In this document: positions 1 through 64,000 of the stretch, piece by piece
How positions within the stretch are numbered: position 1 is the first letter of the stretch
How the letters are laid out: the number at the start of each line of letters is the position of its first letter
Source of the DNA: Candidatus Terraquivivens yellowstonensis
GTDB taxonomy: Archaea; Thermoproteota; Nitrososphaeria_A; Caldarchaeales; Wolframiiraptoraceae
DNA: 64,000 nt
Reading direction: 5' to 3'
NCBI GenBank assembly: GCA_023539445.1
Contig: JAKCEW010000004.1
Location: forward strand, 16,741-80,740
Translations under genes and position numbers: made by a program
Notes under the pieces: model-generated
Told to the model about the DNA's origin: nothing
Databases searched by the model: none
Seen by the model: only the letters and a program-made list of their open reading frames with translations

Positions 1-388
1 TCTTCTCGATGAGGGCTTTTACAGCATCCTGCCTTAACAGCTCCGCACCACTCTTCGCAACCATCACAGGATCTACGACTATGGGTTTAGAAAGCCTGGA
101 AAGCTCTTCGGCGACCACATCTATTATCTGTGAAGTATGCAACATGCCTGTTTTGACCGCGTCAACCCCTATGTCCTCGACTACAACCCTTATCTGACTT
201 CTGATGACTTCTACATTCACGTCTTGCACACTATATACTCCGACAGTATTCTGGGCCGTAATCGCTGTTATTGCACACATACCGTGGACGCCCAAGGCTG
301 CAAAAGTCTTGAGGTCTGCCTGTATTCCAGCACCCCCTCCTGAGTCCGAGCCCGCGACCGTTAGGGCACGTGCCCTGAACGCTTTCAT
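1..388 (-). CDS. thiD: Hydroxymethylpyrimidine/phosphomethylpyrimidine kinase (ThiD family), partial; C-terminus runs off the window start
   Basis: Manual reverse-strand translation from ATG (complement of 386-388) gives [51 protein letters not shown]..., matching the ThiD/PdxK ribokinase-like N-terminus ([17 protein letters not shown]). It is missing from the ORF track because no stop falls inside the window. Confidence 0.6.
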
Positions 389-506
389 GATACCTCATCA
401 GATGCGATACGACCAAGCTTATATATATGTATATGAACTGCAGAGGTTGCGAGGTTCATTCTAAAAGTTTTCATGAAAATTGCGCTATGTCGCAAGGCGA
501 TGATGT

Positions 507-869
507 TTACTTCCAGACCCATAAATCGCTTGTAAAATAATTAATGAGCGTACCAATTCCTATGGCTATTATATTGGATATTAGGTAGTGTATGTTCAGG
601 AATTCCGTTATGAGGAATAGCGTTATCATTGTCGCTATAAACCCAAGTATTCTTGACGCATGAAATTTAATGAGCCTAAGCGAGCGCGACGAGTGTGTGC
701 TCCTTTTCCTGAAGGTCCATATTTCGTTGAGGGCGAAGTTGTTAAGAAGCGCGACTTCAAAGCTGAATGCAGCCGCCAGCATATAATAGATTCCGAGGAA
801 GTATGTCAGAAGGAAGAGCACCGCTTGGTTTACGAAGATTCCGATAATGCCGACTACGCTAAACTCCAA
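507..869 (-). CDS. GtrA-like small integral membrane protein (4 TM)
   Basis: 120 aa, four hydrophobic segments, size and topology typical of the GtrA family; no catalytic motifs. Confidence 0.45.
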   Translation of the reverse strand: MEFSVVGIIGIFVNQAVLFLLTYFLGIYYMLAAAFSFEVALLNNFALNEIWTFRKRSTHSSRSLRLIKFHASRILGFIATMITLFLITEFLNIHYLISNIIAIGIGTLINYFTSDLWVWK

Positions 870-941
870 GAATCTTACTGTGAATATGCTTCTAAAAAGC
901 TTTAGGATTAGCGCCCTTATGCTGAATTTTTCCGTAACAGC

Positions 942-1802
942 TCACCCGTAGAGTTCCTTACACTTCAGTATATTTGTCCTAAAGTTTCCCCTCTTGTCTT
1001 CGGGCGTTTCTAGAATGAATGGAAGATTCCTTAGAGCTTTGTGGTGGAATATCGCCCTGAAACCTTCCTCACCTATCATGCCCATACCTATATGCTCATG
1101 CCTGTCTAGATGGCTACCGAGTTCGCCCTTTGAATCGTTTATATGAATGACCTTAAGATGCTTTAGGCCTATCACGTTATCGAACTGCTCCACAGTTTTC
1201 TCCACAGCCTCCTCGTTCCTTAAGTCGTATCCGGCCGCAAATGCATGACATGTGTCGAAGCACACCGCGACCCGCTTTTCATCCCCTATCAAATCTAGAA
1301 TCTCCCTTAGTTCCTCGAATCTTGAACCAACGCTATTTTTCTGTCCTGCCATGTTCTCCAAGAGTATCACGACATCGTTCTGTACTTTTTCTAATGCTGT
1401 CCTGCACGCATCTGCCACCCTTTGTATACCGATGTTAATACCCTTGCCCATATGGCTTCCAAGATGGACTGCAAGGAATTTTATACCCAACTCGCCACAT
1501 CTTTCCAGCTCAGCTATCAAGACTTTGAGAGATTTCGTAAAGAGTTGCTTCGAAGGCGAAGCTATGTTGGGTAGGTAAGGCATATGACCGACCGGCACGA
1601 AGAATCCTTTAGCCGTAACCTTTTCCCTGAATAGCTTGACCTCTTCTGGGTTTAGCTTTTTGAACTCCCATCCTCTTGGGTTTCTTGTGAATATTTGAAA
1701 CGTTCCGATACAACCTATTTCTACAGCCCTGTCAACAGCCTTATCAATTGAGCCCGCTATTGAGACGTGCGCACCAAGGACAGGGCCTGTTGTCATGTTC
1801 AT
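942..1802 (-). CDS. nfo: Endonuclease IV (AP endonuclease family 2, TIM-barrel xylose-isomerase-like)
   Basis: 286 aa; HxxY/His-Glu-Asp metal-ligand pattern (AVHLGSHMGKG, LLENMAGQKNSVGSRFEEL, HINDSKGELGSHLDRHEHIG) typical of Nfo. Confidence 0.85.
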   Translation of the reverse strand: MNMTTGPVLGAHVSIAGSIDKAVDRAVEIGCIGTFQIFTRNPRGWEFKKLNPEEVKLFREKVTAKGFFVPVGHMPYLPNIASPSKQLFTKSLKVLIAELERCGELGIKFLAVHLGSHMGKGINIGIQRVADACRTALEKVQNDVVILLENMAGQKNSVGSRFEELREILDLIGDEKRVAVCFDTCHAFAAGYDLRNEEAVEKTVEQFDNVIGLKHLKVIHINDSKGELGSHLDRHEHIGMGMIGEEGFRAIFHHKALRNLPFILETPEDKRGNFRTNILKCKELYG

Positions 1803-1865
1803 ACGGTCTAGTAACCCATAGAAAAGTGTTTGCCATAAAGCTCCATCAAATGGTTTGATAGAGCG

Positions 1866-2081
1866 TTACAATTTGCATGCTTTCTTCATCTTTAGAGAAA
1901 GTAGCATCGCCCTAGCATCCTCTTGATTCTCGGACCTGTATAGCACGTACTTGGAACTTACGTAATTTTTCTTACCACAACCATAACATGTAAAAGAAAG
2001 CTTAGCGAAAGTAATTTGTAAGTGGCCGCAGTTTGGGCATGATACGATCTTATACTCTCTGCGCAACGCTTCGACCTCCAC
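1866..2081 (-). CDS. Small zinc-ribbon protein (CPNCG...CYGCG), function unknown
   Basis: 71 aa with a CxxC-x16-CxxC Cys4 ribbon; does not match Spt4/RpoP consensus by eye. Confidence 0.35.
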   Translation of the reverse strand: MEVEALRREYKIVSCPNCGHLQITFAKLSFTCYGCGKKNYVSSKYVLYRSENQEDARAMLLSLKMKKACKL

Positions 2082-2159
2082 CTATTTGCAAAAACGATTT
2101 AACTTTATATTAAACTTAGCTCGCTAGCGCTACTGTACCATAACGAAAGGTGTTTTGTT

Positions 2160-4169
2160 TTGCTCCAACCATTCAGAGAGAGCTTCGCATTACTTCCGCA
2201 ATATATGGAACCCGTTTTTTATTTAGCATTGATTCCGTTCATAATAATATTCATCGTAGGTATGTACAAACACTACAAGCTTTACGGACGCTATGTGCTA
2301 AAAGAGGTTACTAAGTATGGCGGACAAAGGTTGAGAGCCTTTCTTAAGTATGGCTTGCTTCAGGCTAGAGTACTTTCCGAGTACTTTAGAGGCGGTTTGC
2401 ATGCAACACTCTTTATCGGAGCAGTTGTACTCTTTGTAGGCACATGCATAGTTTTTGTTGATCATACCGTTGAAAAGTTTGGAGCAAAATTGTTAGTTGG
2501 AGAAATTTATCCATTTATTGAGTCGTTCTTAGACTTCTTTGGACTGCTGTTCGTATTGAGTGTAGCAATACTCCTCATCTCAAGAATTCTCAGATATCCT
2601 TCTAGGATCGGCGTCCGTGTTCAATACACGTTAGTGTTGACAGGATTGTTGTACGTGGGCGTCTCTGGATTTTTGACAGAAGGTCTTAGACTTTTTCTCA
2701 AAGATGTGCCATGGTCCGGCTACTCTTTTGTAGGCGCTACAATCGCGAATGTATTCTCTTACTTTGGCGTTCATCCAGAGTTTGCATATAGCTTGTATGT
2801 CGCGCTCTGGTGGAGTCATGGACTCGTAGCTCTCGCATTGATAGCTTTTCTGCCCTACTCCAACCTTATGCACATCTTAACATCATCCCTAAACATTTAC
2901 CTTTCAATCCCGGCGGAACCTATTGGAAAGTTGACGACGCCCTTTAACATTAAAGCATTGGACGAGACTGAAGAGTTCGAGTTACGTATAGGGTTCAGGA
3001 GAACGGGAGAGATTGGTTGGAGAGATGCGCTCAGCGTTTATGCATGCACGGATTGCGGTAGATGCGAGAAATCATGCCCAGCTTACGAGGCGGGCTCAGC
3101 GTTATCGCCAAGAAAGCTTGTCCAGTCGTTAAAGTCCTCACTCGACAAGGAGTTCGAAGATTACGATATATTAGCTGATGGGACGGTAAAGGAGGAGGCA
3201 GTATGGGCATGCACCACGTGTTACGCATGTTTCTTGAAATGTCCCGTTCTCATAAATCCCACAAAATATGTAATCGAGATTAGGAGGGCAATAGTCTTCG
3301 AGGGAAGGATGGACGAAAGGGTCTACCCGTTAGTTTCTAACATAGCCAGGATGTCTAACCCGTTTGGCATGCCTGAGTATGAGAAGGAGAGGTTAGTCGA
3401 AGAACTCAGGGACATGGGCGTAAAAATCCTACCGGATGACGGTGATGTCGAATACCTATACTGGCTCGGTTGCGCCGCCTTTTACGACCCAAGGGTTGGA
3501 AAAGTAGCTAAGACCGTCATTAGACTTTTGAAGGAGGCAGGATTAAGTATTGGGATATTCGGCGACGAAAAGTGTACCGGCGACCCAGCTAGAAGAATCG
3601 GTGAGGAGGGCAGATTCCAAGAACAGGCTTACGCTAATGTCGAGAAGATTATGGGTCTTAAAATAAAGAAGATAGTGACGCATTGTCCGCACTGTTACAA
3701 CACCCTAAAGAATGAATACAGGGAGTTCGGGTTAGAGGTCGATGTCATCCATCACACTCAGCTACTTAGTGCACTGCTAAAGGATGGGAGACTTCGTATA
3801 AAGAAGAGGCTCAATATACCTGCTGTTTTGCATGATTCATGTTATCTCGGTCGTGTAAATGGGATATACGTTGAGCCAAGGCACGTATTGTCTACTGTAT
3901 TGTCAAGCAAGCTTTTAGAGTTTCCGCGTTCAAAGGAAAATAGCTTCTGCTGTGGCGCAGGTGGTTGCAACTATTGGTACCATATACCAAGGGTCAAGAG
4001 GGAGGCACTGATAAGACTTGAGGAGGCCATTTCGGTAGGCGCAAGGATGCTTGTGGTCGAGTGCCCATATTGTCTGGCAATGTTCGAGGATGCCGCGAGG
4101 GTCATGAATCTGGAAAACTTTATCATAAGAGACGTGGCTGAAGTCTTAGCAGAATCCATCTTTGAGTAG
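2160..4169 (+). CDS. Membrane-bound Fe-S oxidoreductase, HdrE/HdrD(GlpC)-like: N-terminal polytopic membrane domain, 2x[4Fe-4S] ferredoxin motifs, two CCG domains; likely ETF-oxidising partner
   Basis: 669 aa. About six TM helices in the first ~240 aa, then CTDCGRCEKSCPAY and CTTCYACFLKCPV (CxxCxxCxxxCP) and CCG-type cysteine clusters (LGCAAFYDP..., SFCCGAGGCNYW). Immediately upstream of etfB-etfA. Confidence 0.7.
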   Translation: MLQPFRESFALLPQYMEPVFYLALIPFIIIFIVGMYKHYKLYGRYVLKEVTKYGGQRLRAFLKYGLLQARVLSEYFRGGLHATLFIGAVVLFVGTCIVFVDHTVEKFGAKLLVGEIYPFIESFLDFFGLLFVLSVAILLISRILRYPSRIGVRVQYTLVLTGLLYVGVSGFLTEGLRLFLKDVPWSGYSFVGATIANVFSYFGVHPEFAYSLYVALWWSHGLVALALIAFLPYSNLMHILTSSLNIYLSIPAEPIGKLTTPFNIKALDETEEFELRIGFRRTGEIGWRDALSVYACTDCGRCEKSCPAYEAGSALSPRKLVQSLKSSLDKEFEDYDILADGTVKEEAVWACTTCYACFLKCPVLINPTKYVIEIRRAIVFEGRMDERVYPLVSNIARMSNPFGMPEYEKERLVEELRDMGVKILPDDGDVEYLYWLGCAAFYDPRVGKVAKTVIRLLKEAGLSIGIFGDEKCTGDPARRIGEEGRFQEQAYANVEKIMGLKIKKIVTHCPHCYNTLKNEYREFGLEVDVIHHTQLLSALLKDGRLRIKKRLNIPAVLHDSCYLGRVNGIYVEPRHVLSTVLSSKLLEFPRSKENSFCCGAGGCNYWYHIPRVKREALIRLEEAISVGARMLVVECPYCLAMFEDAARVMNLENFIIRDVAEVLAESIFE

Positions 4170-4215
4170 CAAAAATTAGAAATACCAGCCTCATTGATGA
4201 ACTTTGTGACAACAT

Positions 4216-4989
4216 ATGGTAAACGTTCTTGTATGCGTGAAGCAAGTCGTGGACGTAAACCAACTCAGAATATCGGATGGAGATGTTCGGGAAGCCATAC
4301 AACGTGCGCCAAAAAAGATCAGCGAATTTGACTTGAACGCATTGGAAGAGGCCATAAGGCTAAAAGAAAAGCATGGAGGCAAGGTCACGGTTCTCAGCGC
4401 CGGCTCAGACATTAAAACGATGCTAATAAGAGAGGCGCTCGCGATGGGTGCCGATGAAGCATACGTCGTATCTGACCCTGCTATGGAGGACGCCGATGGT
4501 CTAGTTACAGCCATGGTCTTGGCAGAAATGGCAAGAAGGATAAAAGGGTGGGATATCATCCTGTGTGGAGAGGCATCGTCCGACGAGGCAGGATACCAAA
4601 CCGGTCCCAGGCTGGCTAAGGAGCTCGGCATACCATTCCTTGCACATGTGACGAAGTTAGAATTAAAATCGGGCAAGTTGTTGGCAGAGAGAGCCTTAGA
4701 AGATGTCGTAGAAACATATGAGGTACCGTTACCAGCCCTCTTCACGGTAGGTTTGGAGATAAACACACCAAGGATCCCGAGTTTACTTATGATAAAGGCA
4801 TCGTCTAAGAAGCCCATAACGTCTTGGAGTTTGAAGGATCTGGGAATAACGGTTAAACCAGCTTTAAGAACTGTGGAGACGAAGGTCGTGAAGAGCGAAA
4901 GAAAGAACATTGTGATAGAAGGTAGTCCTGAAGAGGTAGCTGAAAAGCTCGTCATGAATCTGCTGAAGGAGGGGGTTATAAAGGGATGA
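4216..4989 (+). CDS. etfB: Electron transfer flavoprotein beta subunit
   Basis: 257 aa; MVNVLVCVKQVVDV... N-terminus and overall ETF-beta pattern; overlaps etfA start by 4 nt (ATGA). Confidence 0.85.
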   Translation: MVNVLVCVKQVVDVNQLRISDGDVREAIQRAPKKISEFDLNALEEAIRLKEKHGGKVTVLSAGSDIKTMLIREALAMGADEAYVVSDPAMEDADGLVTAMVLAEMARRIKGWDIILCGEASSDEAGYQTGPRLAKELGIPFLAHVTKLELKSGKLLAERALEDVVETYEVPLPALFTVGLEINTPRIPSLLMIKASSKKPITSWSLKDLGITVKPALRTVETKVVKSERKNIVIEGSPEEVAEKLVMNLLKEGVIKG

Positions 4990-5948
4990 CGGGAGAAGGG
5001 ATCCTCGTTTTCTCTGAAGATGACGACCTTGCATTTGAGCTTCTTACATTAGCTAGACAATTGTCAAGTCAGACGGGTTATTGGACAGGAGCTATAATCT
5101 TAGGTGATAATGGCAGCAGGGTTGCTGAATTTACAGAGTATGGTGCTGACAAGATTTTTGTGGTCTCGGAAGTAGATCCTCGAAAAGACGGGCCGGATGT
5201 GACTGCTGAAGCCGTATCGCAAGTTGTTTCTAACGCATCACCAAAGGTAGTATTAATTGCAGCGACGAAGATGGGAAGGGAGGTTGCTGCTTATGTGGCA
5301 CAAAGCTTACGCACAGGATGTGCATCCGAGTGTCTAGACATATCTCTCAAGGATTCGCAGGTCGAGGTCAAGAGGCTTGTACTGGGCGGTGGGTTTCTGG
5401 CAAGACAAATCTTTGAAAGTTATCCCGCCGTAGTCACGATACCACCCCACAGATTTCAGGCAAGCCCGTCAAAGGGCGAGGGGAGCGTAAAGAGCGTAAA
5501 GGTTACAGTAGAGAGGAAAATGTCTAAACTCGAATCTCGAACGGTCGAGAAAAGCGGTGTTAAGCTTGAAGATGCTGAGATCGTGGTTGCTGTAGGGAGG
5601 GGCCTAAAGAGAAAGGACGACTTGAAGCTAGTGGAGGAGTTCGCGAAGGTGCTAGGGGCTGAGCTTGGATGCACGAGACCGGTATCTGGAGACCTGAAGT
5701 GGCTTCCTGAGGATAGGCATATAGGTCTATCTGGAAAGCGTGTGAAGCCTAAGCTCTACGTTGCGGTCGGTGTGTCGGGCCAAATACAACATGTCGTGGG
5801 TATGAGGGATTCAAAAATCGTTGTATGCATAAATACTGACCCGAACGCTCCGATGCATAGAGAGGCAGACTACAGCATAGTAGGCGATTTGTACAAATTT
5901 TTGCCAGCACTCATCAATGCCATCAAGAGAATAAAGGGAAAAGTCTGA
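4986..5948 (+). CDS. etfA: Electron transfer flavoprotein alpha subunit
   Basis: 320 aa; C-terminal FAD-binding region (LYVAVGVSGQIQHVVGMRDSKIVVCINTDPNAPM) typical of ETF-alpha. Confidence 0.85.
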   Translation: MTGEGILVFSEDDDLAFELLTLARQLSSQTGYWTGAIILGDNGSRVAEFTEYGADKIFVVSEVDPRKDGPDVTAEAVSQVVSNASPKVVLIAATKMGREVAAYVAQSLRTGCASECLDISLKDSQVEVKRLVLGGGFLARQIFESYPAVVTIPPHRFQASPSKGEGSVKSVKVTVERKMSKLESRTVEKSGVKLEDAEIVVAVGRGLKRKDDLKLVEEFAKVLGAELGCTRPVSGDLKWLPEDRHIGLSGKRVKPKLYVAVGVSGQIQHVVGMRDSKIVVCINTDPNAPMHREADYSIVGDLYKFLPALINAIKRIKGKV

Positions 5949-5955
5949 AAAACCT

Positions 5956-8145
<2,190 letters not shown>

Positions 8146-8193
8146 TTAGCTAGAATAAAAATTTATTTAATAAATTTTAAACTCTTTATTGGT

Positions 8194-9672
8194 TTAACCC
8201 TTAATTACCCCTATAGGAACTAATCTGGCCACTTTTGTCGCTATCCCTACCGCATGGCTTACTTCAACTACTTCATCAACGTTCTTATAAGCTTCGTCAG
8301 CCTCTTCTATTAGAGTCTCCGTGCTGTCGCTCTTAACGATTATGCCCTTACTCTCCATCTCCTTTATAACCGTTAGACCCGTATAACGCCTCTTTGCTCC
8401 TGCCCTGCTCATCTCCCTACCAGCACCGTGAGCTGTGCTACCGAAGCTCAGCTCCATAGCTTTCGGATTTCCTAGCAAAAGCCAACTTGCCGTACCCATC
8501 GAGCCAGGGATTATCACGGGCTGTCCTATGCTCCTGTAATCACTAGGTACAAGCGGATGTCCAGCAGGGAAACTCCTTGTCGCCCCTTTTCTGTGAACGT
8601 AAACATCCTTTGTTTCACCATTTACCTTGTGCTTCTCGAGTTTCACGATATTGTGGGCTACGTCGTACACGAGTTTCATTCCAAGTGATTCTGCCGACTG
8701 TTTGAAAACTTCCTCGAAACTCTGTCTAACCCAATGGCTAATCGCTTGCCTGTTTGCGAATGCAAAGTTAACAGCACAGGCGAAAGCCTTAAGGTACTGC
8801 TCAGCCTCGGGCGTGTTGGCCGGTGCACAGGCAAGCTCCCTGTCTGGTAGCCTGATCCCATACTTATGGGCTGCCCTTTCCATAACCTTCAAGTAATCGC
8901 TACATATTTGGTGGCCGTAACCCCTACTGCCTGTATGAACTAAGACCGTTATTTGATTCTCGTGAGTTATCCCCATTATCTTTGCCGCTTCATGGTCAAA
9001 TATTTTGTCTACCCTCTGTATTTCGAGGAAATGGTTGCCACTACCGAGAGTGCCTATCTGAGGTTCGCCTCTACTCTTAGCAGTAGGTGAGACTTTAGAG
9101 GGATCTGCTCCTTCTAAAGTTCCCTCTTCTTCTATATGCTTTATGTCCTCAGCCCACCCAAGCCCATACTTTTCTATTACATAGCGCGCACCCTCTATCG
9201 CTATCCTATCGAGGTCTGAGGAGCTTACCCTGAAGTCCTTTCGTCTACTCCCAAGACCCGCAGGAACGTTCCTGAAAATCGTATCTACCAACAACCTCAG
9301 CTTAGGCATGACGTCTTTTACAGTAAGGTTTGTTACCATGAGCCTAACACCACAGTTGATGTCATAACCTACGCCTCCTGGAGATATAACGCCCTCAGTT
9401 GCATCCATGGCGGCCACACCTCCTATAGGAAATCCGTAACCTTCATGTGCGTCGGGAAGTACTATGCTAGCTTTGTATATGCCCGGAAGCATAGCGACGT
9501 TCGCACCTTGTTCGAGCGTTCTGTCCTGTGTCATCTTTTGAAGAAGTTTCTGAGATGCGAATATCATGACCGGTACCCTCATACCCTGTTTGAAGTCCTT
9601 ATCTATGATCCATACGTTTTCGTCTAACTTCTTTAACGGTATATTGTTCATACCGAGTATTAATTTAACCAT
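8194..9672 (-). CDS. rtcB: RNA-splicing ligase RtcB (tRNA ligase)
   Basis: 492 aa; RtcB signature stretches (GYDINCGVR, HTGSRGYGHQ, GSTAHGAGR). Confidence 0.9.
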   Translation of the reverse strand: MVKLILGMNNIPLKKLDENVWIIDKDFKQGMRVPVMIFASQKLLQKMTQDRTLEQGANVAMLPGIYKASIVLPDAHEGYGFPIGGVAAMDATEGVISPGGVGYDINCGVRLMVTNLTVKDVMPKLRLLVDTIFRNVPAGLGSRRKDFRVSSSDLDRIAIEGARYVIEKYGLGWAEDIKHIEEEGTLEGADPSKVSPTAKSRGEPQIGTLGSGNHFLEIQRVDKIFDHEAAKIMGITHENQITVLVHTGSRGYGHQICSDYLKVMERAAHKYGIRLPDRELACAPANTPEAEQYLKAFACAVNFAFANRQAISHWVRQSFEEVFKQSAESLGMKLVYDVAHNIVKLEKHKVNGETKDVYVHRKGATRSFPAGHPLVPSDYRSIGQPVIIPGSMGTASWLLLGNPKAMELSFGSTAHGAGREMSRAGAKRRYTGLTVIKEMESKGIIVKSDSTETLIEEADEAYKNVDEVVEVSHAVGIATKVARLVPIGVIKG

Positions 9673-9679
9673 CGTATAT

Positions 9680-10702
9680 TTAAACTATTTTCGAAGACGA
9701 GTGTTCCGACAATATACGCCACAACTCATCCGTAACTGCTGACTTTATGTTCTCGACAGCGCCCCCAGACCTTATCAGTTTCTTCCCTTCCTTTTTACGT
9801 ACCACTTCACCTATGATTGCGGCCTTTATGCCTGACCTTTTAAGCGTTGTAATAAGTTTTTCATAATTGCCTCTGATGGATGCTATCAGCGTACCTGAGC
9901 TTATCAGCTTCAAAGGGTCGCAACCGAGAGTCTCGCAAATTATCTTAGTCTCCCTCGCAATCGGTATGGCATCCTCATAGACGACAAAACCCGTCCCAGA
10001 TGCCTCGGCCATTTCGTAAAGTCCACCCAACAGACCGCCTTCTGTCGGGTCGTGCATCGCCGTAGCAAAACCGGTTGATGATATTATCATGGCCTCGTCC
10101 ACGACGCTTATCTTCTTGTAAAATGCAGAAGCTCTCTTGATTAAACGTTTATCTACCTTTGAGCTGAGTATATCTGATAAATCTGTCGCAAGTATAGCCG
10201 TTCCTTCTATAGCTACGGTCTTCGTCATGAGTATCTTATCACCGGGTTTCGCACCTCCAGTCCTATAGTACCTATTCCCCTCAAGCATACCTATCATCGT
10301 ACCAATTACGATCGGTTCTGATACGTAAAGTGCAACCTCCGAGTGGCCCGTAATTACAGAGACGTGAAGCTCTGAGGCTGCCTTGTGAATCTGCTTAACT
10401 ATAGATTTGAAGAGGTTCTCATTGTCTTCAGGTAGTAGGATACAAGACGAAAACCAAGCGGGTTTTGCACCACACACCGCTACGTCGTTAGCATTTATAT
10501 GAACCGACAACCATCCGAGCAACTCCTTTGAGCCGGTAACGGGGTCACATGCTACAACTAGATACCTCTTGGGCGTATTGAGGACAGCTGCATCTTCACC
10601 ATATGCTGGCCATAGGAGGACATCCTTTCTCTTCGCTCCTAACCATTTGAAGACAGTTTTTTCTAGCACTTCTTTTGGTAGCTTACCGTAGGTTATTTTC
10701 AT
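9680..10702 (-). CDS. AIR-synthase-related (PurM-like superfamily) protein, HypE/ThiL-like
   Basis: 340 aa; PurM-like N and C domains (GEDAAV..., GxxEGG-type C-domain); exact subfamily not resolvable by eye. Confidence 0.5.
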   Translation of the reverse strand: MKITYGKLPKEVLEKTVFKWLGAKRKDVLLWPAYGEDAAVLNTPKRYLVVACDPVTGSKELLGWLSVHINANDVAVCGAKPAWFSSCILLPEDNENLFKSIVKQIHKAASELHVSVITGHSEVALYVSEPIVIGTMIGMLEGNRYYRTGGAKPGDKILMTKTVAIEGTAILATDLSDILSSKVDKRLIKRASAFYKKISVVDEAMIISSTGFATAMHDPTEGGLLGGLYEMAEASGTGFVVYEDAIPIARETKIICETLGCDPLKLISSGTLIASIRGNYEKLITTLKRSGIKAAIIGEVVRKKEGKKLIRSGGAVENIKSAVTDELWRILSEHSSSKIV

Positions 10703-10738
10703 ACCACAATACCACCATACACATTAAACACATAAACT

Positions 10739-11371
10739 CTATAGCCTGTTGCGAAGTATGTTCTCCACTTTTGGTATATCTGCCGCAGAAGATACTCTGT
10801 ATAGAATACCAAGCTTGTTGTCAAAAAACCGAAGGGCGTTAGTAGATATGTAAAGCACATTCTTAAGCTTCTTAATAAGCTCGGGCATATGCATCTCAGG
10901 ATACTTTTTAAATGCTTCAATTAGAGGGGCGGTTTGATAGGATGCTAAACTGAAGTCAACGTTATTGTCCAGCATCCTAGGCAATACCGCCGTGAACTTT
11001 TTGGAGGCCTCCAGCAGAAAGTAAGTAAATTCTAACGTGATGCACGGCATATCACAAGGAAGGATGAGCACATTAGAGTTTGGAACCTTTTCTAAAACCT
11101 CTCTTATCTTTTCATATTCGTTAGAATACTGACTTTTCTCCATTCTTATGAGTGAGGCAAAGTACTTTTCGCATATAGGTTCGTAGGCCGTGGCTTGTGT
11201 TTCGTTCTCAACATACACGAACAAATCCGTTACTTCGTCGGGCACACTATCGAGGACGTACTCGATCATGGGCCTCCCGGCTATCTTCACCAAACCTTTC
11301 TTATCGCCCATATAACCCCTTCCGTTTATAAGGACAGCACAAGCATAACTTCCTGTCCTACATTTAGACAT
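10739..11371 (-). CDS. MobA-like nucleotidyltransferase (molybdenum cofactor guanylyltransferase-like)
   Basis: Gly-rich NTP-binding loop AVLINGRGYMG...GL and an LPCDMP motif as in MobA; start is probably the internal Met (MSKCRTG...) rather than the ORF-track start at 11416. Confidence 0.5.
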   Translation of the reverse strand: MSKCRTGSYACAVLINGRGYMGDKKGLVKIAGRPMIEYVLDSVPDEVTDLFVYVENETQATAYEPICEKYFASLIRMEKSQYSNEYEKIREVLEKVPNSNVLILPCDMPCITLEFTYFLLEASKKFTAVLPRMLDNNVDFSLASYQTAPLIEAFKKYPEMHMPELIKKLKNVLYISTNALRFFDNKLGILYRVSSAADIPKVENILRNRL

Positions 11372-11586
11372 GGACGTCAACTGTTCCTCCTTTTCTGAGG
11401 ACTTATTTCTATTCATAGCTTGGCTTGAGAGTCAACCACATCTAGTTACATCCCTAATATAAATACTTAGAAGCACCAGCTTGACGCATAGCTGTCATAA
11501 TAAAAACCTTGACGTGTACTTGTTATGTGTTCGAAACGTTTAAATAACAAACATCGGATGCAACTTACTACAGAGAGGCGGCGAAC

Positions 11587-11636
11587 GTGAGGGATTGCCT
11601 TTTCCTCACGACCGGCTATAGCTATTATCGCTATAG
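11587..11636. promoter_or_regulatory. Candidate regulatory elements upstream of lysC: 6-bp-stem hairpin (GTGAGG...CCTCAC) and two copies of the self-palindromic octamer GCTATAGC spaced by 7 nt
   Basis: Read directly: GCTATAGC at 11615-11622 and 11629-11636, ~70-90 nt upstream of the aspartokinase start, in a 330-nt intergenic region. Confidence 0.2.
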
Positions 11637-11709
11637 CGAGACAGGCGCCTCTCTCTGAAGCCATCTCTCCTTTTGATGTTTTTACCAGCTTTGGAGGGGG
11701 GTTGTGTCT

Positions 11710-12927
11710 ATGAAAGATATAATGGTTGTAAAGCTCGGTGGCTCTGTCCTTCAAGACTCTAAGGCTCTCGAAAAGGCGGCATCTTGGGTAAAGGACTTGC
11801 TGAAAGGGCATGGACTGGTTGTAGTAGTCTCTGCGCTAAAGGGAATGACTGATGAGCTATTGAAGACGGCTAAGGAGGTGAACCCGGACATCCGACCTGA
11901 CATGCTTGATGAGATTCTGGCGATGGGTGAAAGGACGAGTGCTAGGCTTTTCACGGCTGCGTTGAACAGGTTCGGCGTCGATGCTGTCTTGGTAGACCCA
12001 TCCACTGAGTACTGGCCCATAATAACGGACGAGGAACATCTCGATGCGAATCCTATCTACAGTGAGACGGAAAAACGATGTAAAGAGAAACTCTTACCAC
12101 TAATCGAGGCTGGCAAAGTTCCTGTCGTATGTGGATATATTGGTGTTAGTACTTCAGGTAAGATAACTACGTTGGGTAGGGGTGGTAGTGACACGACCGC
12201 CATATTGCTCGGTAGTTGTCTAAATGCTACGGAAGTTGTCTTAATTAAGGATGTTGAGGGAATATATTCAGGAGATCCGGATAAAGTCAGCAAAGCCGAG
12301 ATAATCGAGACGCTTAACGTGGACGAGGTTAGATTGCTGACCGAGGGCGGTGCGAAGGTCATTCACTCGAAGGCACTAAGATACCTGTCAGAGGGGCTCA
12401 AGTTAAGAGTATCTAGCATGGAAGGTCTAGGAAGGTCAGGAACCGTCATAATCGGCACTCTCCCAAAGCTTGAGGTCAGCAGACATCCGGCTAAAGTGAC
12501 CATGATAACAATACTTTCGAAAAATTCGGACGGGGCATCAATGGTTAAACTTGTTGTTGAGTTCGTTCAGAAGAATAATGGAGAGATCCTAAACATAACT
12601 ACTGGTGAAAAATCCATCATCGTGTACGCAGACTTGGACACGAAGTTGATGGATGAATTGCATAAAGAAGTTGTTGAGTCGGGCATTGGCAAGGCCATAA
12701 GCTTTTTCGAGGGGTTATCCGCTATAAGTATAAGCGGCAGGATGCTTGAAACAAGTCCAGGCGTGATACATAAAGTCGTTGCGCCGCTCGCGATGTATGG
12801 TATAAACATATATGGTCTGGTGACTATAAGTTCATCCATCAGGATATTCGTTTCTGCAAAAGATGCAGAAAGGGCTGCCTCTCTTATAAAAGAAAATCTG
12901 GAGGTGGAATTGAATGAGACAAATTAA
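11710..12927 (+). CDS. lysC: Aspartate kinase (amino-acid kinase domain + C-terminal ACT domains)
   Basis: MVVKLGGSVLQD N-terminus, aspartokinase nucleotide-binding motifs, C-terminal ACT repeats; the ORF-track GTG at 11704 or the ATGs at 11710/11722 are all possible starts. Confidence 0.85.
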   Translation: MKDIMVVKLGGSVLQDSKALEKAASWVKDLLKGHGLVVVVSALKGMTDELLKTAKEVNPDIRPDMLDEILAMGERTSARLFTAALNRFGVDAVLVDPSTEYWPIITDEEHLDANPIYSETEKRCKEKLLPLIEAGKVPVVCGYIGVSTSGKITTLGRGGSDTTAILLGSCLNATEVVLIKDVEGIYSGDPDKVSKAEIIETLNVDEVRLLTEGGAKVIHSKALRYLSEGLKLRVSSMEGLGRSGTVIIGTLPKLEVSRHPAKVTMITILSKNSDGASMVKLVVEFVQKNNGEILNITTGEKSIIVYADLDTKLMDELHKEVVESGIGKAISFFEGLSAISISGRMLETSPGVIHKVVAPLAMYGINIYGLVTISSSIRIFVSAKDAERAASLIKENLEVELNETN

Positions 12928-13969
12928 AGTTGCTGTGCTTGGAGCGACTGGAATGGTCGGTCAGCAATACGTAGGCATGCTCTCGAGACATCCATGGTTC
13001 AAGCTATCGTGTGTCACAGGGAAGGAGTCTGTCGGTAAGAAGTATGGAGAGGCTGTTAGGGGAAACCCCATCAACATTCCCTCTAGCGTAGTCGACATGG
13101 AGGTTTTACCGAATGAGCCAAAGTATGTTGACGCAGACCTCGTTTTCTCTCCGCTACCGACCGAAGCCGCTCGTGAGTCGGAGCCGCTCTTTGCGCAAGA
13201 AGGTTTCCCCGTCGTGAGTGATGCCTCCGCTCATAGAATGGAGAAAGATGTCCCCCTCATCGTGCCTGAGATAAATCCAGAACATATCGAGTTGATAGAC
13301 ATCCAGAAAAAGAATAGGAAGTGGGATGGATATATTGTAACAACGCCCAACTGCACAACCGTAGGTCTGGTCATGCCCCTTAAGCCCCTTCATGACGCTT
13401 ATGTCCTTAAGAAAGTCATAGTGACTACGATGCAGGCGGTCTCGGGTGCAGGCTTCCCAGGCGTACCTTCACTATCCATACTCGGGAACGTCATACCGTA
13501 TATATCTGGTGAGGAGGGAAAAGTGGAAAAAGAGACGCAGAAGATATTGGGAAAGTTCAAAGATGGAGCTATCGACCCAGCTCGCATAACCATCGAGGCA
13601 AGTTGCACCAGAGTTCCGACGATTGATGGACATCTAGAATCCGTCTACGTTGAAACGGAGAAGGCAGTAAGTGTAGACGATGCAAAAAGGATGCTAGCGG
13701 AGTTCAAAGGCATACCGCAGGAGTTGGGGCTCCCTACAGCTCCTGAGAAGCCGATAATCGTCATGGAGGAAGAGGACAGGCCGCAACCAAGGCTTGACAT
13801 ATATGCTGGAAGCGTTCCGGGCATGAGTGCGGTCGTTGGAAGGGTGAGGCCCGCAAAAGACGAAAGGGCTTTAAAATTCTTTGTTCTCAGTCATAACACG
13901 ATAAGGGGTGCTGCCGGAATAGCGATACTTACGGCTGAGTTATTGCACGCATCTGGGAGGATAGAGTGA
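12914..13969 (+). CDS. asd: Aspartate-semialdehyde dehydrogenase
   Basis: 351 aa; KVAVLGATGMVGQ Rossmann N-terminus, catalytic Cys region (NCTTVGLVMPL); overlaps lysC end by 14 nt. Confidence 0.9.
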   Translation: MRQIKVAVLGATGMVGQQYVGMLSRHPWFKLSCVTGKESVGKKYGEAVRGNPINIPSSVVDMEVLPNEPKYVDADLVFSPLPTEAARESEPLFAQEGFPVVSDASAHRMEKDVPLIVPEINPEHIELIDIQKKNRKWDGYIVTTPNCTTVGLVMPLKPLHDAYVLKKVIVTTMQAVSGAGFPGVPSLSILGNVIPYISGEEGKVEKETQKILGKFKDGAIDPARITIEASCTRVPTIDGHLESVYVETEKAVSVDDAKRMLAEFKGIPQELGLPTAPEKPIIVMEEEDRPQPRLDIYAGSVPGMSAVVGRVRPAKDERALKFFVLSHNTIRGAAGIAILTAELLHASGRIE

Positions 13970-14766
13970 TGGTTTTCGGAAAGCAAGTTAGGTTGAACAG
14001 AATAACGGAAAAAGGAAAGATGTTATGCATACCGATGGATCACGGCGTTACTATAGGCCCAGTCAAAGGCTTAGACAAAATATTCGATACGATAGAAAAG
14101 GTAAGTCTCGGGGGAGCCACAGCTATTTTAGCACATAAAGGCATACTTAGAATGATGCCCAAACCCCTGAACGTAGGCACAATAATGCACGTATCTGCAA
14201 GCACGTCATTGGGGCTCTCGCCTAACTTCAAGGTAAGGGTTTCAAGCGTGGAAGAGGCGTTGAGGCTTGGAGCGGATGCCGTTTCCGTTCATGTTAACAT
14301 TGGATGTAGCGATGAGCCGAAGATGTTGAAAAAACTTGGAATTCTTGCTGATGAGTGTGATGAGTGGCAGGTACCATTCATAGCAATGATGTACCCGAGG
14401 GGTGAGAATATAAAAAATCCAAGCGATCCAGACATCGCCGCACATGTTGCAAGGATAGGCGCCGAGCTTGGAGCCGACATCATAAAGACGCCATACACAG
14501 GCAGTCCGGATACGTTTAGGAAAGTCGTGGATGGATGCCCCGTTCCTGTAGTTATAGCTGGCGGGCCGAAGGCAGAAAGCGACTTGGAAGTTTTGAAGAT
14601 GGTAAAGGAAGCTATGGAGGCTGGCGCTATTGGTGCGGCGATAGGTAGGAACGTGTTTCAGCATGATAACCCATTCGCGATAACGAAGGCGCTCAGAGCA
14701 ATAATAGTTGAAGAATATACAGTTAACGAAGCACTGGAGGTGCTCAAAGACGCCCTTGCTAAGTAA
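13966..14766 (+). CDS. aroA': 2-amino-3,7-dideoxy-D-threo-hept-6-ulosonate (ADH) synthase / class I DhnA-type aldolase family (archaeal AroA')
   Basis: 266 aa; very close to the MJ0400-type family as remembered (IPMDHG, GADAVSVHVN, AMMYPRG, GADIIKTPYTG, AGGPK, GRNVFQH); first gene of a shikimate operon. Confidence 0.75.
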   Translation: MMVFGKQVRLNRITEKGKMLCIPMDHGVTIGPVKGLDKIFDTIEKVSLGGATAILAHKGILRMMPKPLNVGTIMHVSASTSLGLSPNFKVRVSSVEEALRLGADAVSVHVNIGCSDEPKMLKKLGILADECDEWQVPFIAMMYPRGENIKNPSDPDIAAHVARIGAELGADIIKTPYTGSPDTFRKVVDGCPVPVVIAGGPKAESDLEVLKMVKEAMEAGAIGAAIGRNVFQHDNPFAITKALRAIIVEEYTVNEALEVLKDALAK

Positions 14767-15808
14767 AAAAGAAGTTTGCTTAGATCTAAGGGACTGGGAT
14801 GACGAAATCTTTAAGGAGGCACTGTCAAAAGGAATTACTGCATACTATTGCGACCCCGATAACGTTCCTCAAGAATTCAGACAAAAAGTGACGACGTACT
14901 CAGATACACCAACTGGGGACGTTCTTGTTGTACCGCTCGGTAAAGAGGCGCCGCAAGCTAAGAGGTTTGCAGTATATGCCGTCGTTCTAAATTATGGCGA
15001 CGTAGAAAAACTGATATCCGCAGCAAAACTTGGTGCTGAGGTTTTGATAGTAGATACTAAGGATTGGAAGATAATACCATTGGAAAACATAGTTGCATAT
15101 TTGCAGAAAACGTCAGCGAAGCTCATGGCAAAAGTCAATAGCCCTGAAGAGGTTGAAACTATGTATGGAATCCTAGAAAAGGGCGTCGATGCCGTCTTAT
15201 TCAAGCCAAGGAGCAAAGCAGATATTGGTAGGATCTTTGATGCTATCAATTACATCGCGAATGTTCAGCTTTCTCCGGTAAAAGTTGTAGAGGTTAAGGA
15301 CGTGGGAATGGGAGATAGAGCATGTGTTGATACCGTATCTATTTTATCAATGGGCGAGGGGATGCTTGTTGGAAGTAAAGCAAGCTTTCTGTTCCTTGTA
15401 CACAACGAGTCCATAGGCTCATCATTCACAGAACCGAGACCCTTCAGGGTGAATGCTGGTGCGATACATAGCTATGTCCTGACACCATCAGGCGGAACTA
15501 AATATTTGTCGGAGATAAAGGCAGGCGATAGAGTCTTAGTAATTAACACGCAGGGTTCAGCAAGACCTACCACAGTCGGCAGGGTAAAGATAGAAAGGAG
15601 GCCTTTGAGACTCATCAGGGCTGAGGTTGACGGTGAAGAGGGTTCCGTCATCTTGCAAAATGCTGAGACCATAAGGCTCGTAGGGATTGATGGTAAACCT
15701 ATCTCGGTAACAGAGATCAAGCCAGGCGATAAAGTATTGGCATACATAAGCAAGGAGAAGGCCAGACATTTCGGGATTGCCGTTGACGAATTCGTAATAG
15801 AGAGATAA
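14708..15808 (+). CDS. aroB': 3-dehydroquinate synthase II (archaeal AroB')
   Basis: 366 aa; size and position (after aroA', before aroD) fit DHQ synthase II; TTG start at 14708 overlaps the upstream gene by 59 nt, no alternative in-frame start before the conserved KEVCLDLRDWD region. Confidence 0.65.
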   Translation: MKNIQLTKHWRCSKTPLLSKKEVCLDLRDWDDEIFKEALSKGITAYYCDPDNVPQEFRQKVTTYSDTPTGDVLVVPLGKEAPQAKRFAVYAVVLNYGDVEKLISAAKLGAEVLIVDTKDWKIIPLENIVAYLQKTSAKLMAKVNSPEEVETMYGILEKGVDAVLFKPRSKADIGRIFDAINYIANVQLSPVKVVEVKDVGMGDRACVDTVSILSMGEGMLVGSKASFLFLVHNESIGSSFTEPRPFRVNAGAIHSYVLTPSGGTKYLSEIKAGDRVLVINTQGSARPTTVGRVKIERRPLRLIRAEVDGEEGSVILQNAETIRLVGIDGKPISVTEIKPGDKVLAYISKEKARHFGIAVDEFVIER

Positions 15809-15840
15809 CAGTCAATCAAACATAGAATACCGGTGAATCG

Positions 15841-16548
15841 ATGTTTATGACGACAGAACGGTTCAAAATGTGCGTATCAACGTTTGGAAGAGACGTACAA
15901 TCTTTGAAAGATTCTGTGCTTAAAGCGATAAGTATCGGTGCGGATGTTGTAGAGGCCAGACTCGATTATTTGGAAGATTTGGATGCCAACGTTTTAAGCT
16001 CGGTGCTGAGGCCTTACATGGATAAACTCATTTTAACTCTCAGACCTCATTATGAGAGCGGGTTATTTGAGGGTGATGAAGAAGAGAGAGCCAGGATTCT
16101 CAAACGGTTGAGCCGAGAGGCCCCAGCATACGTTGACATAGAGCTCCGTTCTCCCATGTTTCAAGATTTATTAAAAGAACTGATGAAGGCAGGCGTCACC
16201 GCAATAGTTTCATGGCACGACTTTGAAAAGACACCGGAAACCGATGAACTCCGAAGAATAGTCAGCTTAGCCATGAGTTGTGGAGGCATCGCTAAAGTTG
16301 TAACCATGGCGAAATCTTTCAGCGACAACCTAAGGATTCTCTCGCTATACCGTACGGATGATAAACATAGGCTCATTGCTTTTTGCATGGGAGCGGAGGG
16401 CATCTTGTCGAGGTTTCTCTCAGTAATGCTTGGAGCGCCCTTCATGTATGTCTCATTGCCTGGGGCACCTACGGCACCCGGTCAACCCAGCATTACTGAG
16501 GCGAGGGAGCTTATACGCATACTTTCGTCAAACTACTATGGGAGGTGA
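15841..16548 (+). CDS. aroD: 3-dehydroquinate dehydratase, type I
   Basis: 235 aa; type I DHQase pattern (VSTFGRD..., catalytic Lys region AIVSWHDFEKTP..., MAKS). Confidence 0.8.
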   Translation: MFMTTERFKMCVSTFGRDVQSLKDSVLKAISIGADVVEARLDYLEDLDANVLSSVLRPYMDKLILTLRPHYESGLFEGDEEERARILKRLSREAPAYVDIELRSPMFQDLLKELMKAGVTAIVSWHDFEKTPETDELRRIVSLAMSCGGIAKVVTMAKSFSDNLRILSLYRTDDKHRLIAFCMGAEGILSRFLSVMLGAPFMYVSLPGAPTAPGQPSITEARELIRILSSNYYGR

Positions 16549-16611
16549 GCGAACGTATCAGCGCAAACATGCTTTAGCAACAAAAGGCTTGTAGGTCTCG
16601 TCGGACATCCT

Positions 16612-17427
16612 GTGAAACACTCGATATCTCCGGACATTCACAATGCCGCATTCAATCACCTAAACCTCAACTATACCTATATCGCATTTGATGTAAAGGA
16701 AAATGAGTTCAGAGCTGCGGTCAGGGGCCTTAAGGCTCTAGGAGCCGCAGGCTTTAATGTGACGATACCATATAAGCAGAAGGTCGTGAGGTTTTTGGAT
16801 AAACTTGCGGATGATGCAAAAACCATAAAGGCCGTGAACACCGTCGTAATTGATAAAGATAGAATGTTTGGATACAACACGGATGTTCTAGGTGTAATAA
16901 AAGCTCTCATGCCCTACAAAGATATGTTGAGCGGTTGTGAGGCTTTGATACTTGGTGCGGGAGGGGGTGCTTCGGCTGCTGCTCTAGCGCTGGCTAGGCT
17001 CGGTTGCAATCATGTAACGTTTGTCAGCCGAACACCTTCAAAGGCCCGCAGGCTTGCGAGCTTCTTAAGACGCAGACTTAAAATTTCTGTAAAGGGTTTT
17101 GGTCTTTCAACAAGTAACTTATCCGCTATTGCTAAAGATTACAACGTCATAATTAATGCAACGCCCGTTGGTATGTGGCCGAATAGCAGTCACTCATTAC
17201 TCAAGAAGGAACAAATACGAAGCGGGTCTGTCGTAATGGACATGGTGTACAACCCTCCCGAGACTATGCTTCTTAAAGAGGCAAAGCTTGCGGGTGCCAT
17301 ATGTGTCTCTGGGCTGGACATGTTGATCTTTCAAGCCGCGGAGTCCTTTAAGTTGTGGACTTCTTTAGAGCCACCAATAGAGGTTATGAAGAGCGCCGCC
17401 ATAGAAGCGATAGGTCGTTTTGTATGA
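16612..17427 (+). CDS. aroE: Shikimate dehydrogenase (start uncertain, see findings)
   Basis: 271 aa from GTG; HSISPDIHNAAF, NVTIPYK, GAGGGASAAALAL motifs. The conserved N-terminal LVGLVGHPV lies upstream of the GTG, in frame with aroD after a single TGA. Confidence 0.8.
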   Translation: MKHSISPDIHNAAFNHLNLNYTYIAFDVKENEFRAAVRGLKALGAAGFNVTIPYKQKVVRFLDKLADDAKTIKAVNTVVIDKDRMFGYNTDVLGVIKALMPYKDMLSGCEALILGAGGGASAAALALARLGCNHVTFVSRTPSKARRLASFLRRRLKISVKGFGLSTSNLSAIAKDYNVIINATPVGMWPNSSHSLLKKEQIRSGSVVMDMVYNPPETMLLKEAKLAGAICVSGLDMLIFQAAESFKLWTSLEPPIEVMKSAAIEAIGRFV

Positions 17428-18302
17428 AGGCTACCGCTAGAGCACATGGTGCTATAACGATCGTTAACGCCATATCAACCGGTAAAGGAGCGGCCATGGG
17501 CATTGACCTTTACACCGAAGCCACAGTAGAAATAGGCGGCAGGGACGTGGAAGTTATTATAAAAGAAAATCCAGATGAAGACACAACGCTAGCAAAGGCG
17601 GCGGTGAAGAGGGTATTGAAGTTAGTGCAAATGGACTGCGGGGCGCATGTTGAAATCAGCTCGAACATACCAATTGGTAAGGGTTTGAAGAGTTCCAGCG
17701 CAGCCGCTAATGCTATAGTTCTGGCTACGGCAAGGGCTATGAACTTGAACTTGAGCGATGCTGAGATATTAAACATAGCTGTTGATGCTGCGATCGAGGC
17801 TGGTGTTACCATAACGGGTGCTTATGACGATGCTTGCGCTAGTTATTATGGCGGGATTGTTGTCACAGATAACCTGAGGAGGCAGATCGTGAAAAGGGAT
17901 GAGGCCCCAGAAGACCTTTTTGTTGTTTTGCTTGTCCCAGAATTTAAGAGCTATACTAAGTTTTTCGACAAGAATTTGCTTAAACCTATCGCATCTTTCG
18001 TTGAGGTCGCGTATAGGATGTCCCTAAATGGGGAATATTGGAGGGCCCTAACACTCAACGGCATACTTCATGCGGCAGCGTTAAACTATGGAGCGAAGAA
18101 AGCTTTAGATGCCATAAGGGCGGGAGCCTTAGCCGCTGGCCTATCCGGCACCGGACCTGCTATCGCTGCTGTGTGTAACAAAGATGTGATGAACGATGTT
18201 GCCAGTGCATTGAGTGAAAAAGGATGCGATATTATAATAGCTAAGCCAAACAATAAGAAGGCATATTCATGGGTTGGTGGTTCCGTTGCAGGTTTCGGTT
18301 AA
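17424..18302 (+). CDS. aroK: Shikimate kinase, archaeal GHMP-kinase type
   Basis: ATG at 17424 overlaps the aroE stop (ATGA); GHMP motif PIGKGLKSSSAAANA; approx. 290 aa. Confidence 0.8.
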   Translation: MKATARAHGAITIVNAISTGKGAAMGIDLYTEATVEIGGRDVEVIIKENPDEDTTLAKAAVKRVLKLVQMDCGAHVEISSNIPIGKGLKSSSAAANAIVLATARAMNLNLSDAEILNIAVDAAIEAGVTITGAYDDACASYYGGIVVTDNLRRQIVKRDEAPEDLFVVLLVPEFKSYTKFFDKNLLKPIASFVEVAYRMSLNGEYWRALTLNGILHAAALNYGAKKALDAIRAGALAAGLSGTGPAIAAVCNKDVMNDVASALSEKGCDIIIAKPNNKKAYSWVGGSVAGFG

Positions 18303-19578
18303 ACCTTCGGTAATATCAGGCAAGGTGCGAGCTCCACCTAGTAAAAGCTACAGCCATAGGGCGATAATAGCCGCCTCTATGACAGATGGCAAGTGTGTTG
18401 TAGAAAATGTTTCAAGATCCGATGATGTTCTTGCTACGATTAATGCATGTAAAAAATTCGGTGCCTCCATCGAGGAGGAAGGCGACAAACTCATCATCCA
18501 AGGTTTCTCAACACCTAATGCACCGGATGATGTTATAAATGTTCAGAATTCGGGAACAACGTTAAGGATAATGACCGGTGTAAGCTGCTTGGTTCAGGCC
18601 GGCTACGTAGTCCTCACAGGCGATGAGAGCATAAGGAGGAGACCGATGCAACCACTTCTCGATGCCCTCAATATGCTTGGAGGGGAGTGTTGGTCTGCAA
18701 GGCTTAACGGCTGCGCACCCATAATAGTTAAAGGCGGGGGATTAAAGGGCGGCAACGCTTGGATGACCGGTAAAATATCCTCACAGTTCGTCTCCTCCAT
18801 ACTTTTCTCATCACCAAAGGCCTCAAGCGATACGTCGCTCATGATACAAGGAGAGCTTGTCTCGAGACCTTACGTTGATGCAACCATAAACGTACTTGAG
18901 AGGTTCGGTGTTCATATAGAAAGAGAAGGGTATAGGATCTTTCGCATTCCTTCGCAACAAAATTTTAAGCCCACGTGTTTCATAGTTCCTGGAGATTTCG
19001 GACTCGCTTCCTTCATGATGGCTGCGGCGCTCATGACGGACGGTTCAATTACGGTTGAAGGGCTCAGTCAAGATTTGCCGCAAGCCGATGCCGCCATAGT
19101 TGATATACTTACTGAAATGGGAGCTAATGTTAAGCTGGATTACGTTTCTGGAAACGTGAGCGTTAGCGGAGGCGGAAAGCTTAGGGGCGGTAGCTTTAAT
19201 CTATCCGATTCGCCAGACCTCTTACCTGTCGTAGCAGTCTTAGCAACTAAATGTGAGGGGACAGTAGAGATAACAGGCGTGGAGCATGCGAGAGTTAAGG
19301 AAAGCGATAGGGTCAGCGCACTTGCTCATGCCCTTTCTAAGATAGGGATGAACGTAAGAGAAGCAGCAGATGGTTTGAGCATAACGCGGGGCAAGCTTGT
19401 TAAGCACGCTATACTCGACCCCAAAGGAGACCACAGGCTTTTCATGGCGTATTGTCTTTTAGGACTTATCTTAGAAGGAGGATGTACAGTACTAGGAGCA
19501 GAGTCCGCGAGCGTATCCTACCCGAATTTTCTTAGGGACCTTGCTAGTCTAGGTGCAAAGTTTGAGCTATTAGAATGA
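18274..19578 (+). CDS. aroA: 3-phosphoshikimate 1-carboxyvinyltransferase (EPSP synthase)
   Basis: 434 aa; PPSKSYSHRAI, LxGDESIRRRPM, NSGTTLR motifs. Confidence 0.85.
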   Translation: MVVPLQVSVKPSVISGKVRAPPSKSYSHRAIIAASMTDGKCVVENVSRSDDVLATINACKKFGASIEEEGDKLIIQGFSTPNAPDDVINVQNSGTTLRIMTGVSCLVQAGYVVLTGDESIRRRPMQPLLDALNMLGGECWSARLNGCAPIIVKGGGLKGGNAWMTGKISSQFVSSILFSSPKASSDTSLMIQGELVSRPYVDATINVLERFGVHIEREGYRIFRIPSQQNFKPTCFIVPGDFGLASFMMAAALMTDGSITVEGLSQDLPQADAAIVDILTEMGANVKLDYVSGNVSVSGGGKLRGGSFNLSDSPDLLPVVAVLATKCEGTVEITGVEHARVKESDRVSALAHALSKIGMNVREAADGLSITRGKLVKHAILDPKGDHRLFMAYCLLGLILEGGCTVLGAESASVSYPNFLRDLASLGAKFELLE

Positions 19579-19671
19579 TTGAATATAACGTAACTTGTGC
19601 CGCTACGCTAATGATCACGGTATTCCGGATCAATTTTGCAATCTTCATCGGAAAGTTCTCGATACGCTACT

Positions 19672-20808
19672 CTAACCTATGACCAGCTTTTCGGGAACTA
19701 GTTTCCCTTCCTTGAATCTGGTAGGCAAGAACGGCCTCATGAGTTCGTCAACCTCTCCGTATAGTATGTTTTTAGCTAGCAACTTGCCGATTAGAGGCCC
19801 CATCATGAAGCCATGGCCGCTGTCACCATAAGCCACGTAAAGCCCTTCCGGCCAATCCGGGTCTCTTCCCATTATGTGGCTTGAGTCTGCGGACATAGAG
19901 TAATATCCACTCCAGCACCTCATGATTTTAGCTCCTCTTAGGACAGGGAACCTCTTGTACACTGCCTTTGCCCATTTTACCAAAAAGTCGAGCGTGTTCT
20001 CTAGAGGTAGTAGCCCACTCTTTACTGGAACCTCTATGCTTCCAAGTATCTCACCTTTAAGCGCCTGACCGACATATGCTGAAGTCCCGAAGTCTATGAC
20101 TAAAGGTTCAATAAAATACCTGTAGGATTCTGTTAAGGCCATCTCCTTTCTTTCGGGTTCCGTCGGTAACTCGATACCTAAGCCTCTTAGGAGCTCATCA
20201 GTCCAGGCACCTGCAGTCAATAAAACGACATCGGCCTCCACTTTGCCGTTGGGAAGCATGACACCCACGACCTTGTTGTTCTCTACGAGTACCCTTTCAA
20301 CAGGAGATCTCTCGAACAACTTAGCACCAAGCTTAGCGGCTGCTTTGTAGTAACCGAATGCTACGTAATTGTGGAAGCAGCTTCCGTTCTGTGGCCCAAA
20401 GAAGCCCTCGAGGACGTCGTCCGTGTATATATACGGATACTTTTCTTTAATTTCTGATGGTGAAAGAAACTCTCCAGGTATTCCGAGACGCTCCCACATT
20501 TTGTTCTTTTCACGAAACGCTTTAACTTGCTCCTCAGTAAACAGTAACCAAAGATAGCCACCTGTTGTTATTATCATGTTCCAGCCAGTAATCGATGATA
20601 ACTTGACCATAATTTTCTTCGACTCTATGGCAAACTTGGAATTTTCCTCGGTCCAGAAGTGGACCCTGAACCTACTTGCCGATCTTACTGTTGAGCCGTA
20701 CGACAGGTACTCCTTCTCTAAGATCACTATGTCCTTTACTCCAAGCTTTGCCAAGTTGTATGCTGAAGAAAGGCCCATGATTCCTGAGCCCACTATTACA
20801 ACCCTCAC
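19672..20808 (-). CDS. FAD-dependent oxidoreductase (sarcosine oxidase beta / dye-linked L-proline dehydrogenase beta-like)
   Basis: 378 aa; GxGxxG dinucleotide motif at the N-terminus (VVIVGSGIMGLSSAY), DAO-family architecture; overlaps the downstream alpha-like gene by 4 nt. Confidence 0.6.
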   Translation of the reverse strand: MRVVIVGSGIMGLSSAYNLAKLGVKDIVILEKEYLSYGSTVRSASRFRVHFWTEENSKFAIESKKIMVKLSSITGWNMIITTGGYLWLLFTEEQVKAFREKNKMWERLGIPGEFLSPSEIKEKYPYIYTDDVLEGFFGPQNGSCFHNYVAFGYYKAAAKLGAKLFERSPVERVLVENNKVVGVMLPNGKVEADVVLLTAGAWTDELLRGLGIELPTEPERKEMALTESYRYFIEPLVIDFGTSAYVGQALKGEILGSIEVPVKSGLLPLENTLDFLVKWAKAVYKRFPVLRGAKIMRCWSGYYSMSADSSHIMGRDPDWPEGLYVAYGDSGHGFMMGPLIGKLLAKNILYGEVDELMRPFLPTRFKEGKLVPEKLVIG

Positions 20809-22601
20809 GTTTTATTCACCTCCATATTAGCCAACACGTTGATTGGTATTGATATTGCAGGCGGCCTTTGTCTAGCTATGCCTACCACATTGGGGCTTAA
20901 ACTTGCAATATGTGCTATATACAACGCTGAATTGACGAGGCATAATCTGCCCTGACATCTGGCCGTGCCGATTCCAGTAGCACGTTTCACCTTCTCAAGA
21001 CATGCAAAGCCATAGACGGATACAACGCGATGTAGATCCCATAACCTAATATCTTCGCAGAAGCAAATAAACGCATCCCTTCTTGGTCCTGAGCAGAACA
21101 GCGTCGGTGGTTCGGCTATCTTCTCATCTGGTATAACACCTGTTTCAAAAGACTTGAATACCTTCTCTTTGAGATTGCTTATGCCAAACTTTTGGAGCAG
21201 CGATCCATATTCTTTCGCGAGTACCTCACGTTCAGCTTCAGCACCTTTTTTATTTAATATGACGGCAGCAGATAGTCCTGCGATCCTTCCCTCGATCGCA
21301 TGAAGTATTCCATAAGGCGAACCGGAGGCGCCCCCTGCTACAAAGAGGCCGTTTTTCGACGTTCTCATAAAAGGATCGTGTATCGGTACGAAGCCAAGCC
21401 CTTTGATGTAGGCTATTTTGGCACCAGCTTGGGCAGAAATCCTTATGTCGGGGTTTGTGGAAGTTGCACAAACTACACAATCAACGTTTAACCTAAGCTC
21501 TTCTCCTTCGCGCTTTACCTCAAGAGCTTCGACTCTATCCTTTCCTATTGCGACAATTTCCTTCACACCATCTATGATGGCATCCTTACCAGCACCACCT
21601 TTTGACTTATCCAGTATTATCGTGTTGACGGCATACTTCTTTAGATGCTCTGCCAGTCTTAAGCCACGCTCCGTGGCTCCCAATATGGCCACATTCTTTC
21701 CTGCGACGACACCGTGCATGTTTAACATCTTGAGAGCGGATGAGACGTCTATTATTCCCGGAAGGTCATTGTTAGCGAATATGCACGGTAAATCTACGGC
21801 GCCCGTGGCAACAACATAAGCCTTAGCCGATATTAGGTAAGACGTTCCACCACCAGGTGGATAAGGTGAGAATGCGAGTGCAGCATCCTCGAAGAAGCCA
21901 ACGAACGTGGTTCTTGTAAGGACCTTCACGCCAAGCTCGAGCGCTTTTTTCCTCAGGTTTCTTGCAAATATGCAACCAGGCTCCGATATGCCAGGCGGTT
22001 CTAACTCGTCGCACAACATTTCTCCGCCAAGCTCGACACCATCATCTATTTGAAGAACCTCAAGACCGTGCCTTCTAGCTTCTATGGCCGCTGAAAGGCC
22101 CGCCACGCCTCCACCAATTACCACCAAATCGGCCTTCTCTACGATTGTTGGAACAGCGCGTGGTGTTTCGTACTCGACCAGTTCAGGATTGTTGATACTA
22201 TTTGCGATGAATTTTAAAGCAATAGGCCAGAGTAACCTATTCTTCACGATGGGCTTATGGAGCAGGCTTGTGTCTATCATAGACTCGAAAAAACGTACTG
22301 AGAGGGGTCTTTTTTGTTGAGTGTAAACGTTAAGACCTTCTGTTAGATAAATTTCAGACGGATTCATGGCAGGCATGCCGTTTACATTGACCGTTACCGT
22401 TCTAGCTTGTGGATGTAGACTGAAGAATCCACGGGGTCTGTAGAGCTTTTTACTCCTGTCAAAAGATTTTATACCATTAGCATACAATGCAACACTTATT
22501 GACTCTGATGTAAAGCCTTTTATGCTTATGCCGTTAACTTTAATGGTAACGACCGCACCACTGCTACCTATTGTCGGCTCCTTAACACGTAAAGCACTCA
22601 T
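20805..22601 (-). CDS. Sarcosine-oxidase-alpha / proline-dehydrogenase-alpha-like FAD/NAD(P)-binding oxidoreductase with N-terminal 2Fe-2S-like domain and C-terminal Cys cluster
   Basis: 598 aa; two Rossmann GxGxxG motifs (VVIGGGVAGLSAA; VAILGATERG), C-terminal CxxC...C cluster (DAFICFCEDI...CQGRLC). Confidence 0.5.
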   Translation of the reverse strand: MSALRVKEPTIGSSGAVVTIKVNGISIKGFTSESISVALYANGIKSFDRSKKLYRPRGFFSLHPQARTVTVNVNGMPAMNPSEIYLTEGLNVYTQQKRPLSVRFFESMIDTSLLHKPIVKNRLLWPIALKFIANSINNPELVEYETPRAVPTIVEKADLVVIGGGVAGLSAAIEARRHGLEVLQIDDGVELGGEMLCDELEPPGISEPGCIFARNLRKKALELGVKVLTRTTFVGFFEDAALAFSPYPPGGGTSYLISAKAYVVATGAVDLPCIFANNDLPGIIDVSSALKMLNMHGVVAGKNVAILGATERGLRLAEHLKKYAVNTIILDKSKGGAGKDAIIDGVKEIVAIGKDRVEALEVKREGEELRLNVDCVVCATSTNPDIRISAQAGAKIAYIKGLGFVPIHDPFMRTSKNGLFVAGGASGSPYGILHAIEGRIAGLSAAVILNKKGAEAEREVLAKEYGSLLQKFGISNLKEKVFKSFETGVIPDEKIAEPPTLFCSGPRRDAFICFCEDIRLWDLHRVVSVYGFACLEKVKRATGIGTARCQGRLCLVNSALYIAHIASLSPNVVGIARQRPPAISIPINVLANMEVNKT

Positions 22602-22698
22602 GCTTTTAGGCTTGGTGGCTCGATTTAAAAAGCTTTTTTAAGTAACGTTATCTACGCATTAAACTAATAAATCGTGATCAAGACCTCGGTGAAATTGG

Positions 22699-23589
22699 AT
22701 GAAGGGTTCTTGGTCAACTCTGGTTAGTTACTGGCAAGTTACAAAGCCGCGCACATGGTTCCTTCTAACATTCACCGGATTTTGTAGTGCCATAGTTGGT
22801 TTCGGAGTTTCTGGAAAAAGCATAGATTGGTACATCGTCATGCTAGCAACTTTAGCTGTTACCTTAGGTTCAGCAGGAGCTAACGCGATCACGTGCTACA
22901 TAGATAGGGATATTGACGCAGTAATGGATAGAACCAAAATGAGACCATTACCAGCTGGCAAGATAAGACCGGCCGAAAAAGCACTTTACTTTGGCCTCGC
23001 TCTTTCAACAATAGCTGTTGGGATCTCGTTAATGCTTAACCTCATATGCTTTGGCTTAATGCTTTTCGGGCTAATAGATAACATCTTGATTTACAGCAAG
23101 TGGTTAAAACGTCGAAACCCCATTAACATAATAGCTGGTGGCTTCTCAGGCGGTGCACCAGCTATGATAGGATACTCAGCGGCTACAACCGAAAACCTCG
23201 CTCTTGGTTTAGTAATCGCCGCACTCGTCGTTCTGTGGATACCCACACATATTTGGAGCCTCGCACTCAGGTATAAGGAGGATTACGCAAAGGTCAAGGT
23301 CCCCATGTTACCCGTAGTCGTGCCCGAAAAAGTAGCCATAAGGTGCATAGTATCTACCAGCATCTTGATGGTAATGTTCAGCCTCGTGCCGGTTCTTATG
23401 GGTGTTTTTCGAGCGTTATATATGATGGTGGTACTCATTTTTGGTGTAGCGATTTTGCTCATTAACTTCTTGCTCGCCATAAGGCCGAATGCCAAGAGAG
23501 CATGGTTGGTGTTTAAGCTGTCAAGTCCTTACTTAGCTGTCCTATTCATGAGTATGGTCCTTGATGTTTTCTTTCCAATTCATCTATAG
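22699..23589 (+). CDS. ctaB: Protoheme IX farnesyltransferase (heme O synthase, UbiA family)
   Basis: 296 aa polytopic; NAITCYIDRDIDAVMDRTKMRPLPAG (DxDxxMxRTxxRPLP) signature. Confidence 0.8.
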   Translation: MKGSWSTLVSYWQVTKPRTWFLLTFTGFCSAIVGFGVSGKSIDWYIVMLATLAVTLGSAGANAITCYIDRDIDAVMDRTKMRPLPAGKIRPAEKALYFGLALSTIAVGISLMLNLICFGLMLFGLIDNILIYSKWLKRRNPINIIAGGFSGGAPAMIGYSAATTENLALGLVIAALVVLWIPTHIWSLALRYKEDYAKVKVPMLPVVVPEKVAIRCIVSTSILMVMFSLVPVLMGVFRALYMMVVLIFGVAILLINFLLAIRPNAKRAWLVFKLSSPYLAVLFMSMVLDVFFPIHL

Positions 23590-24248
23590 CTCATTGTCCT
23601 ATCTGGTTTAATCGCCGAAAGAATGTATTCAACGAAATGCGATTCTGGTAAGGCACCTTCAAAGGAAAAAGTGTCATTTATGATGGTCTTAGGAACTGCC
23701 ATAACGTCGTATTTATTCGCGAGCTGTGGGAACTCTATAGCCTCTATCATATCGGCCCTGATGAACTCGTTCTCAATTGCCAGCTGATGCGCAACTCTTA
23801 CAGCCCTAGGACAGTATGGACAAGTGGGCGTTACGAATACCTGAATATGTACAGGTTCCCTTATACTTTTAATTTTTTCTTTTATCGTAGGCTGAAGTCT
23901 TGTCGTCCCTCTCGATGCATCTATTATAGTATCAATCAGGGCCGGGAATTCGTAACCCATCGGCAGACCAAAGAACCTTATGCCATATTCGCGAATACCG
24001 AATACTGCTGTTGCCGGTATCTTGTCTATCCCCCACTTTTGTGCTTTATCGTAATCCTTTTCAAAATCAAATACCTCGAGCTTTATCTTATCCGAAAGCG
24101 ATGCTATGTCTTCCATAAGTTCTCTATTTGTTGCACAATATTCACACTCAAAATCTTGAGTGAAGACAACAAGCCTAACATCTTTTTCCAAATCTCTACT
24201 GAGCTTTTCTGAAATGAGCTTTTTCTCCCTTTCTTTCAGGACGGGCAT
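23580..24248 (-). CDS. Protein disulfide oxidoreductase (two thioredoxin-fold units, CEYC and CPYC active sites)
   Basis: 222 aa; two CxxC motifs in glutaredoxin-like contexts, as in archaeal PDO. Confidence 0.7.
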   Translation of the reverse strand: MPVLKEREKKLISEKLSRDLEKDVRLVVFTQDFECEYCATNRELMEDIASLSDKIKLEVFDFEKDYDKAQKWGIDKIPATAVFGIREYGIRFFGLPMGYEFPALIDTIIDASRGTTRLQPTIKEKIKSIREPVHIQVFVTPTCPYCPRAVRVAHQLAIENEFIRADMIEAIEFPQLANKYDVMAVPKTIINDTFSFEGALPESHFVEYILSAIKPDRTMSYR

Positions 24249-24281
24249 CGAAATGAATATTTATGGACCAAACTTATAAAT

Positions 24282-24704
24282 CTAGCGCCCCTCATCTATG
24301 GCTTCATTAGCAAGCTCATCGGCTAGCTTGTTCGATTCTCTAGGTATATGAAAATACTCAATATCAAGCAACCTCTCCAACTCTTTCACCTTGGAGTATA
24401 ACTTGCTAAGCCTTGCCTCCTTAACGGAGAATTCACCCTTAAGTTGTTTTATTATCAGCTCGCTGTCGGAGAAGACTTTAACCCTCTTTGCATTAATCCC
24501 TATTGCTAGCTTTAACCCTTCCAAGAGCGCTAAGTATTCTGCCTCATTATTTGTTTTATTTCCGATAAACTTCTTAAGACAAATAGTCTTGGAGTCAAAC
24601 TTAAGAACTACACCTATGCCTGCGGGTCCGGGATTGCCCCTAGATGCGCCATCAACATATATCTCGGCTTCAGTAGGCTCTTGAGTGCCTTGGTTTGTTT
24701 GCAA
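24282..24704 (-). CDS. rnhA: Ribonuclease HI
   Basis: 140 aa; IYVDGASRGNPGPAGIGVV, NNEAEYLALLEGL, DSELII motifs (DEDD catalytic residues). Confidence 0.8.
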   Translation of the reverse strand: MQTNQGTQEPTEAEIYVDGASRGNPGPAGIGVVLKFDSKTICLKKFIGNKTNNEAEYLALLEGLKLAIGINAKRVKVFSDSELIIKQLKGEFSVKEARLSKLYSKVKELERLLDIEYFHIPRESNKLADELANEAIDEGR

Positions 24705-24711
24705 ACAACAT

Positions 24712-27099
24712 TTACCCTAGAGTTCGGTTTTTGGACTTTGTCAGCTCGTTAAGCTTTTCCAAGATTATCTTCTGCTCTATACTGGCGACAAGTTGCTTCG
24801 TTTTGATTACCACGTCTGGATTTACACTTATCGAATCGATGCCGCATCTAACTAGGAATTCTGTGAACTCCGGATAAACGCTAGGTGCCTGTCCGCATAT
24901 TGAAACCGTGACGTTATTTTCGTGTGCAACCTTTATCAGATGTTCTATAGCTCTTAGGACTGCCGGGTCCCTCTCATCAAAGTATCTGGCGTCTATACTA
25001 GGAAGTATCGCAGAGTCTCTATCGGTTGCCAATATAAACTGAGTAAGGTCGTTGGAACCTATGCTAAAACCATCACACAACTTGCTAAACTCGTCTGCCA
25101 TGAGTATTGTACTCGGGACCTCTGCCATAAGCCATACCTTGAAGTCCCTACCTCTCTCGAGTCCCTCCTCTTTCATTATCTCCAAGACCCTATTTACCTC
25201 CCACACAGTTCTCGCCATAGGTATCATGACCCAAACGTTCTTCAGACCCCACTCATCCCTAACTTTCTTAATGGCTTTACATTCAAGTCTAAACGCCTTT
25301 TCGTATCCTTTGCTTATGTACCTCGCCGCTCCCCTCCATCCCATCATCGGATTTGCCTCTTCAACTTCGTACTTCTCTCCGCCCTTCAATTCTCTGTACT
25401 CATTCGTCTTAAAGTCCGAAAACCTGACCACAACTGGCCTAGGTTGTATTGCCCTAGCAACTTTCGCGATACCCTCCGCTAACTTCTCCACAAACTTTTC
25501 AGGCTGTCCTATTTCGATGAGGTAATTTGGATGCTCACCTATGTATGAGGCCAGTATGAATTCTATGCGCATTAAACCTATTCCGTCAAAGGGCAAATCT
25601 GCATACTCATCTATCTTTTCTGGAACGCCAAGGTTCATCATTATCTTTGTGGCCGTGACCGGTACACTAACCAAGGATACCGGGGCACCAGAGGGAGCGG
25701 CTGTAGGAGTTGGCGGTTTAGCCAACAGTTCCTCTACAGCACCTTCATATACTACGCCTGATTTAGCATCAACAGTATAAATCTGCCCATCCACCATGGT
25801 CTCGGTAGCATCACCAGTACCTACTATACAAGGTATGCCTAACTCTCTTGAAACTATGGCTGCATGACACGTCATTCCACCTTCTGAGGTTACTATTGCC
25901 GACGCTATCCTCATTGCGGGTACCCAGTCAGGCGACGTCATCCGTGTAACCAGTATGTCACCCTTTCTCATCCGCCCTATCTCCTTAACGTCTAGGATCA
26001 CCCTAGCTGTTCCGATAGCAATGCCAGGGCTTGCTGGCAAGCCTTTTGTGACAACTTTCTTAGCAACCGCTACAGTTTCCGATGATGTAGGGGATTCTGC
26101 AACAGCTTTCTGGGACCACACAGTCTCAGGTCTGGATTGGACTATGAACACATTGTATGGGAACGGGACGTCCATATCTATGCTCCATTCTATGTCCTGT
26201 GGTGTGCCGTAATGTTCTTCGATGCGGATGGCAAGCTCTGCAAGCCTGTATATCTCCTCATCAGTTAAGCACGGTACGTTCTGCTTTGAAAGCGGAACCT
26301 CACGCTTCTCCGTACCGCCTCTTGGACTGTAAACAACCTCGATAGTTTTCCTCGCAACCTTCTTTTCAATTATCTTTAGCGTCTTTTTGTCAACTACGTA
26401 TACATCGGGCGTGGCCTCCCCGCTCACTACAGATTCACCAAGCCCCCAATTAGCTTCAATCAATATCCTTGATCTGTCGCCCGTGACTGGGTGCAACGTA
26501 AACATTACACCAGAAGCTTTTGCATTAACCATCTTCTGAACGACTACGCATAGGTACACACTCATGTGATCGAATCCTTTCTCATGCCTATAAAAGGTCG
26601 CCCTAGACGTGAATAAGCTTGCCCAACATTTCTTAACGCTTTCCAATAACTGCGCTTCGCCCCTAACGTTTAGGTAAGTCTCCTGCTGTCCAGCAAAGCT
26701 GGCCAACGATAAATCCTCAGCGGTCGCACTTGACCTCACAGCCACTGGGGGGTCAACCATACCTAATTTCTCGGCCAATCTCCTGTATGCTGCTACTATT
26801 TCCACCTCCAATTCTTTGGGGATTTCTTGTTTTAATATGAGCTCCCTTATTTCCTTGGTTTTTTCTTCTATCGACTCGGGGTTTGAAAAATCTATTTCAC
26901 TCACTATCTCGCGTATTTGCTCGGTAATACCAGCTTTCTCCATAAAATACTTGTATGCGTATGCTGTTACTGTAAAGCCAGGGGGTACAGGTATTCCCAG
27001 TCTTAACATTTCACCTAAGTTTGCTCCCTTACCTCCAACAAGGGGCACATCCTCCTTAGTTATCGACTCCAATTCGAGTATGAACGCTCTCTCTTTCAT
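24712..27099 (-). CDS. ppsA: Phosphoenolpyruvate synthase (pyruvate, water dikinase)
   Basis: 795 aa; PEP-utilising enzyme mobile domain (GGMTCHAAIVSRELGIPCIVG) and C-terminal PEP/pyruvate TIM barrel. Confidence 0.9.
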   Translation of the reverse strand: MKERAFILELESITKEDVPLVGGKGANLGEMLRLGIPVPPGFTVTAYAYKYFMEKAGITEQIREIVSEIDFSNPESIEEKTKEIRELILKQEIPKELEVEIVAAYRRLAEKLGMVDPPVAVRSSATAEDLSLASFAGQQETYLNVRGEAQLLESVKKCWASLFTSRATFYRHEKGFDHMSVYLCVVVQKMVNAKASGVMFTLHPVTGDRSRILIEANWGLGESVVSGEATPDVYVVDKKTLKIIEKKVARKTIEVVYSPRGGTEKREVPLSKQNVPCLTDEEIYRLAELAIRIEEHYGTPQDIEWSIDMDVPFPYNVFIVQSRPETVWSQKAVAESPTSSETVAVAKKVVTKGLPASPGIAIGTARVILDVKEIGRMRKGDILVTRMTSPDWVPAMRIASAIVTSEGGMTCHAAIVSRELGIPCIVGTGDATETMVDGQIYTVDAKSGVVYEGAVEELLAKPPTPTAAPSGAPVSLVSVPVTATKIMMNLGVPEKIDEYADLPFDGIGLMRIEFILASYIGEHPNYLIEIGQPEKFVEKLAEGIAKVARAIQPRPVVVRFSDFKTNEYRELKGGEKYEVEEANPMMGWRGAARYISKGYEKAFRLECKAIKKVRDEWGLKNVWVMIPMARTVWEVNRVLEIMKEEGLERGRDFKVWLMAEVPSTILMADEFSKLCDGFSIGSNDLTQFILATDRDSAILPSIDARYFDERDPAVLRAIEHLIKVAHENNVTVSICGQAPSVYPEFTEFLVRCGIDSISVNPDVVIKTKQLVASIEQKIILEKLNELTKSKNRTLG

Positions 27100-27150
27100 T
27101 CTTCTTTTTCCCCATAACTATAGTAGAAAAATACAACCCCTAGATAACTT

Positions 27151-27675
27151 TTAAGCGTTTAGTTGAGAAGCTGTTTTTAGTTTTCCCAACTCGTTAATAA
27201 CTATCCTATAGCTTTTAGGAAGCTTTTTTGAGGCAAGCTCTAGGGCCTCCTTGGCCGCATTAACGCCATTTTCGTATACGAGTACTCTGAAGACGGGTTT
27301 TCCGGGTTCCAGCCTTGCAGCCCTTCCTATCGGTTTCCCAAAAGCTCTCCTCATGCCCTCTTGTAATCTATCTGCATGCGCTCCGAAGATCATCTTGTTT
27401 TCTCTTAAAACGATGTGTGGATGGGCCTTAAGTTCTAGGAAATAATTCTCACCTAATTTGGCGCTAAGGGTCTTTCCTATAGCCACCCTAGCAGACTCTA
27501 GGGCCACATCCCTAACCTGAAGTTCTTCGAGCGCTACAAGTTCGAGTTCGTGTGTATAGTCTTCTCTATAAGTCCCCATCGTGTACTTGCTTATTTTTGG
27601 CTCGGGCGCACCGTGAATATATTCCTCCCTCGTGTAGGGCATACCTTCCGTTCTACGGTAGTTTCTAGCTTTCAT
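27151..27675 (-). CDS. rpl10e: 50S ribosomal protein L10e (uL16)
   Basis: 174 aa; ARNYRRTEGMPYTREEYIHG N-terminus. Confidence 0.9.
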   Translation of the reverse strand: MKARNYRRTEGMPYTREEYIHGAPEPKISKYTMGTYREDYTHELELVALEELQVRDVALESARVAIGKTLSAKLGENYFLELKAHPHIVLRENKMIFGAHADRLQEGMRRAFGKPIGRAARLEPGKPVFRVLVYENGVNAAKEALELASKKLPKSYRIVINELGKLKTASQLNA

Positions 27676-27757
27676 TTATCTATCCCTTTGCCTATTATTG
27701 CGGGAATCAGTCGCTAATTAATCTTTACTAGAAAACGATTCGTTTTATAAATCTTAT

Positions 27758-28387
27758 TTAGTTTGACGTCATTCCTTTTCTGAAGAACCTTTCCGAAGTA
27801 AAGCTAGATGGTTCCCGAACCAGTAAGAAATAACCACCGCTCCGACTAGTCAACTCATCCATTATTCTTTTTGTAATTGCCTTTACGGGATCCGGAATCC
27901 CGCCTCTCTCATGTAGATCCTTAAAGGATTCAAAAGGTTTTTTCTCCCTTTCTTCCAAAATCTTTTGCATAGATTTCTTACCGATGCCGGGTATCAGCTC
28001 AAGCGCGTGAAGTCTTGGTGATACAGGCGTGCATGTATTAAAGAACTCTACGAATCTTTTCTCATTACTCTGAACTATCTTTTGGATGGCGTTCTCTAAT
28101 TCTATTTTGGCATTCTCGGTAAGCTCATCATAGCTTATACGACCAAGTATCCTTAAGATGTTTCTCGGAACATCTTTACCTATGTAAAACCTTATGCCTA
28201 CGCGTGGCCTATAGTTCTCGTTTATAGCCGCCTCTAGAAGGGTGAAGTATTCTTCGCCTAACAATTGGACAAGTAACTCTCCCCTATGTATATTTACACG
28301 ACGAGCTGAGCTCCTGAGAAGTGTCGCATCAATCACATCCAATACGTAAGCATAATCCTCGTATTTCTTCTGCTTTTGCAGATGCAA
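27758..28387 (-). CDS. DUF655/COG1491-type predicted nucleic-acid-binding protein (OB fold + HhH)
   Basis: 209 aa; sits between L10e and rpoF/L21e, a conserved archaeal neighbourhood for this family; HhH-like segment LELIPGIGKKSMQKI. Confidence 0.5.
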   Translation of the reverse strand: MHLQKQKKYEDYAYVLDVIDATLLRSSARRVNIHRGELLVQLLGEEYFTLLEAAINENYRPRVGIRFYIGKDVPRNILRILGRISYDELTENAKIELENAIQKIVQSNEKRFVEFFNTCTPVSPRLHALELIPGIGKKSMQKILEEREKKPFESFKDLHERGGIPDPVKAITKRIMDELTSRSGGYFLLVREPSSFTSERFFRKGMTSN

Positions 28388-28417
28388 ATCCCCCTTTAAC
28401 GTCTTAACCTTATAAAT

Positions 28418-28789
28418 TCAAATTTGTTGCTTACTTGCTTCTAAAGCTTGCTTAACAAGGCTCAGTATGCCGCTCATCTTTTCTTCAGAAAAGAGCAAAA
28501 ACGATACGAGACGGCGGTAACCGCTCAAGATTGTTCTGAGCTCGTCAATGGTCTCGGGGCATATGTCAGCAACTTGGACCGCCTCTTCTCTTTCGAGTCC
28601 ATATTCGTTCATGAGCTTATTGATGAGTATCTCAGCCTGCTCGGGAGTTAATTTTGAATACTTTCTTGCGTAGCTTAGTGTTTTCAGTTGAAGGGGGTTT
28701 AAGTATTGCTCCCTCTCCTCTAAGATTCTCTTGACTTCAGCGATCGGTATAGGTTTAGAATTCAATATTTTCCTCGGCAACTCAGCCAC
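28418..28789 (-). CDS. rpoF: DNA-directed RNA polymerase subunit F (Rpo4)
   Basis: 123 aa; Rpo4/RpoF-like helical protein directly upstream of L21e (conserved gene order). Confidence 0.65.
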   Translation of the reverse strand: MAELPRKILNSKPIPIAEVKRILEEREQYLNPLQLKTLSYARKYSKLTPEQAEILINKLMNEYGLEREEAVQVADICPETIDELRTILSGYRRLVSFLLFSEEKMSGILSLVKQALEASKQQI

Positions 28790-29078
28790 CTTCCCAAGGC
28801 CTGATGTGGTCTGGTAAGATAGTTAACTTCTTCAACTTATCTCCTAACATAAGAGAGACCTCGTATGCATTGCCCTTTCTCGATATTATCGTGCCTACTT
28901 TACCGTAAAACCTTTTATGTGGCATCCCTTTCTGAACGGCCGGATCAACAACTATCAACACTTTATCGCCAGGATTGTATTCCCTAAGGTATATGTCTGG
29001 CCTTGGACCGCTCCGCGAGCCATATTTCTTCCTAAGTAGCTGCCTAGTTCTAACCCTGTAACCGTGCGAATTGGGCAT
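28782..29078 (-). CDS. rpl21e: 50S ribosomal protein L21e
   Basis: 98 aa; MPNSHGYRVRTRQLLRKKYGSRSGP...GDKV...VVDPAVQKGMPHKRFYGKVG. Confidence 0.9.
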   Translation of the reverse strand: MPNSHGYRVRTRQLLRKKYGSRSGPRPDIYLREYNPGDKVLIVVDPAVQKGMPHKRFYGKVGTIISRKGNAYEVSLMLGDKLKKLTILPDHIRPWEGG

Positions 29079-29086
29079 ACCAGCCT

Positions 29087-30415
29087 TTACCCCTCCACTT
29101 CTAGGACTGAAAGGGTAATATTTATCGGTGCGGTTCCTAGGGCGTCAGCTATATTAGGTACAGTCCTCCCACAATCCCCGTTTATCAATTCTTTTATGTA
29201 AAGACCTCCCTGTGCCTTTATCTTGAACTCGACGACCCTATCTCCCTTCTTTTCAGCCTCTATGAAATAAAGATACTTTTTCCTGATCTTATCGTTTCTA
29301 CGGAGAATCCTGCTCGGTGTTCTTTGATGTATCAATATGTTCCTGAATTTCTCACAAACCTCTCTTAGCTTATTCTCATCCACACTAGAGTCAAATTCAA
29401 CAAGTGCAACATATGTTTTTGATGCGATTGCCGATTTCGCTTTCATATCCCTCACATCTTTTTTTGTTGCATAAGATAGAGACATTACCTCAACCTTGCC
29501 CTTTGCATGTTCGTTTATGATATCCTGTAACTGGTTAAGTTGAACGAACCTCTTTCTTGGTGATTTTAACTCAAGAATGAAAGGCCTTCCAGTCCCAAGG
29601 ACCGTTACGTCCACATCTTCCCTTCCTGCTGCATGGAACTTGTAGTCGAGAGCTTCGAAGAGGCTTAAGGCTGGTTCCCCTATAAGCTCGCTAATAGAAT
29701 CTGGGTATTCCCTCCCAGTATGGCCACAAGCATCGCACCCCCTGCCCCGACATTTTCTGCATATCCATGGTGCTTGAGGTATGTTAGGTTGCAACTTTCT
29801 GTAATAACCCTTGACGAACAGAGGGTTTGATTTAATTGTGAACACTCCTGAAAAAATGTCTACGAGTACGGTGATATCTGGTGTAGCAAACTCAACGGGC
29901 TTTTTCATTGTTACTTCAATAATTTTTCCTATTTCCCTCGTTATGTCACTCTTAATCTCCTCACCGAAGGTCAATGCAAACTCAGCCTTTATTTGATCAT
30001 CCTTTTCCTTTACATGAGCTGGGACGGATGCGCCTATTAGAAAGTTCGAAAACTCGTATCCTTTTAAATCTTCCATTATCTCTTCGGCTATCCGACGAAA
30101 GTTATCGTCATTTAATTTACCTTCGCATATATAACATGTTTTGGTTTCGTCAATCTGGTAATTGAGCGCCTTAGCAAGCTTTCTAGCATGCCTGTTCATA
30201 CCATTTTCAGCGATGACTTTTAAAACATCCGCTGCATCTTTATCATTCATAAGTAACCTAAAGTTCGCCTCCATCGCCAACGCAACTTTAAGAGCTTCAC
30301 CCCTTACCTTGTTGCCAACACCAGACAATAGCCTTGCAAACTGCCTTCCTAGGCAGTAATCACAAAGCGCATACTTTTGTAGCATCCTATAGGCTAAGTC
30401 GAGTATTCCTTCCAT
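29087..30415 (-). CDS. pus10: tRNA pseudouridine(54/55) synthase Pus10
   Basis: 442 aa; N-terminal Zn ribbon (CDYC...CYIC), THUMP-like middle, catalytic GREDVDVTVLGTGRPFILE motif. Confidence 0.8.
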   Translation of the reverse strand: MEGILDLAYRMLQKYALCDYCLGRQFARLLSGVGNKVRGEALKVALAMEANFRLLMNDKDAADVLKVIAENGMNRHARKLAKALNYQIDETKTCYICEGKLNDDNFRRIAEEIMEDLKGYEFSNFLIGASVPAHVKEKDDQIKAEFALTFGEEIKSDITREIGKIIEVTMKKPVEFATPDITVLVDIFSGVFTIKSNPLFVKGYYRKLQPNIPQAPWICRKCRGRGCDACGHTGREYPDSISELIGEPALSLFEALDYKFHAAGREDVDVTVLGTGRPFILELKSPRKRFVQLNQLQDIINEHAKGKVEVMSLSYATKKDVRDMKAKSAIASKTYVALVEFDSSVDENKLREVCEKFRNILIHQRTPSRILRRNDKIRKKYLYFIEAEKKGDRVVEFKIKAQGGLYIKELINGDCGRTVPNIADALGTAPINITLSVLEVEG

Positions 30416-30438
30416 TTCTACTCACCAGCTTTGCGAAT

Positions 30439-31788
30439 TCATCCTTCCAGTTCTGCACCGAATATATGTTTTGGTAACTTCCAAGGCGACCTTTTCATGG
30501 ATTTCATCATTCTCTTTGATAAATTGTATTGTTGAAGAAGGTGCTTAACGTCTCTCTCTGTCACGCCCGATCCTCTAGCTATACGTCTTATCCTTGATGA
30601 ATCTATGATGTGAGGGTTCTCTCTTTCCTCGGGTGTCATAGAGAGCAGAATTGCCGACCATTTTTCGATTTGGTCCTCAACCTTTTCGAGCTCCTCCTCT
30701 GGCAAGTTGGGAATTCCGGGTAAAGGTAACTTTGATATTATTTTCTTCAAAGGACCCAACTTTTTCATTTCTTTAAATTGTTTTACAAAATCTTCTAAGG
30801 TAAACGTACCGCTTGTAAAGCTCTTGAGTTTCTCCTTGCTAAGCTCTAGCTCGGCGATCTTTATTCTTTCTATAAGACCCTCTATATCGCCTATTCCTAA
30901 GAGCCTACCAATAAAGCCCTGTGGGTTAAATACCTCTATATCTTCAAGCTTCTCACCAGTACCGATAAATTTTATCCGCGCTCCAGTAGCTACCACGGCC
31001 GATAGTGCACCGCCACCTTTCGCAGAGGTATCCATCTTAGTTATTATTATGGAGCCTATTGGTGTTGCTTTGTGAAATGCCTCGGCGTGTGCACCAGCCT
31101 GCTGACCTATCGTTCCGTCCAAGACCAACATTATCTCATTAGGCTTAATACTCTCTTCCAACGCTTTCATCTCTTGCATTAGCGATTGTTGGTCTTTGTG
31201 TCTTCCAGCAGTGTCTACCAATATAACATTGCACCTTTGTTGCTTAGATAGATATTCAACACCCTTTGTTGCTATAGTAACTGCATCACGTTCTTCGGGC
31301 AAACCATATACAGGAATATCCTTTCCATCAAGAAGTTGCCTTAATTGCTCATACGCTCCAGTCCTAAACGTGTCAGCACAGACTACACCAACGGAGTAGC
31401 CTAATTTCTTGAGATAGTTTGCCAGCTTCGCGACCGTAGTTGTCTTCCCGTGTCCCTGTATACCGACGACCATTATTATGTATTGTTTAGATTTATCTAT
31501 GGTAATCTTATGGGGCCTCTCGCCTAGCAGTGAGACAAGTTCTTCATACACTATTTTTATAATCTGGTCTTTCTTGGAAATACCGGGCGGGACTTTTTCT
31601 GTTAATGCCCTCTCTCTTATCTTTTCAGACAGTTTCATTACAAGCTCGACATTTACATCCGAGACCAAGAGGGCTCTTTGTATGCCCCTTATGAGTTCCT
31701 CGACTACATTTTTGTCTACTCCTGGAGACGATATAAACTTGCTTATGGCCTGTTTTAGGAGCTCTCCAAGCGAAGCTATCGGGTTCAA
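30439..31788 (-). CDS. srp54: Signal recognition particle protein SRP54
   Basis: 449 aa; N domain, G domain (GIQGHGKTTT, DTAGRH), Met-rich M domain. Confidence 0.9.
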   Translation of the reverse strand: MNPIASLGELLKQAISKFISSPGVDKNVVEELIRGIQRALLVSDVNVELVMKLSEKIRERALTEKVPPGISKKDQIIKIVYEELVSLLGERPHKITIDKSKQYIIMVVGIQGHGKTTTVAKLANYLKKLGYSVGVVCADTFRTGAYEQLRQLLDGKDIPVYGLPEERDAVTIATKGVEYLSKQQRCNVILVDTAGRHKDQQSLMQEMKALEESIKPNEIMLVLDGTIGQQAGAHAEAFHKATPIGSIIITKMDTSAKGGGALSAVVATGARIKFIGTGEKLEDIEVFNPQGFIGRLLGIGDIEGLIERIKIAELELSKEKLKSFTSGTFTLEDFVKQFKEMKKLGPLKKIISKLPLPGIPNLPEEELEKVEDQIEKWSAILLSMTPEERENPHIIDSSRIRRIARGSGVTERDVKHLLQQYNLSKRMMKSMKRSPWKLPKHIFGAELEG

Positions 31789-31874
31789 GGCTGAAGTAAG
31801 GGTCTGGAGTCTAATAATAAAGGTTGCTCAATAAATATTTATCCTCAATGGATGCGTACTAGAATTGGCCGCGT

Positions 31875-32852
31875 TTGAACGCTAAAAGACCAATCCTACT
31901 AGAGGGCAGCTATGTCGAGGTGGGAGACTATGTGGTATACGCAGTGAAAGGCGTATCGCATCCACCCAAGGGCGTCATAGCTGTGCCAAACTACATAAAA
32001 TTTGGAGGCTCGGTTATTAAGCTGAAGAGTTTCAATTCATCAATGGATTTTATTAGAAGACATTCCCGTGATTTTTTGATATACGACGAATACTTAGGTC
32101 AGGAGGTGCCCTGCATACCTTTGGAGGAGATTACGCGAATTTACGACCCAATCTATGGAAAAAGCCATCTGAAAATAGATGCTGTATCGAGCACCGCACT
32201 TAGGATGGTGGACCTAATCGTTGAAAATTCTAGAGTAGAAAGCGACTTTGTTGGTATAACGGGTTCTGTACTTTTAGGTCTCCATAATGAATCCTCCGAC
32301 ATAGATATCGTAGTTTACGGCATAAATAATTGTCTGAAAGCTTACGAGGCCCTGAGGCTCATGCGTGAAAGCAACATGACCGGATACCTTTCTGGAAATG
32401 CCTTAGAAAAAATTTTGGAATCAAGGTCTGACACATTCATGGAGCCCACCGTATGGGCGAGGCATGAAAGGAGAAAGTTCACAAACGGGGTATTCATGGG
32501 AAGGCCATATACGTTAAAGCTCGTTCCCTTTCCGGAAGAATTTTGGGATAAATATGGAGAGCGTCGTTTTAAAGAAATCGGTAGAACCGTCATACGCTTT
32601 CAAGTGAGTGATGCATCAAAGGGTATATTCACGCCTTGTTGTTATGAGGTTAGGGTAGTCAGCGTGATCGAAGGGCCAGATATTTCGACCAAGATATCTT
32701 CGATCGTCTCATACAGGAGTAGGTTTGCTGAGCAACTTCGTGACGGTGAGGTTGGTGTAGCTTCAGGAAGGCTTGAGATGTCGAGCGATGGAGAGTTAAG
32801 ATTATTCGTCGGAAACAGCTCAAAGGATTTTTTAATGGTTGATTCGTCTTGA
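31875..32852 (+). CDS. Pol-beta-superfamily nucleotidyltransferase, paralog A (N-terminal ~110-aa beta-rich domain + NTase core + C-terminal domain); uncharacterised family
   Basis: 325 aa from TTG; NTase signature GITGSVLLGLHNESSDIDIVVYG (hG[GS]x9-13DhDh) at residues ~128-150; clearly homologous along full length to the next ORF. Confidence 0.5.
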   Translation: MNAKRPILLEGSYVEVGDYVVYAVKGVSHPPKGVIAVPNYIKFGGSVIKLKSFNSSMDFIRRHSRDFLIYDEYLGQEVPCIPLEEITRIYDPIYGKSHLKIDAVSSTALRMVDLIVENSRVESDFVGITGSVLLGLHNESSDIDIVVYGINNCLKAYEALRLMRESNMTGYLSGNALEKILESRSDTFMEPTVWARHERRKFTNGVFMGRPYTLKLVPFPEEFWDKYGERRFKEIGRTVIRFQVSDASKGIFTPCCYEVRVVSVIEGPDISTKISSIVSYRSRFAEQLRDGEVGVASGRLEMSSDGELRLFVGNSSKDFLMVDSS

Positions 32853-33892
32853 GAAAGTTCAGGGACAAAGATTATGTTGAAACGTGTGAAGGATGGTTCT
32901 TTTGTGTAGTGGGCGAAAGTCACCCCCACGATAGACTCGTAGCATATTTGAAATACTTGCCTGGTGATGGGGCGTGGTCTAGACAAGGAAAGAGTTTCAA
33001 AAGAACGATATGCGCTTATTCAATGCAAGAATTGGTTAACACGATAGATTTTCTCAAGAAGAATAAACCCGAATATGTTTTTTATGATGAAACGGTAGGT
33101 GCTGAGATGTCTTGTGTTCCATTAACCAGAATTTCAAAATACTACAGGTGCGACGAGAGACTACGTGAGATAGTAGAAAGTGATAGGTTGGATGAACTCG
33201 AGAGTAAAACTAAGGAATTAGTGGAGTCAATAAGCGAGGTTTCTGGTGTAGACATTAAAAACATGGGCATCACTGGTTCCATACTTTTAAAAATACATCA
33301 CCCAAAGTCGGACATAGATCTTGTCGTGTACGGGAAAAACAATTTTTGGAAAGCTTTACAAAGTTTACACTCAATTAACGATGTTAAACCTCTTGATGAG
33401 TTAAGGTTAAATGAGTGGGTTAGTAAGGCAAGCGCGAAGTATCCACTTTCGACGAATACGTTATCAAAGCTGGCAAAGTTGTTGAGGAATAAATACATTT
33501 ACAAAGGGACGCCTTTCTCGATTCACGGTATCAGATTGGATGAAGAAGTGATAAGAAGCTATGGTGAGGTTAAATATCGTAGTTTAGGTCTCGCCAAAAT
33601 AAGAGCAGTAATTTCCGATGCATCAGAATCCTGTTTCACACCAGCTATTTACAGAGTATCTAACGTTGAGACTGAACAGAAACATGCTAAGGACGTGGAG
33701 GCGTTAGCAAGTTTTGACGGAACATTCACTGCGATGTTTGATGAAGGTACGCGTATAGAGGCTTTTGGAAAAGTCGAGCTCGTTATAGACCTTAGAGGTG
33801 GACGTTCATTTAAGTGGTTACTAATCGGTACCTTTGAGGGGATGGGTAGAGAGTATGTTATTCCGACCGAAGGATTGTCTCTATCTCGCTAA
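32849..33892 (+). CDS. Pol-beta-superfamily nucleotidyltransferase, paralog B (same architecture as paralog A)
   Basis: 347 aa from TTG overlapping the upstream stop (TTGA); GITGSILLKIHHPKSDIDLVVYG motif; shared N-terminal (GESHPHDRLVAY vs KGVSHPPKGVIAV) and C-terminal (ISDASE.CFTPAIY vs VSDASKGIFTPCCY) blocks with paralog A. Confidence 0.5.
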   Translation: MRKFRDKDYVETCEGWFFCVVGESHPHDRLVAYLKYLPGDGAWSRQGKSFKRTICAYSMQELVNTIDFLKKNKPEYVFYDETVGAEMSCVPLTRISKYYRCDERLREIVESDRLDELESKTKELVESISEVSGVDIKNMGITGSILLKIHHPKSDIDLVVYGKNNFWKALQSLHSINDVKPLDELRLNEWVSKASAKYPLSTNTLSKLAKLLRNKYIYKGTPFSIHGIRLDEEVIRSYGEVKYRSLGLAKIRAVISDASESCFTPAIYRVSNVETEQKHAKDVEALASFDGTFTAMFDEGTRIEAFGKVELVIDLRGGRSFKWLLIGTFEGMGREYVIPTEGLSLSR

Positions 33893-35570
33893 GAACCCTT
33901 CTCTGTATCCATACTGGCGTCCAAGGTATTAGGAGTGATGCGTACTTGCCTTTAACAACATTTTCTAGAACACTCTTGTCCCCGATGGATAAGTATCCGG
34001 ATAAAATAGCGCGTGCATACTCCACCGATTTATTTGCATCGAGATAATGCCCTATGTAAAGCACAACTTCTGTCAGGTCCCATGCCTTGTCACCGTTAAA
34101 CGAAGCCTGTTCTAAGTCCGTTATGTAGACCTTATCCCCAGATATTATGAAGTTTTCAGGTTTGCAGTCTCCCAACGTTATATCGTATTGGTGAATTTTT
34201 GCCAATTCTCTCCCGGCCATAAATGCCGCCTTCTCTTGCATATTTTGTTCGTTTTTTGACATCCATATCTGCATGAGGTCTTGTCCCTCAATGAATTTCT
34301 GGAACAATAACTTTTTCTTCCAATTTATGTGGTATATGTCGGCTGTGTTAAAGCCAAGTTCCGCGAGTTTGTTAACGAAGTAAACTTCATTGGAAAGTCT
34401 GACCTCGGCCACGACTGAAAAGTTCTTCACACCAACAGTCCAAATCCTAGCCGCCACCCACTTTAGGTCCGTCCAGTTCAAGTATTTCTTCACGAAGATC
34501 TTCTCTTCTGTATCCTTTGTGTGGATCGTGACTATGTAAGTCGAGTTAAGCATACGGCCTATCTTCCTTATGGATATCTGGCTTCTATCGGCGTCATAAA
34601 CTCGTTCAACAAAATCCAAGATGTCGAAACGTTCTTTTAATTGTTGTTTCCCTATGGCGGTTTTAATGAAGACGTATTCCTCTGGGTCAGGAAGGTCGTT
34701 TTCAGTCTTGTAAAAGAGTGACCGTTTGATCTTTGAGTATAGCTCCTCAGCTATGATGCGCGGATTAAAGCGTCCTGCATAACCGTGCACAAGATACATC
34801 TTAAACATTCTTTCGAAGTCGTAAAGTTTCTTAGCGAACGTACTTGTCTGGTTTAGGGTTGAAAGTACGAACTTGTTGGATAAGCGATAATACTCGCCAT
34901 CCTTGACCAATAAACCCTCAGATTCCAGCTCCGTGAGAGCGGCGTAAAATCCTTTCATGCAAATTTCTGTGTTGACCTTCTTATGGGGACCGGAAAATAT
35001 CTTCGAATAACTGTAGCGCGCCGGCGGATATATCAGGGCCCTTCTTCTCAACTTCTCGAAAAGAAAGTACTCGGGCTGTATCAAAAGTTCACTCGCCGCC
35101 ATCCTATGCTCTAGTATCAGATTATCGCATAGCTCCAGCACAACGTTCTTCTTGTAGGTCTTGTCGAATTCTTCCAAGAGCGCAGCACCTACAATAGGAT
35201 AAAATGGTGTTAGGAGCCTTCCTGCCACGAATTCTCCTAAGGAGCCGTTTGTCACGTCACTCCTCATAGCATTTTCATCAACAGCTAAAACGGATACTGT
35301 AGGCTCAAAATTTCTTAGATAATAGTACTTTATATCTTCCTTGAAATCTTTCACGACGCATAACACATCTAAATCGCTACCCTTTGAAGAATAGCCAGAA
35401 AGTTGCGAGCCATAGATGCAGAGACACGATATGTCATCCTCCTTGAAGATGCTTCTTGAGGCTTCTAGCGCTGTTTGCGTGAATAGCTTTAGCCTATCCT
35501 CTGGAATCGCATACATTCCCCTTATAAATCGGTTACGCTCAAGGTTTAAACTTTTATTCTCGTTCAACAT
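33858..35570 (-). CDS. Fusion protein: N-terminal Pol-beta-type nucleotidyltransferase (KNTase-like) + C-terminal eukaryotic-type protein-kinase-like domain
   Basis: 570 aa; N-terminal IYGSQLSGYSSKGSDLDVLCVV NTase motif; C-terminal kinase-like catalytic loop HQYDITLGDCKPENFII (HRDxKPEN-like), metal-binding ITDLEQ (DFG-like) and a VKK beta3-Lys candidate. Confidence 0.5.
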   Translation of the reverse strand: MLNENKSLNLERNRFIRGMYAIPEDRLKLFTQTALEASRSIFKEDDISCLCIYGSQLSGYSSKGSDLDVLCVVKDFKEDIKYYYLRNFEPTVSVLAVDENAMRSDVTNGSLGEFVAGRLLTPFYPIVGAALLEEFDKTYKKNVVLELCDNLILEHRMAASELLIQPEYFLFEKLRRRALIYPPARYSYSKIFSGPHKKVNTEICMKGFYAALTELESEGLLVKDGEYYRLSNKFVLSTLNQTSTFAKKLYDFERMFKMYLVHGYAGRFNPRIIAEELYSKIKRSLFYKTENDLPDPEEYVFIKTAIGKQQLKERFDILDFVERVYDADRSQISIRKIGRMLNSTYIVTIHTKDTEEKIFVKKYLNWTDLKWVAARIWTVGVKNFSVVAEVRLSNEVYFVNKLAELGFNTADIYHINWKKKLLFQKFIEGQDLMQIWMSKNEQNMQEKAAFMAGRELAKIHQYDITLGDCKPENFIISGDKVYITDLEQASFNGDKAWDLTEVVLYIGHYLDANKSVEYARAILSGYLSIGDKSVLENVVKGKYASLLIPWTPVWIQRRVLSEIETILRSE

Positions 35571-35582
35571 AATGGGATCAGC

Positions 35583-36926
35583 ATGTTGACCAGCTCAGAG
35601 ATCCGAGAACTTCCGAGAAAGCTTGTTAGAAAAATTCTAAGGCTGGGCGCATCCGATGTAGCTGTAAGCTTAAACATATCAAATTCAACGATGATAAGGT
35701 TTTCGAATAACGATGTTACTATATCGAACTCTTTCGAGAATGTTGTACTAGAAATATATTTGGCGTTCAAAGAAAGAAGGGTTACGGGTACCATAACTGA
35801 CTTCTCACAAGCTTCGATTGAACAAACGGTTGAGCGATTGATATCCACTGCTAAGACCGTTCAGCCCTCTGATGTTTATGCCCCACTTCCAAAAGGCCCG
35901 TTCAAGTATGATAAACGTCTCCTGAAAATTGGCAAAGTTGCTATGGAACCGGATGTGCTCGTAGATCATGTGAGTGCTGCCGTAAACTCTGCTCTTTCTG
36001 CTGGTGCTAAAAGGGTTGCTGGTTCACTTAGGTCTATGAGGGGAAAGAGTATACTTTGCACAAGCGGCAACGTGGAGGCCTCATCCACAAAAGATACTGT
36101 TGCACTTTCTGTGAGAGCGTTCGCGGCAGACAATGCCACGGGACAATTTGCGACTGTTGCGGCCGATAGTTCAGAATTTAGGCCAGAAGAGGTTGGTTCA
36201 ATTGCTGGCGAGATAGCAAGGATGGCTCTGAACCCTATAGAGGGTGAGCCGGGAAGGTACGACGCAGTTTTGGGTCCTATGACGTTTGCTCATATTGTTG
36301 ATGAGTTCGGCTCGGCAACCTCGGCCTTTAACGTTGACATCGGCGTGTCCTTTTTGGTTGATATGCTAGGAAAACAGGTAGCTTCGCAAAAATTCACGTT
36401 GATTGATGATCCTACGTTGTACAACACTTACGGTGCCGAGCCCTTTGATGATGAAGGACTACCAACAAGGAGGAACGTGATCGTAGAAAACGGTATCCTG
36501 AAAACCTATCTTCATAATAGCACGACGGCGAAGAGGCACGGTACGACAAGCACAGCGAATGCCGGGATAATAGTTCCTACACCGTTTAACTTGGTTGTTG
36601 GGGCGGGTGACAAGAGTTTCGAAAAGTTGATTTCTGATGTTGATAAGGGCATATATGTAACGAACGACTGGTACTTAAGATATTCAAACTACAGAGAGGG
36701 AGATTTTTCTACTGTACCGAGGGACGGTCTCTTCATGATAAAGAACGGCAGTATAGAAGCACCCCTTAAAGGTCTCAGACTCGTCGGCAACATGCTAAAA
36801 CTCCTGAATTCTATAGTCGCTCTAAGTACAGAAAGGTACTGGATAGAGTGGTGGGAGGTAGAAACACCGGTCTATGCTCCTTGGGCGTTCGTTACAGACG
36901 TTGAATTCACAAAAAGCACTCTTTGA
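35583..36926 (+). CDS. TldD/PmbA-family metallopeptidase-like protein
   Basis: 447 aa; PmbA/TldD family architecture and conserved C-terminal Gly-rich stretches; no partner TldD/TldE paralog seen in the window. Confidence 0.7.
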   Translation: MLTSSEIRELPRKLVRKILRLGASDVAVSLNISNSTMIRFSNNDVTISNSFENVVLEIYLAFKERRVTGTITDFSQASIEQTVERLISTAKTVQPSDVYAPLPKGPFKYDKRLLKIGKVAMEPDVLVDHVSAAVNSALSAGAKRVAGSLRSMRGKSILCTSGNVEASSTKDTVALSVRAFAADNATGQFATVAADSSEFRPEEVGSIAGEIARMALNPIEGEPGRYDAVLGPMTFAHIVDEFGSATSAFNVDIGVSFLVDMLGKQVASQKFTLIDDPTLYNTYGAEPFDDEGLPTRRNVIVENGILKTYLHNSTTAKRHGTTSTANAGIIVPTPFNLVVGAGDKSFEKLISDVDKGIYVTNDWYLRYSNYREGDFSTVPRDGLFMIKNGSIEAPLKGLRLVGNMLKLLNSIVALSTERYWIEWWEVETPVYAPWAFVTDVEFTKSTL

Positions 36927-36935
36927 ATGTTCTAA

Positions 36936-37418
36936 CTATAATTTGTATCCTATCTTCCTTAGAAATTCCTTCCTCTTCTTTATGTCCTCTTCCCCTTCTA
37001 TTCCTTTTGATTTGTAACCATCGATTACACCAAGCACGCCCCTGCCCTGCTCCGATTCGACCACAACTATCTGAAGCGGGTTTGCTGTAGCTGCTAGAAT
37101 TGTGCAGACCTCGGGCACTTCTTTCAACCTATTTAGCACGTTTATGGGATACATGTCTTTTATGAAAACCAAAAACGTATGACCACAACCAATCTTGAGC
37201 AAGGTTTCGGCAGCAAGCTTCCTTAGTTCTTCGTCTGTACCTTCATGTCTGATGAGACATGGGCCGCTGGCCTCGGCAAACGCCAGACCAAACTTCGCCC
37301 CTGGTACGGAATTCATTATAGCCTCATAAATATCCTCCACACTCTTTATGAAGTGCGTTATACCAAATATAACGTTACAACCTTCAGGTATCTTTACGTC
37401 CACTATCTCCATCTTCAA
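36936..37418 (-). CDS. Conserved archaeal small protein, COG1839 / 'adenosine-specific kinase'-like family (tentative)
   Basis: 160 aa; family recalled from memory (GCGHTFLVF motif); no independent motif support. Confidence 0.35.
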
Positions 37419-37517
37419 CTTACGTCACCAAAATAACCAAAAATTCACAGTTTGATAAAAACATTCATTTTCAGTCACGACTAAATTTATTATTGCCCAA
37501 GTTTTTAACTGATATAG

Positions 37518-38666
37518 ATGGTACCTGTCAAGACGGGTGTCGCTGAGCTACCGCTGCATTCTGGCCATGCGCCGAGCTGGCTTATAGAGAGGATGAGAAA
37601 GCTTGCAGATGCTATAGTCACTGTTATCGTCGAGAGCTACGATACAGGAGAATTTCTCAGAAGAATTTCTGATCCATTCTGGTTCCAGTCATTTGGCTGT
37701 GTCCTTGGTTTTGACTGGCACTCAAGCGGCCTGACGACTGTTGTAACCGGAGTTCTCAGAGAGTGTTTAAACTTCGATAAACATGGCGTCATGGTAGCCG
37801 GTGGAAAAGGCTCAAAAAGCAAAAGAACACCTGAGGAGTTGAAGTCGGCGCTCGTTTCGCATGGATTTGATGAAGGAAAGGTAGAGTATTTGCTACGTGC
37901 GAGTAGATTATCCGCAAAAGTTGACAATGCGCTCGTCCAAGATGGCTATAATCTTTACCATCATGCTATATTCGTGGATGAAAAAGGAAAGTGGGCTGTA
38001 GTCCAACAGGGTATGAATGTGTCGGATGGATATGCAAGAAGGTATCACTGGCTTGGCGAATCTGTGAAGAGCTTCGTTGTCGAACCACACTCTTCCATAC
38101 TTAGCGACGGCGTTTCATCCATTGTTCTTAACATGACATCAAGAAAGTGTGAGGATGCTAGGAAAGTTTCCGTTGACCTTGTATGCGAATCGCCACCGAA
38201 ACTGATACGTATGTTTAATGCTCTAAATAAACAGGAAAGTTTGACCAAATGGTTGGGTGAAGAAACTGGCACTAGGATTGTGGAAAAAGTCCCAGCGTAC
38301 CTTCATATGCCTAAGAGGGTGAATTGGGATTTGTTGAAAAAGGTGTACGAGTCCAAACCAAGAAATTACGAAGAACTTATTGAAATAAGAGGTGTTGGAC
38401 CATCAACTGTCAGGGCACTGGCTCTCATCGCTTCGCTCATATTCGGCGCAGAAGTCGACTGGAGAGATCCTGTGAAGTATAGCTTCGCAGTAGGCGGAAA
38501 GGATGGTGTGCCATATCCCGTATCAAGAAGGACTATGGACGAGGTGACGAAGTTCTTAAGAGAAATGATCGAGGCTGCTGAGCTGGAGAAAGAGGCTAAG
38601 TTTGAGGCCCTTAAAAGGCTAGCGCGTGCTGAGCAAATAACGGTGCTAGAATTCGCGCGTGATTAG
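37518..38666 (+). CDS. DUF763-family protein with C-terminal HhH-like segment
   Basis: 382 aa; resembles the DUF763 family as remembered; IRGVGPSTVRALALIASL HhH-like element. Confidence 0.4.
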   Translation: MVPVKTGVAELPLHSGHAPSWLIERMRKLADAIVTVIVESYDTGEFLRRISDPFWFQSFGCVLGFDWHSSGLTTVVTGVLRECLNFDKHGVMVAGGKGSKSKRTPEELKSALVSHGFDEGKVEYLLRASRLSAKVDNALVQDGYNLYHHAIFVDEKGKWAVVQQGMNVSDGYARRYHWLGESVKSFVVEPHSSILSDGVSSIVLNMTSRKCEDARKVSVDLVCESPPKLIRMFNALNKQESLTKWLGEETGTRIVEKVPAYLHMPKRVNWDLLKKVYESKPRNYEELIEIRGVGPSTVRALALIASLIFGAEVDWRDPVKYSFAVGGKDGVPYPVSRRTMDEVTKFLREMIEAAELEKEAKFEALKRLARAEQITVLEFARD

Positions 38667-39719
38667 AAAATCTGTTAGTGCCTTGAGCTTTCTCTTTGCA
38701 AGCGTCTCTGGTAAAAGTTCATCCAATGCCTTCCAAGATTCGCTAACTAGCTCCTTGGCAACCTTGCTTGCATATTCTACCGCACCGCTCTTCCTTATCA
38801 GAGCAATTGCCTCTTTTATTAGCCCGGGCTCATTCGTATGTAACGAAAGGATTTCCTTAAGCCTTTTCGCCTCATTCTTCGGCAAATGCTTCAACGCGTA
38901 AATCACCATCAACGTCCTCTTGCCTTCCTTTATATCGCCTCCTATCTCCTTGCCGTACTTCGCCATATCGCCTACGATGTTTAGTATGTCATCCTGTATC
39001 TGGAAAGCTATGCTAAGGGATTCTGCAAAGTTTTTCAGACCCTCTAAAAGCCTGCGATCTGCACCGGCCATTATTCCGGCTATACCGACCGCCATACGCG
39101 ACAATGAACCAGTTTTGAAGGCACACATTTGCATGTAGTGTTCTTCAGTGATTTCTTCGACAAGTCCTTTATGCCAAGCTATATCCATTGCCTGACCCAG
39201 ACTCAACCTAAGCATTTCCTCGACATAGCACTGCATGATCGCCAGCGTCTTCTCGGGAGGTATTTTTTTATCGTTCAGTAAGCTTAGGAGTGGAAGGTAG
39301 TACATCAAGTTCCCAACGTTGACGGCTATGTCAACACCATAGATTTTATGAATGCATTCCTTGCCACGTCTAAAATCTCCGTTATCTTCTACATCATCAA
39401 TTATTAGCGTGCCGTTGTGGATGATTTCAGGTATTATAGCTATGTCCACTATGTCCTCGACTTTTCCACCTAGCGCCTCGTACGTCAGCAAAAGCAAGGC
39501 TGGTCTCCATCTCTTTCCACCCCTATCTATCAAATCCCAAAACGGCTCAGATATTGCCTTGGTCAAAGATTCAGGTTCGTATGAAAACCTCGGCACCCCG
39601 AACAGCCTAACGGCTTCCTCTTCTGTAAACTTTCTCGGCATGTAACGCTCTATTGCCTTCTCGACAAGCTTAGAATATTCTTTCAACATATTCAATACTT
39701 GCTGTTCTATTTCCGTCAT
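38646..39719 (-). CDS. idsA: Polyprenyl (geranylgeranyl/longer) diphosphate synthase, trans-isoprenyl diphosphate synthase family
   Basis: 357 aa; first and second Asp-rich motifs (IIDDVED; IQDDILN). Confidence 0.8.
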   Translation of the reverse strand: MTEIEQQVLNMLKEYSKLVEKAIERYMPRKFTEEEAVRLFGVPRFSYEPESLTKAISEPFWDLIDRGGKRWRPALLLLTYEALGGKVEDIVDIAIIPEIIHNGTLIIDDVEDNGDFRRGKECIHKIYGVDIAVNVGNLMYYLPLLSLLNDKKIPPEKTLAIMQCYVEEMLRLSLGQAMDIAWHKGLVEEITEEHYMQMCAFKTGSLSRMAVGIAGIMAGADRRLLEGLKNFAESLSIAFQIQDDILNIVGDMAKYGKEIGGDIKEGKRTLMVIYALKHLPKNEAKRLKEILSLHTNEPGLIKEAIALIRKSGAVEYASKVAKELVSESWKALDELLPETLAKRKLKALTDFLITREF

Positions 39720-39782
39720 GTTTTCGAATACGCTTTTCTATATCAATAGTATAAAAAGCTTAGGATCACCTAGTTAGCGTAA

Positions 39783-40550
39783 CTAGATTTTGAAACCTAC
39801 CTTCCTGAGAAATTTTGATAATTTTTCGCAATTCTTTTCCGTGTCTTTCGTCCGCTCGACTTTCATCGTCAAATAATCTTTGTACTTCATAAGAATACCC
39901 TTATATTTAATTAAATGGTCTTCTTGATCGTACATTTCCGAGGATTCTTCGACATAGTTGGCAATCTCATAGGGATTTGGCTCCCGGTACTTGTTTTTAT
40001 GAAAAACTATGTGTAACGGCCACCTAGGCCTCTTTGGTGGTATCTCATCCTTTTCGCCTATGCAAAGGAGAACTATGGGAATCACCCCCTTCGGGAGTTC
40101 TAACAAGGCTGCTACACGCTCTGCCTCGGAGAGCACGCAACGAAGTAGAGCGGTACCGAAGCCTAAAACCTCAGCAGCGATTATCATGTTTTGTGTTGCA
40201 AGCCCTGTCTCGAATATACTATGTATTATTTCGATAGGATATTCGTCAGAGGTCAAGATATGGTTGGGTGTGAGGTAACTAAACATCTTACTGACCCTAT
40301 TAAGGTCACTACATATCACTATTATCGCAGAAGCATTTGATATGTACTTTGCCTCACAAATATCCTCAAGCGCTTTCCTTTTTTCCTTATCACTAACAAG
40401 TATGAATGAGTAAGCTTGGTAGTATGAGGGCGCCCTTTGACCCGCCTCCACTATCATATTGAGTATTTCTTCCGGGATGTCAGCAGGCCTGAACTTTCTG
40501 ATGGTTCTTCTGTTATATATGATATTTAGCAAACTCCTAGCCACGCTCAT
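39783..40550 (-). CDS. Nitroreductase-family flavoprotein
   Basis: 255 aa; RRTIRKFRP...I.EAGQRAPS nitroreductase N-terminal FMN-binding signature. Confidence 0.7.
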   Translation of the reverse strand: MSVARSLLNIIYNRRTIRKFRPADIPEEILNMIVEAGQRAPSYYQAYSFILVSDKEKRKALEDICEAKYISNASAIIVICSDLNRVSKMFSYLTPNHILTSDEYPIEIIHSIFETGLATQNMIIAAEVLGFGTALLRCVLSEAERVAALLELPKGVIPIVLLCIGEKDEIPPKRPRWPLHIVFHKNKYREPNPYEIANYVEESSEMYDQEDHLIKYKGILMKYKDYLTMKVERTKDTEKNCEKLSKFLRKVGFKI

Positions 40551-40698
40551 ACTTTGTTCTCGCTAAATTCTTAGCTTTTAGAATAAAAATTTTGTTATCA
40601 TGGTATGCCTCCATGCTTTTGTTATGCAACTATGCTTATAGTACTCCCACAGCAATGGCCAGAGATTAGCCAATCCATTCATTATTCGTGGCGGTTTT

Positions 40699-41394
40699 TT
40701 GATGTCTATCAAAAGTTTATTTTTATCTAACGTCTTGACGGTTTTGATGAATAAGTTCGAAGAAGACTTAAAGAAAATAATTGCACTTATAGGCGATAGG
40801 TACGGCAAAGAAGTTGCGAGCAAGCTTGATGGTATGTATAAGAAACTATGCAAACTCTACGAGGCCAACATAGTTAAGATAAATCATTCTGTGATGGAGG
40901 TCGTATGTGCTGCCGACTTGGTACTCAAGGGTTATGACGTTGACGTTGAGCATAAACTCAATGATATACTCACGTGTGATGTGTACGGATTAAAAGGTGA
41001 CGGCAACATCATAATCGAGATAGAGACCGGATTCGTGCCTCCTGAACATGCACTCGATCCCAATACCTATCTCTTAGCTAGAATCGTCAGTAAGATAGCA
41101 AGGTACAGTAGTTTCGCGAAAAAGTTCGGCATTGGAACACCGCCACACAACATCGTCCAGATTCCGTATATATTCCTAAAACCACCAAGAGACAGAACTG
41201 AAGAAGAGGTGCTTCGTATTAAGAGAATTTGCGACATATACTACACGAAGCCGCCCATTACTATCGAAGAAATACTCAACGCAAGGCTTTGCATGATTTA
41301 CGTGATAAATGTTGATGAAGCAACTATTAGCGAGCTATCGCCACAAGAATACTACGAAAATGTCAAGCAATTGGTGAAGGTCATGAATGCATAA
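40699..41394 (+). CDS. Hypothetical protein
   Basis: 231 aa ORF with reasonable codon usage; no recognisable family. Confidence 0.3.
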   Translation: MMSIKSLFLSNVLTVLMNKFEEDLKKIIALIGDRYGKEVASKLDGMYKKLCKLYEANIVKINHSVMEVVCAADLVLKGYDVDVEHKLNDILTCDVYGLKGDGNIIIEIETGFVPPEHALDPNTYLLARIVSKIARYSSFAKKFGIGTPPHNIVQIPYIFLKPPRDRTEEEVLRIKRICDIYYTKPPITIEEILNARLCMIYVINVDEATISELSPQEYYENVKQLVKVMNA

Positions 41395-41439
41395 TTCTTT
41401 GTACCTGATACCGTTCAGGCATTTTTATTTCGTAAAATT

Positions 41440-41647
41440 GCGTCGTCTTTCGGAGACGGCGGGCCTCCCTGCTAGGGCACCCTCCGCGGGTTTAACCCCT
41501 AGTGCCCTACGGGCACCTCCCACCCATACCCAGTTTGAGGGAACTGCCGAGGCAGCCCCCGGAGCACTGGGCATGGGTCGACGCTACAACGCCTGAGGCT
41601 TCCCCCAGACGTTGCTTAACGTCGGCCTCTCCTTTTCCGGACGACGC
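41440..41647 (-). ncRNA. Candidate structured non-coding RNA (~208 nt GC-rich island closed by a perfect 8-bp terminal helix GCGUCGUC/GACGACGC); class unknown
   Basis: Sharp GC spike in otherwise AT-rich non-coding DNA. It forms a terminal helix plus at least five internal hairpins (e.g. GUGCCC-UAC-GGGCAC, GACGUU-GCUU-AACGUC, CUGC-CGAG-GCAG). Strand chosen because a TATAAAT box sits ~25 nt upstream on the minus strand (plus coords ~41676-41682) and a U-run follows on that strand; plus-strand transcription is not excluded. Confidence 0.35.
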
Positions 41648-41853
41648 AGAATAAAGTGATAACGTACCCTGATTTATACATTTCACTCTAAAATAGTAAA
41701 AACATTACTTCATGATTGTAACGACAGAAAAATTTTGGAAATTTGTACAAAGATAACCGTCAAGAAAATCCTAAAGTTTGACATATCTTTTGCTTTTTGA
41801 AAAATACACTGGTGGCAATTCTGAATTGCCAATTTATATTAGAAATTGTAGGT

Positions 41854-42936
41854 TTATGCAGCTACTTTTATCATTTCAACCTTTATTTTTTCGTAGAGAC
41901 GTTTTCTAAGCCAGAGCGCTACGTTTACCAGCGAAATCATCACAGGAACCTCTATTAAGGGACCGATCACCGTAGCAAAAGCCTCCTTGGATGCCAAGCC
42001 AAAAACGGACACAGCTACAGCTATCGCGAGTTCAAAGTTGTTGCTTGCTGCCGTAAAAGCCAGAGAGGTCACCCTACTGTAGTCAAGGCCTGATTTATAG
42101 CCGATGAAGAAGGATATAAGGAACATTATAACAAAATAAGAAAGCAGAGGCATCGCTATCCTCGCAACGTCCATCGGAAGGGTAACTATGTACTCGCCTT
42201 TCAAGGAAAACATCACGACTATCGTGAACAAAAGGGCAAAAAGCGACGTTGGCCCGAGTTTCGGCATAAGGACCCTATCGTACCATTCCCTACCCTTCTT
42301 TTTAAGGAAATAGAAGCGCGTTAGCATCCCGCCAAAGAACGGTATGCCAAGGTATATGAGGACTGATGTAGCGACCTCTACGAAGGATATTTCAACTACC
42401 GTGCCGGTTCCAGCAATCCAAGAGCTTACGAGGGTAATATAGAAGTAGGCGTAAACAGAGTACAACGCTATCTGAAAGACCGAGTTCAGGGCAACGAGGA
42501 TTGCGGCCCACTCCCTATCACCATCGGCAAGGTCGTTCCAGACAATAACCATCGCTATACACCTTGCCAAACCCACTAGGATTATGCCATTTCTGAACTC
42601 AGGAAAGTCCGCAAGGAATATCCATGCAAGGATGAACATAAGAAACGGACCTACCAAATAGTTGAGTATAAGCGACTCTGTAAGCATGATCTTCGACCCT
42701 CTAGCCGTGATTATCTTCCTAAGTTCCTCGTACCTTACTTTGGCAAGGGGCGGATACATCATCCAAATAAGGCCCAGCGCTATAGGAATAGAGGTCGTTC
42801 CTATGCTCAGCTGGCCCAGCACGTCGGCAATTCCTGGAAAGACATAACCTAAGCCTACGCCGATTACCATTGCTAAGAAAATCCAAAGTGTTAAAAATTT
42901 GCTTAAAATTGGTAGTCCAGCTTTTTGTTCGGCCAT
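41854..42936 (-). CDS. acr3: Arsenite efflux transporter, ACR3 family
   Basis: 360 aa polytopic membrane protein with ACR3-like N-terminal segment ([18 protein letters not shown]...) and ~10 TM helices. Confidence 0.75.
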
Positions 42937-43081
42937 ACCAGATGCACCGTCTGGATTTTATCGCGTTTTTATCCGAGGGGAAAATATAAACCTAATAATG
43001 TCGCATGGATGCCGCACTTCTTTCTATGCTCATCGTTGCCATAAATTAAAAGAGGAGAGTGCAATGAACCCGTTTGTGGAG

Positions 43082-43165
43082 TGCCGGGGCTGGGATTCGA
43101 ACCCAGGATGGCCTACGCCAGTGGGTCTTGAGCCCACCCCCTTGACCAGGCTCGGGTACCCCGGC
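43082..43165 (-). tRNA. tRNA-Leu (anticodon CAA), class II with 14-nt variable arm
   Basis: Manual fold: acceptor GCCGGGG/CCCCGGC + A73, anticodon arm GTGGG-CTCAAGA-CCCAC, long variable arm, T-arm CTGGG-TTCGAAT-CCCAG; no encoded CCA. Confidence 0.8.
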
Positions 43166-43215
43166 GACGTATAACAATAAATCAAAGAGGAATTATAAAA
43201 TTTAGCTTGCGAACA

Positions 43216-43980
43216 CTATGTCTGCCGCGTATAAAGCTCGATAATCTTTACTCTCTCTATGCCTTGAATATTCTCTTGAATTTCTTTAGCGATGAGTCTC
43301 TTGACTATCTGTAGATTTGGTAGAAGGTATGCCTCTTCTGGTATGGTAATAGTTACCTCCGGTGGTGCGAGCTCAATAGCGAATTTTTGAATGTCCACAT
43401 CCGGTAGCCTGTTATGTATTATCTGCTGAACCTTTTCCTTGTCGTCTGTTATGAGTTTCCTTACGATAACATTACATACGAGTGTCTTGCCCGCAAGATA
43501 TGGGTTGAAATCCACCTGAACCCTTCCAGAACCTATAGAACGTATTATACCCTCTTTTCCATCTATATTAATCCTAGCGCCTACGACTAGCGGTGTTTCA
43601 ATATCCTTAAACTTCCTGATCGGATAGACCTTAACTTTTGTTGGATCCCTTTGGCCAAAGGCCTTTTCTGGTGAAATCTCAAACGTCTTGGATTCACCGA
43701 CAGACATCGTAAGTAGTTCATCCTCGATTGCCTTGAGTAGCATGCCCTTACCGAGTATCGCTAACCGGGGTTCGTAAAGCCTCGAGGCATCGTAGATGCC
43801 CGCCTCCCTCGCATCCTCCTCAGAGGTCGTATCAACAAGCTCACCGGTCTCCTTAATTTTTATCGTGTAATCTACCAAAAGGAAGCTACCTAAGGGTAGA
43901 GCAGATTTGGGGACTTCTGATGCCTGCTTCTCGTCGGCGCCCTCTTTTTCCTTGGGAGTTTCCAAACCTTCTGAGGACAT
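43216..43980 (-). CDS. FKBP-type peptidyl-prolyl cis-trans isomerase (long archaeal FKBP with insert-in-flap domain)
   Basis: 254 aa; FKBP core (LLVDYTIKIKETGELVDTT..., LAILGKGMLLKAIEDELLTMSVGESKTFEI). Confidence 0.8.
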   Translation of the reverse strand: MSSEGLETPKEKEGADEKQASEVPKSALPLGSFLLVDYTIKIKETGELVDTTSEEDAREAGIYDASRLYEPRLAILGKGMLLKAIEDELLTMSVGESKTFEISPEKAFGQRDPTKVKVYPIRKFKDIETPLVVGARINIDGKEGIIRSIGSGRVQVDFNPYLAGKTLVCNVIVRKLITDDKEKVQQIIHNRLPDVDIQKFAIELAPPEVTITIPEEAYLLPNLQIVKRLIAKEIQENIQGIERVKIIELYTRQT

Positions 43981-44058
43981 TTCTCAACCTTTTGCTTAAT
44001 GGCTTTTATTAAAGTATTAGTGTGTAAACATTTTTATTTTGGCAGAATTATAAATTTT

Positions 44059-44079
44059 ATGGCTTTTGCATAAAGCCAT
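44059..44079. promoter_or_regulatory. Perfect 8-bp inverted repeat ATGGCTTT-tgcat-AAAGCCAT upstream of psmB; a related AATGGCTTTTATT at 43998-44010
   Basis: Read directly from sequence; ~30-45 nt upstream of the proteasome beta start. Confidence 0.2.
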
Positions 44080-44105
44080 GGATAAGTTGTTAAGACCGAT
44101 AGTCG

Positions 44106-44783
44106 GTGTCAAAGACGATGTTTGGGTATGAGATGAATGGAAGTAGATTCCTAAAGACGGGGACCACAACGGTAGGTCTGGTCATAAAGGATGCTGTGGT
44201 GTTTGCCACGGACACTAGGGTTACGTCGGGTTATTTTATAGCCCATAAAAAAGGAAGAAAGCTCTTCCCGCTAGCGGATCATGTAGCTATAACGATCGCG
44301 GGCAGGGTTGCCGATGCGCAGAACATTATAGATACGCTCCGCGCCAACATCAATTACTATCAAATACAATGGGCAAGGCGCATGGAAGTCGTATCCGTAG
44401 CCAGGCTCGCCTCGAACATCCTGTTCAGCAACAGGTACTTTCCGTTGATAGCACAGCTGATAATAGGTGGTGTGGATAGTCAGGGACCTCATCTTTACAA
44501 CTTAGACCCGACGGGTTCGATGACAGAAGAGCTTATGATCGCAACAGGCTCGGGCTCTCCTGTCGCGTACGGCATAATCGAGTCGAGCTATAGGCCGGAC
44601 TTAGGGCTCGAGGAAGGAATTAGGTTGGCCTTTAAGAGCGTCGCATCAGCCATCAGGAGGGACATCGGTTCAGGAGACAGCATTGATGTAGCGTACATCA
44701 CCGCTACCAAACCTTATACTGAGTTAACGCTAGAAGAGAAAGCACCACTTTATGAGGAATTCCTGAAAATCAACGTTAAATAA
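44106..44783 (+). CDS. psmB: Proteasome subunit beta (with propeptide)
   Basis: 225 aa; GTTTVGLV... (Thr1 after propeptide), typical Ntn-hydrolase beta subunit; start at GTG 44106 or ATG 44118. Confidence 0.85.
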   Translation: MSKTMFGYEMNGSRFLKTGTTTVGLVIKDAVVFATDTRVTSGYFIAHKKGRKLFPLADHVAITIAGRVADAQNIIDTLRANINYYQIQWARRMEVVSVARLASNILFSNRYFPLIAQLIIGGVDSQGPHLYNLDPTGSMTEELMIATGSGSPVAYGIIESSYRPDLGLEEGIRLAFKSVASAIRRDIGSGDSIDVAYITATKPYTELTLEEKAPLYEEFLKINVK

Positions 44784-44804
44784 AATGGTTTAAGGTGCAT
44801 CAGA

Positions 44805-46706
44805 TTGAGCGCAGCGGATAGACTCCGGGCAGAGATATTGAGGTACTTTTCTGTGGTTAGTCCTAGGGAGGCGGCTATTACAAGAATTGAGTATGAGGGG
44901 ACAAGGCTCGCCATATATACTAGGAATCCCGAGCTGTTCGTGGAAAGAGACCAGATCGCAAAAGACCTTGTGAACATACTTAAGAAGCGTGTGGTCATAA
45001 GGTCCGATCCCACGATAAGACTGCCCCAAGAGGAGGCGGAGAAGGTTCTCAAATCAATCTTCGGCGATGATGCCACTGTGTTCTTCGATGAAACTCTGGG
45101 AGAGGCCATAGTTGAGGTTAAGAACTCTAACGTCAACAAAAACGGGGAAACTATTAAGAACGCCTGTAAAGCGACAGGTTGGCACGTAAAGTTAGTTAGG
45201 AAAATGCTAATGCCTTCAAAGACCATTGAAAAGATTAACCAGTACATTTACAAAGATTCGGATAAAAGGCTCAGCATACTACGGACAATAGGTGAAAGGG
45301 TATTTGGGTCACAAACTTTTGAAACGAGTGACATAACGCTCACAATACTTGGCTCCGGAAGACAGGTTGGAAGATCAGCCATACTGCTCCAGACCAACGA
45401 GAGCAAGATACTGTTAGATTGTGGTGTTGCCGTTGGTTCCACGAATAAGCTCGATATATTGCCCAGATTTGATGCATATCCCTCAATCTTTGACGAGCTT
45501 GATGCAGTGATTGCAACGCATGCCCATCTCGATCACACCGGAGCCATACCTTATCTATTCAAGTATGGTTACAAAGGACCTGTATACTGTAGTGAGCCGA
45601 CACTGCCCCTTATGACGATGGAACAGTTAGACTTTATTAACGTCGCAGAAAAAGAAGGGTTATTCCCATTATATAATGAGAACGACGTGAAAACGGCGGT
45701 CCAGCACACTATAACCCTTAAGTACGGCAGCGTTACAAGCATAACACCCGACGTAAGGATAACGATGTATAACGCGGGCCACATTCTTGGCTCTTCGGTT
45801 GTTCATATACATATAGGCGAAGGATTGTACAACATCGTATACACCAGTGACTTCAAGTTTGAGAATACTAGGACGTTGGATGCATGCGCGCATAAATTCT
45901 TAAGAGCAGAGACGTTGATGATGGAGAGCACTTACGGTGCGACGCCGATACCTTTTACCAGGGAAGAAAGCGAGGCGTTGTTAGCCGAGTATATAAAGCA
46001 GACAATAGAGGCGGGCGGTAAGGTGTTAATACCCGTACCAGCTGTCGGTAGAGCTCAAGAGATAATGCTTGTCCTCAACGACCTTCTAAACTCAAAAAGC
46101 ATACCAGAGGTACCGATTTACTTAGACGGTCTTGTTATAGAGGCGACCGCAATATACACAGCATTCCCTGAATATCTTTCAAAAGAGCTGCAAGACATGA
46201 TGGAATCTCAAGGGAACGCGTTCATGTCAGACTACTTCACACCGGTAAAGAGCCATTCGCAAAGAGAAGAGGTACTAAATACTGAAGGCCCAGCTATCGT
46301 GATTTCCACATCGGGAATGTTAGAAGGCGGACCTGTGTTGAATTACTTAAAGGAATTTGCAAACGATGAAAAGAACATGCTAATATTCGTCAGCTATCAG
46401 GTAGAAGGGACTTTAGGCAGAAAGTTGCTTAAAGGCATAAGGGAAGTGTCATTTATAGATGAGAAGGGCAAGGCAGAAGTTTTAAATGTTAAGCTACGCA
46501 TAGAGAAGGTAGATGGGTTTTCGGGTCATTCCAGCAGACAACAGCTGCTGAACTATCTGAAGAAATTCACACCGAAGCCTAAAAACGTAATCTTATTACA
46601 TGGTGAAGTTAAAGCTATCGAGAGTCTAGCAGAGTCTGCCTCAAAAATTATTACGGCAAACATCTACACGCCAAAGAACCTCGAAACAATATCACTTTTT
46701 AGTTAA
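44805..46706 (+). CDS. aCPSF1 / FttA-type beta-CASP ribonuclease with N-terminal KH domains
   Basis: 633 aa; metallo-beta-lactamase HxHxDH motif (ATHAHLDHTGAIP), beta-CASP and RMMBL regions. Confidence 0.85.
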   Translation: MSAADRLRAEILRYFSVVSPREAAITRIEYEGTRLAIYTRNPELFVERDQIAKDLVNILKKRVVIRSDPTIRLPQEEAEKVLKSIFGDDATVFFDETLGEAIVEVKNSNVNKNGETIKNACKATGWHVKLVRKMLMPSKTIEKINQYIYKDSDKRLSILRTIGERVFGSQTFETSDITLTILGSGRQVGRSAILLQTNESKILLDCGVAVGSTNKLDILPRFDAYPSIFDELDAVIATHAHLDHTGAIPYLFKYGYKGPVYCSEPTLPLMTMEQLDFINVAEKEGLFPLYNENDVKTAVQHTITLKYGSVTSITPDVRITMYNAGHILGSSVVHIHIGEGLYNIVYTSDFKFENTRTLDACAHKFLRAETLMMESTYGATPIPFTREESEALLAEYIKQTIEAGGKVLIPVPAVGRAQEIMLVLNDLLNSKSIPEVPIYLDGLVIEATAIYTAFPEYLSKELQDMMESQGNAFMSDYFTPVKSHSQREEVLNTEGPAIVISTSGMLEGGPVLNYLKEFANDEKNMLIFVSYQVEGTLGRKLLKGIREVSFIDEKGKAEVLNVKLRIEKVDGFSGHSSRQQLLNYLKKFTPKPKNVILLHGEVKAIESLAESASKIITANIYTPKNLETISLFS

Positions 46707-46763
46707 ATAAACGATAGATTTAATTATTAAAAGAAACAATAGAGGCAAGAGGTTGCGTGAGGT

Positions 46764-46997
46764 ATGTCCGGCGATATATCGTTAAAGATCCTTTCCAAAA
46801 GCTTGGGCGAGAAAGTCCTCGTAAAGCTCAGGAACGGTAAGCTGATCAGGGGCCTTCTTCAGGGCTACGATCAGCATCTAAACCTAGTCCTAGAGAATGC
46901 CGAGGAGGTCATAGACCAGAACAATAGCAATCAGATCGGAACAATAGTCGTAAGAGGGGATAATATAATAATGATAAGTACCAGCCCAAAAGAGTAG
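46764..46997 (+). CDS. Sm-like archaeal protein (SmAP/LSm)
   Basis: 77 aa; Sm1/Sm2 motifs (LVKLRNGKLIRGLLQGYDQHLNLVLENAEE; IVVRGDNII). Confidence 0.85.
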   Translation: MSGDISLKILSKSLGEKVLVKLRNGKLIRGLLQGYDQHLNLVLENAEEVIDQNNSNQIGTIVVRGDNIIMISTSPKE

Positions 46998-47044
46998 CAT
47001 GATAAGCTTATTAGAAGGACTTTGAAGGACTTGTTGAGTATAGT

Positions 47045-47221
47045 ATGGTGAAGGGCACACCTTCTTTCGGAAAGCGAAACAAGCCAGTACACATACGCTG
47101 CAGAAGGTGCGGACGTAGATCGTTCCATGTTTCCAAGAAGCGGTGCGCCGCCTGCGGCTTCGGTGCTTCAAAGAAGCTAAGGTCATATAGGTGGTTAAAG
47201 CCGCTAAAAATGAAAACCTGA
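47045..47221 (+). CDS. rpl37e: 50S ribosomal protein L37e
   Basis: 58-aa ORF missed by the ORF track (<60 aa): [39 protein letters not shown]..., C4 zinc ribbon; canonical Sm-L37e pairing. Confidence 0.85.
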
Positions 47222-47262
47222 AGAAAAGCTTTAAACGTTGCGGACGAATACATCTAAAACCG

Positions 47263-47351
47263 GGGCCGGTAGATCAGCGGAAGATCGCGCGCCTGGCGAT
47301 CTCTCGCGACTAGATTGCGCGAGGTCCGGGGTTCGAATCCCCGCCGGTCCA
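47263..47351 (+). tRNA. tRNA-Ala (anticodon GGC) containing a ~16-17 nt intron in the anticodon-loop region
   Basis: Manual fold: acceptor GGGCCGG/CCGGTCC with the G3:U70 Ala identity pair, A73; D-arm GATC-AGCGGAA-GATC; anticodon stem CGCGC/GCGCG enclosing 24 nt (7-nt loop CTGGCGx + intron); T-arm CGGGG-TTCGAAT-CCCCG; no encoded CCA. Confidence 0.8.
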
Positions 47352-47409
47352 CTTAATCTTCTAATCGAGTCTGCAGAAGGGATATTTCAGATAACTGAAA
47401 GCTGGAATT

Positions 47410-48030
47410 TCACGTTATCCCGAGCCACCAACCAAGCTGAACGCCAAGGTATGATAGGAGAGTGAATACCACTAGGCGCGGTATGAAGCTTAGGATGAGG
47501 AAGTGACTAAAACGTGCTTTAATCAGCCCGCAGAACAGCGCTAAAAATTCTACAGGAAGCACAGGTATAATCCCAAATATCACATATATGATCCAGCCCC
47601 ACCGACTCCATAATGCCGATATTTCTTCGAGTCGTTCCATCCCCAACTTTTTTACTACGAAAGGTCTTCCGAGACCGTAAGCCAACACGTAGTTTATCAC
47701 CATGCCTACTGTGAAACCAACCGTTGCGACAATTGTTAAAAGCATGGGATGGATGCCGAGAGATGCCGCTATTACGACGAGCGCAGGGCTACCGACTGGT
47801 ATAATTGTGCCGGCTAGTATCGTGGCTACGAATATGCCTGCGAGCCCATATTCTATGACGAGGTTTTTTGTGTCAACGAATATGGGGGAGGCTCCCAGTT
47901 CCAAAAACTTAAAGATCAAAATTAGTGTCACACCTATAGCCGCGAGTATCCCACCCAAAATTAGGGAAGACCTTACCCACGGGACGTTTAATATTTCCGA
48001 GAGCTTGTTTTGTGTGCATGTTTTGTCCAA
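47410..48030 (-). CDS. DedA/VTT-domain family membrane protein
   Basis: 206 aa, polytopic; DedA-like central region (GLGRPFVVKKLGMERLEEISALWSRWGW). Confidence 0.55.
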   Translation of the reverse strand: MDKTCTQNKLSEILNVPWVRSSLILGGILAAIGVTLILIFKFLELGASPIFVDTKNLVIEYGLAGIFVATILAGTIIPVGSPALVVIAASLGIHPMLLTIVATVGFTVGMVINYVLAYGLGRPFVVKKLGMERLEEISALWSRWGWIIYVIFGIIPVLPVEFLALFCGLIKARFSHFLILSFIPRLVVFTLLSYLGVQLGWWLGIT

Positions 48031-48227
48031 TCCGCATCAACCTTCTTGTGCCTTAAGCTTAAAGCAGTAATTTTGAAGGAACTTAAAACTGTTGTCACGT
48101 TAAGCCCGTTCTAGAGCCTTGGTTGCTTTCAGTGCACCTTTAAATAGCCATATTTATATATGGATGGGCAGAAGGGTTAATAAATCGATAGAAATATTTA
48201 CTAAAACACGAGCGGTGAAACACTGAA

Positions 48228-49067
48228 GTGTCCTTTGAAGTCCAAGAACTGTCAGACGTTATAAAAGTGCTTATTTTGTTGAACTTGAAACGAAAGACGG
48301 GCATGCATAAGGCTTTCCTCAAAAAACACCTCGAGAAAGTTTGTGCTAATGACGTTTGTGTAGAAGCAAGTGATTTGGATAAGGCCCTAAAGGAGATGGT
48401 TTCTGAGGGGTTAATAATAGAAGATGGTGATTATATCCGGCCAACACCTCAAGGTCTAAGGTTAAGCAAAGAGTGGAGAAACCTTTTGCTGAAAAGAGAG
48501 CCCATACTCGAAGTCGTAGCTGGTCTTGTAGATGGCTCCATAGCAGGACTTGTCGTGGTCCTTTCCGTTTTCATGTCCGGCTTAATTGCTAAAGTCGTAA
48601 CATTTACAGCTCTTTTAACACTAGTAGCTGTAGCTATAACGAACTTTTCGAGTTTCCTTTTGGGCGGAATAACTGAGGATTTAGCAGACATAAGATCTCT
48701 TCAAATTTTGATGAAGTTCAGCTTGAGTGACATTCCTGACAAAAACGAGCGCAATAAATCCCTCATGCTGGTTAAAAGGCTATTCATGTTGCTTCACAAA
48801 GAAGTAAGACTGTCCAATCTTTATGCCGCGTTCATATGCAGTATAACGACCTTTTTAGCGGGAGGCATCCCCGTTCTCATATACATTGTTTTGCCGGAGC
48901 CGATAAACCTCATAATGGCATTGATGATAGTCGGTGCGATGAATACTTACCTAATTCGATACCGCTCCAAAAAATCCCGCATAAGTTGGAAGAAAATATT
49001 GCTAGAAACCTTGCTCATACTCGTAGCGGCTACTGCTGCATCACTACTACTCGGCAACCTAGGTTAA
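48228..49067 (+). CDS. Membrane protein, VIT1/CCC1-like family (tentative), with N-terminal soluble HTH-like segment
   Basis: 279 aa from GTG; VVAGLVDGSIAGLVVVLSV motif resembling VIT-family TM1; weak call. Confidence 0.4.
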   Translation: MSFEVQELSDVIKVLILLNLKRKTGMHKAFLKKHLEKVCANDVCVEASDLDKALKEMVSEGLIIEDGDYIRPTPQGLRLSKEWRNLLLKREPILEVVAGLVDGSIAGLVVVLSVFMSGLIAKVVTFTALLTLVAVAITNFSSFLLGGITEDLADIRSLQILMKFSLSDIPDKNERNKSLMLVKRLFMLLHKEVRLSNLYAAFICSITTFLAGGIPVLIYIVLPEPINLIMALMIVGAMNTYLIRYRSKKSRISWKKILLETLLILVAATAASLLLGNLG

Positions 49068-49082
49068 TCTGCATAACATATC

Positions 49083-49805
49083 TCAATCGTATTCTTCTAA
49101 TTTTACTTCCCTCGTGATGACATCCTTAGCATTCTTTATAACAACCTCCGGAGGCTTTCTACCCAAAAACTTGGCCACCTCATCCCTCAGGAGTTCGACA
49201 GGCTTCGAGGCTAACGAGTCGAACACGTTCTTCACGGAGCCATAGGCCTTGAGGAGGGCCTTGGCTAAGCTAGGCCCGACCCTTGGAAGCCCCTCCACGA
49301 TGTAGAGCGCCTGTTGTTCCGGCGTCATAGAAACGGAACTTACACGAAGCCTTATATCTCTTGGTTCCGGTTTCTCCAAGAGGCTCTTGTATTTTGCTAT
49401 CACATAAGCTCCGGTCCCTTTCCAATCTGGTGTATGAACGACAACGACCTCGTAACCTCGCTGAATGCTTTCTATTGCTCTGTAGATGCTAGCTTCATTC
49501 CATTCCGTCATCCTTCTTATCGCGCCAAGCCATCCCTCAATTACCAGAATCTTCTCGAAGGAGTTCATCTCCGAGAATCTATCTAACTGAGACCATAACC
49601 TCCCACGGCCCGACTCATCGGGTTTCAGAGAATTCAACAGGTCGGTTATGGTCTTCCTCTCGATAACAGCCATTCCTTCAGTACCGTCAAGGAGATAGTC
49701 CCCGACCTCTAAGTTCTTTATGCCGACCTGCTGGCCCAACACACTTGTCAGCATGTCAAGTATTCTCTTGCATTTTGATGCTTCTTTACTATCCACGAAG
49801 ATCAT
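49083..49805 (-). CDS. xpf: XPF/ERCC4-family structure-specific endonuclease, short (crenarchaeal-type) form with C-terminal (HhH)2
   Basis: 240 aa; ERCC4 signature VGDYLL...AVIERKTITDL (GDYxnERK), C-terminal HhH pair (LPRVGPSLAKALLKAYGS). Confidence 0.8.
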   Translation of the reverse strand: MIFVDSKEASKCKRILDMLTSVLGQQVGIKNLEVGDYLLDGTEGMAVIERKTITDLLNSLKPDESGRGRLWSQLDRFSEMNSFEKILVIEGWLGAIRRMTEWNEASIYRAIESIQRGYEVVVVHTPDWKGTGAYVIAKYKSLLEKPEPRDIRLRVSSVSMTPEQQALYIVEGLPRVGPSLAKALLKAYGSVKNVFDSLASKPVELLRDEVAKFLGRKPPEVVIKNAKDVITREVKLEEYD

Positions 49806-49911
49806 ACGGGCTTTACATCCACATCGTTAAAATTAAGCGTTTAATTGTAACAACTTGTTGATGCTCACATTAAATATATTAGGGCGTTTTAAGTATTTTT
49901 GATGAGTCAAC

Positions 49912-50289
49912 ATGGTTTCTAAGCCTCAGAAAAAAGCTGAGCCTAAGAAGAGCGCAACCTCGAAGAGTCTCATGCCTATGGAAAAAATCGATTATGTAGA
50001 GGGGTTCAACATAAGGATAAAGAATGCGAGGGAGCGTATGGGTCTCTCGCAAGAAGAACTCGCCGCACAGCTAAACGAGAAAGCAACACTCATTAAGAAA
50101 ATCGAGCAGGGAGAGGTCAAGCCTCCCATAGAGCTTGCTAGAAAGCTCGAGAAATTTTTGAAGATACAAATAATAGAGGAGATTACGGAGGATTATCAGT
50201 ACGGACCGTTCCTCAGCAAAACACAACCCAGCGGGTATACACTAGGCGATGTTATGAGGAAGCTCGAAGAGGATAAGAGGGAAAGTTGA
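49912..50289 (+). CDS. HTH XRE-family DNA-binding protein (MBF1-like C-terminal domain, no Zn ribbon)
   Basis: 125 aa; GLSQEELAAQLNEKATLIKKIEQGEVKP helix-turn-helix. Confidence 0.5.
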   Translation: MVSKPQKKAEPKKSATSKSLMPMEKIDYVEGFNIRIKNARERMGLSQEELAAQLNEKATLIKKIEQGEVKPPIELARKLEKFLKIQIIEEITEDYQYGPFLSKTQPSGYTLGDVMRKLEEDKRES

Positions 50290-50320
50290 TATAACTCGTA
50301 AAAGTACTACATATAAGCCT

Positions 50321-51574
50321 TTGAGGGTAGCAATAGTTCATCGCGTACAACCTGGAGAAAAGCCGAACCTAGACGAGCTTAGGGAGTTGTGTCTAACTGC
50401 GGGCTACGAGGTAGTATACGAGCTCGTTCAACGCCGCTACCCGCATCCAAAGTACAACATCGGACCTGGAAAGTTGGCGGAACTAAAGGATGCCGTCAAG
50501 AAATTGAACATAGAGAAGATAATTTTCGAGAACGACATAAAGACTGTCCAAGAATACAACTTGGCGAAAGCCCTAGGTATTCCTGTCATGTCGAGAGTTC
50601 AACTAATACTGGAGATATTTTCCCTCCATGCCTCTTCGAAGGAGGCTAAGCTACAAATCAAGTTAGCGGAGCTGAAGTATGAGCTCTCAAGGGCTAGGGA
50701 AAAAGTTCGGCTCGCGAAGATGGGCGAGCAACCAGGTTTCCACGGTCTCGGCGCTTATGAGGCCGACGTTTACTACAACGAGATCAACAGGAGGATACAT
50801 ACGCTAACCAGGAAGCTTGCCAGTATAAAGAAAAGACGCGATTTATTCAGGCTTCGAAGGGAGAAATATGGAATTCCTACAATATCGCTCGTTGGCTATA
50901 CTAATGCGGGCAAGTCAACACTCTTTAACGCATTAGCATCAGAAAACGTGCCCGTTGATAACAGACTATTCACGACGCTATCCACCACGATAAGGCTAGT
51001 TAAGATAAAAGGTAGGAGAGCATTCTTATCCGACACTGTTGGTTTCATAAAAAACCTACCATCAATGCTCATCGATGCATTCCATTCTACGTTAAGTGAG
51101 ATATTGTTCTCAGACCTGATACTTTTGGTCGCAGATTTTTCAGAGCCTGTGGACATTATTAAAGAAAAGCTTGTCTATTCGCTAGAGACTTTAGGCTCGA
51201 TAGGAGCCCACTCCATACCGACTCTTGTCGTTTTAAACAAGATAGACCTTGTAAGCGATGCTGAGAGAAAGGTTGAGAAGCTCGGCCTGACCCTACCATA
51301 TGTGATGATATCGGCCTTGTACCGTACTAACCTAGACCTCTTAGAGCAAACCATAGCATCTATGATGGGAGATTACGTAGTCGCAACAGCAAAGATAGAC
51401 GGAAGCGATGAAAGTTCTGCGAAAGTTTTGTCTGAGATATGCAAGAGATCGAACGTTTTAGAATTAAAATACGAAGACGGTTTCATAAATCTGAAGGTCG
51501 AGACACCTAACTACCTAGCCGAAAAACTGAAGAGACTCAGCTTGGTCAAATCGTTCAGAGTGGAGGGTAGCTGA
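50321..51574 (+). CDS. hflX: GTPase HflX
   Basis: 417 aa; HflX N-terminal domain plus G domain (GYTNAGKSTLFNAL, DTVGF, NKID). Confidence 0.8.
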   Translation: MRVAIVHRVQPGEKPNLDELRELCLTAGYEVVYELVQRRYPHPKYNIGPGKLAELKDAVKKLNIEKIIFENDIKTVQEYNLAKALGIPVMSRVQLILEIFSLHASSKEAKLQIKLAELKYELSRAREKVRLAKMGEQPGFHGLGAYEADVYYNEINRRIHTLTRKLASIKKRRDLFRLRREKYGIPTISLVGYTNAGKSTLFNALASENVPVDNRLFTTLSTTIRLVKIKGRRAFLSDTVGFIKNLPSMLIDAFHSTLSEILFSDLILLVADFSEPVDIIKEKLVYSLETLGSIGAHSIPTLVVLNKIDLVSDAERKVEKLGLTLPYVMISALYRTNLDLLEQTIASMMGDYVVATAKIDGSDESSAKVLSEICKRSNVLELKYEDGFINLKVETPNYLAEKLKRLSLVKSFRVEGS

Positions 51575-51575
51575 G

Positions 51576-52046
51576 TTGTTGGATGTTGTAAGGGCAATTT
51601 CGAACTACCAGTTTAGGTTAGACGTGGGCGAGAAGTTATTCCCAGACGGTACCACGATCGAAGTATCAAAACGTACTGGCAAACCTAAGAGGATCTACTT
51701 GGATGGAAAGCTTTTAGCGACCGTGAGAAGTAACGATGGTCTGATAGCACTAACATTTGAGGGGGCCATGAAATTGAGAACGCTGCTGCCATCTGGTAGT
51801 TTTAGGGTTATTGTATCGGACGACGCTGCTAGATTCATTCTCAAGGGGAAATCCTTATTTTCTAAACATGTATTAGAGGCCGACCCAAAAATACTGCCCG
51901 GGGATGAAGTTCTCATAGAAAATAGTAAAGGCGAATTGTTGGCCGTGGGTAAGGCGGTACTTAGCGGTTGTGAGATGGGAAAGTTTAGGAGGGGTTTGGC
52001 AGTAAAGATTAGAAAGGTCGGGGGTGGAGCTTTACGAGAAAGCTGA
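51576..52046 (+). CDS. PUA-domain protein
   Basis: 156 aa; C-terminal PUA-like segment (ILPGDEVLIENSKGELLAVGKAVLSGCEM). Confidence 0.55.
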   Translation: MLDVVRAISNYQFRLDVGEKLFPDGTTIEVSKRTGKPKRIYLDGKLLATVRSNDGLIALTFEGAMKLRTLLPSGSFRVIVSDDAARFILKGKSLFSKHVLEADPKILPGDEVLIENSKGELLAVGKAVLSGCEMGKFRRGLAVKIRKVGGGALRES

Positions 52047-52066
52047 GCTCGCGTGAACTTAGAAGG

Positions 52067-52408
52067 ATGCAATCAAAGCTACTTGGTAGTTTGGGTCTTG
52101 ATGTGAAGGAGCAGAATGTAGCTAAAGAGGTGCTAATCCGTCTGCCAGATAAGGATGTGGTAATAAAAGAGCCGACCGTCGTGGTTTTACAAGTTGGTGA
52201 TGAAAAAGTCTATCAAATCATAGGTGGCGAAATTTCTGAACAGAAAGTTATAGAAAGCGAAACTGGAGCCCCAACCTATGAGCCGACAGCAGATGACATA
52301 ACAATCGTGGCACTCCAAGCAGGCGTATCTGAGGAGGAGGCAAGGAGGGCACTTATAGAGGCGGGCGGAGATTTGGCAAAGGCCATCCTCTTATTAAAGT
52401 CTAAATGA
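52067..52408 (+). CDS. nac: Nascent polypeptide-associated complex protein (NAC alpha, with C-terminal UBA)
   Basis: 113 aa; NAC domain followed by UBA-like ...EEEARRALIEAGGDLAKAILLL. Confidence 0.75.
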   Translation: MQSKLLGSLGLDVKEQNVAKEVLIRLPDKDVVIKEPTVVVLQVGDEKVYQIIGGEISEQKVIESETGAPTYEPTADDITIVALQAGVSEEEARRALIEAGGDLAKAILLLKSK

Positions 52409-54359
52409 ATTTTAAGGAATCGCAACCGGACTCTAAGTACTTCTTGGCAAGGTCAACAGATTCTTGAATTTCCTTATCTTTTGAGGGGCTAGATAGCATC
52501 ACCATATAACCCCCGTTCAAAACTTTTGCTACTTTTGCCTCAAACTGTAATCTATCTTCTTGTGGCATTTTTATATCATAAGGCACTATGGTAGTCGAAT
52601 ATGCAAAATTAGACGTAACGGGATAGAAAGATAATCCCGATATGGTCTTAAAGCCGAACCTGTCTATATCGGACTTGGCCATCCTCTTAGAGGATTGTGG
52701 TGGACATACGTTAGCGATCCCTATTTGAAAGTCCTTTTTGGAGCCCTTTAGCGCCAGCTTGACCATCTCCCTCAGCACATTCAACAAAATATCTGGGGAG
52801 CTTGATGTCGGATACTCTCCAGTTAAACACTTTATTGCCTCGAATAAACCACACGGTGATACGATGAAATGATGCTTAATACTTACGTTCCCATGAAGCA
52901 TGTTCGTTAGGTTCATCTTCTTTGTGAAGGCGGTTATAATGAGTTGCATCGTCCTTCTCACAGATTCCATGAATTCTTCCTCGTTTCCCGCAGACTGAAG
53001 TGCCAACCTTGGTACATTCATCGCTGCAACACCGCACAGAAAGCTTTCGGCATTTTCTGGATTCTTAATGGAGATCTTGTATCCGTTGCTTGCTAAGACC
53101 TCCGATTTTGAACCAGTTGTGAATATTAACTCAAGGCCTTCCTTGGAAATGTAATGTGGGGGCGCTTTCTCGATCAAATCTTTGCCTACCACGATGGATA
53201 TGTTATTCCTCTGGTGCTCGTTAAATGCATCTATCAAGTCTTCTGCATGTTCTAAGTTATTAGCAGCATTAAGGACAAACTTGTGTTCTTCAAATGTACT
53301 TATGGAGGAGATTTTCATGAGTGTTGATGCAAACTGCTTTGATAATTTTTTATTCGAAATAATGTCGCTAAGATTGTACAAAAGAAACTCCTTTTCTACA
53401 ATAAACATGTCCTCCATGAGATTTGCTACAAGTGCCTCGCATGTACCTAAACCTTCAACTTTATTTAGTAGGTCAGCATCGTACGCCTTACCATAAACCG
53501 ACACAACCCATGATTCCAGAAAACAGATGTCTATTAGTCCGGAAAGGTATGCGTCGGCTACGTTTCTTGGCAAAACGTTGAGTAACATGTATTCCTTCAA
53601 AACAGAGTTTGCCGCTGCCTTCATGACGGCATTTGTCCCACCTTGCTTTGAGGCATTCTTGATTGTCTGGGTAACATCGTAGATCGGCATACCAACTCTC
53701 GTCAGTTTGTGCCTATACTTCTCTAAACCCTGATCTATTAAAACGGAATTTACAAGCTCCCTAATCAAGGGTGCGGAGAGGTACTCTATTTTAAGATCGA
53801 GAAGTTTTTCTTCCACGCTGGATGCAACTTTATGGGCGAGTTTTGCTGGCATGCCTGCCTCCTTAACCAGAGCGTTCACTATCTTGTTCTTATCAAAAGC
53901 CTCTATCGAACATTCACTACGTCTGACGATCAGTAAATCGGAGCCTGCTAGCATCTTTTTCGCTTGCTCGATCACTTCCAACATTGTCCTGCCGCTATGT
54001 GAAAGCTCGTACAGTTTTGTCTTCTCGTTAATTTTTATGAGCTTCGAGTTGAGTAGCTTCTTTAGGTGATAGGAAAACTTTCCTGCATCTTTCTGGGGAT
54101 TCATACCCACCGAGCGTATCAATTCTGTGTAGTTCATGTCGTGCTTTGAAAGTTGCTTCAACATCTCAATCCTTATAGGTGACGCTAACGCATCCAATAT
54201 CCTATCCAACGTCCGTCCTTCTTCGTCAACGAATATGAGAACCGCCCCCTTAAGCTGCGTTACATTGTAGGCGATAATTAAGATAAAGGTTATCGGTGCC
54301 TCATACGTTAGTACGTTTAAATATTTATTTGTAATACGATTTTGGGCATGGTTAGACAT
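52401..54359 (-). CDS. Anaerobic (class III) ribonucleotide-reductase-like protein with N-terminal ArsR-type wHTH and ATP-cone; start uncertain
   Basis: ArsR/SmtB-like wHTH (LDALASPIRIEMLKQL...FSYHLKKLLNSKLI), ATP-cone (LLIVRRSECSIEAFDKNKIVNALV), NrdD-like core (ADAYLSGLIDICFLESW), C-terminal GGY but no Cys4 ribbon. The ATG at 54357-54359 overlaps the argF ATG (54348) on the opposite strand, so the real start may be the TTG near 54209. Confidence 0.5.
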   Translation of the reverse strand: MSNHAQNRITNKYLNVLTYEAPITFILIIAYNVTQLKGAVLIFVDEEGRTLDRILDALASPIRIEMLKQLSKHDMNYTELIRSVGMNPQKDAGKFSYHLKKLLNSKLIKINEKTKLYELSHSGRTMLEVIEQAKKMLAGSDLLIVRRSECSIEAFDKNKIVNALVKEAGMPAKLAHKVASSVEEKLLDLKIEYLSAPLIRELVNSVLIDQGLEKYRHKLTRVGMPIYDVTQTIKNASKQGGTNAVMKAAANSVLKEYMLLNVLPRNVADAYLSGLIDICFLESWVVSVYGKAYDADLLNKVEGLGTCEALVANLMEDMFIVEKEFLLYNLSDIISNKKLSKQFASTLMKISSISTFEEHKFVLNAANNLEHAEDLIDAFNEHQRNNISIVVGKDLIEKAPPHYISKEGLELIFTTGSKSEVLASNGYKISIKNPENAESFLCGVAAMNVPRLALQSAGNEEEFMESVRRTMQLIITAFTKKMNLTNMLHGNVSIKHHFIVSPCGLFEAIKCLTGEYPTSSSPDILLNVLREMVKLALKGSKKDFQIGIANVCPPQSSKRMAKSDIDRFGFKTISGLSFYPVTSNFAYSTTIVPYDIKMPQEDRLQFEAKVAKVLNGGYMVMLSSPSKDKEIQESVDLAKKYLESGCDSLKFI

Positions 54360-55298
54360 TTCTTGGATTTTGAAGGGTACGCTGCGGAAGAGGTCCTTTA
54401 CATACTGGATATGGCTATAAATTTTAAGAAAAAAGGGTATCCAGATAGCAAACCATTGTCCGGCAAATCTATAGCTTTGATTTTTGAGAAGCCATCTACA
54501 AGAACTAGGGTATCCTTCCAAGTAGCTATAGCAAAGCTTGGTGGTGAGAGCATACCGCTAAGCGTCAGCGAGATGCAGTTGAGTAGAGGAGAGCCTATAA
54601 GCGATACCATGCGCGTTCTATCGGATTACGTGAATGCTGTCGTCGCAAGGGTCTATAAACATGAGATGCTCTCCGAGATGGTAAAGTATAGTTCAGTTCC
54701 GGTAATCAACGCATTAAGCGACAAATTCCATCCTTGTCAAGCACTTGCTGATATGATGACTATCAAGGAGCTAAAGGGCAACATCTATGGGGTGAAGGTG
54801 GCTTACGTCGGCGATGGAAATAACGTTTGTAATTCTCTTATCCAAGCATGCTCGCTGCTCGGTGCCAGAATATCTGTAGCATCCCCTAAGGAGTATCAGC
54901 CACCAGAAGATGTTGTAGCACAGGCGAAGGAGTGGGGAAAGAGGTCCGGAGGTACGATAGAACTAACGGAGAATCCTGAGGATGCTGTAAGGGATGCTGA
55001 TGTTGTCTATACTGACGTATTCGTTTCCATGGGTCAGGAAGATGAAAGGGAAAGAAGGTTGAAGGTTTTTTATCCGAAGTACAAAGTGACAGAGAGGTTA
55101 ATGTCCTTAGCAAAGCCGGATGCGATCTTCATGCATTGTTTGCCAGCGCATAGAGGTGAAGAGGTAGAAGCATCCGTGATTGATGGAAAAAGGTCTGCGG
55201 TTTGGCAACAGGCCGCTAATAGGTTACATACTGAGGCAGCATTGTTATTGTATCTACTTCAAGATGGAAAAAAGTTTAATCCAAGCCTTTCCGTTTAG
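54348..55298 (+). CDS. argF: Ornithine carbamoyltransferase
   Basis: STRTR carbamoyl-phosphate motif, HCLPAHRGEE ornithine-binding motif (OTC-type rather than ATCase HPLP). Confidence 0.85.
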   Translation: MVRHFLDFEGYAAEEVLYILDMAINFKKKGYPDSKPLSGKSIALIFEKPSTRTRVSFQVAIAKLGGESIPLSVSEMQLSRGEPISDTMRVLSDYVNAVVARVYKHEMLSEMVKYSSVPVINALSDKFHPCQALADMMTIKELKGNIYGVKVAYVGDGNNVCNSLIQACSLLGARISVASPKEYQPPEDVVAQAKEWGKRSGGTIELTENPEDAVRDADVVYTDVFVSMGQEDERERRLKVFYPKYKVTERLMSLAKPDAIFMHCLPAHRGEEVEASVIDGKRSAVWQQAANRLHTEAALLLYLLQDGKKFNPSLSV

Positions 55299-55309
55299 CT
55301 ATACGGATC

Positions 55310-55924
55310 ATGTCGTATTCATACATTTCAAGAAAGAGAGTTCCTCCGAAGATACCATTCTATCCATCACCGGTTGACATAGTTAAGTTAATGCTGGATC
55401 TTGCAGAGCCAAGAGAGGGGCAGACGCTTGTTGACTTAGGTTGTGGTGATGGAAGGATATTGGTGGAGGCGGCCAGCAACTATGAGTGTTCCGTCATAGG
55501 TGTTGATTCTAACCCCGTGCTAGTAAGCTATGCTCGCAACAAGCTACTAGAGAAAGGTATCAAAAATTTCAGAATAATAAGAGGAGATTTGTTCAATTTT
55601 GATTTTAGCACGGCAGACATCATAACCTTGTATTTGACGCATGATGCTTTAAAAATCCTAAAACCAAGGCTTGAGCTTTACGCTAAACCTGGGGCAAAAA
55701 TCATAGCCCATGACTTTCCGGTTCCGGGATGGCGGCCGTTGCTCTTCGTGAGCAAGGTTTCTGCGGAGGATGGGAGGCTGCATAAGGTTTATCTTTATGA
55801 GGTGGGAAAATCTTTAGAAAAAAAGGATATATTATACACGAGAGACGAATTCGGTGAAAGGTATGAAGCTTATCGAGTTCTTAAAATCCGTAAAGACGCT
55901 CATGAAGGTGGCGAAGAAACCTAG
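55310..55924 (+). CDS. Class I SAM-dependent methyltransferase
   Basis: 204 aa; motif I LVDLGCGDGRILVEAA; substrate unknown. Confidence 0.6.
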   Translation: MSYSYISRKRVPPKIPFYPSPVDIVKLMLDLAEPREGQTLVDLGCGDGRILVEAASNYECSVIGVDSNPVLVSYARNKLLEKGIKNFRIIRGDLFNFDFSTADIITLYLTHDALKILKPRLELYAKPGAKIIAHDFPVPGWRPLLFVSKVSAEDGRLHKVYLYEVGKSLEKKDILYTRDEFGERYEAYRVLKIRKDAHEGGEET

Positions 55925-56033
55925 TAGGGAGGAATTTACGGTAATTTTAAAAATAACGTTTCTGGGCATACTTGTGCTGGGAGCAATCGCTTTTATAGTA
56001 AGGTTCGTGGCTCTGGCCCTTCAGTCGATTTAA
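55863..56033 (+). CDS. secE: Protein translocase subunit SecE (Sec61-gamma)
   Basis: 56-aa ORF found manually: MKLIEFLKSVKTLMKVAKKPSREEFTVILKITFLGILVLGAIAFIVRFVALALQSI (KKPxxEEF + single TM), canonical position upstream of spt5-L11-L1-L10; overlaps the methyltransferase 3' end by 62 nt in another frame. Confidence 0.7.
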   Translation: MKLIEFLKSVKTLMKVAKKPSREEFTVILKITFLGILVLGAIAFIVRFVALALQSI

Positions 56034-56134
56034 GTCGTAGGCTCTGAGCGGACAAAAATAGATATTTAAGGACGGCTTGGTTAAAGGGGGTAGTTAAAGG
56101 TCCGACAGTCAATGGGGCTCGGTGACGCTAAGGT

Positions 56135-56602
56135 TTGAGCACGGAGAAGTATAAGCTGTTTGCGATAAAGACGACAGTAGGGCAAGAGAGGAACGTGGCC
56201 AGGATACTGGAGAGTAGGATAAGGGGCGAGAACGCTGAAGTAGCCTCTATCCTAACGCTCCCGGACGTCAAAGGTTACATCTTCGTTGAGGCGAAGAACA
56301 AGGAAGTTATAAACACACTCATACAGGGAATCAGGCACATAAAGAGCAGGCCTGTAATACCGATCGATATAAAAGAGATATCTAACCATTTAGTTGAGAA
56401 GCCCATAATAGACATGCTCTCAGAAGGGGATACTGTAGAGGTGACTGCGGGTCCGTTGAAAGGAATAACCGGCAAAGTCGTAAGAATAGATAGGGCTAAA
56501 AGGGAGGTTACTGTCGAGTTGTCCGAAGCAGCGTTCCCCTTGCCGATATCGGTATCTGCTGATCAGATAAGAATCGTCTCTTCTCAGAAAGGAGGTGCGT
56601 AA
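56135..56602 (+). CDS. spt5: Transcription elongation factor Spt5 (NusG)
   Basis: 155 aa from TTG; NGN domain (KLFAIKTTVGQERNVARIL) and KOW (GDTVEVTAGPLKGITGKVVRID). Confidence 0.85.
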   Translation: MSTEKYKLFAIKTTVGQERNVARILESRIRGENAEVASILTLPDVKGYIFVEAKNKEVINTLIQGIRHIKSRPVIPIDIKEISNHLVEKPIIDMLSEGDTVEVTAGPLKGITGKVVRIDRAKREVTVELSEAAFPLPISVSADQIRIVSSQKGGA

Positions 56603-56609
56603 ATTAGGG

Positions 56610-57092
56610 ATGCCCGAGAAACAATTCAAGTTCATTATAGAGGGAGGTAAGGCTACAGCAGGGCCACCTATAGGTTCTTCCTTGGGACCACTTGGGTTAA
56701 ACGTACCCATGGTTGTGGAGAAGATAAACGAGGTTACGGCTGAGTTCATGGGTATGCGTGTTCCGGTCGAGATAACCGTTAATACGGATACGAAAGAGTT
56801 TTCGGTTAAGGTGGGAACGCCAACGGTTGCGGCCTTAATAGTAAAAGAGGCGGCGGTCGAGAAGGGCTCAGGCAGTCCTGGTAAAGATTACGTCGGTAAC
56901 ATATCGATAGACTCTGCCATTAAGATAGCGAAGATAAAAATGCCCGACCTACGCGCCAAGACTTTAAAAGCCGCCTTGAAGCAAGTCGTTGGTACGTGTG
57001 TGAGTATGGGAATAAAGGTTGACGGTAAAGAGCCTAAGCAGGTAATTAAAGATATAGACTCAGGTCTTTATGATAACATGCTGGGTGGTTAG
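56610..57092 (+). CDS. rpl11: 50S ribosomal protein L11
   Basis: GGKATAGPPIGSSLGPLGLN signature; ATG at 56610 preferred over the ORF-track GTG at 56595, which overlaps spt5. Confidence 0.9.
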   Translation: MPEKQFKFIIEGGKATAGPPIGSSLGPLGLNVPMVVEKINEVTAEFMGMRVPVEITVNTDTKEFSVKVGTPTVAALIVKEAAVEKGSGSPGKDYVGNISIDSAIKIAKIKMPDLRAKTLKAALKQVVGTCVSMGIKVDGKEPKQVIKDIDSGLYDNMLGG

Positions 57093-57093
57093 T

Positions 57094-57759
57094 TTGTTGA
57101 GAACCTTATCTTCCAAGCTATTGGATGCTATAGAGACTGCGAAAAAATCATCAAATAGAAATTTCGTTCAATCTATTGATCTCATCGTAAACGTGAAAGA
57201 CGTGGACCTTTCAAAACCTGAGAACAGGTTTACGGAAACAATCGAGCTCCCACACGGTCTTGGAAAAAAGAGGAGAAAGATCTGCGTGATAGCATCTGGC
57301 GATTTGGCTCTTAGGGCAGGAAGGATTCCTCTCGTAGACAGGGTTCTAGGGAAGGAGGACTTAGAGGCTTTGGTAGGTAACAAGAGGATGGCGAAGAAGC
57401 TTGCAAGAGAGTACGATTACTTCCTCGTCGATCCGTCTATGATGGGCATAGCGGCGAAGGCACTTGGTGCTGCGCTCGGTGCTAAGGGTAAAGCCCCCGT
57501 ACCCATACCCCCAGGCACAGAGCTCGAGAAGTTCGTAGAAAAATATTCAAGGAGTGTGACTGTCAGGTTGCGAAAAGGTCCGACGCTCAGCTGCATGATT
57601 GGAACAGAAGACATGGATTCTGGGGCTCTGGCCGAAAATGCGGAAGCTGTGATCAGCAGAATCGTGGAAAAATTGGAGAAAAGGTTTAGGAACGTGGCAT
57701 CCATATACGTCAAAAAAACCATGGGCGAACCCGTAAAGGTTGAAATCGAGGAAAAGTAG
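57094..57759 (+). CDS. rpl1: 50S ribosomal protein L1
   Basis: L1 family; TTG at 57094 immediately after the L11 stop is the likely start (ORF-track start at 57070 overlaps L11). Confidence 0.85.
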   Translation: MLRTLSSKLLDAIETAKKSSNRNFVQSIDLIVNVKDVDLSKPENRFTETIELPHGLGKKRRKICVIASGDLALRAGRIPLVDRVLGKEDLEALVGNKRMAKKLAREYDYFLVDPSMMGIAAKALGAALGAKGKAPVPIPPGTELEKFVEKYSRSVTVRLRKGPTLSCMIGTEDMDSGALAENAEAVISRIVEKLEKRFRNVASIYVKKTMGEPVKVEIEEK

Positions 57760-57803
57760 GTTGAATGGTGTATTAAACCTGGTGCGGGGTTCGGTGAGCT
57801 AAC

Positions 57804-58667
57804 TTGGCAACGGTTCTAAAGAGAAGGGCTGGCAAGGCTTGGAAAGAACGTATATTGGCGGAGCTCGTAGAGTACATAAAAAAGTACCCAACGATTGCCG
57901 TGTTCGAGCTTACGGGCACAAGGGCAAACGTACTGCATGAATTGAGGGCGAAGCTCAGGCAAGATAGCGTGCTTAAGGTAACCAAGAAAACGCTCTTCAT
58001 GAAGGCAGCTGAGAAGGCGGGTATGCCCCAGCTAAAGAGTCTCGTGGAGAACAGGCCCAAGCCTATTGGCCTTCTATTCAGCAACCTGTCGGCATTCAAG
58101 CTCGCACTCATACTGCAAAAGAACAGAGTGCTCATGCATGCAAAGGCAGGCGAGAAGGCTGACGTGGATGTTGTGATCCCAGAATGCAACACGGGCATAC
58201 CTCCAGGCCCTATCCTGAGCGAGCTAGGTAAGATGAGGATACCAACGAGGATAGATGGTGGCAGCATATGGATAGCTAAGGACACCCTCGTGGCGAAAAA
58301 GGGCGACGTAATATCACCATCCTTGGCTAGCCTTCTCATGAAGCTAGACATAAAGGCCGTTTTGAAGGGAATAAGAATTGATGCGGCTTATGAGGGAGGC
58401 AGGATTTACTCCGGCGATGAGCTAATCATAGACGTGGATAAGATGAAGGAAGAGATAAGGTCCGCGTTAAGTTACGCATTCAACTTTGCCATAAACATCG
58501 GCTACATGAGTAAGGAGACGTCGGCGCAGGCTATAGCGCTAGCCTACATGAAGGCGCTTGCCGTTGCCATACAAGCATCTTACGTAACGAAAGAGACGCT
58601 TCCTTATCTCCTCAATAAAGCCCATGCAGAGGCCCTTTTGCTACAATCCGTCGCTAAGATCCAGTAG
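57804..58667 (+). CDS. rpl10: 50S ribosomal protein L10 (acidic ribosomal protein P0)
   Basis: 287 aa; P0 N-terminal domain (KAWKERILAELVEYIKKYP) and insertion domain; TTG start. Confidence 0.9.
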   Translation: MATVLKRRAGKAWKERILAELVEYIKKYPTIAVFELTGTRANVLHELRAKLRQDSVLKVTKKTLFMKAAEKAGMPQLKSLVENRPKPIGLLFSNLSAFKLALILQKNRVLMHAKAGEKADVDVVIPECNTGIPPGPILSELGKMRIPTRIDGGSIWIAKDTLVAKKGDVISPSLASLLMKLDIKAVLKGIRIDAAYEGGRIYSGDELIIDVDKMKEEIRSALSYAFNFAINIGYMSKETSAQAIALAYMKALAVAIQASYVTKETLPYLLNKAHAEALLLQSVAKIQ

Positions 58668-58795
58668 AACGATACGACGTTAGTACTAGGGGTGAGGCGT
58701 ACTACTTCAATCAGTTTAGCACCGCGGAAAAAATTTTTCCACAGATGCTGAACTAATTCGGAAATCTAAAATCCTACTTTACCCAGCATATTGGC

Positions 58796-59653
58796 GTGGA
58801 GTACAGGGAGCTTGGTAGGACAGGCTGGAAAGTCCCGGTCTTAGGCCAGGGCACTTGGGGGATAGGAGGATTTCACAGTAGAGACGACAGCAGGGATTCT
58901 GAAGCCATAGCAGCCCTTAGGCTTGGAATAGAGTTGGGCATGACGTTGATCGATACGGCTGAGGCATACGGGGCAGGACATTCTGAGGAGGTTGTGGGCA
59001 AGGCCATAGCAGGTTTGAAGGCCGAGGTCTTCGTGGCGACCAAAGTATCCCCAGAGCACCTATCATACGAGTCCGTGATAAAGTCAGCAAAGGCCAGCTT
59101 GAGTAGGCTCAACATTAAGACCATAGACCTATACCAAGTTCACTGGCCAAACCCGAGAATACCCATCAAGGAGACCATGAGGGCTATGGAAAGGCTTGTC
59201 AAGGACGGTCTTGTTAGGTTCATAGGTGTCAGCAATTTTTCAGTAAGCGAGATGGAGGAGGCCATGGCATCGCTCGCTAGAGAGGAAATCGTATCGAATC
59301 AGGTCGAGTACAGCTTACTGGAAAGGAGCATAGAGCACGACCTGCTACCTTTTTGCGAAAGAGAAAAGATAACCGTGATCGCATACAGCCCACTCGCACG
59401 TGGCAAGCTCTCAGAGCCTAAGAAGTATTTAGAGAAACATAAGGCAGATGTTCTGCAAACTTTAGCGGACAAGTACGGAAAGACGCCGTCGCAAATAGCC
59501 CTAAATTGGGTCGTAAGAAGACCGAGCGTGATTGCAATACCAAAGGCTGTGAAACTCGAGCATGTTAAAGAAAATGCGGGATCTGTAGGTTGGTCAATGG
59601 ATTCAGATGACTACGATGTACTAAGTAGGGCATTTTCTCGCAGTTATTGGTGA
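58796..59653 (+). CDS. Aldo/keto reductase family oxidoreductase
   Basis: 285 aa; MEYRELGRTGWKVPVLGQGTWGIGG, IDTAEAYG, YQVHWPN AKR motifs. Confidence 0.8.
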   Translation: MEYRELGRTGWKVPVLGQGTWGIGGFHSRDDSRDSEAIAALRLGIELGMTLIDTAEAYGAGHSEEVVGKAIAGLKAEVFVATKVSPEHLSYESVIKSAKASLSRLNIKTIDLYQVHWPNPRIPIKETMRAMERLVKDGLVRFIGVSNFSVSEMEEAMASLAREEIVSNQVEYSLLERSIEHDLLPFCEREKITVIAYSPLARGKLSEPKKYLEKHKADVLQTLADKYGKTPSQIALNWVVRRPSVIAIPKAVKLEHVKENAGSVGWSMDSDDYDVLSRAFSRSYW

Positions 59654-59655
59654 GA

Positions 59656-60291
59656 TTACTGCTTCGGCTCGGTCGAAGTTTCCTCTAAATGTTTGTAACC
59701 TTCTGGCAAGTCGGGGAATGTACTCTTCATGCGCTGGGCTGCTATCTCGGCAGCTTCTTCGAGTATCCTTTGTGCCTCGCTGTCGCTCACCATCACTTGG
59801 ACGGAAGCACCTGTTACGCTTCCAGCCTCGACGATTATACTCTCGAGCATATCGTCGACTTGCCTTAAGTTGTAGGCAACCTCCGGGACTAGACCAGAAA
59901 TCTCCGACTGAACCTGTCTTATTATGCTCGTTGCTGGACCTAGGACGTTCATGACGTCTCCGAATTCCTTCACAGTCTCGAGCCTTAGGATTACCTTCTC
60001 TAAGGAAAGCTGACTCTTCAGTATTGTACGGGAGATCTTCCTAAGCTGGGCTATCTCGTTGGCATATATCGTCGCCCTGCCCTTGTCCCTCTCCTGCTCG
60101 GCCCTGACACACATCTCGAACAGTTCTTTGCCCCTTGCCGCAAGCCTTTGGGACGTTCTATTCAGCTTCTCCGCTTGGATCTTAAGTTGCGTGATAACAT
60201 CCATGAGCCTATCCCTAGCAAAGCCCATACTGGTTACGCCTAATACCCTTACCTCTTCATCCCTTTTTCTCGTTATTCCTGGAATTTTCAT
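59656..60291 (-). CDS. ESCRT-III (Snf7/CdvB)-like coiled-coil protein (PspA-like alternative not excluded)
   Basis: 211 aa, all-helical, basic N-terminal half and acidic C-terminal half; Snf7-like core (...TVKEFGDVMNVLGPATSIIRQVQSEI...VDDMLESI). Confidence 0.5.
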   Translation of the reverse strand: MKIPGITRKRDEEVRVLGVTSMGFARDRLMDVITQLKIQAEKLNRTSQRLAARGKELFEMCVRAEQERDKGRATIYANEIAQLRKISRTILKSQLSLEKVILRLETVKEFGDVMNVLGPATSIIRQVQSEISGLVPEVAYNLRQVDDMLESIIVEAGSVTGASVQVMVSDSEAQRILEEAAEIAAQRMKSTFPDLPEGYKHLEETSTEPKQ

Positions 60292-60473
60292 TCACTATCT
60301 ACCTTCGAGAGTCAACCCCTTCAGCGAAGTATTTAGCTCTTCTCAGAATCTCGATGAAGGATATCACAGCAAGAGTATCCGTTTATCAAATTTCATAATA
60401 TCTTGTCCGTGCATTCCACCATTTTGCGTAACGTAAATATAACTCTTGTTACTAACAGGTTAGGCGAGAAGAC

Positions 60474-60662
60474 ATGAGCACCCTCAAATCCTACTTGGTT
60501 AAGATATGGACAAAAATTCTTGGAGTTGTTGTGCTTGCTTTTGGCATACTCTTCCTCTACTGGCTTACGACACCTTCTTTCGTCTTTTCGATTGCAAGCG
60601 GGCTAATCGCATTTATGGTGATATTGCTGATACTTGCAGGTATTATCCTGCTCTTGTTTTAA
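60474..60662 (+). CDS. Small two-TM membrane protein, unknown function
   Basis: 62 aa, two hydrophobic helices; overlaps the ribL 3' end by 20 nt; could be spurious. Confidence 0.25.
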   Translation: MSTLKSYLVKIWTKILGVVVLAFGILFLYWLTTPSFVFSIASGLIAFMVILLILAGIILLLF

Positions 60663-61110
60663 GTGCTTGAATCTTCTTTATTACATCCGAGCTACTATTA
60701 AGGCCTCCAAGGTTGTATTTCTTCAAAACCTTGACCCTAATTTTCCACTTCTTTCTTCGGCATAACTCCTTGAATCTCTTCATGAGCCATTCTTGGTCAT
60801 AACCAAAGACTACGATGTCCGGCCTATACTTTTTTATCACTTTTTCGAAAGAGAATGGTCTGTATCCTAAGACCGCTTTGTCAACGGGCTTCAGGGCTTG
60901 GACCATAGTGAGTCTAGCCTTCTCACCGAAGACCGCATCCCTTCCCTTATTTTCTTTGACAGTCCTATCCCTAGCAACGATCACTATGAGTCTTGAATTT
61001 TTACCGCCTAACCGCTTAGCTTCTTCCAAGAACTTTATGTGGCCTGGATGTAGTATATCAAAGGCGCCAGAAGCTAAGACTGTTCTCTTCTGCGCAACGC
61101 CGACCCTCAA
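60643..61110 (-). CDS. ribL: FAD synthase RibL-type cytidylyltransferase-fold nucleotidyltransferase
   Basis: 155 aa; GAFDILHPGH (HxGH) and LIVIVARDRTVKENKG...ALKPVDKAVLG match the archaeal RibL pattern as remembered. Confidence 0.7.
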   Translation of the reverse strand: MRVGVAQKRTVLASGAFDILHPGHIKFLEEAKRLGGKNSRLIVIVARDRTVKENKGRDAVFGEKARLTMVQALKPVDKAVLGYRPFSFEKVIKKYRPDIVVFGYDQEWLMKRFKELCRRKKWKIRVKVLKKYNLGGLNSSSDVIKKIQALKTRAG

Positions 61111-61160
61111 CGAGATCGCCCGTTATTTTGTAAAGGAGGCATGGCATTCTTTTTAACATT

Positions 61161-61538
61161 TTATTTTCTTAAATACTGGTCGGCATCTTTTTTCCAATCT
61201 TCTCTCGGAGGGCTGAAGATGTCAATAACGACCGAGTCCTCTAACGCTAAAGCAGCGTGCTCAACTTCGGGTGGAAAATGTATCACCATGCCTTGTGACA
61301 CCACATGCTCATTTCCATCAGTCAGAACGAACCTAACAGCACCCGAAAGGACGCAGCTAATCTGTTCATTAACGTGCTTGTGCGAGTCGACTTTTGCCCC
61401 TTTCTTGAGGGAGAACATAGCGACTGTTATGTTCTCTCCATGTATTACCTTCCTGCTTATGTCTGGTTTTAGTTTATCCTCTGGGATGTCTGCCCATTTA
61501 TAACATGATACACTCCTTTTACTCATGGACGATGCCAT
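61161..61538 (-). CDS. Cupin-domain protein
   Basis: 125 aa; cupin His/Glu motifs (GAKVDSHKHVNEQISCVLSG; IHFPPEVEHAA). Confidence 0.6.
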   Translation of the reverse strand: MASSMSKRSVSCYKWADIPEDKLKPDISRKVIHGENITVAMFSLKKGAKVDSHKHVNEQISCVLSGAVRFVLTDGNEHVVSQGMVIHFPPEVEHAALALEDSVVIDIFSPPREDWKKDADQYLRK

Positions 61539-61634
61539 AGATCTTCCATGTATTTATTTCTTGTTCAAGCCTAATGTGCATAAACGTAATAAAGTAAAGG
61601 TTTCATGCCTTCATCTCGATAGGGTAGAGGGCGC

Positions 61635-63422
61635 GTGCACAAGGGCGAGGCCCAAACATACATCGTCGTGGCGGAGAAGCCAAGCGTCGCGAGGAGCATA
61701 GCAAAGTTGCTGAAGAGCAAAGGCGTGGATGCTTACGTCACTTCTGTCAGAGGGCATGTGTTGAACGCAGACTTCCCCGAAGGGTATGAGTGGAACAGCA
61801 TAGATCCGTCCAAGCTCTTTTCGGTTAGAGAATTCAGAAGCATCATCTCCGATGAGAGATCATATAAAGAGCTTGAGGGGGTTTTCAAAAAGGACGGGGC
61901 ACTCATCATAGCGACGGATAACGACTCGGAAGGCGAGCTGATAGGCTATGAGATACTCTCAATATACAGGGCCATTAAGGGCAACCAAGCGCCATACAAG
62001 AGGATGAGGTTCAACTCGACAAATCCGGGCGAGCTTTGGAGGGCATGGAACAACCTTGAAGATTCCTTAAACATGAACTGGGTCATGAAGGCCATGCTCA
62101 GGCAACATTTCGACCTCGTGACTGGCGCGGCCTTTACGAGACTACTTACAAAAGAGACGAGAAAGCACAAAAACGTCAGGCTCATATCATGGGGCTCCTG
62201 TCAATCACCAACTCTGGGCTTCATCGTTAAGCGGGAGAAAGAGATAATGTCATTTAAGCCGGAGCCGTTCTGGTACATCCGGGTAAGGTTCAGGACAGAA
62301 GATGGCGAAGAATTTGAGGCTAAAAGCGAAAACATGAAAGACCTTGAAAGGGCCAAGGCTCTTTGGAAAAGTGTTGAAGGACAAAAGACTGGACGTGTAC
62401 TATCCTATGACGAGGGGAAAAAGACGATTCGCAGACCTCTGCCCCTCGATACAGACACTCTCCTCAAGGACCTGACAAGGATAACCGGCGTCTCAGCGGC
62501 CACATTACTCTCAGTTGCAGAGGAGCTTTATGCCGAAGGTTATTGCTCGTATCCAAGAACCGAGACGAATAGATTCAGGTACGACTTTGACTTCAGAGAG
62601 CCAATCGAGGCTCTGGTAAATTCCGATCTATCCAAACTACTTGGAGATCTGAACAAGGTGAGAATTGAGCCGCTCAACGGAAGAAAGGACGACGGTGCCC
62701 ATCCTCCGATATATCCTATAAAGCCGTACCCTAAAGATGGTTCGCTTAAGCGGAATGTCTGGGAATACATAGCCAGAAGATTCGCCGCGAACGTGCTGTT
62801 CTCTGATGCAGAATTGGGTGAGAGCGAGACGGAGATAAGAGTAGGTGATGTTGTCGTAAGGGCGTCAGGTTCTGTCATTACCCAAGAGGGATTCTTCAAG
62901 ATGTTCGAATACTTCATACCCAAGGAAACCCCCATACCCAAGCTATCACCTGGAGACGTACTTGAGGTGGTTAAGTCGGAGCTGAAGGAAGAAAAGACCA
63001 GACCCCCACCAAGACTCACGGAGGCGGCTCTGCTGGAACTCATGGAAAAGAACGGTATAGGAACGGATGCCACACGTGCCGAGTATCCCAAGATAGTGGT
63101 GGAGAGGGGATATGCCGTAAAAAGGGGCAGGAGCTTCTACCCGACGGAGCTGGGCATGAGGCTCGTCGATGCTTTATCTGGTGTAGACGAGAGGCTAGTT
63201 ACTCCCGATACGAGGAAATTCGTGGAGGATTTCATGGAGATGGTAAACAGAGGCACTAAGACCTATGATGAATGTCTCGAGCAAGCCCTGAGAGTCTATG
63301 AGGAGTTGTACAAAGCATGTGAGGCGAACATAAAGCGCATATCCGAGGCGTTAGCCGGAGCGATTAGTCCGACAAAATATAAGAGATCGGCGAACTACGA
63401 CTTCCAATCAAACTCGACGTAA
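61635..63422 (+). CDS. topA: DNA topoisomerase III (type IA)
   Basis: 595 aa from GTG; Toprim (IVVAEKPSVARSIA; DNDSEGELIGYEI), catalytic Tyr region (AEELYAEGYCSYPRTETN). Confidence 0.8.
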   Translation: MHKGEAQTYIVVAEKPSVARSIAKLLKSKGVDAYVTSVRGHVLNADFPEGYEWNSIDPSKLFSVREFRSIISDERSYKELEGVFKKDGALIIATDNDSEGELIGYEILSIYRAIKGNQAPYKRMRFNSTNPGELWRAWNNLEDSLNMNWVMKAMLRQHFDLVTGAAFTRLLTKETRKHKNVRLISWGSCQSPTLGFIVKREKEIMSFKPEPFWYIRVRFRTEDGEEFEAKSENMKDLERAKALWKSVEGQKTGRVLSYDEGKKTIRRPLPLDTDTLLKDLTRITGVSAATLLSVAEELYAEGYCSYPRTETNRFRYDFDFREPIEALVNSDLSKLLGDLNKVRIEPLNGRKDDGAHPPIYPIKPYPKDGSLKRNVWEYIARRFAANVLFSDAELGESETEIRVGDVVVRASGSVITQEGFFKMFEYFIPKETPIPKLSPGDVLEVVKSELKEEKTRPPPRLTEAALLELMEKNGIGTDATRAEYPKIVVERGYAVKRGRSFYPTELGMRLVDALSGVDERLVTPDTRKFVEDFMEMVNRGTKTYDECLEQALRVYEELYKACEANIKRISEALAGAISPTKYKRSANYDFQSNST

Positions 63423-64000
63423 CCCATCATCCTCAGAGCATCCAGTAGCCCTTCACAGTACGAAATCGCGGATAATGAGTCGAAAAGGTCTCCTGACTTC
63501 AAGAAAAATTTTGAGTCGTCTAGGTAGCTTTTAGCAACGTTCAGCACATCGTTAACTTTTGTATCTCCAGCTGAGGTACCCAACTTGGATAAAACCCTCT
63601 CGCATGCATCTATGTAGCGCTTGACTCTATCCACTTCGTAGTTTATTGGTTCGTAAGCCTCCACGCATTCTCGGGGAGCGCCAAGAAGCCTCACGAGCGC
63701 CTCACGTTCCAAAAAGTGCAGCTTGCCGGGAAATATCAACATATGCGGAGGTTTTGGAAAATCCATCTTAGCGAGGTCCGCAATCCTTCCAGCCTTTATG
63801 AGTTCATCATCGTATCCTAGCCTTGCAAGGGCTATGACGAGCCTATCGTCCGAAGCTACACCCTTCCCCAACAAGCCTTCCAATTCCTTCAAACGGCTGA
63901 GAGCGACAGGTATAGTTAATCCACCATTCTTGGTATCGAGAAAGACGAGCGTGTGCAAACCTCTGGACATGTTCTCCACGATACATTCGTAGACGGACTT
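63395..64000 (-). CDS. dph5: Diphthine synthase (Dph5), partial - N-terminus lies beyond the window end; carries a ~90-aa C-terminal extension
   Basis: RGLHTLVFLD, DDRLVIALARLGY, PPHMLIFPGKLHFLEREALVRLLGAPRE match the Dph5 C-terminal half; the ORF then continues ~90 aa and overlaps the topoisomerase 3' end by 28 nt. Confidence 0.7.
   Translation of the reverse strand, partial: KSVYECIVENMSRGLHTLVFLDTKNGGLTIPVALSRLKELEGLLGKGVASDDRLVIALARLGYDDELIKAGRIADLAKMDFPKPPHMLIFPGKLHFLEREALVRLLGAPRECVEAYEPINYEVDRVKRYIDACERVLSKLGTSAGDTKVNDVLNVAKSYLDDSKFFLKSGDLFDSLSAISYCEGLLDALRMMGYVEFDWKS

Follow-up and report, generated by a model that had tools for sequence, protein, structure and literature searches.

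The sharp GC-rich island at positions 41440 to 41647 of the window (the whole 64-kb stretch of DNA analysed here) is, on comparison with its homologues, a stand-alone gene for a structured non-coding RNA, encoded on the minus strand and 208 nt long at 66% GC. We regard it as a genuine RNA gene because its homologues form four subgroups, its helices covary, its promoter is conserved and its scores against a covariance model are strand-specific, which bears out the proposal of a stable, structured minus-strand RNA made in the initial annotation of this region. No match was found in Rfam 15 even at E <= 10, and the RNA therefore represents an unclassified family that is absent from that database. 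As to its function, we lean on balance towards a stable trans-acting RNA, the product of a new stand-alone gene, that works with the protein of PD-(D/E)xK fold encoded by the adjacent gene.

The island lies in an AT-rich spacer of 459 nt, between an ORF at 40699-41394 on the plus strand and an ACR3/SBF gene at 41854-42936 on the minus strand, and its GC content of 0.65-0.67 (over 41450-41649) stands against 0.26-0.29 immediately beside it (41650-41899) and 0.45 for the window as a whole; the sharp island in an AT-rich spacer and the ACR3 neighbour had both been described correctly. In a 100-nt profile the island is the longest run at 60% GC or more in the window, and its peak of 0.68 is the same as that of the tRNA-Leu gene. 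Within subgroup 1 it follows ACR3 on that gene's strand, at a distance of 206 nt. A covariance-model scan found a single copy of the RNA in the window and in each locus, and besides two tRNAs it is the one unannotated structured RNA in these 64 kb. The minus strand folds at -125.9 kcal/mol (z = -7.7), a stability reached by none of 200 shuffled sequences, and the plus strand at -97.3 kcal/mol (z = -4.3). Three mechanically called ORFs overlap the island (41387-41596 and 41502-41654 on the plus strand, 41507-41686 on the minus strand), but, in line with the earlier view that they are implausible, none is conserved, close relatives of the RNA differ from one another by indels of 1-2 nt, and the homologous stretch of locus L001 has no ORF of 60 or more amino acids.

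The gene carries its own promoter. A block ACTATTTTAGAGTGAAATGTATAAATCAG at 41669-41697 (minus strand) contains TATAAAT at 41678-41672, preceded by a BRE-like AGAGTGAAA and separated by 24 nt from G1 of the RNA, close to the 25 nt first estimated; it is nearly invariant within subgroup 1 and recurs as CGAGTGAAAAGCATAAATC in L084 and as CGAGTAAAAAAGATAAATC in L087, at an equal distance from the terminal helix P1. Transcription from this BRE/TATA promoter would be expected to start at the first base of P1 or 1 nt earlier. At the other end, the UUUU-containing run seen earlier, AAUUUUAC (41434-41437, minus strand), begins 2 nt past the 3' end, and 8 of the 12 listed loci have four or more consecutive T after P1. 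Termination in Archaea depends on T-runs and not on hairpins, and the U-run probably functions as the terminator. Since the gene starts at or near P1 and ends at the U-run, the mature RNA, with ends and stability that are predicted ones, probably differs little from the primary transcript. The covariance model scores the minus strand at about 225 bits and the plus strand at about 26 bits, and many G-U pairs of the minus-strand fold are A-C oppositions on the other strand. A GGAGGUG at RNA positions 128-134, reminiscent of a Shine-Dalgarno signal, is not conserved beyond subgroup 1 and was dropped as such on account of that restriction.

Thirteen further copies of the RNA, ranging with it from about 190 to 213 nt, were recovered from hot-spring metagenomes and metagenome-assembled genome bins, by synteny and, independently of it, by scanning metagenomes for a pattern of the RNA alone, where 7 of 10 matches proved real. 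The hosts are Ca. Terraquivivens (Wolframiiraptoraceae) and more distant thermophilic Caldarchaeales (Aigarchaeota), and the members recovered so far are few and come from metagenome and public sequencing-run assemblies, several of them of known hot-spring samples. The family, here called family 1, is defined by P1, an internal loop CGGRAAA/GAAA, a second helix P2, a three-way junction and the apex GGGGGAAGCCUC of arm A; the window RNA matches model R1 over its full length at 225.5 bits, and these features are shared by all 13 other copies. From a plain MAFFT alignment RNAalifold derives a consensus of 72 pairs, with 94.5% of cells paired against 36-44% in slid controls, and the compensatory changes that had been proposed as a check in related genomes occur in 25 of them. 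When 13 sequences were aligned by fitting to the model, 94.5% of base-pair cells were again paired and double changes occurred in 50 of the 72 pairs, values that none of 500 shuffles reached, although for arms B and C of subgroup 4 such fitting makes the pair counts too high. A covariance model built from subgroups 1-3 also recognises subgroup 4, on which it was not trained, with 30-39 bits and E-values of 4e-6 to 2e-8. A synteny search with ACR3 retrieved the RNA only at L001, where ACR3 is 92% identical; it is absent from the other Nitrososphaeria ACR3 loci (L002-L005), and the RNA is thus not an ACR3 element.

All four subgroups share one fold, in which P1, the internal loop and P2 lead into the three-way junction (RNA position i corresponds to window position 41648 - i), and the gene at 41440-41647 matches the covariance model end to end with an E-value of 2.8e-56. 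In P1 the 5' strand GCGUCGUC (RNA 1-8, 41640-41647) pairs perfectly over 8 bp with the 3' strand GACGACGC (RNA 201-208, 41440-41447); the initial annotation had recognised this closing helix, with ends that differ by one base from those given here. Compensatory changes among the subgroups affect six of the eight pairs, the helix occurring as GCGUCGUC/GACGACGC, AAGCCGCC/GGCGGCUU, GAAGCCAU/AUGGCUUC or UGCAGGC/GCCUGCA. The asymmetric, purine-rich internal loop that follows consists on its 5' side of J1/2, CGGAAAA (RNA 9-15, 41633-41639), whose consensus CGGRAAA varies only at R among the 13 aligned sequences, and on its 3' side of J2/1, GAAA (RNA 197-200, 41448-41451), identical in 12 of 13; the exception, L098, has GAAG, which turns an opposed C-A into a C-G pair. 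Beyond the loop, P2 joins GGAGAGGC (RNA 16-23, 41625-41632) to GCCGUCUCC (RNA 188-196, 41452-41460; GCC-G-UCUCC with one bulged G), a pairing found both in the consensus fold and in the model-fitted alignment, with covariation at four of eight pairs; the GGAGA/UCUCC extension of the terminal helix seen earlier is part of it.

Three arms leave the junction. Arm A is a long hairpin (RNA 24-69, 41579-41624) with double changes in 15 of the 19 pairs of helices 3 and 4; at its apex, GGGG-GAAG-CCUC (RNA 42-53, 41595-41606), all 13 sequences have the same loop, GAAG, and the same four pairs beneath it. In arms B and C the sequence varies and the pairing is kept. Arm B, also a long hairpin (RNA 70-126, 41522-41578), has an internal loop and a tip of CUCG/UUCG type, with double changes in 12 of 13 pairs of helix 5, while helix 6 is 88.9% paired. 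Arm C (RNA 127-187, 41461-41521) comprises a GGG/CCC base, a CCC/GGG helix, an 8-bp helix U139-C146/G168-A175 and the apex GGGGUUAAACCC; its helices 7-10, which belong to the RNAalifold consensus, are 95-100% paired and show double changes in 11 of 16 pairs in the model-fitted alignment, and a homologous long helix is present in L084 and L087. The chain of hairpins drawn in the initial annotation needs revision here, as GACGUU/AACGUC, GCC/GGC and GUGCCC/GGGCAC are alternatives less supported than the long helices of arms A and C: on the same MAFFT alignment that pairing gives 90.3% paired cells and 14 of 41 pairs with double changes, compared with 94.5% and 25 of 72 for the consensus. The consensus is fully nested. 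No conserved complementary windows of 3-4 nt that could form a pseudoknot or tertiary pairing were found among the unpaired columns, and a CUCC/GGAG match noticed by eye in subgroup 1 was dropped as a tertiary pairing because it is absent from L084 and L087.

Comparison with known families leaves the RNA unclassified. Rfam 15 at gathering thresholds returned only the two tRNAs from the whole window; at E <= 10 the interval 41300-41800 gave chance-level matches only (E 2.5-6.5), and diverged members gave nothing but noise (L094 and L087 at E <= 10, seven other loci at gathering thresholds), the spurious matches being Flavivirus_SLIV, DUF1874 RNA, STnc410 and miRNAs. The Rfam comparison thus identified no family, RNase P and SRP RNA included, and of the two options first offered, a variant of SRP RNA or RNase P RNA on the one hand and an uncharacterised RNA on the other, it is the latter that is favoured: nothing in Rfam 15 matches at E <= 10, and the RNA lacks the universal sequences of P4 and helix 8. 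SRP RNA was rejected because no SRP model matches and there is no helix-8 GNRA tetraloop. The S domain of SRP RNA is built around a three-way junction of helices 5, 6 and 8, with helix 6 capped by a GNAR-type tetraloop, and the window RNA resembles it in having a three-way junction approached through a helix with a purine-rich internal loop, one arm of the junction being capped by GAAG, likewise of GNAR type. However, the window RNA has neither the conserved helix-8 GNRA or AGCA loop nor an Alu domain, three arms rather than two leave its junction, and it is some 100 nt shorter than archaeal SRP RNA. Its arm tips are GAAG, UNCG-like and UUAAA, and a UAGCA in the window RNA is not conserved in L001, L083 or L084.

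Several other classes were considered and set aside. An H/ACA or C/D guide sRNA was rejected on the lack of an ACA and a UGAUGA in the RNA and of any Rfam sRNA match. A K-turn for L7Ae at the P1/P2 loop was also rejected. The motif calls for tandem sheared G-A and A-G pairs after a bulge of 3 nt, and these pairs are missing: subgroups 1 and 4 have A at position 1b, 2n is an A instead of a G, and the first G-A pair is possible only in L084 and L087. A tRNA or tmRNA was rejected since the only genes that ARAGORN detects in the window, tRNA-Leu and tRNA-Gly, lie elsewhere, and it detects nothing at the position of the RNA in the 10 RNA-bearing loci scanned. A riboswitch or 5' leader was rejected because in 14 of 14 loci the next gene downstream is on the opposite strand. 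An omega RNA of a TnpB/IscB system, or another mobile-element RNA, was rejected in view of the single copy, the PD-(D/E)xK neighbour, whose Nitrososphaerales homologue sits in a ribosomal-protein operon, and the lack of a long variable unpaired segment; a search of 2.9 million viral contigs did not match the RNA. Literature searches found no description of the RNA or of the neighbouring protein. A parallel in setting is offered by the Hgc RNAs of AT-rich hyperthermophiles, which Klein, Misulovin and Eddy reportedly found in 2002 by GC-content screens and which are likewise GC islands in AT-rich thermophile spacers and stable structured RNAs without an assigned function; the window RNA differs from them in matching none of the HgcC/E/F/G models of Rfam, in its phylum (Nitrososphaerota), and in its strong covariation and conserved protein neighbour.

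That neighbour had been taken for an orphan hypothetical ORF, a description that does not hold, as it has 2582 homologues in Nitrososphaerota and Bathyarchaeia and a nuclease fold of the restriction-endonuclease PD-(D/E)xK type; a sequence-profile search against PDB chains gave only RPAC1, without significance (E 0.22). The gene (40747-41394, plus strand, within the ORF at 40699-41394) encodes 215 amino acids from Met 40747 and is convergent with the RNA gene, and the two are thus not co-transcribed. The same convergent arrangement is found in 14 of 14 loci, with the stop codon between -63 and +63 nt from the 3' end of the RNA; in L084, L087 and L083 the coding sequence, as called, extends 19-63 nt into the RNA. 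The outer neighbours differ. Subgroup 1 has ACR3 there, together with a nitroreductase or a P-type ATPase, L087 has another gene, and L096 and L098 have a B12-binding protein with an M50 peptidase, so that the pair of RNA and protein genes is kept through at least three contexts in which both outer neighbours change. In three further lineages (L099, L107/L108 and L101-L103), and in as many different contexts, a second GC-rich structured RNA adjoins the same protein gene; this family 2 RNA, from Bathyarchaeia and other lineages, is rod-like, about 160 nt long and carries the motif GGCUUAGAC. Model R1 with filters off scores it at no more than 3.5 bits; homology with family 1 was rejected on these scores and the two are treated as unrelated. 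The protein gene occurs without an adjacent RNA in the Caldarchaeales L085/L100 and in the Nitrososphaerales L104/L105, which implies that the RNA is dispensable, is encoded elsewhere or is unrelated to the protein, and the Nitrososphaerales homologue lies inside a ribosomal-protein/RNA-polymerase operon. As a counterpoint to the idea of a partnership, all members of family 1 recovered here may belong to one family-level clade, within which a two-gene block could persist by descent.

The adjacency of the two genes suggests a partnership of the RNA with the protein, because the RNA gene stays beside one protein gene while the surroundings change. The tmRNA (ssrA) gene and SmpB provide a precedent for a structured stand-alone RNA gene that stays beside one protein gene in this way, although there is no sequence or structural relation to tmRNA (ARAGORN and Rfam being negative), the genes here converge, and the partnership is proposed from their arrangement. 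The RNA would act in trans and serve a ribonucleoprotein as its RNA subunit, scaffold or regulator, the likeliest partner being the PD-(D/E)xK-fold protein encoded tail-to-tail with it. Its two invariant elements, the CGGRAAA/GAAA loop and GGGG-GAAG-CCUC, would serve as recognition surfaces, which the covarying helices would merely position. A role as a guide RNA is unlikely, as there is no long variable single-stranded segment. A broader and more doubtful version, which we put forward as a tentative possibility, is that the protein is one half of an unrecognised ribonucleoprotein acting in a core RNA- or DNA-processing step, and that between lineages the RNA half was either exchanged for another or altered past recognition, being the 208-nt three-way-junction RNA in Terraquivivens-like Caldarchaeales and the rod-like RNA of about 160 nt in Bathyarchaeia and others.

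Against a partnership it might be argued that the RNA is an independent housekeeping or regulatory molecule, its function unconnected to the protein and its position a matter of inherited synteny within one clade. Convergent genes with separate promoters fit such a view, as do the protein genes that lack an adjacent RNA in L085/L100 and in the Nitrososphaerales operon, and the known members of family 1 are few and come from metagenome and sequencing-run assemblies. We nevertheless consider it rather unlikely, for the pair persists through the change of both outer neighbours and an unrelated GC-rich RNA adjoins the same protein gene in three more contexts; with unannotated structured RNAs as rare as one per this 64-kb window, two independent coincidences are unlikely. 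The close spacing of the 3' ends, never more than 63 nt apart, and the overlaps in three loci could instead point to a cis element for the nuclease-like gene, whether an antisense or transcription-interference regulator or a structured insulator or terminator between converging units. This reading is highly improbable: in 11 of the 14 loci the RNA and the coding sequence do not overlap, neither an antisense regulator nor a terminator needs a three-way junction of 200 nt whose loops are invariant and whose arms covary, and archaeal terminators are T-runs. That there is no RNA gene at all, and that the island is a 3' UTR or regulatory element of ACR3, a mobile or viral remnant, a small coding gene or a chance accumulation of GC, has next to no probability and is already contradicted by the comparative data. 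This would accommodate the overlapping mechanical ORFs and the fact that in subgroup 1 the island follows ACR3 on that gene's strand, but the island has its own conserved promoter, ACR3 is missing beside the RNA in L087, L096 and L098 and the RNA is missing at other Nitrososphaeria ACR3 loci, there is one copy per locus and window with no match among the viral contigs, and the ORFs are unconserved while covariation lies far above the controls.

Protein-only RNase P (HARP) is known from Aquifex and some archaea. The type T (minimal) RNase P RNA of Thermoproteaceae (RF02357) was missed by existing models when first found, and keeps the universal nucleotides of P4, P2/P4 and P15/P2 (Chan, Brown & Lowe 2012, PMC3579882). 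The window RNA could be read as an extremely reduced and divergent RNase P RNA that has lost P2/P3 and the specificity domain, with P2 of the present fold as a P4-like junction-closing helix. Both are GC-rich, stand-alone RNAs of about 200 nt from thermophilic archaea with a terminal P1, an A-rich joiner and a junction-closing helix, and in our reading the terminal helix and the A-rich GGAAAA before the junction-closing helix resemble a catalytic domain without P2/P3. The tRNA genes of the window have predicted leaders of about 4-5 nt that would need 5' trimming, and a canonical RNase P RNA is absent from the 64 kb, which says little. Yet we regard this reading as very unlikely. None of the RNase P models (archaeal RF00373, type T RF02357, bacterial, nuclear) matches the locus or the diverged L094 and L087 at E <= 10; the universal strings CR-I AGGAAAGUCC and CR-V ACAGAAnCCGGCUUA are absent from the 208-nt sequence, in which only GGAAAAG resembles J3/4, whereas type T keeps its universal nucleotides; and what would be P4 is an ordinary nested helix, no P4 pseudoknot being conserved among family 1 members. 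The window RNA is not known to be catalytic. RNase P protein genes near the proteasome gene, which might have indicated what type of RNase P is present, were sought over 44-54 kb and not found, a result that carries no information.

To our knowledge, well-supported new families of structured RNAs of about 200 nt are rare in Archaea, and those we know of (RNase P RNA, SRP RNA, guide sRNAs) all belong to core machines. Family 1 bears the marks of a functional RNA in its covarying helices, invariant loops and own promoter, and its candidate partner is a concrete one, a conserved protein of nuclease fold found in Nitrososphaerota and Bathyarchaeia and placed, in Nitrososphaerales, in a ribosomal-protein/RNA-polymerase operon. 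Whether it proves to be a radically reduced RNase P RNA or to act with this protein, the RNA is one that Rfam and genome annotation pipelines currently miss; in the former case the known limits of that ribozyme would be extended, and in the latter the two would constitute a new archaeal ribonucleoprotein and offer a first approach to the function of a conserved 'hypothetical' protein family.

The 459-nt spacer between ORF 40699-41394 on the plus strand and the ACR3/SBF transporter gene on the minus strand (41854-42936) holds the GC island noted in the initial annotation, which proved real, with a GC content of 0.65-0.67 over 41450-41649 as against 0.26-0.29 in the AT-rich DNA on its promoter (upstream) side and a window mean of 0.45. 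In a 100-nt profile it is the longest run of at least 60% GC in the 64-kb window, and its peak of 0.68 equals that of the tRNA-Leu gene; a GC-rich stretch at the window edge (270-390, 0.64 GC) was ruled out as an RNA, being the coding start of a minus-strand gene that extends past the window. The RNA gene, which is single-copy, spans exactly 41440-41647 on the minus strand, and its ends, GCGUCGUC and GACGACGC, pair as described, with the reported GGAGA/UCUCC helix next after the terminal helix. Folding of the minus strand yields -125.9 kcal/mol (z = -7.7; matched by none of 200 shuffles) and of the plus strand -97.3 kcal/mol (z = -4.3), while R1, the covariance model of the family, gives about 225 bits for the minus strand versus about 26 for the plus strand; G-U pairs are numerous in the RNA.

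The signals flanking this gene also bear out what had been claimed for the minus strand. Between the TATAAAT box (minus strand, 41678-41672) and the first G of stem helix P1 lie 24 nt, and the upstream block ACTATTTTAGAGTGAAA(U/C)GUAUAAAUCAG is nearly invariant in subgroup 1 (the window-like copies), recognisable in the diverged loci L084 and L087, and matched in subgroup 4 by TATA-like boxes at a similar distance. From the usual archaeal spacing, transcription should start at 41648 or 41647, and the primary transcript would therefore be essentially the mature RNA. The noted U-run, AAUUUUAC, follows the last C, and stretches of four or more T come after the RNA in 8 of 12 listed loci. The window's tRNA-Leu(CAA) (43081-43165, minus) and tRNA-Gly(GCC) (47263-47352, plus) each have a TATA-like box with its end 27 nt upstream of the mature 5' terminus, hence predicted leaders of only about 4-5 nt; the latter is 90 nt long with an ARAGORN anticodon at the odd position 29, and so probably has an intron. 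At 44106-46706 (plus) a proteasome subunit gene is directly followed by that of the archaeal transcription-termination factor aCPSF1/FttA, with its KH, metallo-beta-lactamase and beta-CASP domains; no RNase P protein gene was found at 44-54 kb.

Copies of the RNA occupy 14 loci, the window included. Ca. Terraquivivens is placed in the Wolframiiraptoraceae (Nitrososphaerota, formerly Aigarchaeota), and the window's own protein falls in a cluster with proteins labelled Ca. Terraquivivens yellowstonensis. Starting from the ACR3 protein, we reached Ca. Terraquivivens ruidianensis (L001; 92% amino acid identity), which has the same gene arrangement and an 87%-identical RNA. Homologues of ORF 40699-41394 led to copies of 85% nucleotide identity (L081/L082 and L083) and to two far more divergent ones (L084, L087), which stood out to the eye as GC islands bearing the same terminal motifs. 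An RNA-only pattern derived from these copies (CCGGRAAAGG, gap, GGGGAAGCC, gap, CCGAAAG) returned ten stretches from a single scan of 241 million metagenome records: three chance matches in coding DNA, five window-like copies (L088, L091-L093, L095) and two members of a distant fourth subgroup (L094, L096), of which a protein look-up supplied a third (L098).

Each subgroup, folded separately, adopts a common plan, in which P1 (7-9 bp) is followed by an internal loop, with CGGRAAA on its 5' side and GAAA on its 3' side, then by P2, and lastly by a three-way junction from which arms A, B and C emerge. From a plain MAFFT alignment covering subgroups 1-3, RNAalifold derived 72 pairs, of which 25 carry compensatory changes; paired cells made up 94.5%, versus 36-44% with partners slid by 1-3 columns, and there were 25 double-change pairs versus 2-9 in those controls. 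R1, built from this alignment, recovers subgroup 4, absent from its training, at 30-39 bits. Across 13 distinct sequences fitted to R1, double changes occur in 50 of 72 pairs and none of 500 shuffles reaches any observed covariation measure; for arms B and C the fit of subgroup 4 is forced, and the cross-subgroup claim therefore rests on P1, P2 and arm A. P1 covaries cleanly (GCGUCGUC/GACGACGC, AAGCCGCC/GGCGGCUU, GAAGCCAU/AUGGCUUC, UGCAGGC/GCCUGCA). Small hairpins proposed earlier (GACGUU/AACGUC, GCC/GGC, GUGCCC/GGGCAC) are possible alternatives but less well supported than the long helices of arms A and C, and lack counterparts in L084, L087 and subgroup 4. Three elements are invariant, namely the two loop strands and the arm A apex, GGGG-GAAG-CCUC, including a G-U pair. 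An invariant stretch within a helix, beside others that covary freely, usually marks a recognition site, and we infer that these elements do so.

The neighbouring ORF, far from being an orphan, has 2582 homologues (E<=1e-3) in Caldarchaeales (Aigarchaeota), Nitrososphaerales (Thaumarchaeota) and Bathyarchaeia, with about 55% identity across phyla. This conserved family with the PD-(D/E)xK fold makes up 253 clusters at 50% identity, all of them single-domain proteins of about 200-240 aa; no Pfam or NCBIfam model covers them, and databases offer only 'hypothetical protein'. Translation probably begins with the Met at 40747 rather than the TTG at 40699, giving a gene at 40747-41394 (plus). In Nitrososphaerales (L104, L105) the order S4-S11-RpoD-L18e-L13-S9-[nuclease-fold gene]-RpoN-enolase-S2 places it between S9 and RpoN in the ribosomal-protein/RNA-polymerase operon, which suggests that the protein may have a part in information processing.

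This gene is convergent with the RNA in all 14 loci, seven of which came from the RNA pattern alone, its stop codon lying -63 to +63 nt from the RNA 3' end, and the outer neighbours of the pair vary among subgroups. The called coding sequence overlaps the P1 3' strand by 19-63 nt at L083:3643-3705, L084:3645-3663 and L087:1079-1097; the long C-terminal extension in L083 looks like a gene-calling artefact, and the other two overlaps may be real. In three other lineages the gene has, 130-300 nt upstream, a GC-rich RNA of a different kind (L099:2032-2198; L107:2077-2243, the same in L108; Bathyarchaeia L101:2223-2375, near-identical in L102 and L103). The RNA of this candidate second family folds as a rod-like hairpin, some 155-167 nt long and including a terminal helix, with an invariant GGCUUAGAC towards the 3' end and GCUUAAAC towards the 5' end; it matches neither Rfam nor R1. 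It is probably divergent from the gene: that (minus) strand folds more stably in L099 and L101 (about -90 versus -67 kcal/mol), two of the three lineages, the strands being about equal in L107, and T-runs follow on it in L099 and L107.

That the locus is not an RNA gene at all is scarcely credible, and a genuine new structured RNA gene is virtually certain. No conserved ORF crosses it, nor any of at least 60 aa in the L001 region, and indels of 1-2 nt separate close relatives, in keeping with the earlier view that overlapping ORFs are implausible. Rfam 15 returned two tRNAs only from the whole window at gathering thresholds, only chance-level matches at the locus at E<=10, and the like for diverged members; ARAGORN reported nothing at the RNA position. 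Helix-8 features of SRP RNA, the ACA and C/D boxes of guide sRNAs, and a canonical K-turn are absent. A radically reduced RNase P RNA, as in the earlier suggestion of a reduced SRP/RNase P variant or an uncharacterised RNA (the evidence favours the latter), is very unlikely: type T RNAs retain the universal P4, P2/P4 and P15/P2 nucleotides (PMC3579882). The RNA has none of those strings, its fold is fully nested, and a search for pseudoknots revealed none that is conserved. An ACR3 element was rejected, as the RNA has its own promoter, L087, L096 and L098 have no ACR3 next to it, and ACR3 loci elsewhere are without it. It had no match in 2.9 million viral contigs, we found no earlier description in the literature, and we rate it a new RNA class with no matching curated family.

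The RNA is thus conserved and strongly structured, with a promoter of its own, two invariant surface elements and a fixed place beside the nuclease-fold gene. A cis or antisense role on that convergent gene is highly improbable. A function unconnected with the neighbouring protein is less likely than a joint one; no RNA adjoins the gene in two lineages (L085/L100 and L104/L105). An unannotated structured RNA is rarely the direct neighbour of a given gene. The presence of two unrelated RNAs beside this one, in six or seven different contexts, argues for a functional tie, to which ssrA with smpB offers the closest analogy. Guide function is unlikely, since the RNA has no long variable unpaired stretch. 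We regard it as somewhat more likely than not that the RNA is stable, acts in trans and binds the nuclease-fold protein by way of its invariant loop and GAAG hairpin, serving as a scaffold, specificity element or regulator.

Follow-up and report, generated by a model that had tools for sequence, protein, structure and literature searches.

The gene analyzed here lies in a 64,000-nt window of contig JAKCEW010000004.1 from Candidatus Terraquivivens yellowstonensis, and all coordinates below are positions in that window. It occupies positions 52401..54209 on the minus strand, running from a TTG start codon (54209-54207) to a stop codon at 52403-52401, and encodes a protein of 602 amino acids with three parts: an N-terminal ArsR/SmtB-type winged helix-turn-helix (wHTH), an ATP-cone, and a body resembling NrdD, the class III (anaerobic) ribonucleotide reductase (RNR). 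Its divergent neighbor is argF (54348..55298, plus strand), encoding ornithine carbamoyltransferase (NCBIfam TIGR00658, 411 bits against a cut-off of 281).

The initial annotation reported a minus-strand open reading frame ending at 52401, which is present, and an ATG at 54357-54359 close to the argF ATG at 54348-54350; both codons are where it placed them. It proposed either that the 5' ends of the two genes overlap or that a TTG near 54209 is used. We rejected the ATG at 54357..54359 (minus strand) as the start, as its frame is not open at four orthologous loci (L006-L009, with proteins 73-89% identical), which carry in-frame stops 14-26 codons 5' of a conserved TTG. The orthologue alignment also contains indels in the ATG-to-TTG region that are not multiples of three and that break the frame upstream of the TTG. 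Because of these upstream stops, we place the start at the TTG, giving a 602 amino acid protein, the length of most close homologues, and a 138-nt spacer between the two divergent genes. Judging from the alignment, the apparent overlap with argF is an artefact of choosing the ATG.

A winged helix and an ATP-cone on an NrdD-like barrel

The wHTH comprises residues 1-88 (53946..54209, minus strand) and contains the recognition-helix motif FSYHLKKL (54054-54077). It matches Pfam DUF7347 (37.9 bits, cut-off 27.6), bearing out the earlier call of a winged helix, and superposes on DNA-binding ArsR/SmtB repressors; the N-terminal part of a family profile matches ArsR and NmtR, and the motif (S/A)YHLKxL is invariant across the family. 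The metalloregulators CzrA, SmtB, CadC and NmtR have this fold and the xSxHLxxL motif in the recognition helix, but the protein scores below the cut-offs of the corresponding models (NCBIfam HTH_metalloreg, 29.9 versus 55; Pfam HTH_5, a weak 20.6 versus 22). It is six times larger than these regulators, and in place of a metal site it would sense through the ATP-cone and RNR relic. Cys is absent from residues 1-90, which include four His (one within the recognition helix) and no CxxC pair of the kind found in an NrdR-type Zn-ribbon.

The ATP-cone follows at residues about 92-170 (53700..53936, minus strand), includes the sequence VRRS..E.FDKNKI, and matches its Pfam model at 33.8 bits (cut-off 25.8). 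The conserved R96, E103 and K109 correspond in the alignment to K/R, E and K of the Escherichia coli NrdD cone. The domain keeps its nucleotide-binding residues and is predicted to bind nucleotide.

The remainder of the protein, residues 176-602 (52404..53684, minus strand), is an NrdD-like alpha/beta-barrel body from which the catalytic residues are missing, as is the Zn-ribbon and glycyl-radical domain at the C-terminus. Its Pfam NRDD match (E=3e-15) covers only profile positions 272-495 of 562; like the DUF7347 and ATP-cone matches, it exceeds the Pfam gathering score. Two short motifs that the initial annotation had likened to NrdD do align with it: LSGLID with the NrdD motif ERGDIHYHDL, and the C-terminal LNGGYMV with ANGGFICYG of E. 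coli NrdD. The signature MNVPRLALQS (52992..53021, minus strand; LNLPRIALE in NrdD) is also retained, and its Asn398 is invariant in the family. Both the ATP-cone and the barrel are homologous to those of class III NrdDs (Streptococcus thermophilus 9d3x, Thermotoga maritima 4u3e/4coi, and the archaeal NrdDs described below), and the family keeps the NrdD motifs LPRxVADAHLSGxI(H/D)L, NxPR, GLxEA and GG(Y/H/F). The family profile matches class III RNR structures (9d3x, E=1e-22; 4coi, 1.6e-15), and the protein has the ten-stranded alpha/beta barrel homologous to that of NrdD; its AF2 model has a pLDDT of 84.8.

Relatives were counted in at least 566 GTDB species, and metagenome stretches encoding one number at least 583; the family occurs in Nitrososphaeria, Caldarchaeales and Bathyarchaeia. 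Residues 1-240 match 140 clusters (50% identity) at E<=1e-30, nearly all of 530-800 amino acids; the few matches of 160-350 amino acids in all likelihood represent fragments that stem from short contigs, and we found no support for a minimal, standalone wHTH and ATP-cone form. The order wHTH, ATP-cone, NrdD-like body is conserved in most of 120 homologues among the matches listed, with the NRDD match missing in many short forms. A full-text literature search found no publication on this architecture.

Family members fall into long and short forms, and the window protein is a short one. One long-form member is 34% identical over 681 amino acids (E=3e-110) to the NrdD encoded beside it; across residues 95-262, the window protein shares 36% identity with the same NrdD. 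The gene product is a paralogue of NrdD, the archaeal anaerobic RNR, and is catalytically dead. It has kept the ATP-cone and most of the barrel of NrdD and gained an N-terminal ArsR-type wHTH, and the C-terminal Zn-ribbon and glycyl-radical domain were lost in its lineage.

Loss of radical chemistry under purifying selection

We took a census of catalytic residues in 186 family members (95 long and 91 short forms) and in seven true archaeal NrdDs encoded adjacent to long forms, aligning the catalytic positions with MAFFT to E. coli NrdD and those seven NrdDs. At the finger-loop position of the thiyl-radical Cys (E. coli C384, T4 C290), the window protein has Tyr377 (codon 53079..53081, minus strand; SNGYKIS versus PMGCRSF in E. 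coli). Short forms carry Tyr (42), Phe (25), Leu (19), His (4) or, once, Cys at this position, and about 20/95 long forms retain the Cys. The second active-site Cys (E. coli C175, T4 C79) is Gly in the window protein and is present in a single one of the 186 family members versus all seven true NrdDs. No radical Gly was found among the 186 members: the motif RxxG[YF] occurs in 0/95 long forms, and the window protein ends before that domain. The Cys4 Zn-ribbon is kept in 92 of the 95 long forms, whereas short forms lack the whole Zn-ribbon/glycyl-radical domain and only 2/91 have all four aligned Cys. The seven NrdDs beside long forms retain every catalytic residue.

These data bear on the possibility that the protein is an active, highly divergent class III (or other) RNR with an extra winged helix at its N-terminus. 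True homology and a common fold with NrdD favor that idea, as do the RNR names of family members in public records and the long forms that retain the finger-loop Cys. Compared with class III NrdD, however, the window protein lacks the thiyl Cys, the second Cys, the radical Gly and the Zn-ribbon, in agreement with the earlier observation that the Cys4 ribbon and an RxxGY context are missing. Its score against the NCBIfam NrdD model TIGR02487 is 64.3 bits, far below the cut-off of 326.35, versus 521 for a true neighboring NrdD. No NrdG-like activase was detected by phmmer among window ORFs of at least 80 amino acids, as the initial annotation had noted, and no RNR gene or homologue of NrdA or NrdB was found among the window ORFs. 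In 27/73 long-form loci, moreover, a complete nrdD adjoins the family gene. We therefore consider an active enzyme very improbable; the replacement of the thiyl Cys by Tyr377, the absence of the second Cys and the missing Zn-ribbon and glycyl-radical domain mean that the window protein cannot be an RNR. The divergent class III RNR offered by the initial annotation is excluded by the lost Cys residues, the missing domains and the sub-cut-off NrdD score.

Loss of the catalytic residues and of the C-terminal domain could also mark a decaying, functionless nrdD remnant, and the central barrel region is indeed the least conserved part of the protein. But the open reading frame is intact and of equal length in all five orthologues, and dN/dS computed against the four orthologues is about 0.1 (0.08-0.10) overall. 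It is lowest in the ATP-cone (0-0.03), the most constrained part, and takes values of 0.04 in the wHTH and 0.06-0.24 in the barrel, with no segment above 0.24. The architecture is moreover conserved in hundreds of species. All three domains are under purifying selection, and the gene is functional rather than decaying; we give a remnant almost no credence.

Neighboring genes and candidate control sites

The 138-nt spacer between the gene and argF contains several conserved elements. Directly 5' of the TTG is a purine-rich, putatively Shine-Dalgarno-like stretch, AAGGACGGACG (54210..54220, minus strand); GGAG or AGGA purine-rich stretches occur at the equivalent position in all five orthologues. 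Further upstream, in the presumed 5' leader, is a conserved block, GGGGGCGGTTCTCATATTC (54231..54249, minus strand), in which two parts that do not vary among five orthologues, GGGGGCG and CATATTC, flank 3-4 variable bases. An exact copy of the block is found once in the window; its sole other match has 3 mismatches, and 6/100 shuffles gave as many matches. RNAalifold gave only a weak consensus for the conserved leader (-7.5 kcal/mol, 2 covarying pairs), and we found no convincing RNA structure there. About 70 nt 5' of the TTG lies a TATA-box-like element, CCTTTATCTTAA (54278..54289, minus strand), which is conserved in five orthologues and is the probable promoter of the gene.

On the argF side, an AT-rich imperfect palindrome, TAGTACGTTTAAATATTTATTTGTAATA (54309..54336), forms an inverted repeat (I1) that is 73% complementary and conserved in orthologues. 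Within it lies a TATA-like box, about 26 nt 5' of the argF ATG, and the palindrome as a whole is a candidate operator. The pattern TAnTAC-N14-18-GTAnTA occurs once in the 64 kb, versus 0.5 occurrences expected by shuffling. Searches of the 64-kb window with the 28-mer, with this pattern and with the GGGGGCG..CTCATATTC block each returned one exact or conserved site and no further regulon members. Within the window, the only visible candidate targets are the promoter of the gene itself and that of the divergent argF.

If the protein is a transcription factor, its target in this lineage could be carbamoyl-phosphate metabolism rather than RNR; the ATP/dATP pool would then be linked to the synthesis of arginine and pyrimidines. 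The divergent pairing with argF is kept in 13 short-form loci (spacers of 26-142 nt), and the conserved imperfect palindrome lies over the argF TATA-like box. In 26 long-form loci of the first set of 81, pyrB is found just downstream, with pyrI beside it where checked, and pyrB is also present in L170 and L171/L172. Yet pyrB is convergent and therefore has no promoter in common with the regulator gene; argF and pyrB encode distinct enzymes and are not oriented alike, a pattern closer to synteny than to a regulon; and the TATA box of argF may be all that the conserved palindrome represents. The same-strand adjacency of RNR genes to long forms, accompanied by a specific box, is the stronger link, and we regard carbamoyl-phosphate metabolism as an unlikely principal target, though one with a real share of the probability.

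Of 73 long-form loci with enough downstream sequence, 28 are followed immediately, on the same strand, by an RNR gene, which is nrdD in 27 cases and nrdJ in one. The 27 nrdD loci are Bathyarchaeial and show a grx-nrdD arrangement with the long-form regulator directly upstream. Class II (nrdJ-type) neighbors occur at five loci beyond these 27, L167, L171, L172 and L173 among them; the identities of neighboring genes passed NCBIfam cut-offs. A conserved, nrdD-specific 15-nt box, TACARAATTTTATAC, sits between the regulator and nrdD; allowing one mismatch at most, it is present at 17/28 loci with a downstream RNR and at 0/45 without one. This box could be an nrdD-specific promoter element (BRE/TATA) rather than an operator. 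In a check for autoregulation through the box, it was found upstream of the regulator genes in 6/85 cases versus 23/1533 control windows, a weak enrichment at best given that the controls are mostly coding, and the 64-kb window does not contain it (8 matches at 3 mismatches versus 4.7 expected). Gene order around the family gene is conserved with housekeeping genes as well (NAC, PUA, HflX and ribosomal proteins), and part of the RNR adjacency may reflect synteny passed down by descent, not a link in function.

Near nrdJ-linked members we also noticed TTGAC(T/C) half-sites: a palindrome, TTGACTACAAGTCAA, lies upstream of nrdJ in L077, and TTTGACC-N12-GGTCAAA lies upstream of the regulator in L170. 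Given their small number and short length, we do not count these sites as evidence.

None of 44 short-form loci, the type to which the window protein belongs, has an adjacent RNR gene. With no RNR adjoining short forms or lying in the window, the RNR link for the window protein rests on homology to the long forms, from which RNR would be its target as well.

A candidate nucleotide-sensing regulator derived from RNR

We favor, with moderate confidence, the reading that the protein is an RNR-derived, NrdR-like, nucleotide-sensing transcription factor. The initial annotation had suggested a nucleotide-sensing regulator whose scaffold is a degenerate anaerobic RNR, and RNR homology, the ATP-cone residues, the ArsR/SmtB-type wHTH and the RNR neighbors of the family support that suggestion. 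We found neither a complete catalytic set with an activase or B12 site nor an absence of RNR homology, the two outcomes that it had set against a regulator. Family members are predicted to bind DNA, and the genes named here as regulated are candidates.

A dead paralogue could instead act as a non-catalytic partner of a true RNR, or as another nucleotide-binding scaffold, with the winged helix making protein-protein contacts. RNR paralogues are able to pair with RNR subunits, most of the NrdD surface is preserved in long forms along with the Zn-ribbon, and the sites described above are only candidate operators. Against such a partner stand the invariance of the ArsR-type recognition-helix motif, the superposition of the wHTH on repressors that bind DNA, the existence of short forms without an adjacent RNR, and the pairing of the family with both NrdD and NrdJ, RNRs of two unrelated quaternary types. 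We accord it a small probability.

A transcription factor of the kind we favor could work as follows. The NrdD-like body would dimerize as in RNRs, so that a pair of winged helices faces a repeat-type operator. Binding of ATP or dATP to the ATP-cone would shift the protein between oligomeric states or reposition the wHTH, and DNA binding would change as a result; dNTPs at relic effector or substrate sites of the barrel could supply an additional signal. Transcription of RNR genes, and perhaps of nearby nucleotide-metabolism genes, would in this way be coupled to the nucleotide pool.

The family would then be a functional analogue of NrdR, the bacterial repressor of RNR genes, which consists of a Zn-ribbon and an ATP-cone. 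NrdR and the window protein both have an ATP-cone with nucleotide-binding residues, and their homology is limited to that domain. The DNA-binding domain is a Zn-ribbon in NrdR but an ArsR-type winged helix in the archaeal family, which in addition carries a 430 amino acid dead RNR body; tandem palindromes resembling NrdR boxes were not found. A second parallel is provided by "trigger enzymes" such as PutA and BirA, transcription factors derived from or fused to enzymes, in which an enzyme fold senses a ligand and acts on its own pathway. The family differs in that its enzyme portion has no activity, and catalysis falls to a complete paralogue encoded separately.

NrdR has been described as rare in archaea (PMC9110341, PMC12176259). 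Transcriptional control of RNR is well described in bacteria, through NrdR, and the family offers a testable candidate for the control of dNTP supply in archaea; it probably controls DNA-precursor synthesis in archaea without NrdR. More speculatively, and with less than even confidence, the family may be the missing archaeal counterpart of NrdR: an NrdD duplicate serving as a master dNTP sensor, which would read ATP/dATP with its ATP-cone and dNTPs or NTPs with the fossil specificity and substrate sites of its barrel, and controlling RNR genes of any class and possibly pyrBI and argF. The family may also show how an enzyme became a ligand-sensing transcription factor, with intermediates in living lineages, namely active NrdD, a long dead form with the Zn-ribbon and a short form without it. 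Many family members are publicly named "anaerobic ribonucleoside-triphosphate reductase", and such names would wrongly assign a class III RNR and anaerobic dNTP synthesis to genomes that perhaps lack it.

Domain composition, catalytic residues and start codon

On the minus strand, the window protein is encoded by a single long open reading frame that ends at 52401. The initial annotation had read it as a fusion of a winged helix (wHTH), an ATP-cone and a domain resembling NrdD, the class III ribonucleotide reductase (RNR), and Pfam matches confirmed that this three-part build is real. The winged helix matched DUF7347 (37.9 bits, cut-off 27.6) and, more weakly, the ArsR-type HTH_5 and HTH_20; the ATP-cone scored 33.8 bits (cut-off 25.8); and the anaerobic RNR part matched NRDD partially (E=3e-15), over profile positions 272–495 of 562 only. 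Two motifs picked out earlier, LSGLID and LNGGYMV, proved to be NrdD landmarks that align with 'ERGDIHYHDL' and 'ANGGFICYG' of E. coli NrdD, respectively. A profile of 60 family members matched class III RNR structures (9d3x at E=1e-22 over profile positions 217–574, T. maritima 4coi at 1.6e-15 and T4 1h78 at 2e-10), and its N-terminus matched ArsR and NmtR. The AlphaFold2 model of the window protein had a pTM of 0.71 and a mean pLDDT of 84.8. Family-wide, the recognition-helix motif AGKFSYHL is invariant, as are R96 and E103 of the ATP-cone, with K109 nearly so; the cone keeps basic and acidic residues where its E. coli NrdD counterpart has the nucleotide-binding K/R, E and K.

Such a protein could be a divergent class III RNR or, as the initial annotation preferred, a nucleotide-sensing regulator on a degenerate RNR scaffold. 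We compared its catalytic residues, by alignment, with those of the E. coli enzyme and of seven complete NrdDs from archaea. Tyr377 ('SNGYKIS') occupies the position of the finger-loop thiyl cysteine ('PMGCRSF'), a glycine occupies that of the second cysteine (E. coli C175), and the protein terminates before reaching either the Cys4 ribbon or the RxxGY glycyl-radical loop, both of which had already been reported missing. Its score also fell below the NCBIfam NrdD equivalog cut-off (64 bits vs 326). We rejected its identity as a functional NrdD enzyme because these several defining features were tested and none is present. Despite its homology to NrdD, the window protein cannot be an RNR.

The protein had first been given an ATG start (54359–54357) that would overlap the argF ATG (54348) by 12 nt, with a TTG near 54209 as the alternative. 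We aligned the upstream region with those of four orthologous loci (L006–L009; proteins 73–89% identical), which ruled out the ATG. One- and two-base indels lie between ATG 54359 and TTG 54209, and all four orthologues have in-frame stops 14–26 codons 5′ of the TTG. The TTG and the codons after it are conserved, a purine-rich stretch immediately precedes it in all five sequences, and 602 aa is the length of most close homologues in the protein collection. Together, the indels, stops, conserved TTG and homologue lengths place the start at TTG 54209–54207, giving a 602-aa protein. The two genes are divergent with a 138-nt spacer between them; the original observation stands but for its start codon and the supposed overlap.

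We calculated dN/dS by region between the window gene and its four orthologues. Values were 0–0.03 for the ATP-cone (95–100% identical), about 0.04 for the wHTH and 0.06–0.24 for the barrel segments; the window gene is under selection.

Size, forms and origin of the family

Conservation of the architecture in relatives, raised earlier as a point to check, was borne out by a large family whose members all lack the radical glycine. In a protein search, 862 relatives shared the Pfam architecture of the window protein, a scan of one genome per species found a relative in at least 566 GTDB species, and metagenome contigs held at least 583 further stretches with one. Residues 1–240 (wHTH, ATP-cone and barrel start) matched 140 clusters at 50% identity (E≤1e-30), nearly all of 530–800 aa. 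Ca. Terraquivivens were the nearest named organisms among the matches listed, and JGI contig Ga0080004_1231933 is 100% identical to the window.

Short forms (~535–620 aa), found in Terraquivivens, Caldarchaeum, Wolframiiraptor, Geocrenenecus and their relatives, stop short of the Zn-ribbon, as the window protein does. Long forms (~700–775 aa) come from Bathyarchaeia and some Nitrososphaeria; 92 of 95 retain the Cys4 ribbon but 0 of 95 have RxxG[YF], usually reading 'FSRMSAKYLP' where true NrdDs read 'WSRVTGYYQ'. A third group (~660–720 aa), resembling the Ca. Gagatemarchaeum protein, keeps the ribbon and lacks the radical glycine. The thiyl-cysteine column holds Y, F, L or H in short forms and Cys in about 20 of the 95 long forms; the C175 column holds Cys in just 1 of 186 family members. 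Public names are inconsistent ('anaerobic ribonucleoside-triphosphate reductase', 'ArsR family transcriptional regulator', 'ATP cone domain-containing protein', 'helix-turn-helix domain-containing protein', 'hypothetical protein'), and current annotations wrongly label family members as an enzyme.

The long form at L053, a relative's locus, is 34% identical over 681 aa (E=3e-110) to the NrdD encoded directly downstream, and this NrdD shares 36% identity with the window protein over residues 95–262 of the latter. By these identities the family is a paralogue of that archaeal NrdD lineage, one that acquired a wHTH and shed its radical machinery.

RNR genes and candidate sites beside relatives

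We surveyed gene neighbourhoods at 161 loci, limiting the long-form count to the 73 loci with at least 1200 nt downstream. A same-strand RNR gene lies directly downstream in 28 of these 73 (27 nrdD, 1 nrdJ), the nrdD genes usually having a small glutaredoxin-like gene (grx) just before them. Class II-type RNRs are directly downstream at the third-group loci L167, L171, L172 and L173, besides L077. These neighbours scored above the curated-model cut-offs (NrdD 521 bits vs 326; NrdJ 535 vs 400). At L051 (3298–6177), the true NrdD encoded beside the family gene has 959 aa, with an insertion of ~230 aa, intein-like in look, after the 'IHDLEYFG..PFC' region.

In the first set, 26 long-form loci have pyrB convergent just past the regulator or RNR gene, as do L170 and L171/L172, with pyrI beside it where checked (L003/L004, L170). 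The order regulator, grx-nrdD or nrdJ, convergent pyrB recurs in Bathyarchaeia and the Gagatemarchaeum-like group (including L003, L170 and L171). In the window lineage another carbamoyltransferase gene, argF, is on the opposite side of the regulator and divergent.

Between the regulator and grx-nrdD in Bathyarchaeia we found a 15-nt sequence, TACA(G/A)AATTTTATAC, followed 8 nt on by CTAAAAAnTTAAA. This nrdD box is a consensus common to 22 distinct sites (L053, L068, L069, L078–L080, L083, L085 and L106–L160; for example, L068:12293–12307). With at most one mismatch it occurred at 17 of 28 loci that have an RNR downstream and at 0 of the 45 that lack one. Across the first 1.18 Mb of loci, such matches lay only directly downstream of a family gene. 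The box may be an operator, or else an nrdD-specific promoter element. A perfect palindrome, TTGACTACAAGTCAA, stands upstream of nrdJ at L077:12060–12095, and TTTGACC-N12-GGTCAAA lies 5′ of the regulator at L170 (upstream of 817); TTGAC(T/C) half-sites are found close to further members of this group. All these sites are too few to judge.

Proposed mechanism and surroundings of the window gene

The preference for a regulator was supported, as far as sequence, structure prediction and comparative genomics allow. Under the likeliest mechanism, the ATP-cone would sense ATP versus dATP, and the dead barrel would dimerise as in NrdD and may still have pockets that accept dNTP effectors or NTP substrates. 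Nucleotide state would then alter how the protein oligomerises or where its two winged helices sit, and with that operator occupancy. NrdR, stated to be rare in archaea (PMC9110341; PMC12176259), works on the same principle (PMC9110341) but with different parts; the window protein is not NrdR because its DNA-binding domain differs. Full-text literature searches returned no description of the wHTH–ATP-cone–NrdD-like architecture. The window protein belongs to an unnamed family that most likely works like NrdR, and the family offers a testable answer to how RNR genes are controlled in many archaea.

No RNR gene adjoins the regulator at any of 44 short-form loci, and homologue searches of the window found no RNR, NrdB or NrdG, in agreement with the earlier remark that an NrdG-like activase is missing there. 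Since neither the short-form loci nor the window supplies an RNR gene, we infer RNR regulation by the window protein from its relatives. Its sole local candidate targets are its own promoter and argF, which is divergent upstream of the short form in 13 loci.

The spacer contains an AT-rich imperfect palindrome (54309–54336) holding a TATA-like box ~26 nt 5′ of the argF ATG, and a second TATA-like box (54278–54289, minus strand); both are conserved in orthologues. The first box, set within the palindrome, suggests that the argF transcript is leaderless and that 54309–54350 is a control region common to both genes. In the presumed 5′ leader of the regulator, 22–40 nt 5′ of the TTG, is a block GGGGGCG..CTCATATTC (in full, GGGGGCGGTTCTCATATTC; 54231–54249, minus strand), whose GGGGGCG and CATATTC do not vary among five orthologues even though the region is non-coding. 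We found no convincing RNA fold for this block, and its sole other match within the window has 3 mismatches.

Downstream, short forms have conserved neighbours encoding NAC, a PUA-domain protein, HflX and an MBF1-like HTH protein, in an order conserved from the window lineage to Caldarchaeales. The window's NAC/UBA-like gene (113 aa; 52067–52408, plus strand) is convergent with the regulator, their 3′ ends overlapping by 8 nt (regulator end 52401–52403, minus strand). Elsewhere in the window, a 570-aa open reading frame (33858–35570, minus strand) gave no Pfam hit at E≤1e-5.
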